The notes beneath the pieces are model-generated. The model was given only the letters and a program-made list of their open reading frames with translations, searched no databases and was not told where the DNA came from. From contig NC_090349.1 of assembly GCF_035084215.1 (NCBI RefSeq), forward strand, positions 9,858,001 through 9,922,000: 64,000 nucleotides of DNA, in the 5' to 3' direction. The stretch comes from Heptranchias perlo. Lineage: Eukaryota. Shown piece by piece: positions 1 to 64,000 of this stretch (the first letter of the stretch is position 1; each line of letters starts with the position of its first letter). A program made the translations under genes and the position numbers.

Positions 1-112
1 ACTGTTCCATACTAACGGGGTAAGCTGGAGTTTCCTCTGGTCCCTGTTGTGTGTACCCCATGCATTATCTCTTTGCGGTTTTCCAATGTCTAAAGGTATC
101 TCTTTGTTTCAG

Positions 113-209
113 GATGTGGAAAAGGAATATGTGGGATTCGCCACACTTCCCAATCAGGTCCATCGCAAATCAGTGAAGAAAGGCTTTGACTTCACGTTAA
201 TGGTAGCAG
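113..209 (+). CDS. SEPTIN5: Septin-5 coding exon ([33 protein letters not shown]); upstream exon(s) outside window
   Basis: tttcAG acceptor at 111-112, GTAGG donor at 210; peptide closely matches the vertebrate SEPT5 N-terminal polybasic region; 97 nt. Confidence 0.95.
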
Positions 210-594
210 GTAGGAGGCATTGGTGCTACTTGTTAATGCTGCTTGAAACACGTAGAACAAAATAACTGTGCACAATCCAACACGGTAAAGTTGTTTAACA
301 TAAAAGTTCATTTGTTTTGATCTGTGCGTTTATGTGGACTTGTAGCCCTGAGCATGACAACAAGAGAATTTATGTAAGGGTGGAAACTGGGGAAAATGTA
401 TCATAACTTGTGCCTAGCTCCTGAGGTCCAGATATGACTTGAAAAAAATGGAAAATTAATGATCTAGATTTTGAAATGCTCCAAATCATGATCCTGGGAA
501 CTGTAGCTCTGGTCAATATCTGTGCTGGAAAAGTACTGGACTATTATAAGGAACGCAATTCATGCACTCCGAATGAAAATAAAATATTTTTAAG

Positions 595-925
595 AAATTC
601 ATTCTCGGGATGTGGCCATCGCTGGCAAGCCCGGCATTTATTGCCCATCCCTAGATGAGAAGGTGGTGGCGAGCCTTCTTTTTGAACCACTACGGTCCGT
701 GTGGTGAAGGTGCTCCCGTGATGCTGTTAAGTTGGGAATTCCAGATTTTGACCCAGCGACGGTGAAGGAACGGCAATATATGTCCAAGTCGGGATGATGT
801 GTGACTTGGAGGGGAACATGAAGATGATGATGTTCCCATACACCTGCTGCCCATGTCCTTCTAGGTGGTGAAAGTTGCAGGTTTGGGAGGTTCTGTTGAA
901 GAAGCCTTGGCGAGTTGCTGCAGTC
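595..925 (-). mobile_element. 3' fragment of a CR1/L2-group LINE (family 2, tail ...GGGATGGGCAATAAATGCCGG...CACATCCC)
   Basis: Homologous to copies at 14822, 19715 and 49680. Confidence 0.8.
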
Positions 926-934
926 TTGTCAGCC

Positions 935-1202
935 ATGGCTTGGTTTAACATCTCATCGGCACCTCCGACACTGCAACACCCCAGGGACTTGAACCAATAT
1001 TTATTCCTCAACCAACATCACTAAAACAGATTATCTGATCATTATCACATTGCTGTTTGTGGGACCTTGCTGTGTGCAAATTGGCTGCCGTGTTTCCTAC
1101 ATTACAACGGTGACTACACTTCAAAAGTACCTCATTGGCTGTAAAGCACTTTGGGACATCCTGAGGTAGTGAAAGGCACTATATAAATACAAGTTCTTTC
1201 TT
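935..1202 (+). mobile_element. DeuSINE-type SINE (SacSINE1/AmnSINE1-like), 3' half
   Basis: TTGCTGTGTGCAAATTGGCTGCC...GACTACACTTCAAAAGTAC...TTTGGGACATCCTGAGG tail, recalled as DeuSINE-like; many copies in window. Confidence 0.75.
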
Positions 1203-1674
1203 TATTTGGAAGAAACCCTATTTATGTGTGTAAATGGGGTGTCCGCTGATGTTCTAGTGATGCAGTGGGAGAAGACCTGGGGAAATCCACCCCCCTCATA
1301 CGTTTGGATGTTGGCTGACAGCCCCATATGTGATACTTCTCTTGCCCATAGCAAATAGCTAACCAGTTATCGCCACTTGGGCAAAGCACTGAAGAGGTGC
1401 CAGCACGCATTGGATTAAACCCCAATATAAAGTGGGTGTCTTCTGGAGCAGAGGGAAGAAAATCGAAGGTGGTAGACTTTAAAAAAAAAGAAACGTAGAT
1501 GATACTGCATAACCAGCTCAGAAAGCTGGGGAATGATGAATACTTCAAGGTTAAATGCTTTTCAAGGGTCTTGTATAGGAATATTTTCTGTCACCTACTG
1601 CTCCCAAAGTTGATTATATTTCGAAACAGAAAGTACTGAAAATGAATCAATGCATCGGAAAGTAAAAGATAAGA

Positions 1675-1803
1675 GGCCTGGAACTTCCATGGGGTTCTCT
1701 CAGTCTCCCGCTGAACTGCCATTTTTAATCATTTATACCCTTTCTATGGGGGTTCTGCTGATCTCGTGCTAAAGTTACAGAATTCCCATGGGATTTCAGG
1801 GTC
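1675..1803. mobile_element. Hairpin MITE (GGCC(C/T)..GAAATTCC termini), TSD AGA
   Basis: Inverted termini; AGA at 1672-1674 and 1804-1806. Confidence 0.65.
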
Positions 1804-2343
1804 AGAAAGCTTTGAGTGAGAATTTTCATGAGAATATTCAATTATGTTCATATGACACGTTTTGTGTATCCCTAATAATAAAGACCATGGGCGGGGATGC
1901 AAAACAGGTGGTATTGAATCGGTCACCTGTTATATGCACCGCTCGATATTCAGCTCCATTGACTTCAGCAAAATGCCATTCCGCCTGTTCTGCCCCCGCC
2001 CATGTCCAATTTCATCCCTGTTTTCACTTAGCAATGCTGGTGATGGTTGTTGGGTATTATTAAGTTCCCACCCTTTAGAACATCATCATATATTTTGACA
2101 TTCAGAAAGCCTTTTATAAGATCCTTCACACAAGATTTGTGGTCAATATGAAAGTTCATGGCAGTAAGGCAGTAAATTTCATCATAAATTGACTACAGTC
2201 AATTGCTGTTCATTTGAGGTTGCTTAATTTGAATTGCCAGATAATTCAAATTGCACTAAAAAAGCCTCCAGTACCGTTTTATTCCAACCGCTTAATTTGA
2301 ATTAATGGATCATTTGGATTTTAAAAAATTATAATTGACTTTG

Positions 2344-2922
2344 AAACAAGGAAGTTATGTTGAACCTTTATAAAACACTGGTTCGGTCACAGCTGGAGTA
2401 TTGTGTCCAATTCTGGGCACTGCACTTTAGGAAAGATGTGAAGGCCTTAGAGAGGGTGCAGAAAAGATTTACTAGAATGGTTCCAGGGATGAGGGACTTC
2501 AGTTATGTGGATAGACTGGAGAAGCTGGGGTTGTTCTCCTTAGAGCAGAGAAGGTTGAGAGGAGATTTCATAGAAGTGTTCAAAATCATGAAGAGTTTGG
2601 ATAAAGTAAATAAAGAGAAACTGTTCCCATTGGCGGAATGGTCAAGAACCAGAGGACACAGATTTAAGGTAATTGGGCCAAAGAACCAAAGGCAACATGA
2701 GGAAAAGCTTTTTTACACAGCGAGTTGTTATGATCTGGAATGCGCTGCCTGAAAAGGATGGTGGAAGCAGATTCAATGGTGGCTTTCAAAAAGGAATTGG
2801 ATAAATAGTTGAAGGGAAAAAATTTGCTGCGGGGAAAGAGCAGGGGAATGGGACTAACTGGATTGCTCTTACAAAGAGCCGGCATGGGCTCGATGGGCCG
2901 AATGGCCTCCTTCTGAGCTGTA
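2344..2922 (+). mobile_element. CR1 (HER1-type) LINE 3' fragment
   Basis: LYKTLVR.QLEYCVQFW...LEQRRLRGD ORF2 C-terminus plus GATGGGCCGAATGGCCTCC tail. Confidence 0.92.
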
Positions 2923-2984
2923 ATTTACACCCATTTTTGGAGAAAATATTTCAACTGTTAAATTGTAAGAAAAAAGAAAGAACA

Positions 2985-3410
2985 ACAAGCTTGTATTTAT
3001 TTAGTGCCTTTCCTGTCCTCAGAATGTCCCAAAGTGCTTCACCGTCAATGAAATGACTTTAGAAGTGTAACCACTGTCATTGTGTAGGCAAGCATGGCAG
3101 CCAATTTGCACACAGTCAGGGACCAGAAACAACAAATGGACGATTGACCAGATGGTCTGTTTTCGGTGGTGTTGGTTGAGGGATAAATGTTGGCCAGGAT
3201 TCTGGGAGAGCTCCTCTCCATATAATGTGATAGGACCTTTTACATGCACCTTAACATGCAGGCAGGACCTTAGTTTAATATCATACCCAGAGGGCAGTGC
3301 CTCCAACAATGCAGTAGTGCACCAAAGTATCAGCTTAGATCACATCCTGGAGTGGGGCTTGAAGCTACAATTGACTGACTCAGTGGTGCGAGTGCTATGA
3401 CTGAGCAAAG
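2985..3410 (-). mobile_element. DeuSINE-type SINE, near full length with tRNA-like head
   Basis: Reverse complement of the 935-1202 family. Confidence 0.7.
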
Positions 3411-4522
3411 CTGGCACTTTGGACATTTGATTGCAGGAAAATGGCAATCTCTCTGGGCTACCAGGATTCTAAGTTTTAATTTCACACACTCAGATTAAAA
3501 TACACATTAATATTTCAAGAGTGAGCTACTAAAATCTCAGGAGTGGTTTTATTACTGTAATATTAACCTTATACTGCAAATCCAAATGTTAATCTTTTAA
3601 AAATAACATAAAGTTTACTTGAACTTGTTCAGTATTCCTTTCCCCAATTCTCTGTTTGTTCCCATTCTCTCTCCATTCTATTATTTTAACTTCAATTTTA
3701 TTTCTTTCATGGCTAATAGCCTTTTCTATTCCTTTTTTAAAAACATTTTAATAAAGTTTACTGATCTGATTTTCTCTGTCTCCCTGACCCCTCAGTCCAC
3801 TTTGGAAATGGGAGCAAGTTTTAAAAACCGTTCATTTGATTAGCCAAGTACGAGTTTCAAAGATCAGCTTTTCAGCCATTACAATGGCAAGAATATGAAG
3901 ATTGGGGTGGCCAAATTGTTAATCGTTAAAATAAAAAATATCTGAAGCTCATAGAGAATGAGGTCGTCTGTGACATGCAAAGGGTTAAATTAATTGTCTA
4001 ATTTAAGGGCAGTACCAAGTTGTGCGGTAAAGAGGTGAGGCCGAGGAACTGAACTAATGAATAGCAGATGGTGCTTAATGTTATTAAAATTAAGGGTCAG
4101 GATTAGTATATTTGTAATAAAAGTTGCAAAAATGGTTGCATAATGAAGGGAGTATTACTTAAAATCATGGATAAGGGATAGCGTTTGAAAACATCATTGC
4201 ACTATGTGGCAATGGTTGGATAGCCCAAATATATTAGACTGTATATATGTAAATCCAGCGATACAAGGCCATGGGAGTGTCAAATGTGGTGATTGAACTT
4301 ACAAAAAGACATGGAGGTGTTGGAAATGATTCTAACAAAGAAAAATGTGAATGCTTTAGGTGGATGAGCTTGAAGAGAGGGTTACAATAGTAAATCACTG
4401 AGTTTCATATAGACAGACTGGTGTGCAAGTGGAGCTAACAATATTGCTGATTGTTAGATGTATTTGAGGAAATTAAGCTCTGCGAGGCATGTGTTTTAAA
4501 TTCATTGTTCTTCCCTCCACAG

Positions 4523-4609
4523 GAGAGTCAGGGCTGGGGAAGTCCACTTTAGTCAAGAGTCTCTTCCTTACAGATCTTTACAAAGACAGGAAACTTCTCA
4601 ATGCTGAAG
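4523..4609 (+). CDS. SEPTIN5: Septin-5 exon with P-loop ([30 protein letters not shown])
   Basis: ccacAG / GTAAG boundaries; G1 motif GESGLGKS; phase compatible with flanking exons. Confidence 0.96.
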
Positions 4610-5552
4610 GTAAGAGCTGATATGAATTGCAAGGGGAAGGTGAAAATACACTCTGCCATTCTGGGGTAAGTGGCAGGATGTGCCCACTGGAGGATGCGGG
4701 GTTGTGGAAGGCTCCATCTGTTAAATATCCCAGGTGGGTGCCTGTGCCACTATGGGTGCCCTCCATAGCAGGAGGGTGGGTGGAGTAATCGAAGCGACAT
4801 TGGTTGGCAACAGCTCATTTGATTGGTAACTGCCCCATCCCACAAATCTTTCCCTGCCTTACCATAGTTTGTTGCTCCTTCACTCCAATTGACCAAAATC
4901 TATCCCAAAAGATCCTCGCTAGGAAGTTCCTCCGGGATTCTCCCAATTGGCCGCTGTAATTTCAGTAGAAGATTGGTGGAAGCCCCGTTTTCATGGAGCA
5001 TCTGGAGTTGCCGCCAATCTTCCACTGAGGAAATTCCCGGTGCCCATATGATATTAAATGGTAATAGTGCCCCATTCATGTTTTCGATAGGGCGCCAATC
5101 TAAAGGGCAACTGAATCTCTTTCTGTACTATGGCAGGGTTCCAGTCGAGTGGTAATGGAGCTCTGTTGGTAATGGGATGGTTATTCATGACCAATATGTA
5201 GAATGTTCTGCGGATTCCTACCGAAAATACCTATTGTACAGTTCCTGTAAGATACTTGACCTGAAGCAATTGGTCAATCGAGACTCAAATCACATCTGGT
5301 ATTATCTTGTTCTGATTCATATTATTTTTTTCACCTATCTGTGCTGATTGCTCTCTATGCCCTGCACTCCTCTTTTGAGCCCTGACCCACGTGCTGTTGC
5401 CCAAGACCAGTGCAGCTAAAAAAATCAGTGCAGATCTGCAGACTTACTGAAGCCTGGGGAGTGGTACGGGTTTGACGTTGTCTGTGCATTGACTGCACAA
5501 TGCAGGAAGTAACTGAGTTTAGATGAAGAAGCCAATATCGAAATCTCTCACA

Positions 5553-6050
5553 AAATAAAAACAAAATATTCCGGATGCTGGAAATTTGAACTAAAAACAG
5601 AAAATGCTGGAAACACTCAGCAGGTCAAGCAGCATCTGTGGAGAGAGAAAAATAGAGTTAATGCTTCAAGCCGATTACCTTTCATCAGAATTGGAAGATG
5701 TTAGAGATGAATGCCTGGGGTCTATCTGCCTTTCTTCTGCCACATTCCCGGGCCACTGAAGCTTTCTCTTCTTTGCCAGATTTACCCATGCTTCCCTCCC
5801 CCTCTGCTAGTCTGCTTTAACCATTTACACCTCCTCTAGACCCATCTTTTGTTTCTATACTGTCTCATTATCACCCCCTTTTGCCTTGCACCATCATTAC
5901 TCTAGTCATTTAATCACTCCTGCCCTCCATCCTATCTCAGACCTCTCCCTTTTGTTCCTTACCTTCCGCCCTTTTCCCTGGCTCTGTACTTGCTTAAAAG
6001 CTGTTCATCTCTAACATCATGTAGTTCTGATGAAAGGTCATTGACCTGAA
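5553..6050. mobile_element. Penelope-like element remnant with inverted terminal segments and degenerate hammerhead motifs
   Basis: GATGCTGGAAAT...AAAACAGAAAATGCTGGAAACACTCAGCAGG terminus; 5683-5711 is inverted to 6004-6032; CTGATGA-stem-GAA at 6027-6050. Confidence 0.65.
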
Positions 6051-6387
6051 TTGAAACTTCCTAATCTGGCACATTTGAACATGATTGCAGGGTGGAGCAT
6101 ACACTGGTCTTGTTGGCAGTGTTTATGTGTTGTGTCTATCCAGCATTTCCTGGGATATACACACCCCAGTGCTGATTAGTTACTCTGTTCTAATACAGGA
6201 AGCTATCATCTAAATAAAAAGTAATCCTCACTTCATGGGTTAAAGATAGATGTTGAGAAATCATTTCTGATTTATCGAGATCACCAAATACAGATAACTT
6301 GGAGGTGGGGAGGGGTGGGGAGAGCTTTATATATTAATTGGATTTGAGGAAGCTTACTGCTCACATTTTCCATCTCCCTTTTTACAG

Positions 6388-6511
6388 AGAGGATCAACCA
6401 AACAGTGGAGATTATAAAACACACGGTGGACATTGAAGAGAAAGGTGTCAAACTAAAGTTGACGATAGTTGACACGCCGGGATTCGGGGATGCGGTGAAC
6501 AACATACAAAG
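6388..6511 (+). CDS. SEPTIN5: Septin-5 exon ([41 protein letters not shown])
   Basis: ttacAG / GTATGT; G3 motif DTPG. Confidence 0.96.
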
Positions 6512-6526
6512 GTATGTACATCTCTA

Positions 6527-6735
6527 ACATCACGGAGGATTCGGTTACCATGGAGATGTGAACAGATATCTGACATCACGGAGGATTCGGTTACCATGGA
6601 GATGTGAACAGATATCTGACATCACTGAGGATTCGGTTACCATGGAGATGTGAACAGATATCTGACATCACTGAGGATTTGGTTACCATGGAGATGTGAA
6701 CAGATATCTGATATTACTGAGGATACTGTTACCAT
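6527..6735 (+). repeat. 46-bp minisatellite, about 4.5 copies (ACATCAC(G/T)GAGGATTCGGTTACCATGGAGATGTGAACAGATATCTG)
   Basis: Tandem copies read directly, starting 16 nt into the SEPT5 intron. Confidence 0.95.
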
Positions 6736-7395
6736 AAAGACTGAATATTACGTAGTATTTACCGCACAGAAACAGACCATTCAACCGATTAGGTCTACGC
6801 TGGTATTTATGCTCCACATTAACCTCCTCCCACCCTACTTCATCTCACCCTGTCAACATAATCTTCAATTCCTTTCTTCTTCATGCACTTATCTATTTTC
6901 CCCTTAAATGCATCTATGCAATTCGCCTCAACCACTCCATGTGGTAGCAAGTTCCACATTCTCAATACTCTCTGAGTAAAGAAGTTTCTCCTGAATTCCT
7001 TATTGGATTCATCAGTTATTAGAATTAATCATTAGAATAGATTCAGTGTTGCTGAAGTATTGTTACTATAGAGATATACATTTGGCAGTACATAAACCAC
7101 GCCTCGATATTTATATCAGGATTTATATAAGGATGTCCACACAGAATACCAGCAGTGAAACTTGGTGCACAGTTTGTTCTGTTTGTGGGGCTCTTGCCCA
7201 GATAGTGTCAGCACCTAGATCTCTGGGCCTTGTGTGCAGGGAAAGTTGAACTATCACTTGTCGAGCTAGGAGTACTGAAGCATGAATTAACCCTTACATT
7301 GCTGGCAGCTTCAGAGAATTTCAGGCTACCCCCGGTTGGCCATTTTAAGTTTTCAGCTCACGTACTATGATGCTAACACATGCTCCAATTACAGT

Positions 7396-7496
7396 TGTAA
7401 ACAATTTTACAACACCAAGTTATATTCCAGCAATTTTATTTTAAATTCACAAGCTTTCGGAGGCTACCTCCTTCCTCAGGTGAACGATGTGGAAAT
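7396..7496 (-). mobile_element. ~100-bp Penelope-like terminal insert with minimal type I hammerhead ribozyme; 9-bp TSD AATTACAGT
   Basis: TSD at 7387-7395 and 7497-7505; ribozyme core at 7446-7484. Confidence 0.8.
7446..7484 (-). ncRNA. Minimal hammerhead ribozyme motif
   Basis: ttcac-CTGAGGA-a-ggagg(tag)cctcc-GAAA-gc-TT-gtgaa: intact core with paired stems I and II. Confidence 0.75.
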
Positions 7497-8194
7497 AATT
7501 ACAGTAACAGAGCTAACTCAATTGTCAGGAGTAGTATTAGTATTGTGCAATTAAAAAAGGCACCAGTTAAAAAAAACATTAAAAACTGTAAATGTTTTGG
7601 TGCTATGCTTGACAGGGACGATTTCATCTGCACTGGGTGAAGCCTGTTCTTTATGAATAAGTTTAAGACTAGAGACGAATTAAGAATCCTTGAGACCCTG
7701 GGCACCAAGAACATTCATGGCTCCTCTGTACCTCCTGCACAAATCCCCCCCCCGCCCCCATCCCAACACCAATCCATTAAAACCTACCCCAAAGTTGGGA
7801 GAAGGCTGGGCTGCTGCTCTCCAGTGCAGGGACTCGCAGCTGTTGACGGGCAGCTTCTTGTTCCAATGGAATCAGGGGGCGGGGATGCTGAGCTTCTTGG
7901 GTTGCAACAGGCATGCTGCCTATCGGCCGTAGCTAGCCGCCCAGGCCCCATGATTGGCTACCTTGGGCACGCCCCTGTAGGCCTGTGCTTTAATGCACTC
8001 CTGTTTAAGACAGAAAGAACTTGCAATTACATAGTACCTTTCACACGCTCAAGATATCCCAAAGTGCTTTACAGCCAATTAATTACATTTGATCTCTCAC
8101 CCTAATCTCGGCAGAAACCCCCAGAGAAACAGCTGTAAACAGCCATTTATGCCGTTTCCCTTGGGGGTTCTGATCGTCTCCTGCTGAAGTTAAA

Positions 8195-8291
8195 TTTTAA
8201 ACAATTTTACAACACCAAGTTATAGTCCAGCAATTTTATTTTAAATTCACAAGCTTTCGGAGATTTTCTCCTTCCTCAGGCAAATGTTAAA
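8195..8291 (-). mobile_element. Second hammerhead-bearing insert; 13-bp TSD TGCTGAAGTTAAA; nested in a hairpin MITE
   Basis: TSD at 8182-8194 and 8292-8304; core CTGAGGA-a-ggaga(aaa)tctcc-GAAA-gc-TT-gtgaa at 8246-8284. Confidence 0.8.
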
Positions 8292-8859
8292 TGCTGAAGT
8301 TAAAGGAGGTGATCTGGAGAAGTCCCACAGAATTTGCAGGCCACTGTTGTTGTAACGTAAATGCAGTTACCAATTTGCGCGCAGCAAGGTCGCACAACCA
8401 GCAATGCCATAAATGACCAGATACTCTGTTTTTGGGGATGTTGGTTGAGAGATAAGTGTTGGCCAGGATCCCGGGAGGACTCCCCTGCTCTTTTTTTAAA
8501 TGGTGCACCTGAGTAGGCAGCTCGGGCCTTGGTTTAACATACGGACATACAAAAATGCCGGACATGAAAAGACCAGCCGGTCCATTGAGCCTGTCTCACA
8601 AAGTCATGTTGCAAATAAGCATGATGAGCCCCAATGCTTCCACCCACCCACCATGTAACCCCCTGGGAGAGACAAAAAAAACAGAAAAAAATTGAGGGGA
8701 AAAGAACTCTTGAGAAATTCCCTTCTGACCCCTCAAAGCGATCAAAAATGAGTTCAGAGAGATAACAGTGACCATGAAGCACTTCCCCAATGCCCCACCT
8801 ACCTTTTGTACGCAGTGATATCAGCCCCAGACAGGAACTCAGCCAGCTCACCTTTTGAA

Positions 8860-9200
8860 TGTTTGCAGCAAATCCGCACTTGCTGCATGACCCAGCAACT
8901 TATTCCAAAAGGTCCATGCCCCCTGTGAAAACAAAAATGTCCTGACATCTAACTTAGATCTATGCTTATGTATTTTATACCCGTTTCCCTTGATTCTCTT
9001 TAATCTATTTAATTCAAATAGTCTATCCACACAGACTCAGTCTAGTCCCTTCATTATGCTAAATACCCCAATCAAATTTCCCCAAACTCTATGTTTTTCT
9101 ACAATAAAAACATCCAGCTTTCTAAGCCCATCATGATAACTAAGCCCTTTTAAACTAGGTTTAATTCTATTGGCTCTCCTCTAAACCTTTTCCTCCAGGT
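8860..9200 (-). mobile_element. Decayed CR1 3' fragment
   Basis: Remnant LFEL...LDVR.FLFSQ...WNKL motif. Confidence 0.55.
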
Positions 9201-10451
9201 TATCTAATATCTCATTAAGTTTATAATGTGGCTTGAACCCTGAATGGGTCCAGGTTATATGCGGCCCGTGGGGTTGGTCGCTCTGGCTGCCTGCCTCTCT
9301 TCCACGGGTTTCTCCCCGCCCCCTGGTGGCCCTGGAGAAGGAGCACACGGTGTCTGCTGGTGCTGTAGAGGCTTTCCGCGATCAGAGGGACTGGAGGGCA
9401 TGGTGGACACTGATAATATTGCGATTTAATTTGCTCAGTTGGCTTTTGTAATTGATCCATGTAGATGGCATGGGTTGCCCCAGTGTCATCAACAGAGAAA
9501 CAAATTTACACCTGACACCCCGCCCCCTTTTTAAAGCGTGAAACTAAAAAAAAACTTTTAAAAAATAGTGTGGCTTGAACCCAGGACCCCTGACTCAGTG
9601 GCAAGAGTTCTAGTTGACTGATACTTGAGTGTGCAAATTATCCACACCGAGCACACAGTCAAAATCTTGCCCCTTTGTTTTCCTTTCCCCCACCTCTCTC
9701 TTGCCCATTTTCTCTCTTCTGTTTTTTTATTTCATGTCTTTAATTTATATCTAAACAATAAAGCCATTCTACACCATTTTCTAATTTTTAGAAGTCCTTC
9801 AAAATATTTCACTTAACTCAATTCTTTGGCTTCTTGGGGTCCCCGCCCCTCTGCTACATTTCATCTCTTTCCAGTGACGTTCGGCAGGTAGCCTAATCCT
9901 TGTATGTATACTGATTTGAGACACATACAGAATACGTAGTCTGATTGCTGTAACCCTACCTCTGTCGACCGAAGAGCTGGAGAGACAGGTGAGGTAGGAC
10001 AATGAGTGAGGCAGAGACTGGAGCACAGCTGGGGGATCGACAGGTGATGGTGAGGGGAGTCATGATAGAGTATTCATATGTGTGCTCTGGATGGAGCAGG
10101 CTTGATGGAACAGATGGTCTAGTCCCACTTTGTACTCTTAGGTTCCTAAAATATTGCTTCGTAGGCTGTACCCCTACATGTGAGAACATGAGTAATAACA
10201 AACACTGCTGAAAAGTAGACAACAGGACAAGCTTGGAGGGAGAGGCCTCTGATGACTGAATGGCCTTGTCTTGTTCCCATGCTTTCATATGTCTTAAAGT
10301 GATCTCTGATTGACCAAGTGCAGATCATATTACAGCTGTGCTGCTGCTTTGCTGACTATTGCGGGCCCACGTTGCAATAAAGGACTCACAGCACGAGAAC
10401 TCTTTGAGACTTGCAGATCACTCCAGCCTCTCTCTCTCTCTTTTGTTGCAG

Positions 10452-10586
10452 CTGGAAGCCCATAGCCGATTACATCGACCAACAGTTTGAACAATATTTC
10501 CGAGATGAGAGCGGCCTAAACCGGAAGAACATTCAGGATAACCGAGTGCACTGCTGCCTGTATTTTATCTCTCCCTATGGACACGG
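10452..10586 (+). CDS. SEPTIN5: Septin-5 exon ([45 protein letters not shown])
   Basis: ttgcAG / GTAAG; septin [11 protein letters not shown] motif. Confidence 0.96.
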
Positions 10587-11689
10587 GTAAGAGGCAGAGT
10601 TGGGCTGCAGAGTAATTGTATTGCTTTTCTATTGGTTCTTTCTGCTACTCAATAAGTGAGGCAGAAACTGGAGTTTGACAACAATGCTGTGGGGCGAGAG
10701 GGAAGATTCAACGTGGTAGAAGGACAAATATGGACCTGATTGTGAACATATTCCCATTGCTACTGCAGGGGAGGGAGATACCAGGATCTGCTGTTAATTT
10801 TGGGGTTGATACTCATCGAGGGAGGAGCTGTGATTAGTTGATCTGAAGGGGACCAGGTGTTCAAGGAAATTGTTGAGCTCTGTGCTCAATTTGTTCTTTA
10901 GGAGTGAAGTGGGGGTTGAGGGGGGGAAGGGGTGGTGTGAGAAGGAGCAGGTTGTGTATCTCTTGGGGTGTGATGCTAGCAGGATATCGCTGAGCTTTGT
11001 GTCTGATTGTCTATGTATCTTGGGGGAGGGACCTTCTTAAAAGTTTACAGTCTCTGTTTGCAGATCAGTGTTGAGTTTTGTGTTTGAGTGGTTCGATCTG
11101 TGTGTGGGGGTCTCTGTGATTAATTTGTTTTGTTGTGTCTTGGGGGAGAGGTGTCAGATGGGTGCCGAAGGGTCCAATATGGTGGGTGGTGTGCATAAGC
11201 TCATTCTGCGCCAAAAATACGCTGTCCGTCATAATAGTAAAGGCTCCTCCGTAGGCGTCCAGGGTCTGCACCCAAAACAGGCGTAGGATGTCTTTTTGAG
11301 GCCCCTTTGATTGTACAGGCGCTTGGCAGCAAAACCAGTGATCCTTAAAGGGACTGCTGGAGGCTGTCACTGGAAAGATAAATTTGAATTTTTTTGCTTA
11401 CCTTAGTGTGGAGCTGGGAGGAACAGCAGTGCTCCTCCCAGTTCCACACCGGGCAACTGCCAGCCATCGCTTGCCCTACCCATCCTCCGATTGCCTCAGA
11501 ATGACTTTGGCTTGTGTTCGAGCAGGCTGATTTTGCTACCCCGGATCCGGCAAGCTGCCTCTGGGGCCGTGACTGATGGCTGCAGCTCACCAGAAATAAA
11601 CAAATGAGGCTGGCGGACCAATTTGCTGTGGTCCTGCCGCTATCCTCATTAGGCATGTAGCCCTAATTTGAGTGTGATTCAATTTCTAG

Positions 11690-12030
11690 GTCTATGTGCC
11701 TGTTTCTCCAGGTATAATTTATTCTGTTTGCTTGGGTGTGTGATTCATGCCTTGGGTATGTGGCTTGTGTTTCTCTTGGGATGTTTTGTCTGTCTTTCGG
11801 TGTGATTTGTCTTTCGGGATGATTTGTCTCTGGGTGTAATTTGTCTTTCCCTTGGGATGTGATTTGCCTCTGGAGGTGATTTGTCTCTGGGGGTGATTCG
11901 TCTGTTGCTGGGGTGATTTGTCTTTCTCGTGGGGCAATTTATCTCTCGGGATGATTTGTCTCTGGGTGTGGTTTGTTCTTCTCTGTGGGGGAGGGGTAAT
12001 TTGTCCATCTGGGGTGTAATTTATTCCATC
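11690..12030 (+). repeat. Degenerate ~18-bp tandem repeat (TGATTTGTCTCTGGG(G/T)G) upstream of a SEPT5 acceptor
   Basis: Recurrent units visible; they generate the low-complexity ORFs at 11719-12008. Confidence 0.75.
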
Positions 12031-12043
12031 TCTTTGGGTATAG

Positions 12044-12161
12044 GCTGCGGCCGCTGGACACAGAGTTCATGAAGGCATTACATCAGAAAGTGAATATCGT
12101 GCCAGTGATTGCGAAAGCCGACTCCCTCACACCCATTGAGGTGAAGAAACTCAAAGAGAGG
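12044..12161 (+). CDS. SEPTIN5: Septin-5 exon ([39 protein letters not shown])
   Basis: tatAG / GTGAG; G4 motif AKAD. Confidence 0.96.
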
Positions 12162-12790
12162 GTGAGAAACATCATTCATAAAATAACAATATCTCCGAGC
12201 TAAAAACGAGAATGTGAAATCCAGCTCATCCAGATCAAAATCACAGCCTCAATATTATTGTCCGTTAACAACCAGGGAATTGTGCCCAATAGGCCCCAAA
12301 TAATGGTAATAAGGGCCCATGTTTTTAGTCCTAATGATTGGTTTAAAATATCAACTGTTTACGGTCGAGCAGCACTCACTCATTGCGTAGGTGCAAATCT
12401 GCAGTGCAGCCTGTGTTAGTGCTGATGGAGAATGGTATTTGGGACTGAGATCTGTCCTAATCTTTCCTGAATCCTTTCTGCATAAATTCAGTAGCGCATC
12501 TTCTGCAATGGTGTCTCCTCTGTGCCAGCGTGGCAAGCTCCAGTGTTCTATCCTTAGCCCCTCCTTTTCCTCATTTATACATTGCCTCTTGATATTATCC
12601 TTAAGCATGGGGCCAGTTTCCACATGCAGGCTGATGACACCTAACTTTACCTCACTTGCTGCCGCCGTCAACTCCATGACCGTTGCTGTGCAATTTGGCT
12701 GCCTGTCTAGCATCCCAGCTGTGGAGAATGCAGAACTTTCTTCAGCTTAACAGTAGCAAGACCAGAACCATCTTCATTTCTTGCCCATGC

Positions 12791-13110
12791 CTAGTTGCCC
12801 TGAGGTTTGATACAACTGAGTGACTTGTTAAATAACTTCAGAGGGCAGTTAAGAGTCAACCTCGTTGGTGTGGGACTGGAATCACATATAGAATGACCGG
12901 GTAAGGGCAGCAGGTTTCCTTCCCTGAAAGACATTAGTGAACCAGTTGGGTTTTTACGACAATCTGACAACTTCACTTTTAGTGATAGTAGCTTTTTGTT
13001 TCTAAATTTAAAAAAAAATTGAACTCATGGTGGGACTATGAACTCAAATTCTCTGGATTATTAGTTCAGACCTCTGAATACTAGGCCAGTAGCATAACCA
13101 CTATGCTACC
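12791..13110 (-). mobile_element. tRNA-derived SINE inserted in a decayed L2 fragment (about 12550-13870, +)
   Basis: Minus-strand head GGTAGCATAGTGGTTATG...GAGTTC with A/B-box-like motifs; flanks carry L2-like ADDT RT and tail remnants. Confidence 0.55.
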
Positions 13111-13952
13111 ATATCCTTTTTGGATTAGTTGAAAAACTTTACTCCCCAGCCTCCAATTCCATGTTTCCCTTTTAATTGTTCGCTTAGGTTGAACCCAATG
13201 ACGTGCAGCCTTGATGTCCTGTTTGACCCTGAACAGATCCTCAACCCCCATATCCTATCGATCACCAAGGCCGACTATTTCTACCTCCATAATGTCTCCA
13301 CCTGCGCTTGTCCCTCCCTCACACTCACTTTCACCTCCAAGCTCACCATTCTCCAACATTCTCCTCTCCAGCTTCCCCAGCTCCACCCTTAAATATTCCA
13401 ACTCATCGAAAACTCCTGCTGGCATCATATACTGTACCAGCCTATCACCCCAGGACTCACCAACCTCTACTCTCTCTCTGTCCCGCAGCCACTATTTTGA
13501 TATCCTCATTCTTTTGTACAAATCTTCTTCATGACTTCCCCTCTCCCACCAGCTCTGCAACATCTTCAACCACTATTTCATAGTTCACACCCTTGGTTTC
13601 TCTAACTCTGGTGTAAAGTATGTCAATCCTGCCTCTGCTCCACAATTGGTGGCAGAGCCTTCAGGCATCACGTTGCCAGTCTGTGGAATTTTCTACCTTC
13701 ACTCCTCTGCCTTTCTTCATCACTTCTGACCTTCAAAAACGACCTGAAAGACAATCTCCTTGATTACACCTTCGTTCGACTCTCTACGTTTGTCCTAACT
13801 TGGTGTCCAATTCCTGCCCCCCTCCCACCACCGAAGCTCATTGGCATGCTTCGATATGTCAAAGGCATTTGTTGTTATTATTGTCAACATGAACAGTTTC
13901 TCAATTAGTTCTGCTTTTCTATTAACACTAACTATGCCTTGTCCATCCATAG

Positions 13953-14054
13953 ATTAGAGATGAAATTGAACAGTATGGAATTAAAATCTATCAATTTCCA
14001 GAGTGTGACTCAGATGAGGATGAAGAGTTTAAACAGCAAGACAAGGAACTAAAG
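13953..14054 (+). CDS. SEPTIN5: Septin-5 exon ([34 protein letters not shown])
   Basis: catAG / GTGAG; [10 protein letters not shown] motif of the SEPT2 group. Confidence 0.96.
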
Positions 14055-14821
14055 GTGAGATGGAATTCCAAGGATGTGGGATGCAAGAGGAGGACAGTAG
14101 TGAAAGGAGATCAGAGCTTTTGGAAAGAATCAGGATTGGAATGCAGGAGAAGCAGATCCTGGGGAAGGAGAAAGTTGAGATGAATATAATTGTAGCTGAG
14201 CTATCTCCAACACCAGCACCAACTCTGATTCTAACCACTGCCTTGATAGACTGTGATCTGATTCTAACCCTGTCTGGAGACAATATTATCCTCTCCGACA
14301 CTAACCTCCAACTGAATTGAATAGGACCTCACTTCAATCCTCTAGTGGATTGACTACAGCAACAACAACTTGAATTTGTATAGCGCCTTTAAAGTAGTAA
14401 AACGTCCCAAAGCGCTTCAGAGGAGCGATTATCAAAACAAAATTTGACAATGACCCAGAATGCAAATTAATGGAATGGAACCTGATCCCAACTGTACTGA
14501 AGTATCCTAAAATCAGTAAAGATCACAACATTACAAGTTAAATACAGATGAGGAAGGCCATTTGGTACATCTTAGCTCATCGATTCATAAAATTTGTGGT
14601 TATTGTTGGCTCACTGCTTGGCTGTTGTTGGGAGAGGTAATGTTCTGAGACTGAAGCCTCTAACTGTGGCACAGAGTAGCAGGGTGGGGCATTAAACCCA
14701 GGATCATCTTCATTTATTTTCTCTTTGTTCCTTTTATCTTTATTAATTAATCCTTGATAGAGAGGCTTTACTTTGAAATTCAATCTGCTGATTTTGGAGC
14801 AAGTAAAGCAGTGGAGTTTTT

Positions 14822-15412
14822 TTTATCCATTCAAGGGATGTGGGCGTCGCTGGCAAGGCCAGCATTTATTGCCCACCCCTAATTGTCCTTGAGAAGGTGG
14901 TGATGAGCCGCCATCTTGAACTGCTGCAGTCCGTGTGGTAAAGGTTCTCCCACAGTGCTGTTAGGAAGGGAGTTCCAGGATTTTGACCCAGCGACGATGA
15001 AGGAACGGCGATATATTTCCAAATCGGGATGGTGTGTGACTTGGAGGGGAATGTGGTGTTGTTGCCATGTCCTTCTAGGTGGTAGAGGTTGCGGGTTTGG
15101 GAGGTGCTGTCGAAGAAGCCTTGGCGAGTTGCTGCAGTGCATCCTGTGGATTGTGCACACTGCAGCCACGGTGCGCCGGTGGTGAAGGGAGTGAATGTTT
15201 CGGGTGGTGGATGGGGTACCAATCAAGCGGGCTGCTTTGTCCTGGATGGTGTCGAGCTTCTTGAGTGCTGTTGGAGCTGCACTCATCCAGGCAAGTGGAG
15301 AGTATTCCATCACACTCCTGACTTGTGCCTTGTAGATGGTGGAAAGGCTTTGGGGAGTCAGGAGGTGAGTCACTCGCTGCAGAATACCCAGCCTCTGACC
15401 TGCTCTTGTAGC
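14822..15412 (-). mobile_element. CR1/L2-group LINE family 2, 3' fragment
   Basis: YKAQVRSVMEYSPLAW...SFIVAGSKSWNSLP ORF2 C-terminus. Confidence 0.88.
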
Positions 15413-15550
15413 TGGAGTAAGTCACTTTTTAAGTAGATGTTTGTCAGACATTGAGACAAAACCTTCAGTAAACATCTCCACTTCCTTTCTTTAGCCATTC
15501 AGTTCTATTGATCCTGCTTAATGCCATTTACTGCCTATGATTGGTTACAG

Positions 15551-15647
15551 GAAAGCATTCCCTTTGCAGTCATCGGAAGCAACACGGTGGTGGAGGCACG
15601 TGGTCAGAGGGTCCGTGGGCGACTGTACCCGTGGGGGATTGTAGAAG
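15551..15647 (+). CDS. SEPTIN5: Septin-5 exon ([33 protein letters not shown])
   Basis: ttacAG / GTGAG; start of the septin unique element RGRxYPWG. Confidence 0.96.
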
Positions 15648-16929
15648 GTGAGCCTGCTCTGGGAGAGGAAGTGGGACCTGTCCCCAAGTGTCTGTGTACC
15701 GCCGTGTTCAGAATGGCTGTAATGTGTGAGGCTTCTGTTATTAGACTTTAAATCTGTGAGGAGAGGAGTGTTTTAGCAAGAACCCCTGTTCTCTTCTTGA
15801 ACTGGATTCTGTAAATACACAAAAATTGAGTATTCTTGAAATGACCAATAATATAGACATCAGTGAGGCGTGGCTCTGAATGTGAAGATGGATGAACTGC
15901 AATTTTCCAGTTAATCTGATACTCGACTTGGTAAGAACACTGCCTGATATTGCACTAAGATATACAAAAAAACGAAGTTCCCAATTTCAGTATATGTGTA
16001 ACAGATTCGGATGTGACACCAATTGGTAATTAATGTCTCATTTATTAATAGTCAAATCACTGTCGTTTCAAGTTTTCCGACAGTGAGATAATCTTCTGAT
16101 AGTCGGTTGTTCTTCTGACAGTGGTGTCGTCTTCAGACAACTCAGTGTTTTTTTTAACAGTTGGATGATCTTCACTGATGCCTCTGCCTTGAGCTCAAAA
16201 GACTTTTGGTTTTTATGCCCCCCTTGCTGGAACCTCACACCATATATGGAACAATATTCATAAAACCCCTATAGATTAATGAAGTTATTTTTCAAAGAAT
16301 TCATGATGGTCAGCTTGTTTTAATATCACTTATTTAACCACAAGATCCTTTTGCAAGGACATTTTTCAAGATGGCCAGTTTGTTTGACTGCATTGTCTAG
16401 CTATCTAGTCATGACCCTGGTCTTATTGCTATCTTTGTATTATTGTTCCTCTTTTATCATGTAGCTGCCTTACCTCACAATGAGGGTGACAAGGGTTAGT
16501 CACTAGTCAAAGGTTAACAGTCTACAATTCAGCAAAATAAGCTGCACACTCAGCAAAATACACAGCACAGCCTGCAGAGCATGATGGTTAGTAGTATTAA
16601 GAAAAAGATGTCAATTTTTCCCTATTTCCAATATTCTTATTTTTGGTCTCTGCTCAGGCAGCTGTTGGGATGATGTGATTGGTCTTTGTTCAAATGTGCT
16701 TGGGGGTGAACTAAATTGTGGGAGCCCACAAAACTCCCCAGATATAGGACTAACCACCATATGGGCTGGTATAAAGATGGTTACAGCCATGGAAGAAGTG
16801 TTCATGTTGCGGCCTGTCTGAATCCTCCCACTAATTCATACTGTTCTCCAAGGGAAGAGTGCGAAGATAGGAAAACAACAACTAGATTGGGAATGCAGTC
16901 AATCAGTGAAGGCTTCTTTTTTTTTACAG

Positions 16930-17065
16930 TGGAGAATCAGGCACATTGTGACTTTGTAAAACTTCGGAATATGCTGATCCGGACGCACATGCAGGACCTG
17001 AAGGACGTGACCTGGGACATTCACTACGAGAATTTCAGAGCCAGATGCATCCAGGAGATGACCAG
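16930..17065 (+). CDS. SEPTIN5: Septin-5 exon ([45 protein letters not shown])
   Basis: polyT-acAG acceptor, GT donor at 17066; septin unique element. Confidence 0.95.
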
Positions 17066-17708
17066 GTCTGTTCTTTTTTCTCTTGCGCTCATCCTCCAGA
17101 TCTGCCGGAGAAATATGCCAGCCCATTGTCCATTTGAATGCCTGCAGTGTGGTGGCACAGCACATTCAATCATCAGCGCACAGGTCCGATGGAAGTATGC
17201 AGGCATCCCACCTCCCTGGCAACAGCTGCCACCACTCTGCTTGATATAGACCTCAGCCACATTTGTGTGTGGAGATGTCAAGCGAAGGCCATTATGAGGG
17301 AAGGAAAATCTGAGGGAAGGTTACTGCTGGACAGCTGTTTGTCCCTGTCGACGACCAGCTGCTGAGCAGCAGTTGACAAAAGTCTGGAAGCACATCGCCG
17401 GGCTGTCCTCTCACCTCTACTGCTATAGTAACAAGGTGGCAAAGATGCTGTAGTCTGTGTGCAGAAATGAATCAGTGATGCAATTACGCAAATCATGTCC
17501 AACATTACAAATTTATTACTTGTTAAATTAAGGCAAAATTTCAGGGTCTATATCTTTGAAGGGAACAAATTCTAACAGAGCTCCTTTTAAAAGGTGCAGT
17601 TGATTTCTTTTGTAATTATACCTCTTTTAGAAAATTCAAGGATGAGTGAAGGCCATTCAGCCCCATTGCAATCCGTCCTTCTAGTATTCCAATGTGCTTA
17701 AGAATTGT

Positions 17709-17885
17709 GGCCCTGAAATTCCATGGGGGTCTCCTGATCTCCTGTCGTAACATTGGCAGGAGATCGGTGGAACCCCCAGAGAAATGGTCGAACATGGCCA
17801 TTGAAGCTGTTTCTCCGAGGTTCCACCCGTCTCCTGCCAAAGTTACTGCAGGAGATCAGGAGAGCCCACATGGAATTTCCAGGCC
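17709..17885. mobile_element. Hairpin MITE, TSD TGT
   Basis: GGCCCTGAAATTCC...GGAATTTCCAGGCC with internal self-complementarity; TGT on both sides. Confidence 0.8.
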
Positions 17886-17899
17886 TGTGTCTTTACTAC

Positions 17900-18400
17900 C
17901 TATTCTGGCAAATTATTGTGGATATTTTTCATCCTTCATGTGAAGAACTTCCTAATATATGCGATTTGATTTACTCTTAGCTAAATTATACTTCTAACCT
18001 CGGGTTCCATTTATCTGCCTAATTGTAGAGTCATATTCAATGTTTACCGTTCCTAAGGTATTTAATAGTTTATACACTCTGATAGGGGTCTCCTTAACCG
18101 TCTTCTTTGCAGGCTGATGAGGTTGTGGGTTATTAAACCTTTCCTCATATGTCATGCACCTTACACTGGCAATCATTCTTGTTGCTCTTCACTGCAGGTG
18201 CATGCCAATAGTTGTATGTCCCTTCTGCAGTGTGGCAACCAAAACTGTATTCAATACTTCAAGTGCGGTCTGACCAGCGCATTGTACAACATCAATAGAT
18301 TTATATTCCACTGTTCTGACTATATATCCTAGCACTTTGTCAGCTTTTTCAAGAACCTCACCACACTGTCCAGACACTGGCAGTAACCCAGAAGTAGCAT
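17900..18400 (-). mobile_element. Decayed CR1 fragment
   Basis: KADKVLGYI..VEYKS and YEER remnants. Confidence 0.6.
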
Positions 18401-18826
18401 GTCGTAATTCTCTTCCATTCATGTTTTAATTACCTACACGTTGCTCCATCGAATGTAAAAGCATTTTGCATTAGTCTGCGTCCCATTCCATCTAGTAAAT
18501 TAAATTAGATTAAATTCTACGTCACATTGTTGAAATTCCATCAATGCTGAGTCAGTCACAGGACTATTCAGATGACTTGGTTCACTGCATTGAACGTAAG
18601 TAAAAGCTGATTAATGCATGCGCCCCTTTAATAGAATTAGCTACGTTAGACACTAAGTAGGTTCTATCTGTCATGCGTCGCAACAGCCGTTTACACCTTT
18701 TCTCCTGGGTTTCCACCGATCCTTCACCAAAGTTACAGTGCATGATCGGGAGAAACCCCTGTGGGAATTATTGATGTAAAGCTTATGCTTTTCCATCATA
18801 AATGGTAATTGACCAAAAGGTATGGT

Positions 18827-19018
18827 AGCCCTGAAATTCCACGGGGGATTCTCCCGAACTCCCGCTATAACTCTGGTGGGAGACCCGTGGAACCCCTGGG
18901 GAAATGATGTCAACGGCCACTTTAAGCTGTTTGTGTTGTTTCTCTGAGGGTTCCACTTGTCTCGCGCTGAGGTTATGATGGGCGACTGGGAGAACCTCCC
19001 CTGTGGAATTTCAAGGCC
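18827..19018. mobile_element. Hairpin MITE
   Basis: AGCCCTGAAATTCC...GGAATTTCAAGGCC. Confidence 0.7.
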
Positions 19019-19124
19019 GGAGTTTCTTTATTCATCCTGACAGGGTGTTCTGTTAATGGGCCCTTGTCAATCTCAAAGTGAGCAGGTAAAAGTCACTGAA
19101 TTTTCCTTACTTTAACCTTCACAG

Positions 19125-19227
19125 TAAATTGACCCAGGACAACCGAGCAGAAAGTCCGCTCCCCATACTACCAGTGCCAACTCCAGACGCAGAGACAGAG
19201 AAACTGATCAAAATGAAGGATGAAGAG
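19125..19227 (+). CDS. SEPTIN5: Septin-5 exon ([34 protein letters not shown])
   Basis: cacAG / GTGAGT; SEPT5-diagnostic [23 protein letters not shown]; not in the ORF track. Confidence 0.95.
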
Positions 19228-19714
19228 GTGAGTGGTATCTGGGGCATGCAGGCTATGCTATGTGGTTGAATAGTCTGTGACTATGTGAAGGTAGTGCTGA
19301 CCAACTGTGTGAATGGACTCATCACTGTTCACTTCAGTGTTGTGACTTCAGCTTTTAATCTTGTTTGCTGTCCCTCCTTTTGTCGGTGATATTTTTGCAA
19401 TGAATTGTTTCTGAAAGATATCAAGAAGTGACCTTTCTCAAACCATGCCAGATGAGACATTTCGTTGCTCTAGTGATGGGCAGTATAACTATGGATTCAT
19501 AGATGGTGGGTAGTGCCAGTCAATAGTGATCAATAGTACAGCTTTATTTCGTCTCAGGACATGGCCAATACTGGCAATGTCACATTTATTGCTCATCCCT
19601 AGTTCCCCTGAGAAGGCGGTGGTGGACTTTGTAGCAATGGTTTGTCCGAATATCAAACAGTACACTTTTAACTTGCTGCTTGGGCGTAAAACTGGTGTTG
19701 TAGATCGGCTTTTT

Positions 19715-20440
19715 AAAAATTCGTTCATGGGATGTGGGCTTCACTGGCAAGGCCAGCATTTATTGCCCATCCCTAATTGCCCTTGAGAATTTGGTGGTAA
19801 GCGGTCTTCTTGAATCGCTGCAGTCCGTGTGGTGAAGGTTCTCCCACAGTGTTGTTAGGTAGGGAGTTCCAGGATTTTGACCCAATGACAATGAAGGAAC
19901 AGCGATATATTTCCAAGTTGGGATGATGTGTGACTTGGAGGGGAACGTGCAGGTGGTGTTGTTCCCATGTGCCTGCTGCCCTTGTCTTTCTAGGTGGTAA
20001 AGGTCGCGGGTTTGGGAGGTGCTGTCGAAGAAGCCTTGGCGAGTTGCTGCAGTGCATCTGTAGATGGTACACACTGCAGCCACGGTGCACCAGTGGTGAA
20101 GGGAGTGAATGTTTCGGGTGGTGGATGGGGTGCTAATCAAGCGGGTTGCTTTGCCCTGGATGGTGTTGAGCTTCTTGAGTGTTGTTGGAGCTGCACTCAT
20201 TCAGGCAAGTGGAGAGTATTCCATCACACTCCTGACTTGTGCCTTGTAGATGGTGGAAAGGCTTTGGGGAGTCAGGAGGTGAGTCACTCGCCACAGAATA
20301 CCCAGCCTCTGACCTGCTCTTGTAGTCACAGTATTTATATGGCTGGTCCAGTTAAGTTTCTGGTCAGTGGTGACCCCCAAGATGTTGATGATGGGGGATT
20401 TGGCGATGGTAATGCCGTTGAATGTCAAGGGGAGGTGGTT
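19715..20440 (-). mobile_element. CR1/L2-group LINE family 2, 3' fragment
   Basis: ILGVT.DQKLNWTSHI...VRSVMEYSPLA with a stop and frameshift. Confidence 0.88.
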
Positions 20441-20883
20441 ATACAGGCCTCCTGATTATGATTTCCATTAAAATCATCTGAAATTAAAATCGGGCAGTTT
20501 CTATAATGGGCGGCCGATCTGCAATGCCAGTTTGATGCCCAATTGGCAAATTCAAAATCCACCCCCAAATCTCTGACTTAACGAGTTAACCAAACTGGTT
20601 GCACTTCCATGTCATGTGTGTAGAAGCCTTTCATCATATCATGTGCCAATTTTCATCGTAAATGACTATCATTCAATATTGTATAACATTCAATTATTAT
20701 GTAGCAACTATCTGGATTGTTCATTATCTGAACTCTTTAGATTAAACAGTGTCCTACCATAGGGACTGGATGGATATTGAGTCAGTGTGTAGTAGTCAGT
20801 AGTGGAGATTAGGTGACTGCTGTTTGTCCATAATCTTTAGCAGTTGCTGACCGTGCTCAGTAATTGCAACTCTCTTTCTGCAG

Positions 20884-20940
20884 CTGCGGCGAATGCAGGA
20901 AATGCTGCAACGAATGCAACAGCAAATGCAGGACCAGTGA
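20884..20940 (+). CDS. SEPTIN5: Septin-5 terminal coding exon (LRRMQEMLQRMQQQMQDQ*)
   Basis: ctgcAG acceptor; near-identical to the human SEPT5 C-terminus; TGA at 20938-20940. Confidence 0.95.
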   Translation: MRRMQEMLQRMQQQMQDQ

Positions 20941-21257
20941 GTGACGGACTGAAACTGAGTGAAGAAAAAAGACTCACCTCTTCAGCCAAATCGAATAGGA
21001 ATGAAGAAGGCGGGACAAGACACAGGCCACTCCTCTGGGGGAAATGCACTGTACAGAACGTGTCCCGTGTTTCCTGTTATACTCTAGAGACAGCTCGAGG
21101 GTGACTACGTGTCTGGCCTACTCTGTCTAGTGCCACCATATCATTTACATATCCTGCTTGTTTGTTTGGGTTTGTATTTAATATCTTGTCAGTACAATTG
21201 AAGACCATTCAGAGACATATCTGCAACGGAATGCTTATGTGGAAAATACTCTTTACT

Positions 21258-21263
21258 AATAAA
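21258..21263 (+). terminator. Candidate SEPT5 polyadenylation signal AATAAA
   Basis: Canonical hexamer about 320 nt after the SEPT5 stop. Confidence 0.6.
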
Positions 21264-21352
21264 TGTTTTCAAATGGATGTAACTTCAGGCAGTGGGCTTT
21301 ATTTAAAAGTTGCAAGTGCTGGTGAATCATTCATTTTGTACCCAGTGACATA

Positions 21353-21510
21353 GGCCTGGATTTTCTCTGAGGGGGGGAGTGGGGTTTCTCTGGCGGAACC
21401 CCCGGATATATGGCAGAAATGGCCGTTTACGTTGTTTGTCCGAGGGTTCTGCCCAACCCCCGACCAAAGTTACGGCAGAAGACCAGGAGATCCCGGGGAC
21501 ATCTAGGGCT
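21353..21510. mobile_element. Hairpin MITE, TSD ATA
   Basis: GGCCTGGATTTT...CTAGGGCT; ATA on both sides. Confidence 0.6.
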
Positions 21511-21796
21511 ATAATGCTGCCCCGGGCAGAGTAGGACAAAGCTCGGGTACGGCTCAGAGCCTACCCCTGATATCATCGCGCCACAGAACTCTGACCCTTA
21601 CTGCACCAGAGTCCAACAGCAGAATGTTGCACGGCTTCCTTCTGTGCTGTAGGATTCTATGTAGGGGTTTTATTTGCCGTTTACTCTCGGTTTCTAGGTT
21701 TCTCATGGAAGGGTTTCCAAGTTGGTGTCAACTGGAAGGAAATGTTTCTCTGACCTGCGCTGTAAGCTCCGACTCGAGTCCACTGAGATGTTTATC

Positions 21797-22835
21797 AAGG
21801 GGAAAATTATCCCCAACGTGTTAGAATGGGAGGATGCTCTCTGAACAGCCATGAGTGTGAAAAAGCATATCGGAAAGGTGGATGGTGTCGTTGGGATAGG
21901 GGCTAGTGGGGCATACGTGCTGGATCAGGAGAATTGTTTTGCTTTTTTTTGGTGCATTCACACTACAACAGTAGGAGTTTTGCTTTGCCGTTAATAGCGC
22001 ACATGCAGCCTGAAGCCAGAGACAAGGCCCGGTCTGAAGGAGAGCATTTCACGTTGCTTCACTTCAGAGTTAGTTTGAGCCTTAACACCCAATTTACACG
22101 ACACACGTTTAGCTTGTTGCGCAAAAGAAAGAACTTGCATTTATATGGCACGACCTCAGGCCATCCCAAAGCGCTTTACAGCCAATGAAGTATTGTTTTT
22201 CCACTGGACACAAGGGCCCTGTAATTCTGTAGGGTTTCTCCAGGTCTCCCTTTGTAACTTCAGCGGAACTCCCAGGGAAATGGTATATATGGTTAAATAG
22301 TTTGCACCGTTTCCCTCAGGGTTTCGACGGTCTCCTTGCCAAAGCTATCGCACCAGACGAGAAGAACCTCTGCAGAATTTCACTGCTATTCAGGTTACAT
22401 TTCGATTGGACATGCAACACAGTGACTACACTTCAAAGATACTTCATTGGCTGTAAAGCGCTTTGGGATGGCCTGAGGTCGTGCCATATAAATGCAAGTT
22501 CTTTCTTTTGCGCAACAATCTAAACGTGTGTAGTGTAAATTGAGTGTTAAGGTTCAAACTAACTCTGAAGTGAAGCAACGTGAAATGCTCTCCTTCAGGC
22601 CGGGCCTTGTCTCTGGCTTCAGGCTGCATGTGCGCTATTAACGGCAAAGCAAAACTCCTACTGTTGTAGTGTGAATGCACTAAAAAAAAGCAAAACAATT
22701 CTCCTGATCTAGCACGTATGCCCCACTAGCCCCCATCCCAACGACACCATCCACCTGTCCTATATGCTTTTTCACACTCATGGCTGTTCAGAGAGCATCC
22801 TCCCATTCTAACACGTTGGGGATAATTTTCCCCTT
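21797..22835. repeat. Long inverted duplication: arms 21797-22193 and 22439-22835 (397 bp each, few mismatches) with a 245-bp spacer
   Basis: Near-identical ORFs on opposite strands (21934-22188 +, 22444-22698 -); arm ends traced by eye. Confidence 0.95.
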
Positions 22836-23478
22836 CAGTGCCTGGACGCTAATCTAGCAGAGCAAATCGCCCGACCATTGAAGAATGCCCCTGATATTCT
22901 TTCCATTTATTTCAATGGGATAAAAATCGGGCAGGTTCTATGACGGGCAAACAATCTGCTCCCCAGGCATTGACAGTGAAAATTACTCCCACTATGTCAT
23001 AAATTCATAGAATCATGCAGCGCAGAAGGAGGCCATTTAGCCCATCGTGCCTGTGCCGGCTCTTTGAAAGGACTATCCAATTCGTCCCACACCCCTACTC
23101 TTTCCCAATAGCCCTGCAAATTATTCATTTTTAAGTGTTTATCCAATTCCCTTTTGAAAGCTATTATTGAATCTGCTTCCACCACCCTGTAAGGCTATGA
23201 ATTCCAGATCATAACAACTCACCCCATGATCATTCAAACACACCATCCTCCTGCCCTATATGCATGGCATTTCATGCCTGTTCAGAGAGACACGGCCATT
23301 TTGCTCGAGCGTCCTCTGCTACCCATGTACGCACTCTTCCAGACAGCCCACCAGCTGTCCTCTGTTTCTCCTAATCCAAATCTTCATCCTACCACATTCA
23401 GCAGCAACATAAACCATATGATGACATAATGCTGGGATGGGCCACGATACATTTCACTGCTGTTTGAGAAAAATGAAT

Positions 23479-23666
23479 GGCCCTGGAATTCCGTAGGGGT
23501 TCTCCCGGCCTCCATCGTAACTTTGATGGGAGACTGGCGGAGCTTCTATAGAAATAAAGTGAACAGCTGAAAATGGCCATTTACACTATTTCCCGTGGGG
23601 CTCCGCTGGTCATCCGCTGAAGTTAAGGCAGAAGCATCCTGAGGAGCCCCATTGAATTTCACGGCC
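23479..23666. mobile_element. Hairpin MITE, TSD AAT
   Basis: GGCCCTGGAATTCC...GAATTTCACGGCC; AAT on both sides. Confidence 0.75.
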
Positions 23667-24039
23667 AATGCGTGGGGCAGTTACCCTTGGACCTATGAAT
23701 TTAGAAACTCTGAGGTGACTCTAATGAAGTTCCAGAGCTTGTAACTATTACTTTGTAGAATAGATAACCTGCGTCTGTACCAGCAAACTGCAATTCAGCG
23801 TTCACTTTACCCTCTGCCCCACGATTCACCCGCTTGCTGGGCTGTAATCTGAGGCTTAACTCCACGTTGACACTTTTTCCCAAGTGAAAAACTGGGTAGA
23901 GTGCAGGATAGAAAAAGTGGCTGGGGATGGCTTGAATTCTGCTGTTTGCTGTGCTGAGAATGGAAATTAAACTGAAAGCCTTAATAACCTTTCATAGCGA
24001 ATGCTCCACATGATAACGCAAAGAAGTAAATAAAAAAAA

Positions 24040-24302
24040 GGAGTTGCATTTATAGAGAGCCTTTCATGACCTCATGACATCCCAAAGCTCTTCACACCTG
24101 ATGAGGTACTTTTGAAGTGTAGTCACTGTTGCAATGTAGGGAAACAAGGCAGCCAATTTGCAAGCAGCATGGTCCCACAAACAGCAATGCGATAAATGAC
24201 CTTATAATTTGTTTTAGTGATGATTGAGGTGTAAATATTGCTCAGGACACCAGGAGAACTCCCCTGCTCTTCTTTGAATAGTGCCGTGGGATTCTTTACG
24301 TC
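24040..24302 (-). mobile_element. DeuSINE-type SINE fragment
   Basis: Same family as 935-1202. Confidence 0.7.
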
Positions 24303-26181
24303 CACTTATACTTTAAAGATTAAACTTCTGTCAGTTTACAGCTTTAGAAATGTTTTGACGCCACGCACAAAACTGGGCTGTTCAGTCAAAAAACTGGACA
24401 TTTGTTACCCCAAGCCTCAGTTGGATTCAGCACACATTCTTTTGTAGTGAATCAGTATCTGCATATCATTAATCTGGAACTCCATTGTTATGACACTATG
24501 CTGATTTCACAGTACGTGTTAAAAGAAGGCATGCAGTAGATATTTGAGATCCAGTCAAGCTCAATCTCCAAATCTGGTTCACTTTGTAGTCTCTGAACAA
24601 ATGATACATTTGGTTGATGGTCTCTGCATGCGTCACCATTGCCTATACATTGGCAGCTCCCATTAGAAGTGGCCATATAATAATGTAGGAAATGATTGGA
24701 GGAGAATGAGCTGTTCATCAAGCCAACTCCTTCCAATGGGACGAACACAACTTTACAGGTACTCCACAATTTATTCATTTTCAATTAATGACCACAATCA
24801 ATACTGCTCATGAGGGTATTCTGTACATTTCTTGCTTGAAAAATTCCACGATGTCATGCATCAGAATTTATATTATGTAATGCCGACTAGTTGTATTCCT
24901 AGGTTCTTAACATACTTGGAACCCTTGTGCTCTATATTATATTTAATCTGTTTCTATATTATCCCCATAATCTTTAATCCCTTTCAGAATTTTCAGCCGA
25001 TTTTAAATTGAATTAATTAACATAGCATCCATTGTGGTGGGAGTTTATTTCACTAATCCGTAAGAAATATCTCTATATCGTCATCACTTGCCATTGCCTC
25101 CTGTCTTGAGAATAATACTAATTCCTGCCCAGGCAAATAGGCTTATTACCAAATAGTCTATAGCGTCTTAGATCTGGTTCATTGCTCCCGTCGCCCATTT
25201 TGACGTTAATAATGCTACTAGGAATCCCCATAATATTATGTCTCATTGTGAAACTATCTATTCTATCACAATAAGCATTAGTTATACCTGCTGGGATTTT
25301 TGGTGTTCACCAATTTCAATTTGAAGAGCTGCTGCTTTACATTTTAATTTATAGAATGTTCTTTTATTAATAATTGTAATAAGTGCCATAGGTTGCCCTG
25401 CAAAATATATAATTGTTACTGCGACTTATACTTAACACCCACAATTTTTAGTGGTCACACTCATGACTTTATCATGTAGAAATCGGTACACTTTGTAGTC
25501 TCTGAACAAATGATACATTTCCCAACAGAATTAGCTTTTCCTTAAGATCCACAATAGTTTGTAGAGAATGTCACATGTTCAGAGACTCTGGTTAATGGGG
25601 CATTTCTGGTGTACAGAATTTCTGGAAGTACAGAATTGCAATTTGTCTGCAATTCTGTACTTCTTTAGCAAATGTGATCCATTGAACACTGAGGTGTATG
25701 ATTTGAACCCACCAGGAATGGTCATATGAGAAGAAAACAGTATGAAAGATGGATACTTGATCTTTCGACCTCACAATGAATATGATCAGAACTTCTCTTT
25801 GTTCTATTCCTATAGCTAATCCTGGTTTATCTGTATTATGAACTGCGTTAATAGGATCGCTGGAATCTCTGGTATTATTTGCCAAAACTTAGTTGCTGAT
25901 CTTAGAATCGTACAGCGGAGAAGGAGACCATTCGGCCCATCGTGCCTGTCCCAGCTCTTTGAAAGAGCTATCCAATTAGTCCCACTCCCCTGCTCTTTCC
26001 GCATAACACCGCATTTTTTTTTCCTTTTCGTGTATATAGCCAACTCAAGTGCTCAATTCCACTTGATTGGAATAAATTCGGTTCGAGACAGCTTAGAAAG
26101 AAAACAGCTTTATAAAAAGCGGGAATAATTATATATTTATCGCAGTCCAAGGTATCCTCCCTGCACTATATAGGTAATAAC

Positions 26182-28872
26182 TTTTTTTTCCAAAAAATAT
26201 ACTTTATTCATAAAATTTGCAGCAGTTCATACAATACAGTTCTCATATCACATTCCAAACATACACAATATCGATTATGCAATTTGCAGGTTACATCAAG
26301 TACAGTTCAATGAAACACATTGGACATCATTACAGTTCATGACACTCTAGGGTGCCTCATTGCATCACAATCAATACAGGTGATTCATTACAGATTCATT
26401 GCAGATTTATTGCGGGTACATTACATCAATTTTGAATTTTACATTCTGCCCGAGGGGGTTTTTCCCTGATTGCAGCCCCTCGGTATACAATGGCGGGAAG
26501 GCTCTAAACGGTTGCCTTTCCCCACAGAGCCTTTGCGGCGGTCGCACCCATCCTCAGTGCGTCCCTCAGCACGTAGTCCTGGACCTTGGAATGTGCCAGT
26601 CTGCAACACTCGGTCGAGGACAGCTCCTTGTGCTGGAAGACCAGCAAGTTTCGGGCAGACCAAAGGGTGTCTTTCACCGAGTTGATGGTCTTCCAGCAGC
26701 AACTGATGTCCGTCTCAGTGTGCGTCCCCGGGAACAGCCCGTAGAGCACAGAATCCTGTGTTACGGAACTGCTCGGGACGAACCTGGACAGATACCACTG
26801 CATCTCTCTCCAGACCTTCTTTGCAAAGGCACATTCCAGAAGGAGATGGGTGACGGTCTTGTCTCCACCGCAGCCTCCTCTGGGACAGCGCGCGGTGGCG
26901 CTGAGAGTCCGGGAGTACATGAAGGATCTGACGGGAAGGTCCCTTCTCACCACCAGCCAAGCTAGGTCTTGGTGCTTGTTTGAAAGCTCTGGCGATGAGG
27001 CGTTCTGCCAAATGACATTGACAGTCTGCTCGGGGAACCAACCGACAGGATCCACCATCTCCTTTTCCCGCAGGGTCTCGAGGACGTTACGTGTGGACCA
27101 CTTGCTGATCGCCTTGTGGTCAAAGGTGTTTTTCTGCACAAACTTTTCCACGAAGGACAGGTGGGGCGGAACGGTCCAACTGGACGGAGCGTTCCGTGGC
27201 AGCGTGGCCAGGCCCATCCTTCTCAACACCGGGGACAGGTAGAACCTCAGCACGTAGTGACACTTTTTGTTTGCGTACTGAGGGTCTATGCACAGCTTGA
27301 TGCAGCCGCACACAAAGGTGGCCATCAGGATGAGGGCCATGTTGGGCACGCCTTTCCCCCCTTTCTCTGGAGATTTGTACATCGTGACCCTGCGGAAACA
27401 GTCCATTTTTGATCTCCAGACAAAGCGGAAGATGGCACGGGTGACTGTCGAGGCGCAGGAGCGAGGTATGGGCCAGACCTGCACCACGTACAGCAACACC
27501 GAGAGCACCTTGCACCTGATGACCAGACTCTTGCCCACGATCGAGAGGGATCGTCGATCCCACAGTCCCAGTTTCTGCTTAACCTTGGAAATACGCTCCT
27601 CCCAGTTTTTGGTGCACGCCCCGCCCCCCCCCGAACCAGATCCCCAGCACCTTCAGGTAATCCGACCTGACGGTGAAGGGGACAAAGGATCGGTCGGTCC
27701 AGTTCCCAAAGAACATGGCCTCGCTCTTGCTACGATTTACCCTGGCCCCCGAGGCCAGTTCGAACTGGTCGCAGATGCTCATCAATCTGCGGACCGAGAG
27801 CTGATCCGAGCAAAAGACGGCGACGTCATCCATGTACAGGGAGGCCTTGACCTGAGTACCTCCGCTGCCTGGGATCGTCACCCCTCTTATGCCTGCATCC
27901 CTCCTGATGGACTCGGCAAGGGGTTCGATGCAACACACGAACAAGACGGAGGAGAGAGGACAGCCCTGCCTGACTCCAGATTTGATCGGAAAGCTTTCTG
28001 ATTCCCACCTGTTGATTGAAACTGCGCTACTGATGTTTGTGTAGAGCAGTTGGATCCAATTGCGGATTCCCTCCCCAAACCCCATTTTGGAGAGCACGTC
28101 CATCATGTACGTGTGGGATATTCTGTCAAAGGCCTTCTCCTGGTCCAGGCTGATCAGGCAGGTGTTCACCCACCTGTCCTGTACGTAGGCAATCGTATCC
28201 CTGAGTAGTGCCAGGCTATCAGAGATCTTCCTGCCGGGTACGGTGCAGGTCTGATCGGGGTGGATCACCACCTCCAGGGCTGACTTGACCCGATTGGCGG
28301 TGACCTTGGACAGAATTTTGTAGTCCACGTTAAGTAGTGAGATGGGTCGCTGATTTTTGATTTCTTCCCTCTCCCCCTTCCGCTTGTAGATGAGGGTGAT
28401 GATGCCTTTCCTCATGGAGTCTGACATGCTCCCTGCCAGAAGCATACCCCCGTACACTTCCAGCAGGTCTGGGCCTATCCAGTCCCACAGAGCCGAGTAC
28501 AACTCCATCGGTAAGCCGTCGCTTCCGGGAGTCTTACTCTTCTCAAAGGAACGGATGGCCTTTGTCAGTTCGTCCAGAGTTAGCGGGTGATCCAGACTCT
28601 CCCGCTTGCTGTCGTCTAGAACCTCCGTGATAGACGACAAGAAGGAGTGGGAGGCCGCGCTGTCTGTGGGCTTCGCGTCGTACAGTCCGGCATAAAAGGA
28701 TTTGCAGATCCTCAGTATGTCGGGCTGTGAGGACGTGACCGAGCCGTCCTCTTCCTTCAGTCTGCTAATCACAGAGCTCTCTCTGTGCACCTTTTGGAAG
28801 AAGAAGTGCGAGCAAGTCTCGTCCTGCTCCACGGAGCGGACTCTGGACCGGAAGATGATCTTGGAGGCCTCG
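26182..28872 (-). mobile_element. 5'-truncated Tx1/L1-clade non-LTR retrotransposon (RT plus C-terminal zinc-binding domain, AATAAA and poly-A tail)
   Basis: KTPGSDG, RPISLLNVDYKILSK, LDQEKAFD, GVRQGCPLS, YMDD; CxxxxC..ET-like/HLLLEC motif; frameshift in the C-run near 27620-27632; tail at 26182-26210. Confidence 0.92.
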
Positions 28873-30039
28873 GACTGGCTCAATAATAGCGTTACCATCG
28901 TGACACTCATAATGCATCTATGAAGTCCTCTTCTCAACGCTGACCGTGCGGAACTGCGTTTTACCTGGAGCAGTTGAGGTTTACATAGATACGTTTTCCA
29001 AAACAACAAAGAAAGCGTGAAGCGATTTGAAAAATAGGGGTCCTGAGTTAGGAATTTAAAAAACGTGCTGGTAAAATCGAATTTCAAGAAAAGCTCTGAA
29101 ATTATAAGCATATGTATGTTTATGCATAGATATATTTGCGAGTCTCTAGGTGCACTGACATTTAACTATGTAAATTAGATTAACTCTTTACTCCTATTTC
29201 AGTAATGCCTGGGTTTCCCTTTTCACTTTGAAAAGTGGGGCACTCTACCAGTGAAATTGGATAGATTTTTATTAAGGAGATTTTCAGTCAAGTAATATAA
29301 TCTGAGGAATATCTTTTCCCTCTTCATCCTGATTTTTATATATTACACTTTATTTATAGCGTACCTGGTCAAAATCAAATTTATGGCGTCCCCAACAATC
29401 CCAGCCTTCTGTTGATCTATTCTTACGTGGAGTTCCATTTGTATAGCGTTACATTCATCGCATGAGTGTTATAACAGGCGTCATACAAACATATTTATTC
29501 AGGTTTGGATGAGAAGTACCACTGAATGGCATTAGTTGACTTCTATCATTCCCCGTTTTCTGATTTCATCTTCATGTAATCCTCGCTCCTTACTCACATT
29601 GCTGCTAAAATACTCTTCACATTCCAATGGTGGGTGCACTATAAAGACAGCACTAAAGCAATAAGTCACAACTGGTTTTCTAGCAAACTAGAAACAATGT
29701 TGTCAAGTTTTGCAAAGATCTGAAATCTATTTGACGCGCTTCCTTGTCATGCTGAGATAACATGCAGCTCCAAGAGGGTGACAGAGATAAACTGGTAAAA
29801 AAATATGCCAACTCATCCACGCTACTATAGTAGCCGGATACACTTAACCATCCAGCAAAGTAGATAAGCCTTTTTTGAAGAAAGGATTGTGACTTCATGC
29901 AAGAGCATTGCACCCAGCACTGAAGCCCGTTATGTACAACAGCACCAAGGTTGAAAAGACTGGAAGAAAAGAAAAATCAAGAAGTTGACGCCCTTTTTAG
30001 GTAGGAAGAAAGGTTTAATAAGGGAAGTAAATAGTTTCA

Positions 30040-30203
30040 TAAATAAAAACAGAAAATGCTGGAAATACACAGCAGGATCTTTCATCATCGACCCAAAACG
30101 GTAATTCTGTTTTTCTCTCCACAGGGACTATTTGACCTGCTGAGTGTTTCCAGCATGTTCTATTTTTAATTTTAGATTTCCAGCATCCTCAGTATTTTGC
30201 TTT
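30040..30203. mobile_element. Penelope-like terminal remnant (inverted arrangement)
   Basis: AAAACAGAAAATGCTGGAAATAC... and its reverse complement ...CTGCTGAGTGTTTCCAGCAT; same family as 5553-6050. Confidence 0.6.
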
Positions 30204-30959
30204 TGTTGTAGAATTTCCTAATTTTGTAGTCGGAGGAGAGAATGAGACAGTGTAAAGGAAGACATATGTGGAACTTAGGAGCAAGGGAGGTAAGTTCAAA
30301 GAAGGAAAGGCAAGTGTAATATTAAGAAAATAAAACAAGAAAGGTTGTGACAAAGAGAGATGTTGGAGGTTAGAGATGAGAGAATGCAATCATCAGATGA
30401 ACATTTTTTTGCTTTCATTCTATCGCTGAATGTCTGAGAGGTGTGTTACAATTTGGGATTTTCCCCAATTCTTCTGTTTTGTATTCACATTGAAACGGTT
30501 CTTATGAGTAGACTGACATCCCTATGATTCAAAACCTGCACCCTTATATGTGTGGAGTAGGTCACCCAGAATTAACAGTTGCCCCCTAATTATGGCATGT
30601 AGTTCAGCAGAGATCACATGAGTTGTCCACTGTATTCTCCTGTTTCCCCAGGAAAATACCAGGCCTTTAGAACTCTAGTACTTTGAAAATTTTCTGAGGT
30701 AAGGGCACATATTTCCCAATTCATCACAGGGCAAAAACTGTACTTTCACTGTAAGGAGCTGGAAGAGCAAAACCTCCCTCCATAACTTTGTGGGTTGGTC
30801 ACAGGGGAAATGTAGTATTTTCACTTTACAGATCCTACCTTGCTAAACATGACCTTCAAAACACGGAGCAAAAGACCCCCTGAAATATCTAAGAATTATT
30901 CTAAGATCGTTCAAAGTTCGTAAAATATAATTGTTATATCATAGTATCATATCATAGTT

Positions 30960-33680
30960 TCATAGTAGGTACAACGCAGGAGGAGACCATTCGGCCCATC
31001 GTGCCTGTGCCGTCTCTTTGAAAGCTATCCAATTAGTCCCATTCCCCTGCTCTTCCCCCATAGCCCTGTATTTTTTCCCTTCAAGCATTTACCCAATTCC
31101 CTTTTGAGAGTTTATATTGAATCTGCCTCCACCACCCTTTCAGGCAGTGCATTCCAGATCATAACAACTCGCTGCATAAAAATATTTCCTCATGTTGCCT
31201 AGAATCATAGAATCAAAGAAAAGTGGTATTTGGCTCATCGAGTCTGCAACGACTCCATGCATGAGCAATCCAACTAGTCCCACTTTGCTGCCCTATCCCC
31301 GTAGCTTTGCACGTTTTTTTTTCATTTCAAGTACTTACCTAGTTCCCTTTTGAAGGCCATAATTGAATCTGCTCCACCACTCCCTCGGGCAATGCATTCC
31401 AGATCCCAACCTCATGTTTTTCCTCATGTGGCCTTTGGTTCTTTTGCCAATCACCTTAAATCTATGCCCTCTGGTTCTTGACCCTTCTGCCAATGGGAAC
31501 AGTTTCTCTCTATCCACTCTGTCTAGACCCTTCATGATTTTGAATACCTCTATCAAATCTCCTCTCAACCTTCTCTGTTCCAAGGAGAACAATCCCAGCT
31601 TCTCCTATCTATCCACGTAATTTTAGTCCCTCATCCCTGGAATCATTCCACTAAATCTCATCTGCACCCTCTCTAATGCCTTCACACCCTTCCTAAAGTG
31701 CGATGCCCAGAACTGGACACAATATTCCAGTTGTGGCCGAACCAGTGTTTTATAAAGGTTCATCATGACTTCCTTGCTTTTGTACTCTATGCCTCTATTT
31801 ATAAAGCCCAGGAACCCGTATGATTTTTTAACCACTTTCTCAACCTGCCCTGCCACCTTCAACGATTTGTGCACATATATCCCCAAATCTCTCTGTTTCT
31901 CTACCCATTATAGAATTGTGCCCTCTAGTTTATAATGCCTCTCCTCATTTTTCCTACCGAAATGCATCACCTCGCATTTTTCCACGTTAAACTTCATCTG
32001 CCACGTGTCTGCCCATGCCATCAGCCAGTCTATATCCTCTTGAAATCTATCACTACCCTCCTCACTGTTCACTATGCTTTCAAGTTTTGTGTCATCTGCA
32101 AATTTTGAAATGGTGCCCTGTACTACCAAGTACAAGTCATTAATATATACCAAGAAAAGCAGTGGTTCCAGCACAGACCCCTGGGGAAGACCACTGCACA
32201 CCTCCCTCCAGTCCAAAAAACAACCGTTCACCACTACTCTCTGTTTCCTGTCATTTAGCCAGTTATGTATGCATGTTGATATTGCCCCCTTTATTCCATG
32301 GACCACAATGTTGATAACAAGCCTACCATGTGGCACTTTATCAAACGCTTTTTGAAAACCCGTGTACACCATATCAACTACATTGCCCTCATCTACGCTC
32401 TCTGTTACCTCATCAAACAACTCTATCAAGGTGGTTAAACACGATTTGCCTTTAACAAATCCGTGTTGGCTTTCCCTAATGAATCCACATTCGTCCATGT
32501 GACGGTTAATTCTGTCCTGGGTTATCATTTCCAAATGTTTTGCCACCACCGAGGTTAAACTGACTGGCCTATAGTTGCTGGCATATAGTTTTTTGAATAA
32601 GGCTGTAACACTTGCAATTCTCCAGTGCTCTGGTACCACCCCTGGATCTTAGGATGTCTGGAAGATTATGGCCAGTACCTCTACAATTTCCCCCCTTACT
32701 TCCCTCAGGGTGCATCCCACCCGAACCAGGTGAGTTATCTATTTTAAGTACAGTTAGTCTTTCTAATACCTCTTCTTTCTCAATTTTTAGCCCATCCAGT
32801 ATCTTAGCTATATCTTCCTTTACCGAAACTCTGGCAGCATCTTCTTCCTTGGTAATTACCTATTTAGTACCTCCGCCATGCCCACTACCTCCATGAGTAG
32901 ATCTCCTTTATGGTCCCTAATCAGTCCCACTCCTCTTATTACCTGTTTACTGTTAACATGTCTGTAGAAGACTTTTGGATTCCCTTTTATGTTGCCCGCT
33001 AGTCTATTCTCATACTTTCTCTTTACCCCCCTTATTTCCTTTTTCACTTCCCCTCTGAACTTTCTTTATTTTCTTTGGTTGGCACTTGTTGACACTCTGG
33101 TTGGCACTTGAGCCTCTGGCTCTTTTACCGATCAACTTAAATCTGTGTCCTCTGGTTACTGAACCTTCTACCATTGGAAAAAGTTTCTTCCTATTTACTC
33201 CATCAAAACCATTTATGATCTTGAACACCTCTATCAAATCTCCCCTTAACCTTCCCTGTTCTAATGAGAACAACCCCAGCTTCTCGAATCTCTCCACATA
33301 ACTGAAGTCCCTCATCCCTGGTACCATTCTAGTAAATCTCCTCTGCACCCTCTCTAAGGCCATCCTTCCTAAAGTGTGGTGCCCAGAATTGAACACAATA
33401 CTCCAACTGAGGCCTAACTAGTGTTTTATAAAGGTTTAGCATAACTTCCTTGCTTTTAATAAAGCCCAGGATCCCATATGCTTTTTTAACAGCCTTCTCA
33501 ACTTGTCTTGCCACCTTCAAAGATTTGTGTCTGTGCACCTCCAGGTCTTTTTGTTCCCGTACCCCCTTTAAAATTGTACCATTTAGTTTATTTTGCCTCT
33601 CAAAATGCATCACTTCACACTTCTCTGCGTTAAATTTCATCAACCATGTGTCTGCCCATTTCACCAATCTGTCTATGTTT
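30960..33680 (-). mobile_element. Stack of nested/adjacent CR1 fragments (RT-containing copy about 31200-33090; further 3' fragments)
   Basis: NYRPVSLTSVV, QHGFVKGKSC, PQGSVL, FADD; interrupted by frameshifts. Confidence 0.9.
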
Positions 33681-33714
33681 GTTATGTTTTAAGAACAAAC
33701 AATATCTCCCATTT

Positions 33715-33985
33715 ATATAGTGCCTTTAATGTAGTAAAACACCCCATGGCTTAACAGGAGCTTAATCAGATAAAAATTGACACCGAGCCAAAGAGGAGAT
33801 ATTAGGATGGGTGACTAAAAGCTTGATCAGATGTAGGTTTTAAGGAGCATATTAAAGGTGGAGACAGAGTGCCGAAGTGTAGGGAGGGAATTCCAGAGCT
33901 TAGGGCCTATACGTCTGAAGGCACGGCTGCCAATGGTGGGCGAAGGAAGTGGCACAATGGGCCAGAGTTGGATGAATTTAAAGAG
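33715..33985 (-). mobile_element. L2 LINE 3' end
   Basis: IGSRAF...GPKLWNSLP...FNMLLKTY remnant. Confidence 0.7.
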
Positions 33986-34629
33986 ACAGGGTCTATAAGA
34001 AAAAGTGTTTTGGCGGAGCTTATTGTGTTTGCAAATGCGAAATACAATGAGCTGAATCACAGTGAAACATGTTCTGGTGCCACATATAGTTAACGTCCGT
34101 TTAGCATAGGGCAGGTGGATCCGCTCTATGTGAGCAATAATATTCAGCTTGTTAGTAAATATTTTAAAACAAATCGCAGAGAAAAAAATCTTTACTCAAG
34201 GGGTGATACACACTTGGAATACGCTACCGTCAGGTAGTCGAGTCAAAAGCATTAGTTCAAAGTACCATTGGATGCTCGGCTATCTGAGGTGGAGTACTAA
34301 TAGAATCTGCTCAATGAGCCCAATGACCCGTTTCTGACACGTGATCTTTTTCTCGAGTTCTTACGAACATCAAAACTTTGTACACATTTATTTAGCCAGC
34401 ACACGATAGGATGTAGGATGCCTGTCATGCTTTGATATACAATTATAACATGTAGCGCTGCCTCGTATTACTCTGAATTATCATGGGGGCATACGAATCC
34501 ATGAATTTTAACCAGCCAAACCAATAAAACTAAAATTACTAATAACCGCCGAATTCGATGCCCTTTTGTTGGTTTCGTGCTATGGCACAGTGCTCTGTTG
34601 CAGCGCACGCTCTCAGTGCGTCTTAACAC

Positions 34630-34905
34630 GTTTCTGGGTGGGGCTGATTATTTAACTCAACAGTTTGTTTATGGACCTGTCGCTCACTTTATCAGCTAGA
34701 GCAGAGTTCCCTCTTTGCTGTAGCCGTAGTGCCCTGACGTGGACACTCAAAGTTGAAGAGAATTGAAGAGTTTTATTTGAACTGTATCGGTGTAAAAACT
34801 TGTGCACACGTATTGGATATAAATTTGATCGCCCTGTAATTTAGCTGATAAGAAGGAAGGTATTATAGTGGGGCGTGATACATATCCACTGGAAGACACT
34901 GCAAG
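34630..34905 (+). promoter_or_regulatory. Putative GP1BB promoter and non-coding first exon
   Basis: GGGTGGGG box ~34637; TTATCA 34689; TATAAA 34818; TGATAA 34846 next to GGAA; donor AAG|GTAATT at 34905/34906; the GP1BB CDS is preceded by an acceptor, so an upstream exon is required. Confidence 0.5.
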
Positions 34906-36832
34906 GTAATTGAGGCATTTCATTTAATAAGTGCAACCGCATGTGACGTTTCATCGATTTAATATATTTCATGGCAGATTTTAAAAAATATTTACATGTT
35001 CTTGGTTTTTTGGCAACCAATAGGCAAGAATCATTGCCAAGGACATATAAATATGGAATGAAGTATTGGATGAAGAGGATTGCTCCTGGTTATATTCCCT
35101 TTATGTTGTCGCTGTGAGATTTAAGGTTAGTAAAATGGATTATTATATTCGAATCAATATAGACATAAATGAATAATAAGACAATCTCCAGCATGTGGCC
35201 CTGAAACTCCGCGGAGTTATTCTTGCTGTCCCGGTAATTCATGCGGGAGTCTGGTGGAACCCATAAAGAAACCGAGTGGAAAACGTCCGTGCGCGCGTTT
35301 CGCCCGGGTTTACGCCGGTCTCCCGCTCAAATTATTCGCAGAAGAGCGGGTGATGGTGCAGCAGAATTCCATTGCATTTATGTGACTCTTTCAATGCAGA
35401 AAAACGCCCCAAAGCGTTTCACAGGTTCCTAAAAAAAAGAAATGAACGGAGCCACGGCAAGATATATTAGGAGGGATGATCAATCTGAATTACATGTCGG
35501 GAGCGATGGGTTATGGAAAATAAGCTGGGGGTGCAGTACAACCAGTTATTACACCAGTACTGTGGGTGTACCGTAATTCTGACTATGTCAGAGGTGGCTA
35601 AAGATCCCCAAAACACCGCTCGCTAACGTGTATTTTCGTTATACAAGATGTCAAACTTGATTGACTTAGTCTATTTCTCTCACATTTTAACATTTCCCTT
35701 TTATTCATGCGTTTCTCCCATATTTGGCTGGTCAACAACTATTAGGTGGTTGGAACACGAGGCCCCAAACATCAGTAATGATTTCACCTTTTCTTCCTTT
35801 TTGTAGGTGGCCCTATGCTTGTCCTCTGTAGTCTCCTCTCTTCTCGAGGTGGTGAATAATAACTGAGCGGGTGAATTATTACGCAGCGAGTTGTTATGAT
35901 CTGGAATGCACTGCCTGAAAGGGTGGTGGAAGCGGATTCAATAATACCTTTCAAAAGGAATTGGATATATATTTGAAAAGGAAAACATTTGCAGGGCAAT
36001 GGGGGAAGGGAAAGTGGGTGGGACTATTTGGACAGCTCTTTCAAAGAGCCGGCACAGGCACAATGGGCCGAATGGCCTCCTTCAGTGCTGTAATATTCTA
36101 TGGCTCCATGGGCGCCCAAAGTGGTCTGGCATCTTGAACACGCGATTATTCCTCATGCATTAGACTACAAATTCATAGTTTGCATCTTATTGGATCCCAA
36201 AAAAGGAGCAAATATAGCCCAGACCCTTTTGCACCTGAAGTCACTTTTCAGCGTAGGTTAGTAGACTGCAGCGACGAGCCCATTCTTTGCTTGATCCATA
36301 TCTCTCCCCAGCCCGAACTCTGAGAATAGCTGTCAACTATGACATGCATTTATAGACAGCCCGATAGCCAATACATCAGAAATCGCAACTAATGACAACT
36401 ATGTTTAAATTATTCCATAAATGGTATTTGGTTTGGAGCTGCTCTGTAAAAAGCAAGATTTGAAATGGTCAGAATGTATCCCAGTTCTTGTATTTAATGA
36501 CGTTTCCTTAAAGCAATTTTGATGTAGATTGCATCAAAATTTTGAAATACAGAAATAATAGTGCAATGATACTTTAAGGAATGAAAACTCAGCAGAACTG
36601 TTGTGGCTGGGTCCTCTACCTTCGTGGCATTGTGTCTGGCTATGATGTCTCATTACTCTGATTATAATTTTCAGATAAACACTCAATTCCATTTTATCTG
36701 TCTCGGGCTATGTTTTGACAAGGCACTGTATTTTCCATTTATTGCTTTTTGAGTATTTGTTTCTATTGTTCACAATCAGCGACTCTTTAATGCTTTATTT
36801 TTCGAACTAACTCGCTAATTTTTTTCCAGACG

Positions 36833-37420
36833 ATGACAATGGTGAGCCAGCAAGAAGTTTTCCTTGTGTTTCTCTCCTTGGTTCCAGTGGCGGTCTTCCA
36901 GTGCCCGGTGCTATGTCGCTGTTCTGGGAACTTTATGGACTGCAGCGGCCAGGAGCTGAATGTCAGCACAATTCCCAAGCGTTTTGCGGCCACCGTCACT
37001 GAGATCAAACTGAACAACAACAAATTATCGGCCATCCCCAATGGACTGTTTGACCCTCTGCAGTACCTCAGATCGGTTTCATTGGACAACAACCCATGGA
37101 CCTGTGATTGCAATATTTTATACCTAAGATCCTGGCTTCTCAAACAGGAAGCCCGACCTCAATATAAGAACATAAAGTGCTCCTCGCCGGCTGAGCTCCA
37201 GGACAGGCGGATCATGTATCTAACGGAGGATGAAATTGTCGCCACCTGTCAGGACTGGTACTGTAATATTGCTCTGATGTGTCAGATCGGACTCTTCGCC
37301 TTCGTCGTCATTCAGGCCATTCTTCTAATATTCGTTATAATATTTCTGAGGAGATTTGAAGCTCTTTCCAAGGAGGCGATTCGACCACCGAAAGAAGATC
37401 ATTTTCGGAATGCGATGTGA
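36833..37420 (+). CDS. GP1BB: Platelet/thrombocyte glycoprotein Ib beta chain (signal peptide, LRRNT, single LRR, LRRCT, TM)
   Basis: CPxxCxC..DC, NPWxCDC..YLRxWL, YLTEDE..C...C juxtamembrane, hydrophobic TM; downstream of SEPT5 as in tetrapods; branch point CTAAC ~36807 and AG at 36828-36829. Confidence 0.92.
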   Translation: MTMVSQQEVFLVFLSLVPVAVFQCPVLCRCSGNFMDCSGQELNVSTIPKRFAATVTEIKLNNNKLSAIPNGLFDPLQYLRSVSLDNNPWTCDCNILYLRSWLLKQEARPQYKNIKCSSPAELQDRRIMYLTEDEIVATCQDWYCNIALMCQIGLFAFVVIQAILLIFVIIFLRRFEALSKEAIRPPKEDHFRNAM

Positions 37421-39199
37421 AGAGGACTGCTCACCTGACCTAACAGCGAACAGTCAGAGTCCAGCGGATACCTTAGTTTATCGGGCATACTTGACTGAAC
37501 AGTCGATTTTTTCATACTTGGCTTTTTATTTGTGTCTCAAATAATGGCAACGCTTCTGTTTTAAACATGCTTGCGCTGAAATTCTGCGCTCCAACTGCCG
37601 TTTACGCCGTTTCTCTGGGGCTCCACCGATCTCTTGCGGGGGAACTCCCGCGGAAATTCCAAGCGCCTGTCTTTATTTGCCCAACATCTATGTAAATGTA
37701 AGATGATCTCGGGATTGACAAGAGAGCCCCTGTACCCTCCTTGACGTTGTTGTTGAGGGTTTGCATTGGAATTACGTGTTGGTTAAGATTGATTAATGGC
37801 GAGACTGCCTGCAGTTATGTTTGAATTCACGTAAGAAGAAAAGTTATTTAAGTCCGAAGCTCGTTTCATTAATTCGACGGGGTGTGAAGGCTAACTGGAA
37901 GCTGGGACTACGTTTGGTATAACTGATACAAATTCATCAAGATACCGGCTAGGGATCACAGGTAATACACCAGAAAAGGAGACAACTGATGATGACACAC
38001 AGAAAATGAACCCAGAGGTGGAACCAGCACTTCAGGAATGAAGATCTCTGATAAAGCAGAAAAATGTCCCTAAATAACGAGATTGTCTGTCCATTAATGT
38101 TATCCCAAACAGGCGTCACATTGAAAACTTTCTAGTATTACTTTAAACGCGGATATAAACGTTAACCTCCCGAAATGTACACGGTAATCTTGGATAACGA
38201 TTGCTTTCTGTTATGTTGTTTAACCCAGCAAAAGCTCTGCTATTGCAATACTGAAATTAAGATATTGTGCTTTTACTAATGTAGATTCTGTTGACCAATG
38301 CTAAATATTGGTCATTTCGTTGCAACTATATAATTGGAATTATTAATTGGGAAACATGTAGTAGCAACAATTGTAGTGTGAGAAAATTAATTAAAGTATT
38401 TAGTGATATATCTGCTTATCCTGTCCAGCCTTTTAATATTGTGGTGAGCCAATGGTAGAATGAGGCCTCTAAGTAATACAATCCAAATCAGACTAAATTA
38501 ATTACTACAATTAGAGGCGAAGATAAGTACTGATTCATTTCTTACATATTGGTGGAGGAGGAAGCTCATCGGAGGCTCTCCAGTTAAAATGGATACATAT
38601 TGGAATTGTGCCTTCCATCTTTCCTGCAGGACAGTTCTTCCATATCTCTGGAATACTTCACCATAAAATGTAACCATCCCATTGCAAACCGCTCAGCAAA
38701 TAGCAGAATAGGGACATTTTCATTATGTTTTTTTTCTCTTTCACCTCACGTTATACCAATTCTATTAGTTTGTTTTTCCGTTTATAAGTTGAGTTTATTT
38801 TAAGCAGTGCTACTCTGCTTCATTCATCAGTTATTTGGGAGATGCGCTTTGCAGTTTAGTTAAAGCTGCTCCACAGCGACACCGCTGGTCAGAGAAGGGA
38901 CATTACTTTCAATCAGACTCCCAACGACGGTGAATCGAAACAAAATTCTTCGCTGTCTTACTGCACGTGTAGGAATGCAGCTCAATGAACGAATATAAAA
39001 TCTAATGCAGAGATTATCAGTTTATTTTAGGATTGGAGGGAATAACTGTGTATAACCTGGAATTGTGGTTAACAAAACTCTCAAGCTTCGTGTGCTCAGC
39101 ATATTTGAAGTCAGATCAATATTAATTCTTGGCAATGAATACATTGTGATACTATCCTGTTATTTAAATAGTTTCTCACTACATATGGTTACAGAGAAT

Positions 39200-40690
39200 C
39201 AAAAGGAACAGGCGTAGGCCATCCAGCCCCTCGAACTCAATTAGATCGCGGCTGCTTTGCACCTCAACTCCATCTACCCGTTTTTGTTCCATATGTCTTG
39301 ATACTCTTATCTAGCAAAAATCTATCATCTCATTCTTGAAAATTTCAACTGACCCAGCATCCACAGGCTTTGGGGGATCGAGTTGCAGATTTCAACTACC
39401 CTTTGTGTGAAAAAGTGCTTCCTGATTTCACTCCAAAAAGGCCTAGCTCTGATTTTAAGATTATGCCCTCTTCTTCTGGATTTCCTCAGGAGAGGAAATA
39501 GTTTCTCTGTGTCCACCCTATAGAACCCCTTAACCAATTTAAATGCTTCGATTAGATCACTCGTCAACCTTTAACACTCAAGGGAGTACAAACCACGCTT
39601 ATGCAACCTGTCCTCATAATTTAACCTTTTAAGTCCTGGCATAATTCTAGTGAATCTGTGCTGTACTCCTTCCAAGGCCAATATATCCTTCCTGAGGTGC
39701 GGTGCCCAAAACTGAATGCAGTACTCCAGATGAGGTTTGACCAAGGCTCTGTGCAACGGAAGCATTACTTCCTTACTTTTGAATTCCAATCCCCTTGTGG
39801 TAAAGGCCAACATTCCATTAGCCTTATTGATTACTTTGTGTACCTATACACTTTTTTTTAGTAATTTGTGTACACCGACACCCTTTGTTCATCCATAGCT
39901 CCTAGTCTCTCACCACTAAGAAAATATTCTAACTTGTCTTGCTCAGATTCAAAGTGGATGACCTCCCGCTTCCCCACATTGTACTCCATTTGCCATAATT
40001 TTGCCCATTCACTTACTCTATTTATATAACTTTTTTTGCCCATCCACACAACTTACTGTGCTTCCTAACTTAGTGTCATCTGCACACTGGTATATACAAC
40101 TCTCTATTCCTTCATCCAAGTTTTTAATGTATATGGTGAAAAGCTGAGGCCCCAGAACGGATCCCTGGGGAAAACCACTTGTCACATCCAGCCAATGAGA
40201 GAAGGAACCCTTTATCCCCACTCTCTGTGTCCTACCTCCTAACCAATTACCAACCCATATCTTCAAATAATGCCTCACTGTTCTGGACTCACCCACAAGT
40301 GGAATCAATTTCTCCTCGTCCATCCTATGGAACCTCTTCATAAATTGAAAGCCCTCTATCAAATCTCCTCAGTCTTCTATTTTCCAGAGAAAACTTTTCC
40401 TTTCATTTTTCCCGATTGTTCCATCCTCCCAATTCTGGTAACATCCTTGTAAATCTTTCCTGCATTTTCTCCAGTACTTCAATATCATTTTTGTACTACG
40501 GAGACCAGAACTGAGCACAGACCTCATAGTGTGGTCTAGCCTAGTTTCTATATAAATGTAACATTATTTCCTCGCTTTTGTATTTTATTCCGCTAGAAAT
40601 GCGCTCCACTACTTTGTTTGCACTTTTTATGTCCTTATCAACTCGTGGTGCCACTTTTAGCGATTTATGTATCTCTGTTACCAAATCCGC
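39200..40690 (-). mobile_element. CR1 fragments (at least two)
   Basis: FPQGSVLGP, ADDTKL, LEYCIQFW, FFTQRVV remnants. Confidence 0.85.
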
Positions 40691-41319
40691 CTGAACAAAG
40701 AAGATTATGTATTAAAGGGATACCGAGTTTGTGACTAGTGTGAAAGCGAATTCAAAAAAACGGGTCTCTTATCTGGGCTGGTTTCAGAAAAGGCGTCGGT
40801 GAATCTGCAGTTATGATGATTTGAGTTGCGGCTAATAGCACCTGCTTCAATGTAACGATTATTTACCAATGTTTAAAGGAATCGGGTCGTTTTGAAAAAA
40901 TCTTGCAATGCCAGACACTCTACCGCGCTAGGTCCGGTGTATCCAAAAGGAAGGGGGTCACAGAGTTCGCCCTGAATTTGTGTAACCAGATGTTTTAGAA
41001 GAATTTACATGTCGGACTTTGAATTGTTGTCATAAACAAGGACACATGGTTCAGCTCCTTCTCCACGGGGACAAAATTCAGATAGGTCGATTTTTAAAAG
41101 TACATTGTAAGATTCTTCTCACGAAAAGTCAAACTATAATTATCCATTGTGTCTGTAATCTCACTATTCCAACTGATTTCATTGACTTTACATACAATGT
41201 GCAGAATGTCACTAAGAATAAAACCCCATCATTCAGTCCAATTTAGAAAGCTACAATGGATTGGTACAGAGATATCGGACAGAAAAGAATAACAGCAGCT
41301 GGGATAATGGAAGAATCAT

Positions 41320-41325
41320 TTTATT
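41320..41325 (-). terminator. IgL polyadenylation signal AATAAA
   Basis: TTTATT on +, about 175 nt downstream of the C-exon stop. Confidence 0.65.
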
Positions 41326-41499
41326 ACACTGCGGTATTTGTAACGTTACAGCCAGCGTGTTCCAGCGGACAAATTGCACATCTGCTGTTGTGATTTCAAA
41401 TGGTCCACTTAAAATCAAACATTTAGTATCTGAAATCGGAATTTAATTTGAAAGAAACTTTACTAATGACAAAATAAATCAATACATAAGATTCTTGAA

Positions 41500-41822
41500 T
41501 CAGATACAGCTGGATCTCGCAATACTTGTTTGAAGCGGGTTTGCCTGAGTCTCGTGTTTAACCACACAGGAGTAAAGCTCGTGTGAGTTCCAGTCTGAGG
41601 CTGCCAGAGTCAGATAACTGCTCGCACTGAACGTGTTGTCCGTCTCCTGCTGGACCCGACTGGTCTCAACATCATTCCCTCTGACACTGCCATCTACAGT
41701 CCACTCAATCTCCACAGCACCCGGGTTGAAACCGCTCACCAAACACACCAGGGTCGCCTTGTTCTTTTTCGTTATTTGATCCGATGAAGGCGGGAGGACG
41801 GATACCGAGGGGGCCCGCGGAT
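41500..41822 (-). CDS. Immunoglobulin light chain constant exon, lambda/type II (NS3-like)
   Basis: PRAPSVSVLPPSSDQ...ATLVCLVSGFNPG..IEWTVDG...YLTL...YSCVVKHE...SSCI*; acceptor ttttcAG at 41823-41824; penultimate Cys. Confidence 0.95.
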
Positions 41823-42204
41823 CTGAAAAATAAAAATAAATGAAAGAAGATCCAATCTTAATTGACATAAAAAGTCGTAATCAATGTTTTAATTTCTTCA
41901 AATCGTTTAAAATTCGGATATACTCTACAAAGGTATGAGGAATGTAACACAACGGAACCTCATTAGTATCAATTGTACAATGACAGGAGCCCGCAGTTAT
42001 AGAAAATATAGAACCTGAGAACATTTTCCGATTTTTCGTACATGGAAAGGAAAAAATAAAAATTATTTAAATGAAATACAATCTAATCTCATTGAATACA
42101 CTATAATATGAATTTAATAGCACTCCTCAAAGACAAATTTCTTTCAATTTTTGTGCCATTTCCTTTTCCCATTAAAGTTTAACACGTCACTAAGAATATT
42201 TCCA

Positions 42205-42692
42205 CATTTCATAGAATCATAGATTCTTACAGCACAGAAGGAGGCCACTCGGCCCATTGTGCCTGTGACGCCTCTTTTAAAGATCCATCCAATTAATCCC
42301 ACTCCCTTGCTCTGTTCCCAAAGCACTGCAATTGTTTCCTTTTCAAGTATATATCCAATTCCCTTTTGAATGATGCTGTTGAATCTGCTTCCATCACCCT
42401 TTCAGGTAGTTCATTTCAGATCATACCAGCTGGCGGTGTAAAAAAATCCTCCTCACCTTCCTTGGTTCTTTTGTCAATTATCTTCAATCTGTGTCCTTTG
42501 GTTATCGACCTGCTTGCCAGTGGAAACATTTTCTACCTATCTATTCTATCAAAACTCTTCAAATTTTGAACACCTCTGTTATATCCCCCCTTAACCTTCT
42601 CTGCTCTAAGGAAAACAATCCCAGTTTCTCGACATAACTGAAATCCCTCATCCCTTGTACCATTCCAGTAAATCTCTGCGCCCTCTCCAAGG
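42205..42692 (-). mobile_element. CR1 3' fragment in the J-C intron
   Basis: LGLFSLEQRRLRGD plus HER1-type tail. Confidence 0.85.
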
Positions 42693-43304
42693 ACTTGAAA
42701 TCACATTTGTGAAAGAAAGGGGTTAGAAAATAATAAAAACATAAAAATAACACTGGGACACATTATTGCATTCAAACGTCGGATGCAATCTGTCACAGAC
42801 ATTGCTGATGATTTAAATGAAACGTAAAAAGCAATAAATCAGAAATTGGGGTAAATATTGGAACCAATGTTGACTAGGAAGATACTGTAATAATCAGCTC
42901 AAAACGCTCGATTCTAATCGATTGAATGTTAATCTCGATTATTTGCTTCTGTCTCCAGTTTGCACTACTTTTGACGGAAGTGGTACATTTTCGACTAATA
43001 TTTAGATTTCTGTACAATCACTGCCACGGCCGCTCTGCTCGGCTCATCGTTTCCACGAGGTTTCCCGCCCCTGTCCGATGGTGACTATCTTGTGTAAAAC
43101 TTTAAAAGACTGTCGGGATAATTAGACCACAATCGAAATACGCAGTTTGGAGACATCTCTGGGGTCAGAGTGTCACAAGAGATACTTTTTCACTGAAGAG
43201 AAATAGTTTCCAACAAGTAAGGTATGTTACTGGTAAAAATTATATCTATATTATACAATAATATCCCAACAATAACCTCAACGTGAAAGTAATAATGCCC
43301 AAAA

Positions 43305-43530
43305 TGTCCCTGCCAGTAGTTATCCCTCAACCAACACCACTAAAGCAGATGATCTAGTCATTATCAGACTGCTTCATGTGGGATCTTGCTGTGCGCAAAT
43401 TGGCTGCCGCCAATTGCTAACATTGCAACAGTGACTATACTTCAAAAGTACTTCCTTGGCTGTGAAGCGCTTTGAGACGTCCTGAGGCCGTGGTAGGCGC
43501 TATTTCAATGCATATTTGTTCTTTCTTTTC
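43305..43530 (+). mobile_element. DeuSINE-type SINE fragment in the J-C intron
   Basis: Same family as 935-1202. Confidence 0.75.
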
Positions 43531-45621
43531 TTTTTCATTATTAAATCGAAGTATCCCAATGATAGTAACAATGAAATATAACCCAGTGTAAGAATGTTGA
43601 AGACGGAATGTCACAATCTCCTCTCTCTTTAAATGACAGTTCGCACCGACTACGAGTTACAAGCTCCAGCTGCCAATGACAAACCTCGGTAAAATGGTTT
43701 ATGTAATGAAAGGCACGGAAGAAAAGGTTGAAACAATATTATTTTTTTCAATCATAGAATTAGAGGCTGGGCCGCTACAAATGGTTCTGGGATTGGGGTG
43801 TCGTGTCAGCTGTAGCGGCGCGTGGGTCAGTTTAACAATCTCTTGCTATTCTGAGTCTTTCGACTTGCAACCGACAACTTCGCCCTCCTTTCTTTGGAGA
43901 CTGAAATTGTGAGTAGTCCAAACAAGAGCCACCAACCCCCATTATTACAGTAAAATCTCCCTGCAGCACTCGGAGTTTGGCTGAAGTTTCTGATACTGAA
44001 ATGTCTGGAGTCCCATAGGATTATTGAGCAGGTTTTCCTGTCACTTTAAATTATTGTCTAAACGCCTAGAGTTTGACAGTGAAATCCCTTTACACTGGTT
44101 TGGACTGGAATTTGTAGCAGAGATAAATTCTTAATCGTACAGCTGATATTATAATCGAAGATTTTTGCTCTGTTTTATCTTATGTTAGCCCATTTCATCA
44201 TGATGTAGACAAATAACCACGTTAAAATAGCGACAGAGTATCCGCATTTTCTGTAATATTACTCCTCTCACTTACGCAAATCACAGAACCCGCAGCAAAG
44301 CGCAACGGAGTGAATACAAAAGTAGGTATAAAAATCTGAAAACCTATTCCGAGACTTTATTCACACAAAATTGATCTGATAGGAAGATAATGAGCCGGTG
44401 GCTTGTTAAAAATTAGACATCCGGCTAATCATTGATGATAATTACTGTGTGAAGAAAACCGACCAGTGTTAATGATTATTTCTCGCTGACTCAGCGCAAC
44501 AGTATGATTACTGCAGTCATCGGGGATTAATACGAAATGAAGGACTGAGAATCTTGTACTGAATGGTTTTCGCTGAGTTGGGAGACGAGTGGAGGAGAGT
44601 TAGAGGAAGTCGCCACATTATCCGCCAGCAGAATCAATCCGAAAATGATTAAATCGCGGCAATGTTTGAATGGGATTGTAAATTATTTCGTGTGAAACTT
44701 TTGAATTAGCTTTTCGCCTTTTACCAACAACTGATTCCAGCGGGGCCATCAGGGCCATGTGTGAACCAGTCTGAAAGGATATGTGGGACAGATAGCATCA
44801 CAGAATTGTACAGCTCAGAATGAGGCGGATCGCGCCCGCGCCAGCTCTTTGAAAGACATGTCCACTTAGTCCATTTCCCAGACAGCTTTTGCCCTTTTTC
44901 AAATGGCCTTCCCTTTGAATCGCTACCATGGATTCTGCTCGCACCACTCTTACAGGCAGGACACTGAACGTCTGAACAGTCCCGACGTTAAAGAAAATAT
45001 CCTAATCTTCCCCTTCGTTCTTTTAGTAATGTAACTAAGTTTATGTCCTCCGGTTACCGACTGGCCGATCAGTAAAAATATTTTTTTTTTATTTGCTGTA
45101 AGAAAATGATTCATAATTCCGAACATTTTCTGCAGAATACACCGTAAGCTTATAATAAAAATAGCTTCTCTCGTCTCCTCTCATAACTACAACTTGACAG
45201 TACGGATATCATCTTAATAAATGACTCCTGTACCCTTTCCAAGGCCTTCACACCCTCCCTAAAGTCGAGAGTCTTTTGTACCTGGCTATCTCTTCAATAT
45301 CACTGGACGTTGATTCACACGCTCTATATCAATATATTTTAAGGGTAATAATTTTGATTTAAACGAACTCAATCGACCAAACAAATTATTTTAATATATG
45401 ATTTTTGGTATTTCTTCCGTAATGTTGCCAATGTTAGGGGACAGTTTGGTGAGCGCTTTGGATACGGAATAGAGAAATAGTGATTGTCGCTGTAATCACC
45501 ACGAGAGAGTCGGACACAGATATGTTTTGAACCAGGGAACTTCGACTAAAAAAATTAAACCAAAAATCGAAAACTGGTAGCTGACAAATCCCAAGTTGCA
45601 CATTACGAATACTTTACTTAC

Positions 45622-45969
45622 TGCCCAGATTCAGCTTGGTTCCTCTCCCGAAAATGAATGCAACGCTACTGCTAAGCCTGACAGCACAGTAATAATCGGC
45701 GGCGTCCTCGGATTGCACGTTGGTGATGGTTAAATGCATCTTGTTGGTCGACGAGTCCACAGATCCGGTGAATCGATCTGGAATCCCCGGCCCTCTGGTG
45801 GAGCTCTGATACCAAACAAACACAGGGGCACTGCCGGGTTTCTGCCAGTACCAGCTCGTGTAGTAGCTGCTGATGCTGCCTCCGGACAGGGTACAGGTGA
45901 TCTTGACGGTTTTGCCCGGGGTGGTTGAGATGGACGTTTCCTGATTCAGGACAGCATCCGCGTTTGTAC
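45622..45969 (-). CDS. Germline-joined VL-JL exon of the lambda/type II light chain
   Basis: VLNQ..C..WY..YYC then AVRLSSSVAFI-FGRGTKLNL in one frame, no RSS; AG acceptor at 45970-45971, GTAAGT donor. Confidence 0.95.
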
Positions 45970-46103
45970 CTGGTGAAATAAGAAGTGATTGATCAGTCAC
46001 ACTGTGAAATTCTGAATATTCTGATCTGTTCAACACAAAAAAACAATAAAAAATCAGGGCAATGTAAGATACAGCGATATTGAAGGTTAAGTTCTATACT
46101 TAC

Positions 46104-46152
46104 TGTGGAGAAAGAGCATCAGTGTTACGAGAAGTCGAACCCATTTAGTCAT
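46104..46152 (-). CDS. IgL leader exon MTKWVRLLVTLMLFLH-S
   Basis: 49 nt, phase-1 GTAAGT donor, hydrophobic, in phase with the V exon. Confidence 0.9.
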
Positions 46153-46224
46153 TATGAAGGTTTTGGTGATGGTCAGAAGCATAATGTTTCCTGACATGAA
46201 CGTGGCTCTGGGCTCTTTCTAAAC

Positions 46225-46341
46225 CTCCTTAAGAAGTTTCAAACATTGCAACGTCACTGTGTATTAATTATTCATGCAAATCTCCCTCCACGTAACACGG
46301 CGCTGTTGGATCCCAGGTACTCCGCTGACTACTATTTGCAT
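46225..46341 (-). promoter_or_regulatory. IgL promoter with two octamers
   Basis: ATTTGCAT on the coding strand at 46274-46281 (light-chain orientation); second, inverted octamer at 46334-46341; TTAA TATA-like site ~46229. Confidence 0.8.
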
Positions 46342-46379
46342 AATGCTCATAGAACACAACATGGGGATGTTTGAATACA

Positions 46380-46900
46380 GCAAAAGAAAAGCTGCGGTGA
46401 AATAGGGGGGAGCGATTCGGTGACTCCAGGCTTGGGTTTTAGAAGCCTGAAGTTTGCAATAGAGAGAAAAGGCTGTGGGCGGCAAGATGTTGAATAGCTT
46501 TGGGGTCCTCAGAAAGAATGAATTAGAGGAGAGCGTGAGAAGAGTTTGGATTTGAACACAACAAAGAGTTAAGGAGGTGGAACAGCGCGCAAGGGGGGTG
46601 TATTTGGGATTTAGGGGAACAATTTCGGAAAGTTCGCACTTGCCTTCTTTCACATATGCGACCATATATTCAATGTATCCCTTGAAATTTGGAAGTTCAG
46701 TTGCTTCTGCATACAGCGTTGAGCGTTGACTTCGTTCACACCAGGGGACGGGTATGTCAAAACAGCATCATTTTCAACAGTTTTAATATATAGGATCAAA
46801 CATGAGTGAATAATTGATTGACTATTCAGCAGACACGCGTTGACATTTCATGCCTCCACAATCATTATTCCAACATGTAGACTATCACACTCAGCGGCGC
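46380..46900 (-). mobile_element. Ancient LINE ORF2 C-terminal remnant abutting the IgL promoter
   Basis: SNSFFLRTPKLFNILPP resembles the SFF.R...WN.LP end motif of CR1/L2-group ORF2. Confidence 0.45.
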
Positions 46901-48206
46901 AATTCATGAGGGCAGCTGAAATAACCGACATTTCCCTAAAAATAATTGATCTATCCGAGTTTGAATCCCGCCCAATTTGAAGGGATCAACGTATGCTCTC
47001 TGCTGACCCGAAGCATATGACTTGTACCGTGTTAGGAGTTGTTTGGTGCACTCGTTAGTGAGCTGAATCAACAGCACAAGTAGACCATGACAAGACAAAT
47101 TATAACGACATTGACAATCTCTCCCAGAGACCCAAAAGACTTTTGGAAATTATAAATGCCACATTAGTGCAGTAGAGATACTGCTATGACGTTGGTTTAG
47201 AATACGGGAGGGTAATAATTCCCTTGGTCGTTTTTTTGTAGCAACATTAGGTTGAAAGTTCTGTATGTTTTTATTTTTCAGAGAAATCAGAAATGCATCT
47301 CATTTAGAACCTGCTTAGAATTTACTGGAAATTACGGAGCTGATGAAATCTTCACTGATACATTTACAATGTCGCTACAAATAGCTTAATTTATGGTTTG
47401 TAAAGCTACGCACAATACACTAACACCTTGCGTGAGAATTGCTCTGGTCGCAAATGTTTGTGTAGAATTATTTACTTTTTCTGGAAACACTGAACAAGGG
47501 AAATCTTCACCATTGTATTGAGCATCCCTTACACATAGTGACCAGAGGAAGTCACAACCCATCGTGTCAATAGGGTGCTTGAGCGACACCGAACGTTCAC
47601 AAGAGCGAAACCTGAAGCCACCAATGCCACACTTCACAGGCCCACGTGAGCTGATTTACGGATACTCCTACGTAATTATGCGGCATGTCCAACACAGACA
47701 GGACGAGGCTTATAACTGTTCGGTTGATCTGATTGGTTTAGGGATAATTGTCCAATCTCACTGGCCTTGACGTGCATTCTTCTGTTATAATCTTTTATTT
47801 TCCACAGTTTGCTTTTAAAATGTGTAAACGACTGAGGGAATCAATCGACAAAGCAGGCGAATAGACATTTTTACACCGAACATTTTGCAGGTGAAGATGA
47901 GGATTGTGCTGCAGTTGAATCCATCTCTACTGACAAACTGGTTAAAGTTTTCTGAATTTGGCACTCATTGTATCTTTAATCTTCTTAAATTAAACATACG
48001 TTTATATATCAAGTTCAGTCAGCTTGTATATGTTAACGTTGCGTGGTATCCCGGGAGGGGAGAAGTCACACAGTGATTTTGTATGGCACTGTTGAGAGCC
48101 ACTTGGAGGGAATTGTGGATTGCCAATGACGACATCCAACAGCGGATCTGCCTTCCTCTAGGAAACTGGGTGTGTTTTTATCTACCCAATATCTAGGAAA
48201 ATGCAA

Positions 48207-48562
48207 TGTGACCCAGGGATTGACCGAAGCAGCCTTGTACCAGTACTGGCGTGACCTCCTAATCCGTTTGTAGGCCGATGAAAATACATTGATCTGAAAT
48301 TAGCTCAGGCTGTAAACTAACAGGCAAATTTATTTAACGTTAAACAGATAATTGAACAGTACTCAGCATTGATACATACAGCAGTTTACACATTCCCAGT
48401 CCTCCTCCAAGTCTTTTCCAGTGCGGCAGTCTGGATGCTCGCTTTCAACTCCCTATCCGGCTTCTGAGAAAAAGCCAGCCTCATATATATTTAACATCCT
48501 TTGAAGCTATACGAAACAAAGAGCATTAAAAACCAAATATCTCTAATTATATTAGACTTACA
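48207..48562 (-). mobile_element. Possible solo LTR
   Basis: TG...CA ends; minus-strand TATATA then AATAAA; flanks GCAA/GCAT (imperfect TSD). Confidence 0.4.
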
Positions 48563-48749
48563 GCATTCACAGGTTGTCAGTAGGTAGGATGTTTGTCCAC
48601 ACAAATGCTTCTGCCAATATAAGTTTCAAACATTTTTTTCGGCCTGTCTGCCTGTACCTGGCCAATGTGTCAGGCTGACCCAGTTGAACAGAACAAAATG
48701 TAAATAGCTTCTGAGTGATACCGTTCGTATCTGGGTCTGTAATATATCA

Positions 48750-49260
48750 CAACAACTTGCATTTATATAGCGCCAATAAAATAGGTAAATATCCCAAGGC
48801 ACTTCATGGGGGCATGATGGAAAAAATGGACACTGAGCCAAAAAGGATAGATTAAGAAGCTTAGTCAAAGAGGTGAGTCTCAAAGAGGGTCTTGAAAGAG
48901 GAGAAAGAGAGGTGGCGAAGCGGAGGGGTTTGTTGAGGAATTCCAGGGAGTGGGAATTCGGAGGCTGAAGGCACAGCCACCAAGGTGGGGTAATGGGAAA
49001 GTGGGATGCATCAGAGGCTAGAGTCAGAGGAATAGGGAGCTAGAGGGGATTGTAAGGCTCGAGGAGGTTACAGAATTAGAGAAGGGCGAGGCCGTGGAGG
49101 AATTTAAAAACAAGAATTGGAGCAAGAGTTTTATGTGAGCTGAAGTTAATGGAGGGTGGAAGATGGGAGGCCATCCAGGAGAGTGAAGTAATTGAGTCTG
49201 GAGGTGACGATGGTATGTTTGAGGGCTTCAGTGGCAGATGAGCGGAGGTAAGGTCAGACA
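48750..49260 (-). mobile_element. L2 LINE 3' fragment
   Basis: Same tail family as 33715 and 58770. Confidence 0.65.
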
Positions 49261-49679
49261 CAGCTAACAGTGACCAGGAATTAGGAAATCAATGGATAAT
49301 TTTACAGAGAAAGATATTTTACTTTTGTCACATCATGCCTCATTATTGAAAGGTCCAATGTATTCCAACCCAGTGCCTTACTTGGAGGTTCCATGCACAC
49401 TGTGCGTGACAGGCCATCCTGCCTGGCGCCTGCCGATCATCCAACGCATCAGGATTCCATGGGCCACATGACAGCAGACATGCTAATTTTAAGCCGAGCC
49501 CGGGACAAGGTGTGGTGTTGAACTATTTTCGGGCCATCTCTAAGCAGACAAGAGCATGTTTCGTAGATAGACTATCTCTTTAAACTTGAACTGTGCCACA
49601 GGTTTGAGTTCTTTCTCTGCCGTCCCCCAATCCATTGGGTGTGGTCATTTAGCTGCACCTCCTTCAGTCCCACTTTTTT

Positions 49680-50190
49680 TTTAATTCGTTCATGGGATGT
49701 GGGCGTCGCTGGCGAGGCCGGCATTTATTGCCCATCCCTAATTACACTTGAGCCGCCTTCTTGAACCGTTGCATTCCGTGTGGTGAAGGTTCTCCCACAG
49801 TGCTGTTAGGAAGGGAGTTCCAGGATTTCGACCCAGCGAGGATGAAGGAACGGCGATATATTTCCAAGTCGGGATGGTGTGTGACTTGGAGGGGAACGTG
49901 CAGGTGGTGTTGTTCCCATGTGCCTGCTGCTCTTGTCCTTCTCGGTGGTAGAGGTCGCGGGTTTGGGAGGTGATGTCTAAGAAGCCTTGGTGCGTTGCTG
50001 CAGTGCATCCTGTGGATGGTACACACTGCAGCTATTGTGCGCCGGTGGTGAAGGGAGTGAATGTTTAGGGTGGTGGATGGGGTGCCAATCAAGCGGGCTG
50101 CTTTGTCCTGGATGGTGTCGAGCTTCTTGAGTGTTGTTGGAGCTGCACTCATCCAGGCAAGTGGAGAGTATTCCATCACACTCCTGACTT
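49680..50190 (-). mobile_element. CR1/L2-group LINE family 2, 3' fragment
   Basis: VRSVMEYSPLAWM...SWNSLP in an intact frame, with tail. Confidence 0.88.
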
Positions 50191-50783
50191 CCCTACTATT
50201 ACAGACTCGCAGGACAGGCAAATTCCAAATTAATTTGAAGGTCCAACCTGCTGCTGCTCTGCAACTCACCACTGTGCATGAACCTAACACAAGCTTGCAA
50301 TCAGAAACTCCTCATTCTATCTAAGTCGGTGAAATCGATGACAATGCCCCATACCATCAACAAGTACCATGAGAGTCTTACCGTCAAGTGACGATACAAG
50401 CTGTTTTGCGTGATATTTTATGTTGCACTTACAACAACTCAAAATGCTACAGGAATGCAACCCTACCCTTTCACTCTTTAAAATTTGTATTACAGCATAT
50501 TGAACACAACCATCCCACACAAATTTATGAGGTAGATCAACTGTGCCTTACCTACGAATCTCGCTGATGACATGCATTTTCCCAGTAGTTCAAGTATGCC
50601 AGTGCTCCTCCCCCGACCCACCCCCGCCACCTTGAATTAATATGAATCCGCAATGTGTTGTCATCAGCATAGCAATTCGATCACGTCCAAAAATTGCACT
50701 GTACGAGCCTGTTCACGAGGGCACAAGTACAATGTTAAATTCGTGCAGGCAGCTCATTACAATGAGTCAGGCAGTGCAGCTAG

Positions 50784-51506
50784 TGAGTAAGGATATGGTT
50801 TAAAACAAGAATAGTCAAACATCCCTTCTCGCATAGCACCAAAACGTTTTGGCAAGAGGGCGAATGTTAAAGGGCGGGCAGAGCTCTGTATCTTTGTAAG
50901 AACAAGGGTAGCTTACAGAGCACAATATCAGGGAGGCCATAGAATAGATAGCATTAACGTCAGAAGGTGGTTTACACCAAAACAAGAGATGTGGTTGCTA
51001 AGAAACCGACATTAGTGAGGCCGTACAAGGCCAAATATGGGGGCTGTCCTCAAATAAGACATGCCATGCATTCCTCAAAGGAGCAAACAGTTTGTAAACA
51101 GAAATGAGGGCAGAGGTCTTCAGTTACATTATGTAAAACAGCTTATCTTCAGTTGCTAATGTGGCATCAGCATGGTGCGATGACTTACGAGTAGGCAATA
51201 AGATCAGAGATGCTTACGTGCAGAACAACACTGCCAAATAGTATAAAGATAGGGCATGCTCCCTCCCAAAAGTTATAGCTCTCGCGAGGACAGTCAGAAG
51301 TCGTCGACCCCAGGCCGCCACAGACGTCAGATTTGATCAATCTGAGTCCTCGGGCAAACCAGGTTGTATTAATTGTTTGACATTTAATGTAATCTGAAGA
51401 CAGTTGTACTATAACTATAATACTTTTGTGAATCAATCTATTAAAGCTTGTTGTTTAATAACCACTCAGGCCAGAAACAAGCAGGAGTTATTGTTGAAGG
51501 ATTAAC
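50784..51506 (+). mobile_element. Possible solo LTR
   Basis: TG start, TATAAA ~51242, ATTAAA ~51440, ends TTAACA; no clear TSD. Confidence 0.3.
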
Positions 51507-53243
51507 AACCGTTTTGTTGCCAGACAGTAACGGAAAAATCTGCTAACACAGAGCAATCCTCACTGTCTATTGGCTGCCCGTCTGTTTTAGTGTGCGGAAG
51601 AGGTGACGTCTAACGTCTTTGGCGCCACTTTGAGGCAGCCAACACGTCTTAAAGGGGAGGTGCACTCTGGCTGCAATCAGAGCTCAGGGAAACTTCACAA
51701 TAACGAGAAATGGCTACAACAGGTACAGATACAGCTCCCAGGTTCTCTGGTAGAGCTTTGGAGGGCCTGGTGCAGGTGTCAAATCCTGTATCCTGTGGGG
51801 TATGGGGGGATGGGGGCAAGGGAGGGGGAAGGGGAGAGAGAGTCTTTGACGCAATACCTCTTCCGCCGATGGGAAGAGGTTGATGAGGAAACCAATACAA
51901 GGATCTTAGCTCCAATGACATGGCTTTATTGCCAGAAAAGGTTCTATAACTTCATTAGAATTATCAATGATCAAAATCTTACCTTTCACCTCAATGATTC
52001 TCTCCTCACAGCTGCAGAAAAACCACTCCCAACACTACACTCCCCCGGTTCCTTCAATCCTTTACAATCACTGCATCACATTTCACTCCATCTCCTTCTC
52101 TTCTTACTCACACTCTGCACTTCCTAATCTCATCACTATTGCAACCCTCGCTTCCGAAAAGCCCACATATTAGACACAGCATCTGCACTATTCATTCATG
52201 AAAGACATATTCTCAAAGCAGCTCACAAAGCTCTCACAAACGCACTTCTTTCTAGTAGGAGAAACTCGTGCCAAACATGAGGCAGAAGGCAACGACCATG
52301 GGAGGCCAGGCCCGCCTCTACACCATTTCCCCACTCAAGAAAAATGTGCTGCCCTTCAACTGTTTAAGGTCAATTTAAAAGTTTAAATTTCTAAGTTTCT
52401 GTCAGGCTTCAGCAGAGAGCTGCTGTAGCAAGTTAATTGGTTAGCTAGATTCAATTGGTACTTGAAGGTGGGGCAGGCTTGACTCATCTGATTCTCAACT
52501 GTAGAAATACAGGGGCCTGTCAGTGCGGACAGCACGGTGTGAGGACAACACAGTGTGCTGAGAGTTCGGTAAGTGTGGGAGTTGAAGGGTTAATCTCTTT
52601 AAATCTAGTGCATATTGCTTCAACTGTTTAAGGTCAATTTAAAAGTTTAAATTTCTAAGTTTCTGTCAGGCTTCAGCAGAGAGCTGCTGTAGCAAGTTAA
52701 TTGGTTAGCTAGATTCAATTGGTACTTGAAGGTGGGGCAGGCTTGACTCATCTGAGTCTCAACTGTAGAAATACAGGGGCCTGTCAGTGCGGACAGCACG
52801 GTGTGAGGACAACACAGTGTGCTGAGAGTTCGGTAAGTGTGGGAGTTTGGTGAAGTGGGGGAAGGAGGTGCTGCTTTGCCTTGCTTTTCCTGCAGAGCGG
52901 TAGTGGACCTGAGAGTAGAAGACTGAGATTGTGGAATAAAAGCAGCAGCAGACCTGCACCAAGAGACAAATACTGTGCGACATCACAGGGACTTAACTCC
53001 TGGACCTCAGATAAATAAGAAGCAAAAAGTAATCCAAGTGGGACGTCACCAAGGAAGAGGTAAGTGATTGGCTGGTGAGTATTTTCCTGCTGAATTTGTC
53101 TAAGGTTAGAGTTTGTGGATTCTCTGGTCTCTGTTGTGTAGTGGGGGACTGCTGTTCAGCAAGGGCCCTTGAGTATACCTTTTTAATTGAAGTGAAATTG
53201 GTGGGATTCATTTAATTTGAATTAATTAGTTAAAGGGTAAGTC

Positions 53244-54188
53244 ATGTCAGGACAGTCCAGCCCCGTGTTATGCTCTTCCTGCTCTATGTGGGAAATCAGG
53301 GACCCTTCCGGTGTCCCTGACGACCATGTGTGCGGGAAATGTATCCAGCTGCAGCTACTGACAAACCGCATTGCGGCACTGGAGCTGCGGATGGATTCAT
53401 TATGGAGCATTCGCGATGCTGAGAACGTCGTGGATAGCACGTTTAGTGAGATGGTCACACCGCAGGTAAAGGTTGTACAGGCAGGAAGTAATTGGGTGAC
53501 CACCAGGCAGAGTAAGAAGAGCAGGCAGGCAGTGCAGGGGTCCCCTGTGGCCGTCCCCCTCTTAAACAAATATACCGCTTTGGATATTGTTGAGGGGGAT
53601 GACTTATCAGGGGAAGGCAGCAGCAGCCAACTTCCTGGCACCAGGGGTAGCTCTTCTGCACAGGCTGGGAGGAAAAAGAGTGGAAGAGCTATAGTGGTAG
53701 GGGATTCTATCGTAAGGGGAACAGACAGGCGTTTCTGTGGCCGTAAACGTGACTCCAGGATGGTTTGTTGCCTCCCTGGTGCCAGGGTCATGGATGTCAC
53801 TGAGCGGCTACAGGGCATTCTCAAGGGGGAGGGTGAGCAGGCAGAGGTCGTGGTCCACATTGGGACCAACGACATAGGTAGGAAGGGAGATGAGGTCCTG
53901 CATCAAGAATTTAGGGAGCTAGGTAGCAGATTAAAGAGCAGGACCTCAAAGGTTGTAATCTCTGGATTACTCCCAGTGCCACGGGCTAGTGAGTATAGAA
54001 ATAGGAGGATAGAACAGATGAATGCGTGGCTAAAGAGTTGGTGCAGGAGGGAGGGTTTCAGTTTCCTGGATCACTGGGCCTGCTTCTGGGGAAGGTGGGA
54101 CTTGTACAAGTCGGACGGGTTGCACCTGAACCAGAGCGGGACAAATATCCTTGCGGGGAGGTTTGCTAGCACTGTTGGGGGGGTTTAA
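53244..54188 (+). CDS. CR1 ORF1 (CxxC..CxxC zinc finger/coiled coil plus SGNH esterase)
   Basis: CSSC..CGKC; GDSI, PGA, HIGTND, DGLH blocks. Confidence 0.92.
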   Translation: MSGQSSPVLCSSCSMWEIRDPSGVPDDHVCGKCIQLQLLTNRIAALELRMDSLWSIRDAENVVDSTFSEMVTPQVKVVQAGSNWVTTRQSKKSRQAVQGSPVAVPLLNKYTALDIVEGDDLSGEGSSSQLPGTRGSSSAQAGRKKSGRAIVVGDSIVRGTDRRFCGRKRDSRMVCCLPGARVMDVTERLQGILKGEGEQAEVVVHIGTNDIGRKGDEVLHQEFRELGSRLKSRTSKVVISGLLPVPRASEYRNRRIEQMNAWLKSWCRREGFSFLDHWACFWGRWDLYKSDGLHLNQSGTNILAGRFASTVGGV

Positions 54189-57111
54189 ACTAACTTGGCA
54201 GGGGGATGGGATACAGAGTGGAGCTACAATAGGGGGTGATGTGCAGCCAAATATAGAGAAAAAAACAAGTCAGCTTGGAAGACAGGGCAAATATGTAAGG
54301 GCAAGGCTGGATGGCATCTATTTTAATGCAAGGAGTCTTGCGAATAAGGTGGATGAACTGAAGGTGTTGATAAACACATGGAAGTATGATATTGTTGCTG
54401 TCACAGAGACATGGTTGAGGGAGGGGCAAGACTGGCAGCTCAATATTCCGGGGTACAGAATCTTCAGGCGAGACAGAGGGGGAGGTATAAGAGGAGGGGG
54501 GGTCGCAATATTAATTAAAGAATCAATTACTGCCATAAGGAGGGATGATATATTAGCAGGTTCCTCTAATGAGGCCATATGGGTGGAGCTTAAAAACAAA
54601 AAGGGGGCAAGCACTTTGATGGGAGTGTACTATAGGCCCCCAAACAGTCAGGGGGAGATCGAGGAACAGATATGTAGGCAAATCTCAGAAAATTGTGCAA
54701 ATAATAGGGTAATAATAGTGGGGGATTTCAACTTCCCCAATATTAACTGGGATACTCAGAGTGTAAAAGGCTTAGAGGGTACAAAATTCTTAACGTGCAT
54801 CCAGGAGAGCTTTTTGAGCCAGCATGTAGAAAGTCCTACAAGAGAGGGGGCGGTACTGGACCTAATTCTAGGGAATGTGGCCGGCCAAGTGGAAGAAGTG
54901 CTAGTAGGTGAGCACTTTGGTGACAGTGACCATAATTCGGTGAGATTTAAGGTGGTCATGGAAAAGGACAGGGAGGGGCCGGAAATAAAGGTTCTAAATT
55001 GGGGGAAGGCCGATTTTAATAGGATAAGGCAGGATCTGGCCAAAATGGACTGGGATCAGCTGCTTGTAGGAAAATCCGCATCGGAGCAATGGGAGTCTTT
55101 CAGAAGGGAGATTGAGACCATACAATGGCAACATGTTCCCGTAAAGGTCAAGGGTGGTTCCAAGAACTCCAGGGAACCTTGGATGTCAGGGGATATACGA
55201 GAATGGATTAGGAAAAAAAGGAGGGCTTTTGGCAGATACAAAAGGCTAAAGACGGAGGAAGCCCTAGAGGAGTACAAAAAGTGCAGGGGGATACTTAAAA
55301 AAGAAATTAGGAGATCAAGGAGGGGCCATGAAATAACACTGGCGAGCAAAATAAAGGAAAATCCTAAGATGTTTTATAAGTATATTAAGGGTAAGAGGAT
55401 GACTAGGGAAAAAATAGGGCCCATTAGGGACAAAAATGGCAATCTGTGTGTGGAGCCGGCAGATGTAGGAGGGGTTCTAAATGAATTTTTTGCATCTGTT
55501 TTCACTATGGAGAAGGACGATGTAGACATAGAAATACGGCAGGGGGACTGTGATATACTCGAACATATTAACATCGAGCGGGAGGAGGTATTGGCGGTTT
55601 TAGTAGGCCTAAAAATGGATAAATCCCCAGGCCCGGACGAAATGTATCCCAGGCTACTGTGTGAGGCAAAGGAGGAGATTGCGGGGGCTCTGACACATAT
55701 ATTCAGAACCTCTCTGGCCACAGGGGATGTGCCAGAGGACTGGAGAACCGCTAATGTAATACCATTATTCAAGAAGGGGAGTAGGGAAAAACCGGGGAAC
55801 TACAGGCCAGTGAGCCTAACATCAGTGGTAGGAAAATTATTGGAAAAAATTCTGAAGGACAAAATTAGTCTCCACTTGGAGAAGCAAGGATTAATCAGGG
55901 ATAGTCAACATGGCTTTGTCAAGGGAAAATCATGTCTGACTAATTTGATTGAATTTTTTGAGGGGGTGACTAGGCGTGTGGATGAGGGTAACGCAGTGGA
56001 TGTGGTATACATGGATTTCAGTAAGGCCTTCGATAAAGTCCCCCACAGGAGACTGGTCAAGAAGGTACGAGCCCATGGAATCCAGGGTGCCTTGGCACTT
56101 TGGATACAAAACTGGCTTAGTGGCAGAAGGCAGAGGGTGATGGTCGAAGGTTGTTTTTGTGACTGGAAGCCTGTGGCCAGTGGGGTACCACAGGGATCGG
56201 TGCTGGGTCCCTTGCTGTTTGTGGTCTACATTAATGACTTGGATATGAATGTAAAAGGTATGATCAGTAAGTTCGCTGATGATACAAAGATTGGTAGGGT
56301 GGTAAATAGCGAGGAGGATAGCCTCAGTCTGCAGGACGATATAGATGGGTTGGTCAGATGGGCGGAACAGTGGCAAATGGAATTTAACCCGGAAAAGTGC
56401 GAGGTGATGCACTTTGGAGGGACTAACAAGGCAAGGGAATACACAATGAATGGGAGGACCCTAGGCAAGACAGAGGGTCAGAGGGATCTTGGTGTGCAAG
56501 TTCACAGATCCCTGAAGGCGGCGGAACAGGTAGATAAGGTGGTAAAGAAGGCATATGGGATACTTGCCTTTATTAGCCGAGGCATAGAATATAAGAGCAA
56601 GGAGGTTATGATGGAGCTGTATAAAACACTGGTTAGGCCACAGCTGGAGTACTGTGTGCAGTTCTGGTCGCCACACTACAGGAAGGATGTGATCGCTTTG
56701 GAGAGGGTGCAGAGGAGATTCACCAGGATGTTACCAGGGCTGGAGCGCTTCAGCTATGAAGAGAGACTGGGAAGATTGGGTTTGTTTTCCTTGGAGCAGA
56801 GGAGGCTGAGGGGGGACATGATTGAGGTGTACAAAATTATGAGGGGCACAGATAGGATGGATACTAAGGAGCTTTTTCCCTTCGTTGAGGGTTCTATAAC
56901 AAGGGGACATAGATTCAAGGTAAAAGGCGGGAGGTTTAGAGGGGATTTGAGAAAGAACTTTTTCACCCAGAGGGTGGTTGGAGTCTGGAACTCACTGCCT
57001 GAAAGGGTTGTGGAGGCAGGAACCCTCACAACATTCAAGAAGCATTTGGATGAGCACTTGAAATGCCATAGCATACAAGGCTACGGACCAAATGCTGGAA
57101 TATGGGATTAG
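54151..57111 (+). CDS. CR1 ORF2 (APE endonuclease plus reverse transcriptase); start undefined
   Basis: YFNARS, VTETW, GDFN, SDH; KSPGPD, NYRPVSL, DFSKAFD, PQGSVLGP, FADD; 986 codons open. Confidence 0.95.
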   Translation: MRGGLLALLGGFKLTWQGDGIQSGATIGGDVQPNIEKKTSQLGRQGKYVRARLDGIYFNARSLANKVDELKVLINTWKYDIVAVTETWLREGQDWQLNIPGYRIFRRDRGGGIRGGGVAILIKESITAIRRDDILAGSSNEAIWVELKNKKGASTLMGVYYRPPNSQGEIEEQICRQISENCANNRVIIVGDFNFPNINWDTQSVKGLEGTKFLTCIQESFLSQHVESPTREGAVLDLILGNVAGQVEEVLVGEHFGDSDHNSVRFKVVMEKDREGPEIKVLNWGKADFNRIRQDLAKMDWDQLLVGKSASEQWESFRREIETIQWQHVPVKVKGGSKNSREPWMSGDIREWIRKKRRAFGRYKRLKTEEALEEYKKCRGILKKEIRRSRRGHEITLASKIKENPKMFYKYIKGKRMTREKIGPIRDKNGNLCVEPADVGGVLNEFFASVFTMEKDDVDIEIRQGDCDILEHINIEREEVLAVLVGLKMDKSPGPDEMYPRLLCEAKEEIAGALTHIFRTSLATGDVPEDWRTANVIPLFKKGSREKPGNYRPVSLTSVVGKLLEKILKDKISLHLEKQGLIRDSQHGFVKGKSCLTNLIEFFEGVTRRVDEGNAVDVVYMDFSKAFDKVPHRRLVKKVRAHGIQGALALWIQNWLSGRRQRVMVEGCFCDWKPVASGVPQGSVLGPLLFVVYINDLDMNVKGMISKFADDTKIGRVVNSEEDSLSLQDDIDGLVRWAEQWQMEFNPEKCEVMHFGGTNKAREYTMNGRTLGKTEGQRDLGVQVHRSLKAAEQVDKVVKKAYGILAFISRGIEYKSKEVMMELYKTLVRPQLEYCVQFWSPHYRKDVIALERVQRRFTRMLPGLERFSYEERLGRLGLFSLEQRRLRGDMIEVYKIMRGTDRMDTKELFPFVEGSITRGHRFKVKGGRFRGDLRKNFFTQRVVGVWNSLPERVVEAGTLTTFKKHLDEHLKCHSIQGYGPNAGIWD

Positions 57112-58769
57112 AGTAGACAGGGCTGATGGCCGGCGCGGACACGATGGGCCGAAGGGCCTCTATCCGTGCTGTATGACTCTATGACTCTATGACTCTAAGG
57201 GCAGGGGGAAGTTATGTTCATGGCGAGTGGCAGTGCTGGAGGAGATGTTGTGCAGGATTTCTTCACCCCTTCTCCTCCTATTTCCTTCTCACTTCCAACT
57301 TACCCTGCACACATTGCATGGCAAACTGCAATTGCTTTCAGAAGCTTCTCATCTCTCTCTGCTCTCCCTTCACACTAAAAAGTGACCCTTGTCCCTCTCT
57401 TTCATTTCAGGTGCTGAAAATATTTTGACCCCAGTGCTACTTTAGGAAGAGCAGGCCAGTGTTCCTGAAGATGCAGTGTTCTCAATCTGACCACAAGCAC
57501 AGAGACTGGCACTCAACACACTTTAGAGAATCGATTAAAGTAAGAGACTTGAGGTGGTGAATCACCAGACACAAGTGTGCAGAAGCTAGGGCAGGGGGAT
57601 AGGACGCCACAGGTGCTAGCTCCATCAACATGACAGTGGGGAAAACTATGATGTAGCCTCTGTTGACAGCTCTGACAGCTCTCATAGCTTGGCTCTGGGG
57701 GCCGCTGTTGGCAGGGTCTTCTAGATCGTCACTTCACTGCTGCTCTCTGTCACGTACAGGTGTAATGGTGTGCCATGTCAGGAGAGAAAATCTTGGCTGA
57801 ATAGGAGAAGCACCTAAGGTCCTCTCTCAAGACAACAGCAAGCCTGCGCCCCTGCTACCTACTCTGCCAGTACTCTTGTCAGTGCGACACAGCCAGCTCG
57901 GCCAGATTGCCCCGGTCCATGCCGAAATGCTGCAGTCTGTTGCTGAGCCCTCAAGGCCCAGAGCTGCTTGATGGTACCAAACACAGCCATCTGAACTATC
58001 TTCAATGGGAGCTCAGTAGCATTCCACTTTGGAAAATGTAACCACTGAGGGCACACGTCGTAGCCACACGAGTAAAGGTGAACATGCACAGAACGCGGAC
58101 ACGAAGGGTGATTCTTAATTTTTCGTGTTAACTATTATACACATATGGAATAGATTTGTTGGAGGAATTTTTTTCTGGATTTGTTGTTGGTGTAATGAAG
58201 TGAGGGCAAAACACATCGGGCTTGACTGCAGGAAGGCAACCAGATGGTGGTAGTAAGGACGGTGGTGATAAGGATTGTGCGACTGTCGGTGTATTGGGTA
58301 TTTGGGGGGTGGGTGGTGGGGGGCTTGTGGCACACTTCTCATAGATCAGCTCTGTCTGTGCAAGGGTTCCCGACAGGAGTTGAGCCATGTCAGGAAGGGA
58401 TACTCCTTGTCACCCAGAAGCCAACCTGTGACATGACAGCATGGTTGGATTAAAGGCAGCACATAGGACTGCCTCATGATGGATGAATTATGACTGCTGT
58501 CTGAAACTGGGCACAGACCTGCATGATGGCCTGTGATCGCAAACAAGTTGGATATGGTACGATTTGCAGTGAAGTGAAAGCTGCTCCACAGCGACCCCAA
58601 TGGTGAGAGATGGGTATCTCTTTCAAGTGCACTCAAACGGCAGTGATTTTAGTCAAAACTGCTTGCTGTCCACGGGAAACGCAGCTAAACGAATAAAAAT
58701 CCAATCTAATACAGAAATTATCGGCGTATGTTGAGTTGGGAGGGACTAACTCTTTACAACTTGGAATTG

Positions 58770-59258
58770 TCCTTGAAAATGCATTGTTACCTCTAGACTT
58801 GACTATTGCATTGCTCCCCTGGCTGGTCACCCATCTTCCACCCTCCATAAACTTGAGCTTATCCAAAACTCCGCTGCCTGTATCCTAACTCACACCAAGT
58901 CCCGTTCACCCATAATTCCACTGCTCGCTTACCTATATTGACTACTGTTCCTGGAACGCCTTGATTTTAAAATTCTCATCCTTGTTTTCAAATCCTTCCA
59001 TGGCCTCGCCCCTCCCTAACTCTGTAACCTCTTCCATGTCTACAATCCAACGAGATCTCTGCGCTCCTCCAATACATGCCTCTTGCGCATCCAGATTTTA
59101 ATCGCTCCACCGGGAGTGCCTTCAGCTGCCTAGGCCCCAAGCTCTGGAATTCCCTCCTTAAACTTCTCAGCCTCTCTAACTCTCTCTCCTCCTTTAAGAC
59201 GTTCCTTGAAACCTAACTCTTTGACCAAACTTTTGTTCACCTGTCCTACTATCTCCTT
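58770..59258 (+). mobile_element. L2 3' fragment, truncated by Harbinger B
   Basis: QNSAA...PKLWNSL...FK..LKT-type remnant; tail breaks at ...ATCTCCTT. Confidence 0.75.
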
Positions 59259-59785
59259 GTGCTTGATTTTCAGGTGAAGGAGCAGGTGCGTTGGGGCGGG
59301 GAGGGGAACTCCGAAAATCGCTGAAATCCCGAGCGGATTCAGAGCCCTCAACCCGCCGACTTCTGGGTTCCCCAGTGACGCGTCCGGGTGCATGCACACC
59401 TCCCGAGTGCGGAAGTCCCAGCGGGATGACACTTTGCATAGTTTGTCAGCTAGTTGAAGCACTTGAAATACTTAATTGCCTCAACATTTTGGCAGAGCTG
59501 CGATTTTGAATGATCCTCAGCGTGTTTCCTGTGCTGTGGGAAACATTCCCTGTTGCAACAGACATGTTTCAGTCAGCACCCAGTGGGAGATGCAAATGCT
59601 TATTTGACAGTTGGGGAGAAAACGTCATTTATTGCAGCAGGGCACCCTGTCACTTCAGACAATGTTTTAGCTGCAAGACCTTTGTGTTTTCACTCAAAAT
59701 TCTTACTTTCCACCCAAAACTGTTCAAATATATTTAACTACTTTGCCGACTCCCACAAACTCACACCGTCAGGATCGGGGGTGCC

Positions 59786-60700
59786 ATGGCTGCATTCACT
59801 ATGACATCCGAGGACGAGCAACATTACCAGCCTCGCCAGGCACGACGTCCATCTCCACCAAATGGAGCTCCACAACACAGTGCTGCACCACAGGCACCTG
59901 TACAAGAGCAGAGAGGGCAACAACAAAGAGACCAACGTCGTCAGAGGCACTACCCTCGCCACAGGGTCTACAGACTGAGGGTCAGCTTCCTGGACCTCTC
60001 TGAGGTGCGGTGCATACGGAGGTTCAGAGTTAGTCACCAGGTAGTCGCAGACATGTGCAACCTCCTTCATGTCACGCTGCTCCCGGCTGTGCCGAGCACC
60101 ATCGCCTTACCTGTCGCTGTCAAAGTCACCACTGCTCTCAACTTCTTCACCTCCGGATCATTCCAGAGTGCCACAGCGGACATCACCGGGGTCTCTCAGT
60201 TTTGTGCACACAAGTGCATAAGGCAGGTCACCAAAGGCTTGTTACGACCTCAGCCAGATGGAGAGGGCAGTGGGATACCACGCTGTGGCTGGCTTCCCAC
60301 GGGTGCAGGGTGCAATCGATTGCACCCATATAGCAATACGAGCACCTCCACACGAGCCAGGACTGTTCATCAACAGGAAGGGCTATCACTCCATCAACAC
60401 TCAACTGATTTATGGCCACCACAAAAGATTCCTTCACATGTGCGCCAGATTCCCTGGCAGCTGCCACGATTCCTTCATCCTCGCATTATAGTCATGTTTT
60501 GTGCCCTGCACAACATGGCACATCAGAGAGTGGTGCCGCTTGAGGAGGCCCCATCCACTTCTGCCACCCACATTGAGGAGGAGGAGGAGTAGGAGGAGGA
60601 GCAGGAGCAACCCATGGGCAGAGCAGTGGCTCACCTGGCTGCGTGAGAGGCCAGGGAGTCACTGATATGTGAACAGTTCTCCAAACATCAGACAGTGTGA
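59786..60700 (+). pseudogene. HARBI1-like Harbinger transposase, frameshifted and internally deleted
   Basis: ALNFFTSGSFQ..G.SQ; GAIDCTHI, NRKG.HSIN.Q, PGSCHDSFIL; jumps directly to CALHN, so the GD.GY and catalytic E segment is missing. Confidence 0.88.
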
Positions 60701-61299
60701 AGAGTCCAGTCGTCACACCATCTGGATAGAGCAGCGCCCACACCAGTCCTCCCCCACCCCTCCACCCCTCCCTGCACAAAACATTCCTGCAACTACACAT
60801 ACACCCACTGTAAAGTGACCCAATGGGTGGCATCAAGTGTCGGCGTTAATGGTGAACCTCATGAAAGGGCCTTATTACGCAAGCCAGTCAAGAATGGCCA
60901 AGACGTGGCAGTAGTGGTAACAATAAGAATAATTAATGTGAGTTTAACAAAAAGCAAATAAAAATAAAAAACATGATCAACCATTAAACGCCCTTGTGCC
61001 CTTACAAAACACCCTTACAAAACCTTTGCCTTTCACTTTCAACTATTTCTAAGTTGGAGCAGAGGTAGTGGCAGGGTGTTCTTGTTCATGCCATGACTGA
61101 TTAGATGCTTTGGGGCTATGCCCTCTGGCTTTTGGTGCCCGTGAGAGCCCCTTCAAGGAATGCTCCACCTGCACCTGTGCAGGGGCAGACTCGGCCACGT
61201 GGAGAGCAGGCAGCATTGCGGGTACTGTTTGAGTGGGGGGAACGGGTGATATGTGGGAGTGGTTTGAGTGGCGTCCCCAGTTCCATGTCCCCTTTCGCC

Positions 61300-63811
61300 A
61301 TCATCCCTCCGCTGGGCCAGGCCCACGCCATTCCTAACACTTTGCTGGACAACAGTTTGGAGGACATGTGTGAAGCCTTGTAAGGCCAATGCTCGTATAT
61401 CTGCCTGTCTGTTTAAAGCGGCAGAATGTTGTTCACTGTGAATCAGAATGGCCGTTATCAGGGCCTGAATGGACTCATTTGTGAGCTATGCTTGAAGCTC
61501 AATAGAGGCTAGCCTTCCCTCCATCGCAGACATTTCCGCAATTACCCATGACAGTATCTCAGAGATGCTCTCACGTTCCTGTGACACTATCTCAGAGATG
61601 CCCTCACGTCTCTGTCAGTATCTCAGAGATTCCCTCCCATACCTGTGCCACTATTCCACTCATGCAGGAGTTGGACTCCTCCATCCTCTGTGCTATTGTG
61701 GAGAGTGTGCATGGCACCTGTTCCAGCACCTCACAAATGTACTGCTGCCCCTCGATTATTCTCCTTTTAATGGATGGCCCCCAGGATTCAGCATCTGTGT
61801 CCAGCTGAGCAGAGCCTGGAGAGGAGTGCTCCCACCGATGCGGACTCTCCACAAATGCCGCTGCCACCAGTCTCTGCTTGTGCTCACATGTGTGTGGTAA
61901 CTCACCATGTGTGACCCCAGCTGACAGCAGACCAGGATCCACCAAGGTGTGAGTATCTGCGCTGGTGGATGGCTTCCTCAGATGTGACGGTGCACCCTCA
62001 GAGGCCGGCAGGTCCTCTGATGAATTGCCCTCTGCCATCACAGCGGTCACTGAAGGCGCTGTAAAAGTAGAGAAGGCAATATTAAGTATCATCACAGATG
62101 TGTCATGTTGCGATGAGTATAATGCAGTGCTGAAGATGGCAAGGCATGTTAACATCAATTCATATTGTGTGTGCTGAATGTTAAAGTTCTGTCACCAGTT
62201 GTTTGTCCAGCACCTCCTGCTCGGCATCTGTGAGGATGACAATTTGATGCATCCCCCCTCCGGTCCTTGCCCTCTCCCATCCATTCTGAGCTCTCTTTTC
62301 CTATAAGGGAAGAAAGTACAGATGCATGAGTGAGTGACGGTGAAGTGGCCAGCCGATGAATACATTGGCTTGGGTGCAGCTGACCGTGAAAGGGTTGCAT
62401 CAGAGGGTGAGTATGAGATAGAGCCATGACATTGTATGACAATCGGGCTGTGTGGTAGTGGTGGGTTGAGTAATGGGGAGGTGAGGAAGTGCTGAGAAAG
62501 TGCAGGTAAGTTGAGGATGAGCCTTAAGTGGGTGTGGGGAGTGATGTGATGGAGTAGTGTTGGCAGTGCAGAATGAGTTGGGGGTGAGGGCGGTGATGTG
62601 GAAGAGAAAATGTGGGAGAATGAGTAAGTGTACTAACCTTGGCTGACCTCGTTAGGTCATTGAAGCGCTTCCTGCACTGGATCCAGGTGCGGTAGCTGCT
62701 GCTGCTGGTGACCTCCTCTGCAACCTCGAGCCAGGCCTTCTCGGTGGCAGAGGCAGGCCACTTCTTCCAGTCGGCCAGGAAGAGGTTCTCTGACCTCCTC
62801 CTCCCTGTCCTCCTCCTCCCCCTCCTCCTCGTTCCTCGTCCATCCTCATCCCTCCTTTTCGTTACTCGTCCCTCCTCGTCCCTCCTCCACGTTCCTCGTC
62901 TCTCCTTGTCCCTCCTTCTCATCCCTCCTCGTCCCTCGTCCCTCCTCGTCCCTCGTCCCGCCTCATCCCTCATCCCTCGTCCCTCGTCCTCGTTCCTCGT
63001 CCTTGTTCCTCGTCACTCCGAGTCCCTCCTCCTCGTTCCTCGTCCCTCCTCCTCGTTCCTCGTCCCTTCTCGTCCCTCCTCCTCGTTCCTCGTCCCTCCT
63101 CGTCCCTTCTCCTCGTTCCTCGTCCATCCTCGTCCCTCCTCATCCATCCTCGTCCCTCCTCGTCCATCCTCCTCGTTCCTCGTCCCTCCTCGTCCCTCCT
63201 TCTCGTTCCTCGTCCCTCCTCCTCCCTCCTCCTCGTTCCTCGTCCCTCCTCCTCCCTCCTCGTCCCTCCTTCTCATCCCTCCTCCTCGTCCCTCCTCCCT
63301 CCTCCTCCCTCCTCCTCGTTCCTCGTCCCTCCTCCTCCCTCCTCCTCGTTCCTTGTCCCTCCTCCTCGTCCCTCCTCGTTCCTCGTCCCTCCTCCTCCCT
63401 CTTGCTCCCTTCTCGTCCCTCCTCCTCGTTCCTCGTCCCTCGTCCAGGTTTGTCGTCCCTCCTTGTCCCTCCTCCTCGTTCCTCGTCCCTCCTCATCCCT
63501 CCTCCTCGTTCCTCGTCCCTCCTCCTCGTTCCTCGGCCCCGTTCCTCGTCCCTCCTCCTCGTCCCTCCTCTTCGTTCCTCCTCCTCGTCCCTCCTCCTCA
63601 TTCCTCGTCCCGCCTCCTCGTCCCTCCTCCTCCCTCCTCCTCGTTCCTCGTCCCTCCTCGTCCCTCCTCCTCGTTCCTCGTCCCTCCTCCTCGTTCCTCG
63701 TTCCTCGTTCTTCCTCTTCCTCGTTCCTCCTCCTCCTCCTCCTCCCCCTACTCCTCCCCCTACTCCTCCCTCCTCCCTCCTTGGAGCAGTCTTTCCCCTG
63801 TGCTGCTCCAT
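61300..63811 (-). pseudogene. Harbinger Myb/SANT (MADF-like) gene with intron structure, disrupted by a repeat expansion
   Basis: ATG at 63811 ([11 protein letters not shown]); AWLEVAEEV...RTWIQCRKRFNDL with donor after 62638; exon 2 at 62196-62300 (KRAQN..ERARTGGG). Confidence 0.8.
62795..63780 (+). repeat. ~1-kb pyrimidine-rich (TCC/TCG) degenerate microsatellite
   Basis: CCTCGTCCCTCCTCCTCGTT-like units. Confidence 0.95.
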
Positions 63812-64000
63812 TGTGGTTTGTGTGTGTTTGCTCCAGGAGCAGCCATTCGAGGACCACCCCTTTAAATAGAGCTCTCCAGCTGAGAGCCTGTGATGGGGGT
63901 GCGCAGACCGCCCGCTGTGCAACTTTTGGACGGCAAACCGGGAAGTCACGTTAAGTGGCACCAATTGACCTGCGATCACGTGGGAAACGGACATATTTTA

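What the first reader, a model, noticed from the sequence alone, without database searches (positions are those of the whole stretch)
7387..8304. Two ~100-bp TSD-flanked retro-inserts carrying intact, covarying minimal hammerhead ribozymes in a SEPT5 intron
Seen in sequence: minus strand 7446-7484 reads ttcac-CUGAGGA-a-ggagg(uag)ccucc-GAAA-gc-UU-gugaa. The copy at 8246-8284 has stem II ggaga(aaa)ucucc, a compensatory pair change, and keeps stem I through G-U wobbles. Each insert has its own TSD (9 bp AATTACAGT; 13 bp TGCTGAAGTTAAA), so they inserted independently. Established: Penelope-like elements carry minimal type I hammerheads with a palindromic stem III (here AAGCUU) that cleave as dimers. 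Inference: this is a tiny mobile ribozyme unit (retrozyme-like or truncated pLTR). The two copies are 800 bp apart in direct orientation and could pair on one antisense transcript.
Basis: partly seen in the sequence, partly recalled or inferred. Interest (0 to 1): 0.8.

Follow-up and report, generated by a model that had tools for sequence, protein, structure and literature searches.

The report
Penelope-type hammerhead mini-inserts in shark septin intron
Two roughly 100-bp jumping-gene fragments, each carrying a complete minimal hammerhead ribozyme motif of the kind known from Penelope-like retrotransposons, sit in a shark septin intron; the kind is ordinary, but both inserts are recent enough to be missing from other DNA of the same species.

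Summary
Minus-strand inserts at 7396-7496 (101 bp, 9-bp TSD) and 8195-8291 (97 bp, 13-bp TSD) are 93% identical over 86 bp. Each carries a complete minimal type-I hammerhead motif. A hammerhead descriptor hits only these two sites in 64 kb, and none in 300 shuffles.

The motif has every published hallmark of Penelope-like-element (PLE) min-HHRs (PMC4209133):
- an extra nucleotide between A9 and G10.1
- a G10.1-C11.1 pair
- a palindromic AGCU in place of helix III

Public DNA contigs of the same shark add two points. The family is very abundant, and precise empty-site contigs exist for both inserts. The two are therefore independent, recent, polymorphic insertions.

They lie antisense in an intron of a plus-strand septin gene. 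I found no support for a transcript joining them, for ribozyme activity, or for a host function. The window holds no RT/GIY-YIG PLE, so the PLE link rests on motif type and insertion hallmarks.

With only two copies, covariation is suggestive but not significant. The scan's first readers flagged Penelope hammerheads 18 times on other pieces of this genome. Verdict: a new member of a known kind. The modest interest lies in evidence of present-day PLE-type retroposition in a shark and a possibly discrete 100-nt unit.

The parts
7396..7496 (-). Insert A: 101-bp PLE-type short retro-insertion (hammerhead at the 5' end plus a ~50-nt 3' tail)
   Evidence: The empty-site joint 7386->7497 skips 110 bp with 9 letters shared, in a DNA contig of the same species.
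7445..7485 (-). Minimal type-I hammerhead motif A: stem I GUUCAC/GUGAAU, CUGAGGA, extra A, stem II GGAGG(UAG)CCUCC, GAAA, AGCU palindrome, U17
   Evidence: Descriptor hit; MFE recovers stems I and II.
7497..7505 (.). Target-site duplication of insert A, 5' side in element orientation (ACTGTAATT on the minus strand)
   Evidence: both=9 at the empty-site joint.
7387..7395 (.). Target-site duplication of insert A, 3' side
8195..8291 (-). Insert B: 97-bp copy of the same family, a different subfamily
   Evidence: The empty-site contig (record 7, 298 nt, 0 mismatches) joins 8181 to 8292, skipping 110 bp with 13 letters shared.
8245..8285 (-). Minimal type-I hammerhead motif B: stem I AUUUGC/GUGAAU (two G-U pairs), stem II GGAGA(AAA)UCUCC, same core
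8292..8304 (.). Target-site duplication of insert B, 5' side (TTTAACTTCAGCA on the minus strand)
   Evidence: both=13.
8182..8194 (.). Target-site duplication of insert B, 3' side
6405..6527 (+). Context: upstream septin exon (ORF holding the DTPGFGD G3 motif; Pfam Septin profile positions 46-82)
10411..10590 (+). Context: downstream septin exon (Pfam Septin profile positions 81-126). The inserts lie in the intron between these two exons, antisense to the gene.

Best explanation
Each insert is a short retro-copy of the ribozyme-bearing 3' region of a Penelope-like element, or of a non-autonomous derivative using the same machinery. The inferred mechanism is as follows. A PLE RT/GIY-YIG endonuclease made staggered cuts in the intron DNA. 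It reverse-transcribed the template RNA from an internal start site about 50 nt downstream of the hammerhead. It stopped about 12-17 nt upstream of the CUGAGGA box. The result is a ~100-bp insert flanked by a TSD of variable length (9 and 13 bp) with no poly(A).

The two events were separate, came from two subfamilies, and are recent; both are still polymorphic.

The hammerhead is a cis-element of the source element. It lacks its own helix III, so it could act only when paired with a second copy through the AGCU palindrome, probably with protein help. As isolated genomic monomers antisense in a septin intron, the two copies most likely do nothing for the host.

Shown here:
- the inserts, their TSDs and the empty alleles
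- a complete min-HHR motif with the PLE hallmarks
- high family abundance in this species and absence from a related species

Inferred: mobilisation by PLE enzymes, the source element, and any cleavage.
For: Motif and chance:
- The sequence was read directly.
- The descriptor hits only these two sites, with 0 hits in 300 shuffles.

Insertion:
- Own TSDs and precise empty-site contigs: 8181->8292 with 13 shared letters, 0 mismatches and at least 109 nt on each side.
- 7386->7497 with 9 shared letters plus 21 nt, which equals the k-1 overlap of a k=31 graph.

Family:
- Summed contig depth on the element bins is 0.5-6.7 million, against about 46-56 on the unique flanks in run X1.
- 23,642 contigs were laid, 5,410 of them at 99% identity or more.
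- No alternative letter reaches 10% in 7451-7485 (core, stem II, AGCU, 5' strand of stem I). Four positions vary: 7446 at the distal end of stem I's 3' strand, and 7442, 7430 and 7425 in the tail.
- Organism B (X9) covers the flanks and the neighbouring SINE but has zero depth on both inserts.

Literature:
- Most min-HHRs occur as single dispersed motifs ascribed to truncated PLEs (PMC4209133).
- PLE insertions are heavily 5'-truncated, with the HHR near the 3' end (PMC8557442).
- A purified PLE RT starts internally, downstream of the HHR (PMC11167929).

A/B comparison: 7 differences fall in the 41-nt hammerhead, none in the core, and all helix changes preserve pairing. Only 2 differences fall in the 48 nt downstream.
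Against: - No RT/GIY-YIG element was found in the window. Its RT ORFs are LINE-type: Exo_endo_phos, zf-RVT and an esterase-type ORF1.
- I could not search the rest of the genome, so homology of the insert to a PLE pLTR is not shown.
- A and B share the same 5' end within a few bases, and so does the one contig of organism C. Random 5' truncation does not predict this.
- Rfam hammerhead models give no hit even at E<=10.
- Covariation from two copies is not significant.
- Depth from Logan contigs is not a copy number.
Confidence: 0.78

Rival explanations
1. The ~100-nt unit is a discrete non-autonomous element in its own right (a 'mini-PLE' or hammerhead SINE, or a retrozyme monomer). It would have a defined 5' end and consist only of the hammerhead plus the RT-recognition tail. 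It would be copied full-length by PLE enzymes and would not be a randomly 5'-truncated copy of a 3-kb element.
For: - Inserts A and B are 101 and 97 bp and start at homologous positions (ATTTCC.ACAT / TTTA.ACAT).
- The organism C contig matches copy A from 7496 to 7391, so it has the same 5' boundary.
- Both empty-site joints skip exactly 110 bp.
- Abundance is very high.
- The 2026 preprint (10.64898/2026.07.22.740005) derives animal retrozymes from PLE pLTRs and reports dispersed monomers and consensus lengths down to 51 bp.
Against: - There are only three observations of the 5' end.
- Loose-end consensus sequences upstream of 7483 and 8280 resemble each other (agreement 0.48-0.53) and run on beyond the 5' ends of A and B. 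This hints at longer family members.
- There is no internal Pol III promoter or tRNA-like head.
- No tandem array is present here.
Confidence: 0.3
2. A LINE-mobilised SINE or LINE tail fragment that happens to carry a hammerhead-like motif (as in the schistosome Sm-alpha SINEs), unrelated to Penelope.
For: Several LINE RT ORFs lie in the window, and the whale-shark genome paper (PMC8455134) describes a large CR1 LINE fraction. Short TSD-flanked inserts are also typical of SINEs.
Against: - The inserts show no similarity to any LINE 3' end in the window.
- They have no tRNA-like head, and no poly(A) or microsatellite tail.
- The motif carries the specific PLE min-HHR signature: the extra nucleotide after A9 and AGCU in place of helix III (PMC4209133).
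Confidence: 0.05
3. The pair is a functional module. An antisense transcript spanning both copies would fold them into a double hammerhead that cuts itself, regulating the septin locus.
For: The copies are in direct orientation 800 bp apart. Their 3' stem I strands and AGCU palindromes are identical, so a trans dimer is sterically conceivable. A GC-rich, CCAAT-box-like stretch lies between them on the minus strand.
Against: - Both inserts are absent from other chromosomes of the species, so neither is fixed.
- X5, the run guessed to be RNA, has zero depth on the unique sequence between them. Its element/SINE depth ratios equal those of the DNA run.
- The putative promoter-like stretch lies downstream of copy B in the minus-strand sense, so a transcript from it would hold only copy A.
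- PLE min-HHRs cleave weakly even as dimers (PMC4209133).
Confidence: 0.03
4. Chance resemblance: a short repeat whose sequence happens to match a loose hammerhead descriptor.
For: Rfam gives no hit and the folding z-scores are modest.
Against: The descriptor gave 0 hits in 300 shuffles. Three hallmarks that are not part of the basic core definition are all present. The hammerhead core and stem II are the least variable stretch across the family.
Confidence: 0.02

Closest known systems
Minimal hammerhead ribozymes (min-HHR) of Penelope-like elements (Cervera & De la Pena 2014, PMC4209133; dimer cleavage: Lunse, Weinberg & Breaker, cited in PMC6765202)
   Same: - Type-I topology with CUGANGA and GAAA boxes.
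- An unpaired nucleotide between A9 and G10.1, and a G10.1-C11.1 pair.
- No helix III loop, with palindromic 15.2-16.2 (AGCU).
- Helix I short and open.
- Dispersed single copies with subfamilies that differ by pair-preserving changes.
- Found in non-mammalian vertebrates.
   Different: - Helix II is 5 bp here, against the 7-8 bp of the schistosome families.
- The host is a shark. I found no paper in the held library reporting PLE hammerheads in sharks.
- No flanking PLE ORF is available to prove pLTR origin.
- Activity is untested.
5'-truncated insertions of EN+ Penelope-like elements (Poseidon/Neptune type; PMC8557442, PMC11167929)
   Same: TSD-flanked with variable TSD length, no poly(A), the HHR near the 3' end, and extreme 5' truncation. 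The insert's 3' end lies a fixed distance downstream of the HHR, as expected from internal RT initiation.
   Different: In the anole Poseidon element the ORF starts inside the HHR and RT starts well over 100 nt downstream. Here there is no ATG, and the tail is only about 50 nt after the cleavage site. The recurrent 5' end suggests a discrete unit.
Animal non-LTR retrozymes (PMC7229834; preprint 10.64898/2026.07.22.740005)
   Same: Non-autonomous hammerhead-bearing retroelements of low GC, proposed to derive from PLE pLTRs. Dispersed monomers exist.
   Different: Retrozymes are head-to-tail tandem repeats of about 170-400 bp with canonical type-I HHRs (loop 1-loop 2 contacts) that yield circRNAs. 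Here there are two separate single inserts with their own TSDs, unique DNA between them, and a minimal HHR without loop 1.
Schistosome Sm-alpha / Sj-alpha SINE-like hammerhead elements (cited in PMC6765202)
   Same: Short, high-copy, non-autonomous retroposons carrying a hammerhead.
   Different: Those have a Pol III promoter and a canonical HHR. None is seen here.

Membership tests
PLE-type minimal hammerhead (min-HHR, PMC4209133) | Conserved core: C3U4G5A6N7G8A9, G12A13A14, A15.1-U16.1, H17 | tested here: met
   Both copies read CUGAGGA ... GAAA-GC-U-U.
PLE-type minimal hammerhead (min-HHR, PMC4209133) | [quoted passage not shown] | tested here: met
   An extra A follows CUGAGGA in both copies; the descriptor matched only with extra=1.
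PLE-type minimal hammerhead (min-HHR, PMC4209133) | G10.1-C11.1 closing pair of helix II | tested here: met
   GGAGG...CCUCC and GGAGA...UCUCC; pair 35-47 is G-C in both.
PLE-type minimal hammerhead (min-HHR, PMC4209133) | No helix III loop; palindromic 15.2-16.2 allowing a dimer | tested here: met
   A-GC-U (AGCU) is self-complementary in both copies.
PLE-type minimal hammerhead (min-HHR, PMC4209133) | Family with compensatory changes in the helices | tested here: inconclusive
   There is 1 double and 3 single pair-preserving changes between A and B, with 100% of cells paired, but n=2 (259/500 shuffles reach this). The family contigs show no variant at 10% or more in the core or stem II.
PLE-type minimal hammerhead (min-HHR, PMC4209133) | Resides in the pLTR of an RT + GIY-YIG element | not testable with these tools
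   There is no PLE ORF in the window, and the rest of the genome could not be searched. A metagenome scan gave 0 hits.
PLE-type minimal hammerhead (min-HHR, PMC4209133) | Self-cleavage as a dimer | not testable with these tools
   Needs in vitro transcription of monomer and dimer constructs.
Rfam hammerhead families (Hammerhead_1, _3, _II, HH9, HH10) | Covariance-model score at or above the gathering threshold | tested here: not met
   No hammerhead hit at gathering score or at E<=10 on 7300-8400. This is expected for a motif lacking the helix III hairpin.
Penelope-like element insertion | Variable-length TSD, no poly(A), precise empty site | tested here: met
   The TSDs are 9 and 13 bp, and empty-site contigs exist for both inserts.
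Penelope-like element insertion | Sequence homology of the insert to the 3' end or pLTR of an autonomous PLE | not testable with these tools
   No autonomous PLE sequence of this genome is on hand.
Animal non-LTR retrozyme | Head-to-tail tandem repeats bounded by hammerheads | tested here: not met
   The two copies have separate TSDs and separate empty alleles. The 698 bp between them is unique DNA plus an unrelated SINE fragment.
Animal non-LTR retrozyme | Canonical type-I HHR with loop 1-loop 2 tertiary contacts | tested here: not met
   Stem I is open with no loop 1, and loop 2 is 3 nt.
Classical SINE | tRNA/5S/7SL-derived head with a Pol III promoter, and a LINE-derived tail | tested here: not met
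   ARAGORN finds nothing in 7000-8700, and the inserts show no similarity to the LINE ends in the window.

The most novel reading that the evidence does not exclude
The 100-nt unit is the smallest self-contained ribozyme-bearing retroposon so far: a hammerhead plus a ~50-nt RT-recognition tail. It would be a discrete, very high-copy non-autonomous partner of a Penelope-like element that is transposing today in a shark, as shown by two polymorphic insertions 800 bp apart. The hammerhead or its bound protein would define the 5' end of the copy.
Probability: 0.25. Interest if true: 0.55.

Novelty: new member of a known kind. Interest (0 to 1): 0.3.

Why it matters
Minimal hammerheads in Penelope-like elements have been known since 2014, in thousands of copies per vertebrate genome, so the motif itself is not news.

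Two things here have some value. First, both inserts have intact empty alleles in DNA of the same species. That points to PLE-type retroposition in a cartilaginous fish now or very recently, and gives two ready-made polymorphic markers. Second, the recurrent ~100-nt length and shared 5' end hint at a minimal mobilisable unit (ribozyme plus tail). Such a unit could serve as a compact substrate for working out what PLE reverse transcriptases recognise and what the hammerhead is for. That question is still open, because cleavage was dispensable for insertion in the one reconstituted system (PMC11167929).

Tried and rejected
- Rfam at gathering score over the whole window, and at E<=10 over 7300-8400: no hammerhead hit. 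I take this as a limit of models that require a helix III hairpin, not as evidence against the motif.
- First descriptor, without the extra nucleotide after A9: no hits at all. This showed that the insertion is essential to the reading.
- Further copies in the window by sensitive blastn: none.
- Relaxed core scan including the U3-A8 variant: only two unconvincing extra matches.
- Metagenome scan with a 25-nt stretch shared by both copies: 0 hits.
- The search of earlier findings by sequence: blank.
- Autonomous PLE in the window: the RT ORFs are LINE-type and none has GIY-YIG.
- tRNA-like SINE head: none.
- Expression: the only runs guessed to be RNA are kept as contigs, and X5's depth ratios match the DNA run. 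No statement on transcription is possible.
- Copy number: summed contig depth is 10^4-10^5 times the flanks. The tool warns this is not a copy number, and per-position depths are inconsistent, so I give no figure beyond 'very abundant'.
- Lunse et al. (PMC5785218) is not held; I cite it only through PMC6765202.

Full report
**What is there.** Read on the minus strand, the region holds two copies of one short element.
- Copy A is 7496 to 7396 (101 bp), bracketed by ACTGTAATT at 7505-7497 and 7395-7387.
- Copy B is 8291 to 8195 (97 bp), bracketed by TTTAACTTCAGCA at 8304-8292 and 8194-8182.
- BLASTN within the window finds only these two, 93% identical over 86 bp.
- MAFFT shows that from the CUGAGGA box to the 3' end only five columns differ up to column 108, plus one near the 3' end. 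The 12-17 nt upstream align with small indels.

**The hammerhead motif.** Each copy begins with this layout: stem I 5' strand (GUUCAC in A, AUUUGC in B), CUGAGGA, one extra A, stem II (GGAGG-UAG-CCUCC in A, GGAGA-AAA-UCUCC in B), GAAA, G-C, U16.1, U17, then stem I 3' strand (GUGAAU in both).
- A descriptor of my own required stem I of at least 4 bp, stem II of at least 4 bp, 0-1 inserted nucleotide, a palindromic A..U segment and H17. It hits exactly these two places on either strand of the 64-kb window, and nothing in 300 block shuffles.
- A looser core scan, including the U3-A8 variant, adds only two unconvincing matches.
- ViennaRNA recovers stems I and II as the MFE both for the 41-nt motifs and inside the full inserts. 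The z-scores are modest, -2.0 and -1.2.
- Rfam's hammerhead models do not score the motif, at gathering threshold or at E<=10. This is expected, since there is no helix III hairpin.

**Comparison with the known class.** Cervera and De la Pena (PMC4209133) defined minimal hammerheads in the terminal repeats of Penelope-like elements. They list four features that were not in their descriptor but recur:
- families with compensatory changes
- a conserved G10.1-C11.1 pair
- palindromic 15.2-16.2

Both copies show the last three exactly. The same paper states that most such motifs occur as single dispersed elements, probably from truncated PLEs. It reports thousands of copies in fishes, coelacanth, frogs and reptiles. 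It also found that single motifs do not cleave and that dimers cleave only weakly.

Other papers add relevant mechanism:
- PLE insertions are heavily 5'-truncated, with the HHR near the 3' end (PMC8557442).
- A purified anole Poseidon RT starts reverse transcription internally, downstream of the HHR. It prefers AT-rich targets, and it inserts equally well with a catalytically dead HHR (PMC11167929).
- A 2026 preprint derives animal retrozymes from PLE pLTRs and reports dispersed monomers.

In the 6-nt AAGCUU, A14 and U17 belong to the core and the cleavage site.

**Covariation.** Between A and B all 11 helix pairs remain standard pairs. One pair changes on both sides (G-C to A-U, stem II). Three stem I pairs change on one side, to or from G-U. 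With two sequences this is no better than shuffling (259/500).
- The distribution of differences is suggestive. Seven fall in the 41-nt hammerhead, none of them in the core, against two in the 48 nt downstream.
- That fits selection on source copies for a foldable ribozyme plus a constrained tail, but it is not proof.
- Two of the stem I differences sit side by side (CA in A, TG in B). Both could be decay products of one CpG, so they are weak evidence for selection.

**Family evidence from public reads.** All available runs are Logan contigs, so depth is indicative only. These points come from laying four runs on 7300-8400 at 80% likeness or better.
- In DNA run X1 (organism A, the window's species), summed contig depth is about 46-56 on unique sequence and 0.5-6.7 million on the element bins. 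23,642 contigs were laid, 5,410 of them at 99% identity or more. That count includes contigs on an unrelated SINE at 8003-8113.
- Among contigs laid on copy A, alternative letters reaching 10% occur only at 7425, 7430, 7442 and 7446. Position 7446 is the distal end of stem I's 3' strand; the other three are in the tail.
- Organism B (X9) has contigs on the flanks and the SINE but zero depth on both inserts. The family is therefore lineage-specific.
- Organism C (X10) gives one 155-nt contig at depth 2.8, 98% identical to copy A over 7391-7496 in different flanks. This is more likely trace DNA than a resident family.

**Empty sites.** One X1 contig (record 7, 298 nt, no mismatches) joins 8181 directly to 8292. 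It skips 110 bp, with 13 letters fitting either side, which is exactly insert B plus one TSD. Another contig (record 3, 602 nt) runs 8077 to 7497 and then continues 21 nt from 7386, with 9 shared letters. Those 21 + 9 = 30 nt are the k-1 overlap expected at a bubble in a k=31 graph. Both inserts are therefore absent from other chromosomes of this sample or species. They are independent, precise, recent insertions, and the family is or was very recently active.

**Context.**
- ORF pieces on the plus strand match Pfam Septin in order: 4489-4620, 6405-6527, 10411-10590 and 12069-12203 (profile positions 9-39, 46-82, 81-126, 135-175). The inserts therefore lie in a septin intron, antisense to the gene.
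- I did not test SEPT5 orthology.
- The window's reverse transcriptases are LINE-type and none has a GIY-YIG domain.
- No tRNA-like head is present.
- No tail is shared with the local LINEs.

**Expression and the 'pairing on one transcript' idea.** X5, guessed to be RNA, has no contigs on the unique sequence between the copies. Its depth relative to X1 is the same on the hammerhead element (0.03-0.06) as on the SINE (0.035). It therefore behaves like low-coverage DNA and says nothing for expression. Nothing supports a joint antisense transcript.

**Verdict.** These are two ordinary, recently inserted, PLE-type short retro-copies carrying intact minimal hammerhead motifs.
- What is not shown: homology to an RT/GIY-YIG element, and any cleavage.
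- The main open alternative, about 0.25-0.3, is that the 100-nt unit is a discrete non-autonomous element and not a random truncation. A, B and the organism C contig share the same 5' end, and both empty-site joints skip 110 bp. Against this, loose-end consensus sequences hint at longer relatives.

First-stage readers of this scan flagged Penelope hammerheads 18 times on other pieces of the same genome. Those notes are unverified, but they agree with the high abundance seen here.

Noticed in passing
window 8003-8113: Fragment of a very abundant SINE, with a conserved core like the Deu-type SINE core as I recall it. It is shared by organisms A and B: summed contig depth is 0.3-2 million in X1 and 13-92 thousand in X9. 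It is unrelated to the hammerhead inserts.
   Followed up: partly
window 7780-7990, minus strand: GC-rich low-copy repeat (depth 100-650 against about 46) with CCAAT-box and GC-box-like motifs and a donor-like GGG|GTAGGT. It lies between the two inserts. The 150-aa plus-strand ORF 7653-8105 over it has no Pfam match, and X5 gives no RNA support.
   Followed up: partly
window 7383-7386 and 8178-8181: In element orientation both 3' TSDs are followed directly by GGAG. This may be a target preference of the endonuclease, but n=2.
   Followed up: no
window 7455-7490 and 8255-8290, plus strand: On the septin sense strand, the complement of stem II plus CUGAGGA reads as a pyrimidine tract ending in CAG|G (…CCTCCTTCCTCAG|GT… in A, …TTTTCTCCTTCCTCAG|GC… in B). 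This is a splice-acceptor-like site that antisense copies of this family would scatter through introns.
   Followed up: no
window 53244-57111 (+), 26504-29111 (-), 31908-32639 (-): LINE remnants. One has an Exo_endo_phos + RVT_1 ORF2 preceded by a GDSL/esterase-type ORF1. Two others have RVT_1 or zf-RVT ORFs. None is a Penelope-like element.
   Followed up: partly
window 7391-7395 (X10 record 8): The organism C contig matches copy A five bases into what I call the 3' TSD (ACTGT). Either the family's 3' end includes these bases and the real TSD of A is shorter, with microhomology at priming, or it is chance.
   Followed up: no
window 7459-7495 and 8259-8288 (table 5c): A few low-depth contigs of organism A go back from the element's 5' start to the end of stem II, at the same relative position in A-type and B-type copies. 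Some genomic copies elsewhere therefore carry partial head-to-tail duplications of the 5' half.
   Followed up: no

Follow-up and report, generated by a model that had tools for sequence, protein, structure and literature searches.

A putative programmed -1 frameshift site between ORF1 and ORF2 of a CR1 retrotransposon in Heptranchias perlo

How the second open reading frame (ORF2) of LINE retrotransposons is translated has been called an open question (PMC3894237; PMC5009743). A CR1 copy in Heptranchias perlo raises this question directly, as the frame for its endonuclease and reverse transcriptase (RT) lacks a usable start codon. In many vertebrates CR1 is the principal type of LINE, and it makes up 11.8% of the chicken genome (PMC11835228). 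The copy lies on the forward strand of a 64 kb stretch of contig NC_090349.1 (the window), to which all coordinates refer.

The element and its junction

ORF1, as written in the assembly, extends from 53244 to 54188 (314 aa) and encodes a zinc finger of the form Cys-x2-Cys...Cys-x2-Cys, a leucine-rich stretch, and an SGNH esterase (PF13472, E 4.9e-16, aa 152–299; match to 4c1b_A, E 1.3e-28). ORF2, counted from the proposed shift site (54184–57111), comprises a linker of 45 codons without methionine, an APE endonuclease (about 54322–54933; PF03372, E 4.8e-14), and an RT (about 55780–56457; PF00078, E 8.6e-35). A 264-nt unit tandemly repeated upstream (52354–52847, 1.9 copies, 99% alike) is likely part of the 5' UTR of the element. 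An 8-nt repeat closes the 3' end of vertebrate CR1, and that of this copy consists of short tandem repeats, (TATGACTC) x3.2 at 57172–57197, rather than poly(A). In a search for target-site duplications, the best match was a hardly compelling run of nine purines, present at 51823 and again at 57203.

The element is a CR1 LINE whose ORF2 order (endonuclease followed by RT) and ORF1 composition (zinc finger/leucine zipper plus esterase) fit subgroup 7, with a type IV ORF1. This subgroup is described as carrying a type IVB ORF1 with the same zinc finger/leucine zipper and esterase, and it shares with the present copy the domain order of ORF1 and ORF2 and the short tandem 3' tail (PMC4120745, available text). 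The same text reports type IVB ORF1 only from vertebrates, whereas related ORF1s with a like end reach well-diverged clades here; it does not address the translation of ORF2, and no junction motif is given in three supplements of that paper.

The junction reads as the preliminary description had it, with seven G (54177–54183), the heptamer TTTAAAC (54184–54190), and TAA (54191–54193). As written, ORF1 ends in ...TVGGV* at a TAA lying within the heptamer, and the ORF2 frame, open over 54130–57111, is indeed +1 relative to it. The first in-frame ATG of ORF2 (54619–54621, residue 164 of the open frame) falls within the endonuclease domain, past the motifs YFNARS (54319) and VTETW (E at 54406), also in agreement with that description, and the five ATGs within 54100–54340 all belong to the third frame. 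The heptamer alone is common, occurring eight times on the + strand and 10 times on the - strand of the window; the features that exceed chance are its position and phase at the ORF1 terminus, together with its conservation.

In the window copy as written the heptamer is out of phase with ORF1, while in sister copies and relatives it is in phase. Among the sequencing runs listed as carrying the sequence, none is recorded as RNA. Contigs of four runs were compared with the window, and in each run an additional G is listed behind 54176 (43, 2, 1, and 57 contigs). Each of the five junction-spanning contig pieces listed is one letter longer than the window, with eight letters in the G run, and two of them are nearly identical to it (no substitutions in 227 nt, and three in 687 nt). 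Only 27% (X1) and 15% (X14) of the depth at 54176 is listed with the extra G, the remainder including contigs that end or are clipped within the G run, with 96 loose ends in each of these runs that end in the extra G. With this base, ORF1 of the sister copies ends in Leu-Asn-stop and ORF2 lies at -1, so that both consequences foreseen for one more letter in the run hold; ORF1 as written is two residues short (GGV*) because one base is missing. The shorter run in the window is somewhat better regarded as a homopolymer error of the assembly, with a real deletion in this copy as a serious contender.

Conservation of the ORF1 end

A search of metagenomes yielded 61 loci, of which the 13 covering the ORF1 end were used; 11 end before it, two have no profile match, about nine are LINE-like but lack the heptamer or are ambiguous, and the rest resemble bacterial esterases. 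Together with the window, the 13 loci form five groups with at most 53% nucleotide identity between groups. TTTAAAC is found in 10 of them and GTTAAAC in one, the other two showing a one-letter change; a G_UU(A) site is the variant of equine arteritis virus (PMC5009743). A stop codon directly follows the heptamer in 10/13 loci, and the codons TTA and AAC, as well as the T preceding them, are each present in 12/13. In the longer elements 3–39% of Leu codons are TTA, and multiplying the frequencies of TTA and AAC over one member from each group gives about 1e-6. The heptamer is thus conserved, as had been proposed, and far beyond the element's own family, as judged from 11/13 related loci with T/G-TTA-AAC and from the ORF1 protein ends described below.

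The -1 frame is closed one to three codons upstream of the heptamer in 8/13 loci. From the heptamer onwards, the window and seven of the 13 loci keep it open as far as the endonuclease motif, through linkers of 38–90 codons; three of the remaining loci are too short and three are interrupted. No methionine occurs in the linker of the window, L002, L003, or L020, while the linkers of L001, L005, L008, and L011 contain an AUG, so that reinitiation is possible there. The claim of an ORF2 without AUG therefore stands for the window element and three of the seven loci open to the endonuclease, but not for the other four. Several LINEs with an esterase ORF1 (L007 and L016/L017/L023) lack the heptamer.

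In other searches for related loci, scans of single proteins, viruses, and plasmids gave no matches, and three matches in a genome scan were bacterial esterases. A search with the ORF2 N-terminus returned nine proteins, none of them covering the junction, and a search for longer protein forms revealed no clear natural family with a single ORF. Two ray gene models (P0132 and P0040) read through FKL in one frame; they are probably mutated copies and were left out as functional support.

At the protein level, 97 of 120 listed ORF1 homologues reach the C-terminus, and 86 of these end in Leu-Asn, at a common projected position in 82 of the 86 and after variable residues; among the hosts named are sharks, rays, a bony fish, frogs, turtles, and lizards. 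Among cluster representatives, 116 of 150 reach the C-terminus and 77 of these end in Asn, with LN in 59, GN in 10, and KN in two. These three endings make up 71/116 termini, compared to 0.9% of 36,000 internal dipeptides, and the other 45 representatives, whole clades among them, end otherwise. Gln precedes GN in 9/10 cases and LN in 0/59, and the three endings are intermixed in one clade of the phylogenetic trees, which were built for ORF1 only.

The Gly-Asn and Lys-Asn ends of this more distant clade, known from protein, would fit the heptamers G_GGA_AAC and A_AAA_AAC, which like U_UUA_AAC belong to the four heptamers named as most prone to shifting (PMC5009743). Scanning DNA for the G_GGA_AAC motif gave eight matches, all of them non-LINE, and no codons for GN or KN ends were found by motif, viral, and genome scans. 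Regarding the T before TTA, residues K/E/Q/M/W occupy position -3 in 3/86 homologues against 43/86 at position -4, a test that is weak by itself because positions -6, -7, and -9 are equally low.

A frameshift model and its relation to known systems

Since ORF2 has no usable start codon and lies at -1 in the sister copies, the RT is likely reached by a slip of one base backwards. ORF2 is thus probably produced, with good confidence, as an ORF1-ORF2 fusion through programmed -1 ribosomal frameshifting at the conserved U_UUA_AAC and stop. According to this model, most ribosomes would read Leu-Asn and then the stop, giving the ORF1 protein (ORF1p), while a minority would pause with UUA in the P site and AAC in the A site. 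Both tRNAs would then shift their pairing to UUU and AAA, with translation resuming at 54190 through the variable linker into the endonuclease and RT. ORF1p would thereby be made in large excess over ORF2p, as is the case in gag-pol systems.

The pause itself would likely stem from a GGGGG run and/or the adjacent stop, because no shared RNA structure was found. The preliminary description had pointed to a stem between TTGGC (54195–54199) and GCCAA (54246–54250); both stretches are present, but the fold (-9.4 kcal/mol, z -0.19) is no better than shuffled sequences, 74/200 of which fold as well, and related loci do not share it, so the stem is unsupported as a functional structure. Local folds after the heptamer of the related loci range from z -2.3 to +1.5 without a shared stem, and in a simple scan for H-type pseudoknots only one of 13 beats all shuffles, none being shared. 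No long-range partner for the G run is shared among the elements examined, and Rfam gave no match near threshold.

What does recur is the G5 run itself (54201–54205 in the window), whose first letter stands at +11 from the heptamer in 10/14 sequences, compared to a background of at most about five GGGGG per kb in longer stretches. This run may plausibly act as a linear signal behind the pause, binding a protein or contacting the ribosome, a tentative proposal within the frameshift model. A bolder and rather doubtful extension would have a structure-free, protein-triggered -1 shift as the sole route to ORF2 in a large and old CR1 branch, with either a G-tract protein of the host or the zinc-finger ORF1p binding to the G5; in the latter case, ORF2 output would depend on the ORF1p level. 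A G-quadruplex (the G4Hunter score of the window is 1.48) is not a general stimulator, because L002 and L008 each contain just one run of G.

The -1 shifts of retroviral gag-pol and coronavirus ORF1a/1b (U_UUA_AAC, found in IBV; PMC5009743) share with this junction the same heptamer, in phase where the upstream ORF ends, and a polymerase ORF downstream in the -1 frame, where the shift likely sets the ratio of structural protein to enzyme. However, unlike these systems, no stem-loop or pseudoknot was detected 5–9 nt downstream in CR1 by folding, pseudoknot scan, and Rfam, and the linear G5 at +11 stands in its place. As the LINE has no protease, the fusion would also remain joined unless the host cuts it. 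A further likeness is offered by the arterivirus PRRSV, where nsp1beta and a poly(C)-binding protein act on CCCANCUCC, a motif bound 11 nt 3' of the shift site (PMC5009743). Both hold a short linear, homopolymer-rich motif from +11, within the arterivirus-type spacing of 11–15 nt, and no structured stimulator. On the other hand, the CR1 motif is G-rich instead of C-rich and known from sequence, and the CR1 site is a classical -1 heptamer, whereas that of PRRSV is a -2 site.

A -1 shift in a LINE is already in print, as TRE5-A and TRE3-A of Dictyostelium, likewise APE-type non-LTR elements, are stated to need one for ORF2 (PMC5911963, available text). Their clade and ORF1 differ from those of CR1. 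Outside Repbase and the early CR1 papers on turtle (1997) and chicken (1997/2001), full-text literature searches returned no report of frameshifting in CR1. A defined signal of 25 nt makes the question of LINE ORF2 translation directly testable. If the model is true, the annotation of CR1 ORF2 and of 'intact' copies changes, since ORF finders that start at Met cut the endonuclease; the ORF1 esterase may form part of the active enzyme; and the junction offers a natural frameshift stimulator that is apparently a sequence and not a structure. The protein-triggered reading would further imply trans-activated frameshifting outside viruses, in a class of elements that forms more than one tenth of the chicken genome.

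Other routes to ORF2

The alternative that survives best, albeit improbable, is that ORF2 is made separately by termination-reinitiation or AUG-independent initiation after the ORF1 stop, with heptamer, stop, and G run as the reinitiation signal. L1 and SART1 use ORF1-dependent reinitiation for ORF2 (PMC2881922; PMC3894237; PMC5009743), and, like CR1, they have a bicistronic RNA, with ORF2 output tied to ORF1 translation (PMC2881922; PMC3894237). The stop adjoining the site and the linker AUG of four of the seven related loci would agree with this route, as would near-cognate codons in the window's linker (ATA at 54211 and 54229, GTG at 54241). However, these codons occupy no conserved place, and the window, L002, L003, and L020 offer no in-frame AUG. 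SART1 relies on an overlapping UAAUG stop-start, absent from the junction of the window and the related loci, and L1 on an inter-ORF spacer with an AUG, whereas the ORFs overlap here at a slippery site. Reinitiation also leaves unexplained both the exact -1 phase of ORF2 at the heptamer over linkers of 38–90 codons and the switch among three known slippery heptamers, the GN and KN forms being taken from protein.

Slippage of a single tRNA at termination, in which tRNA-Asn would slip from AAC to AAA in the P site with the stop in the A site, is distinctly unlikely. It would do without RNA structure and would account for the most constant features, the Asn and the adjacent stop, but it does not require the first four letters of the heptamer, which are nevertheless conserved as T_TTA and apparently covary to G_GGA and A_AAA.

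Very little favours the view that Leu-Asn is kept for the function of the ORF1 protein and the G run for Gly, with ORF2 expressed otherwise, for instance by splicing or from an RNA with an internal start. A C-terminal motif, if exposed, could serve to bind a partner; however, the codons are fixed at the ORF1 end though rare elsewhere in the elements, and the penultimate residues L, G, and K are chemically unlike. As for splicing, the window resembles a branch point plus AG (CTAAC...CAG/G), but a pyrimidine tract is lacking, L001, L018, and L020 have no AG ahead of the G run, and a contig runs straight across the junction in a run presumed, by guess, to be RNA.

Finally, a junction with seven real G, where ribosomes would reach ORF2 by shifting +1 as ORF1 ends in GTT-TAA, would suit the window's own letters and ORFs otherwise intact over 3.9 kb, but is scarcely credible against the eight letters of near-identical copies and homologues that end two residues later, in LN.

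Junction between ORF1 and ORF2

In the CR1 element, ORF1 encodes a zinc finger with four cysteines and an SGNH esterase, and the ORF2 that follows encodes an APE endonuclease and a reverse transcriptase; for ORF1, the best relative with a solved structure is 4c1b_A (E 1.3e-28). Judged on these domains and on its 3' end, (TATGACTC)3.2, the element agrees with the definition of CR1 subgroup 7 in PMC4120745, its ORF1 being of type IVB. The nearest named ORF1 proteins among the homologues listed belong to sharks and rays (71% for Pristiophorus). The copy is young, since both ORFs are otherwise uninterrupted.

As had been described from the sequence alone, a run of seven G (54177–54183, +) is followed by the heptamer TTTAAAC (54184–54190, +) and by TAA (54191–54193, +). 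ORF1 as written (53244–54188, +) terminates on a TAA within the heptamer, and the open frame of ORF2 (54130–57111, +) lies at +1 relative to it, with its first ATG at 54619, both as previously stated; this ATG is about 100 codons beyond the first endonuclease motif. TTTAAAC is per se common, with 18 occurrences in total over the two strands of the window.

With eight letters in the G run, ORF1 ends in Gly-Leu-Asn-stop and ORF2 is placed at -1, as the preliminary description proposed. When contigs from four public runs (three samples) were aligned to 53240–54640, an extra G behind 54176 was found in all four (43, 2, 1, and 57 contigs), and the five junction-spanning pieces among the 32 listed of about 52,800 all exceed the window by one letter. 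Two of them are near-identical to it (no substitutions in 227 nt and three in 687 nt), and their depths agree with those of the inserted G. The extra G holds only 27% and 15% of the depth in the two deep runs; contigs ending or clipped at the G run make up much of the remainder, with 96 loose ends per deep run bearing one more G, and spanning contigs with seven G may account for some of it. The seven G of the window may stem either from misassembly or from genuine loss of a base.

Conservation of the heptamer

At the protein level, 86 of the 97 ORF1 homologues aligning to the C-terminal region (from 120 listed of 159 found) end in Leu-Asn (LN). In 82 cases the projected position is identical and lies two residues past the end of ORF1 in the window. 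The residues ahead of LN are freely variable. Named hosts include sharks, rays, Paramormyrops, frogs, turtles, and lizards. Two CR1 proteins, P0009 and P0123 (ORF1 and ORF2), are recorded as bacterial (Pseudomonas aeruginosa, Carnobacterium), on contigs of 3–4 kb, and probably reflect contamination by host DNA. In the Hypanus sabinus gene models P0132 and P0040, ORF1 continues via FKL into ORF2 in a single frame; P0132 bears the name of a host enzyme isoform.

A profile scan of metagenome contigs yielded at least 61 loci, 13 of which cover a CR1-type ORF1 end. Plain translation of ORF1 terminates at the heptamer site in seven (L001, L002, L003, L006, L010, L011, and L018), and in the remaining six the heptamer was assigned to the best-matching site close to where ORF1 is projected to end. 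The expected conservation was borne out, with TTTAAAC in 10 of the 13, GTTAAAC in one, and a single change in two; together with the window, these loci form five groups, with members of different groups at most 53% alike. The -1 frame is closed 1–3 codons 5' of the heptamer in eight of the 13, so that ORF2 is unable to start upstream, and in the window and seven loci it stays open up to the endonuclease motif (38–90 codons), the other six being too short (three) or interrupted (three).

When 1.84 billion representatives were searched with a profile and the best 150 examined (18 already known), 116 proteins reached the C-terminus: 59 end in LN, 10 in GN, two in KN, and 45 otherwise. The dipeptides encodable by an X_XXA_AAC heptamer (LN, GN, KN, and PN) make up 71 of these 116 termini, versus 0.9% of internal dipeptides. 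The codons for Gln end in A or G, and this residue directly precedes GN in nine of 10 cases and LN in none of 59. The GN proteins, one LN, and one KN fall into one clade (FastTree support 0.96, tree built without the terminal residues), and other clades lack the motif altogether. Being related (35–51% to the first one), the GN proteins do not constitute ten independent cases. Sequence searches found no DNA for the GN or KN proteins; from their termini, this QGN/SGN/KN clade (P0181, P0190, P0191, P0194, P0198, P0207, P0211, P0234, P0250, P0260, P0206, and P0264) is predicted to use G_GGA_AAC or A_AAA_AAC, an apparent switching among three strong heptamers.

Other LINEs with an esterase ORF1 from the same scan, forming two lineages on separate long branches (L016/L017/L023 and L007), lack the heptamer, which shows that the signal does not simply come with an esterase ORF1. 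Their ORF2 lies in frame 0 after a single stop (L017:1589, L007:1827), with an open linker of about 40–80 codons past it and a Met preceding the endonuclease, and stop readthrough or reinitiation are candidate mechanisms.

Proposed mechanism and sequences 3' of the heptamer

The junction feature is real, and its earlier reading is correct apart from the stem. Ribosomes would slip -1 in tandem on U_UUA_AAC, producing an ORF1–ORF2 fusion as a minority product, which we regard as likely. Reinitiation on ORF2 in the fashion of L1/SART1 is improbable; the open -1 linker is free of Met in the window, L002, L003, and L020, and holds at least one in L001, L005, L008, and L011. Less probable still is the slip of a single tRNA at the stop codon, which immediately follows the heptamer in 10 of the 13 loci. 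A motif conserved in the protein, with ORF2 made from a spliced or internal RNA, is very unlikely: calculated from the codon usage of the respective elements for one member per group, TTA together with AAC would arise by chance with a probability of about 1e-6, so the constraint acts on nucleotides. A +1 shift on the junction as written can practically be dismissed.

The proposed TTGGC/GCCAA stem did not hold, as it is at chance level in folding and its 5' arm is altered in a relative from sequencing run X10. Folds of 60–130 nt gave z from -2.3 to +1.5, and a pseudoknot, also suggested for checking, fared no better, a simple scan beating all shuffles in only one of 13 sequences. No long-range pairing partner recurred among the sequences compared, and no Rfam match came near threshold. 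In 10 of 14 sequences, a GGGGG run (54201–54205 in the window) begins 11 nt 3' of the heptamer, against a background of 0–5 such runs per kb (stretches over 400 nt); it lies at +8 in L001, reads GGGAGG in L018, is lost in the decayed L027, and is cut off in L019. It spans synonymous positions in the -1 frame, where taking one member per group the Gly codon reads GGG in five groups, an outcome with a chance of about 0.004; in L018 it is GGA. A four-tract quadruplex, possible in the window and not in L002 or L008, was rejected as a general element.

According to PMC5009743, structured stimulators lie 5–9 nt from the shift site and the protein-dependent ones of arteriviruses and cardioviruses 11–14 nt. 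For the PRRSV motif the distance is 11 nt, a spacing like that of the G run. This parallel, drawn by analogy, is offered as a lead only. Broad conservation, the apparent switching among three heptamers, and a structure-free G run would together make frameshifting a strong answer, and one that is cheap to test, to the open question of how ORF2 of LINEs is translated.

Precedents and surroundings of the element

Frameshifting by -1 has precedent among LINEs, since according to PMC5911963 the elements TRE5-A and TRE3-A 'require a -1 frameshift'; for Paramecium LINEs, PMC5405496 proposes a +1 shift or readthrough. In the accessible text, 'frameshift' is absent from PMC3894237 and PMC2881922, CR1 is unmentioned in PMC5009743, and no report of a CR1 frameshift was found within literature that covered few subscription papers (including PMC3708506, PMC1965478, PMC5006619, PMC4255032, PMC11835228, and PMC4120745). 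The overlap of the ORFs may already have been noted elsewhere, for instance in the turtle CR1 paper of 1997 or in Repbase.

Upstream of ORF1, a 264-nt tandem unit (52354–52847; 1.9 copies at 99%) may consist of monomers of the 5' UTR or have arisen by recent duplication. Four older 3' fragments akin to the element (67–72% identity) lie at 2347–2770, 31453–33676, 39632–40591, and 42341–42690, none of them covering the junction. A 284-codon open frame (59738–60592, +) gave no match in a Pfam search; parts of it may resemble a Harbinger/PIF transposase.
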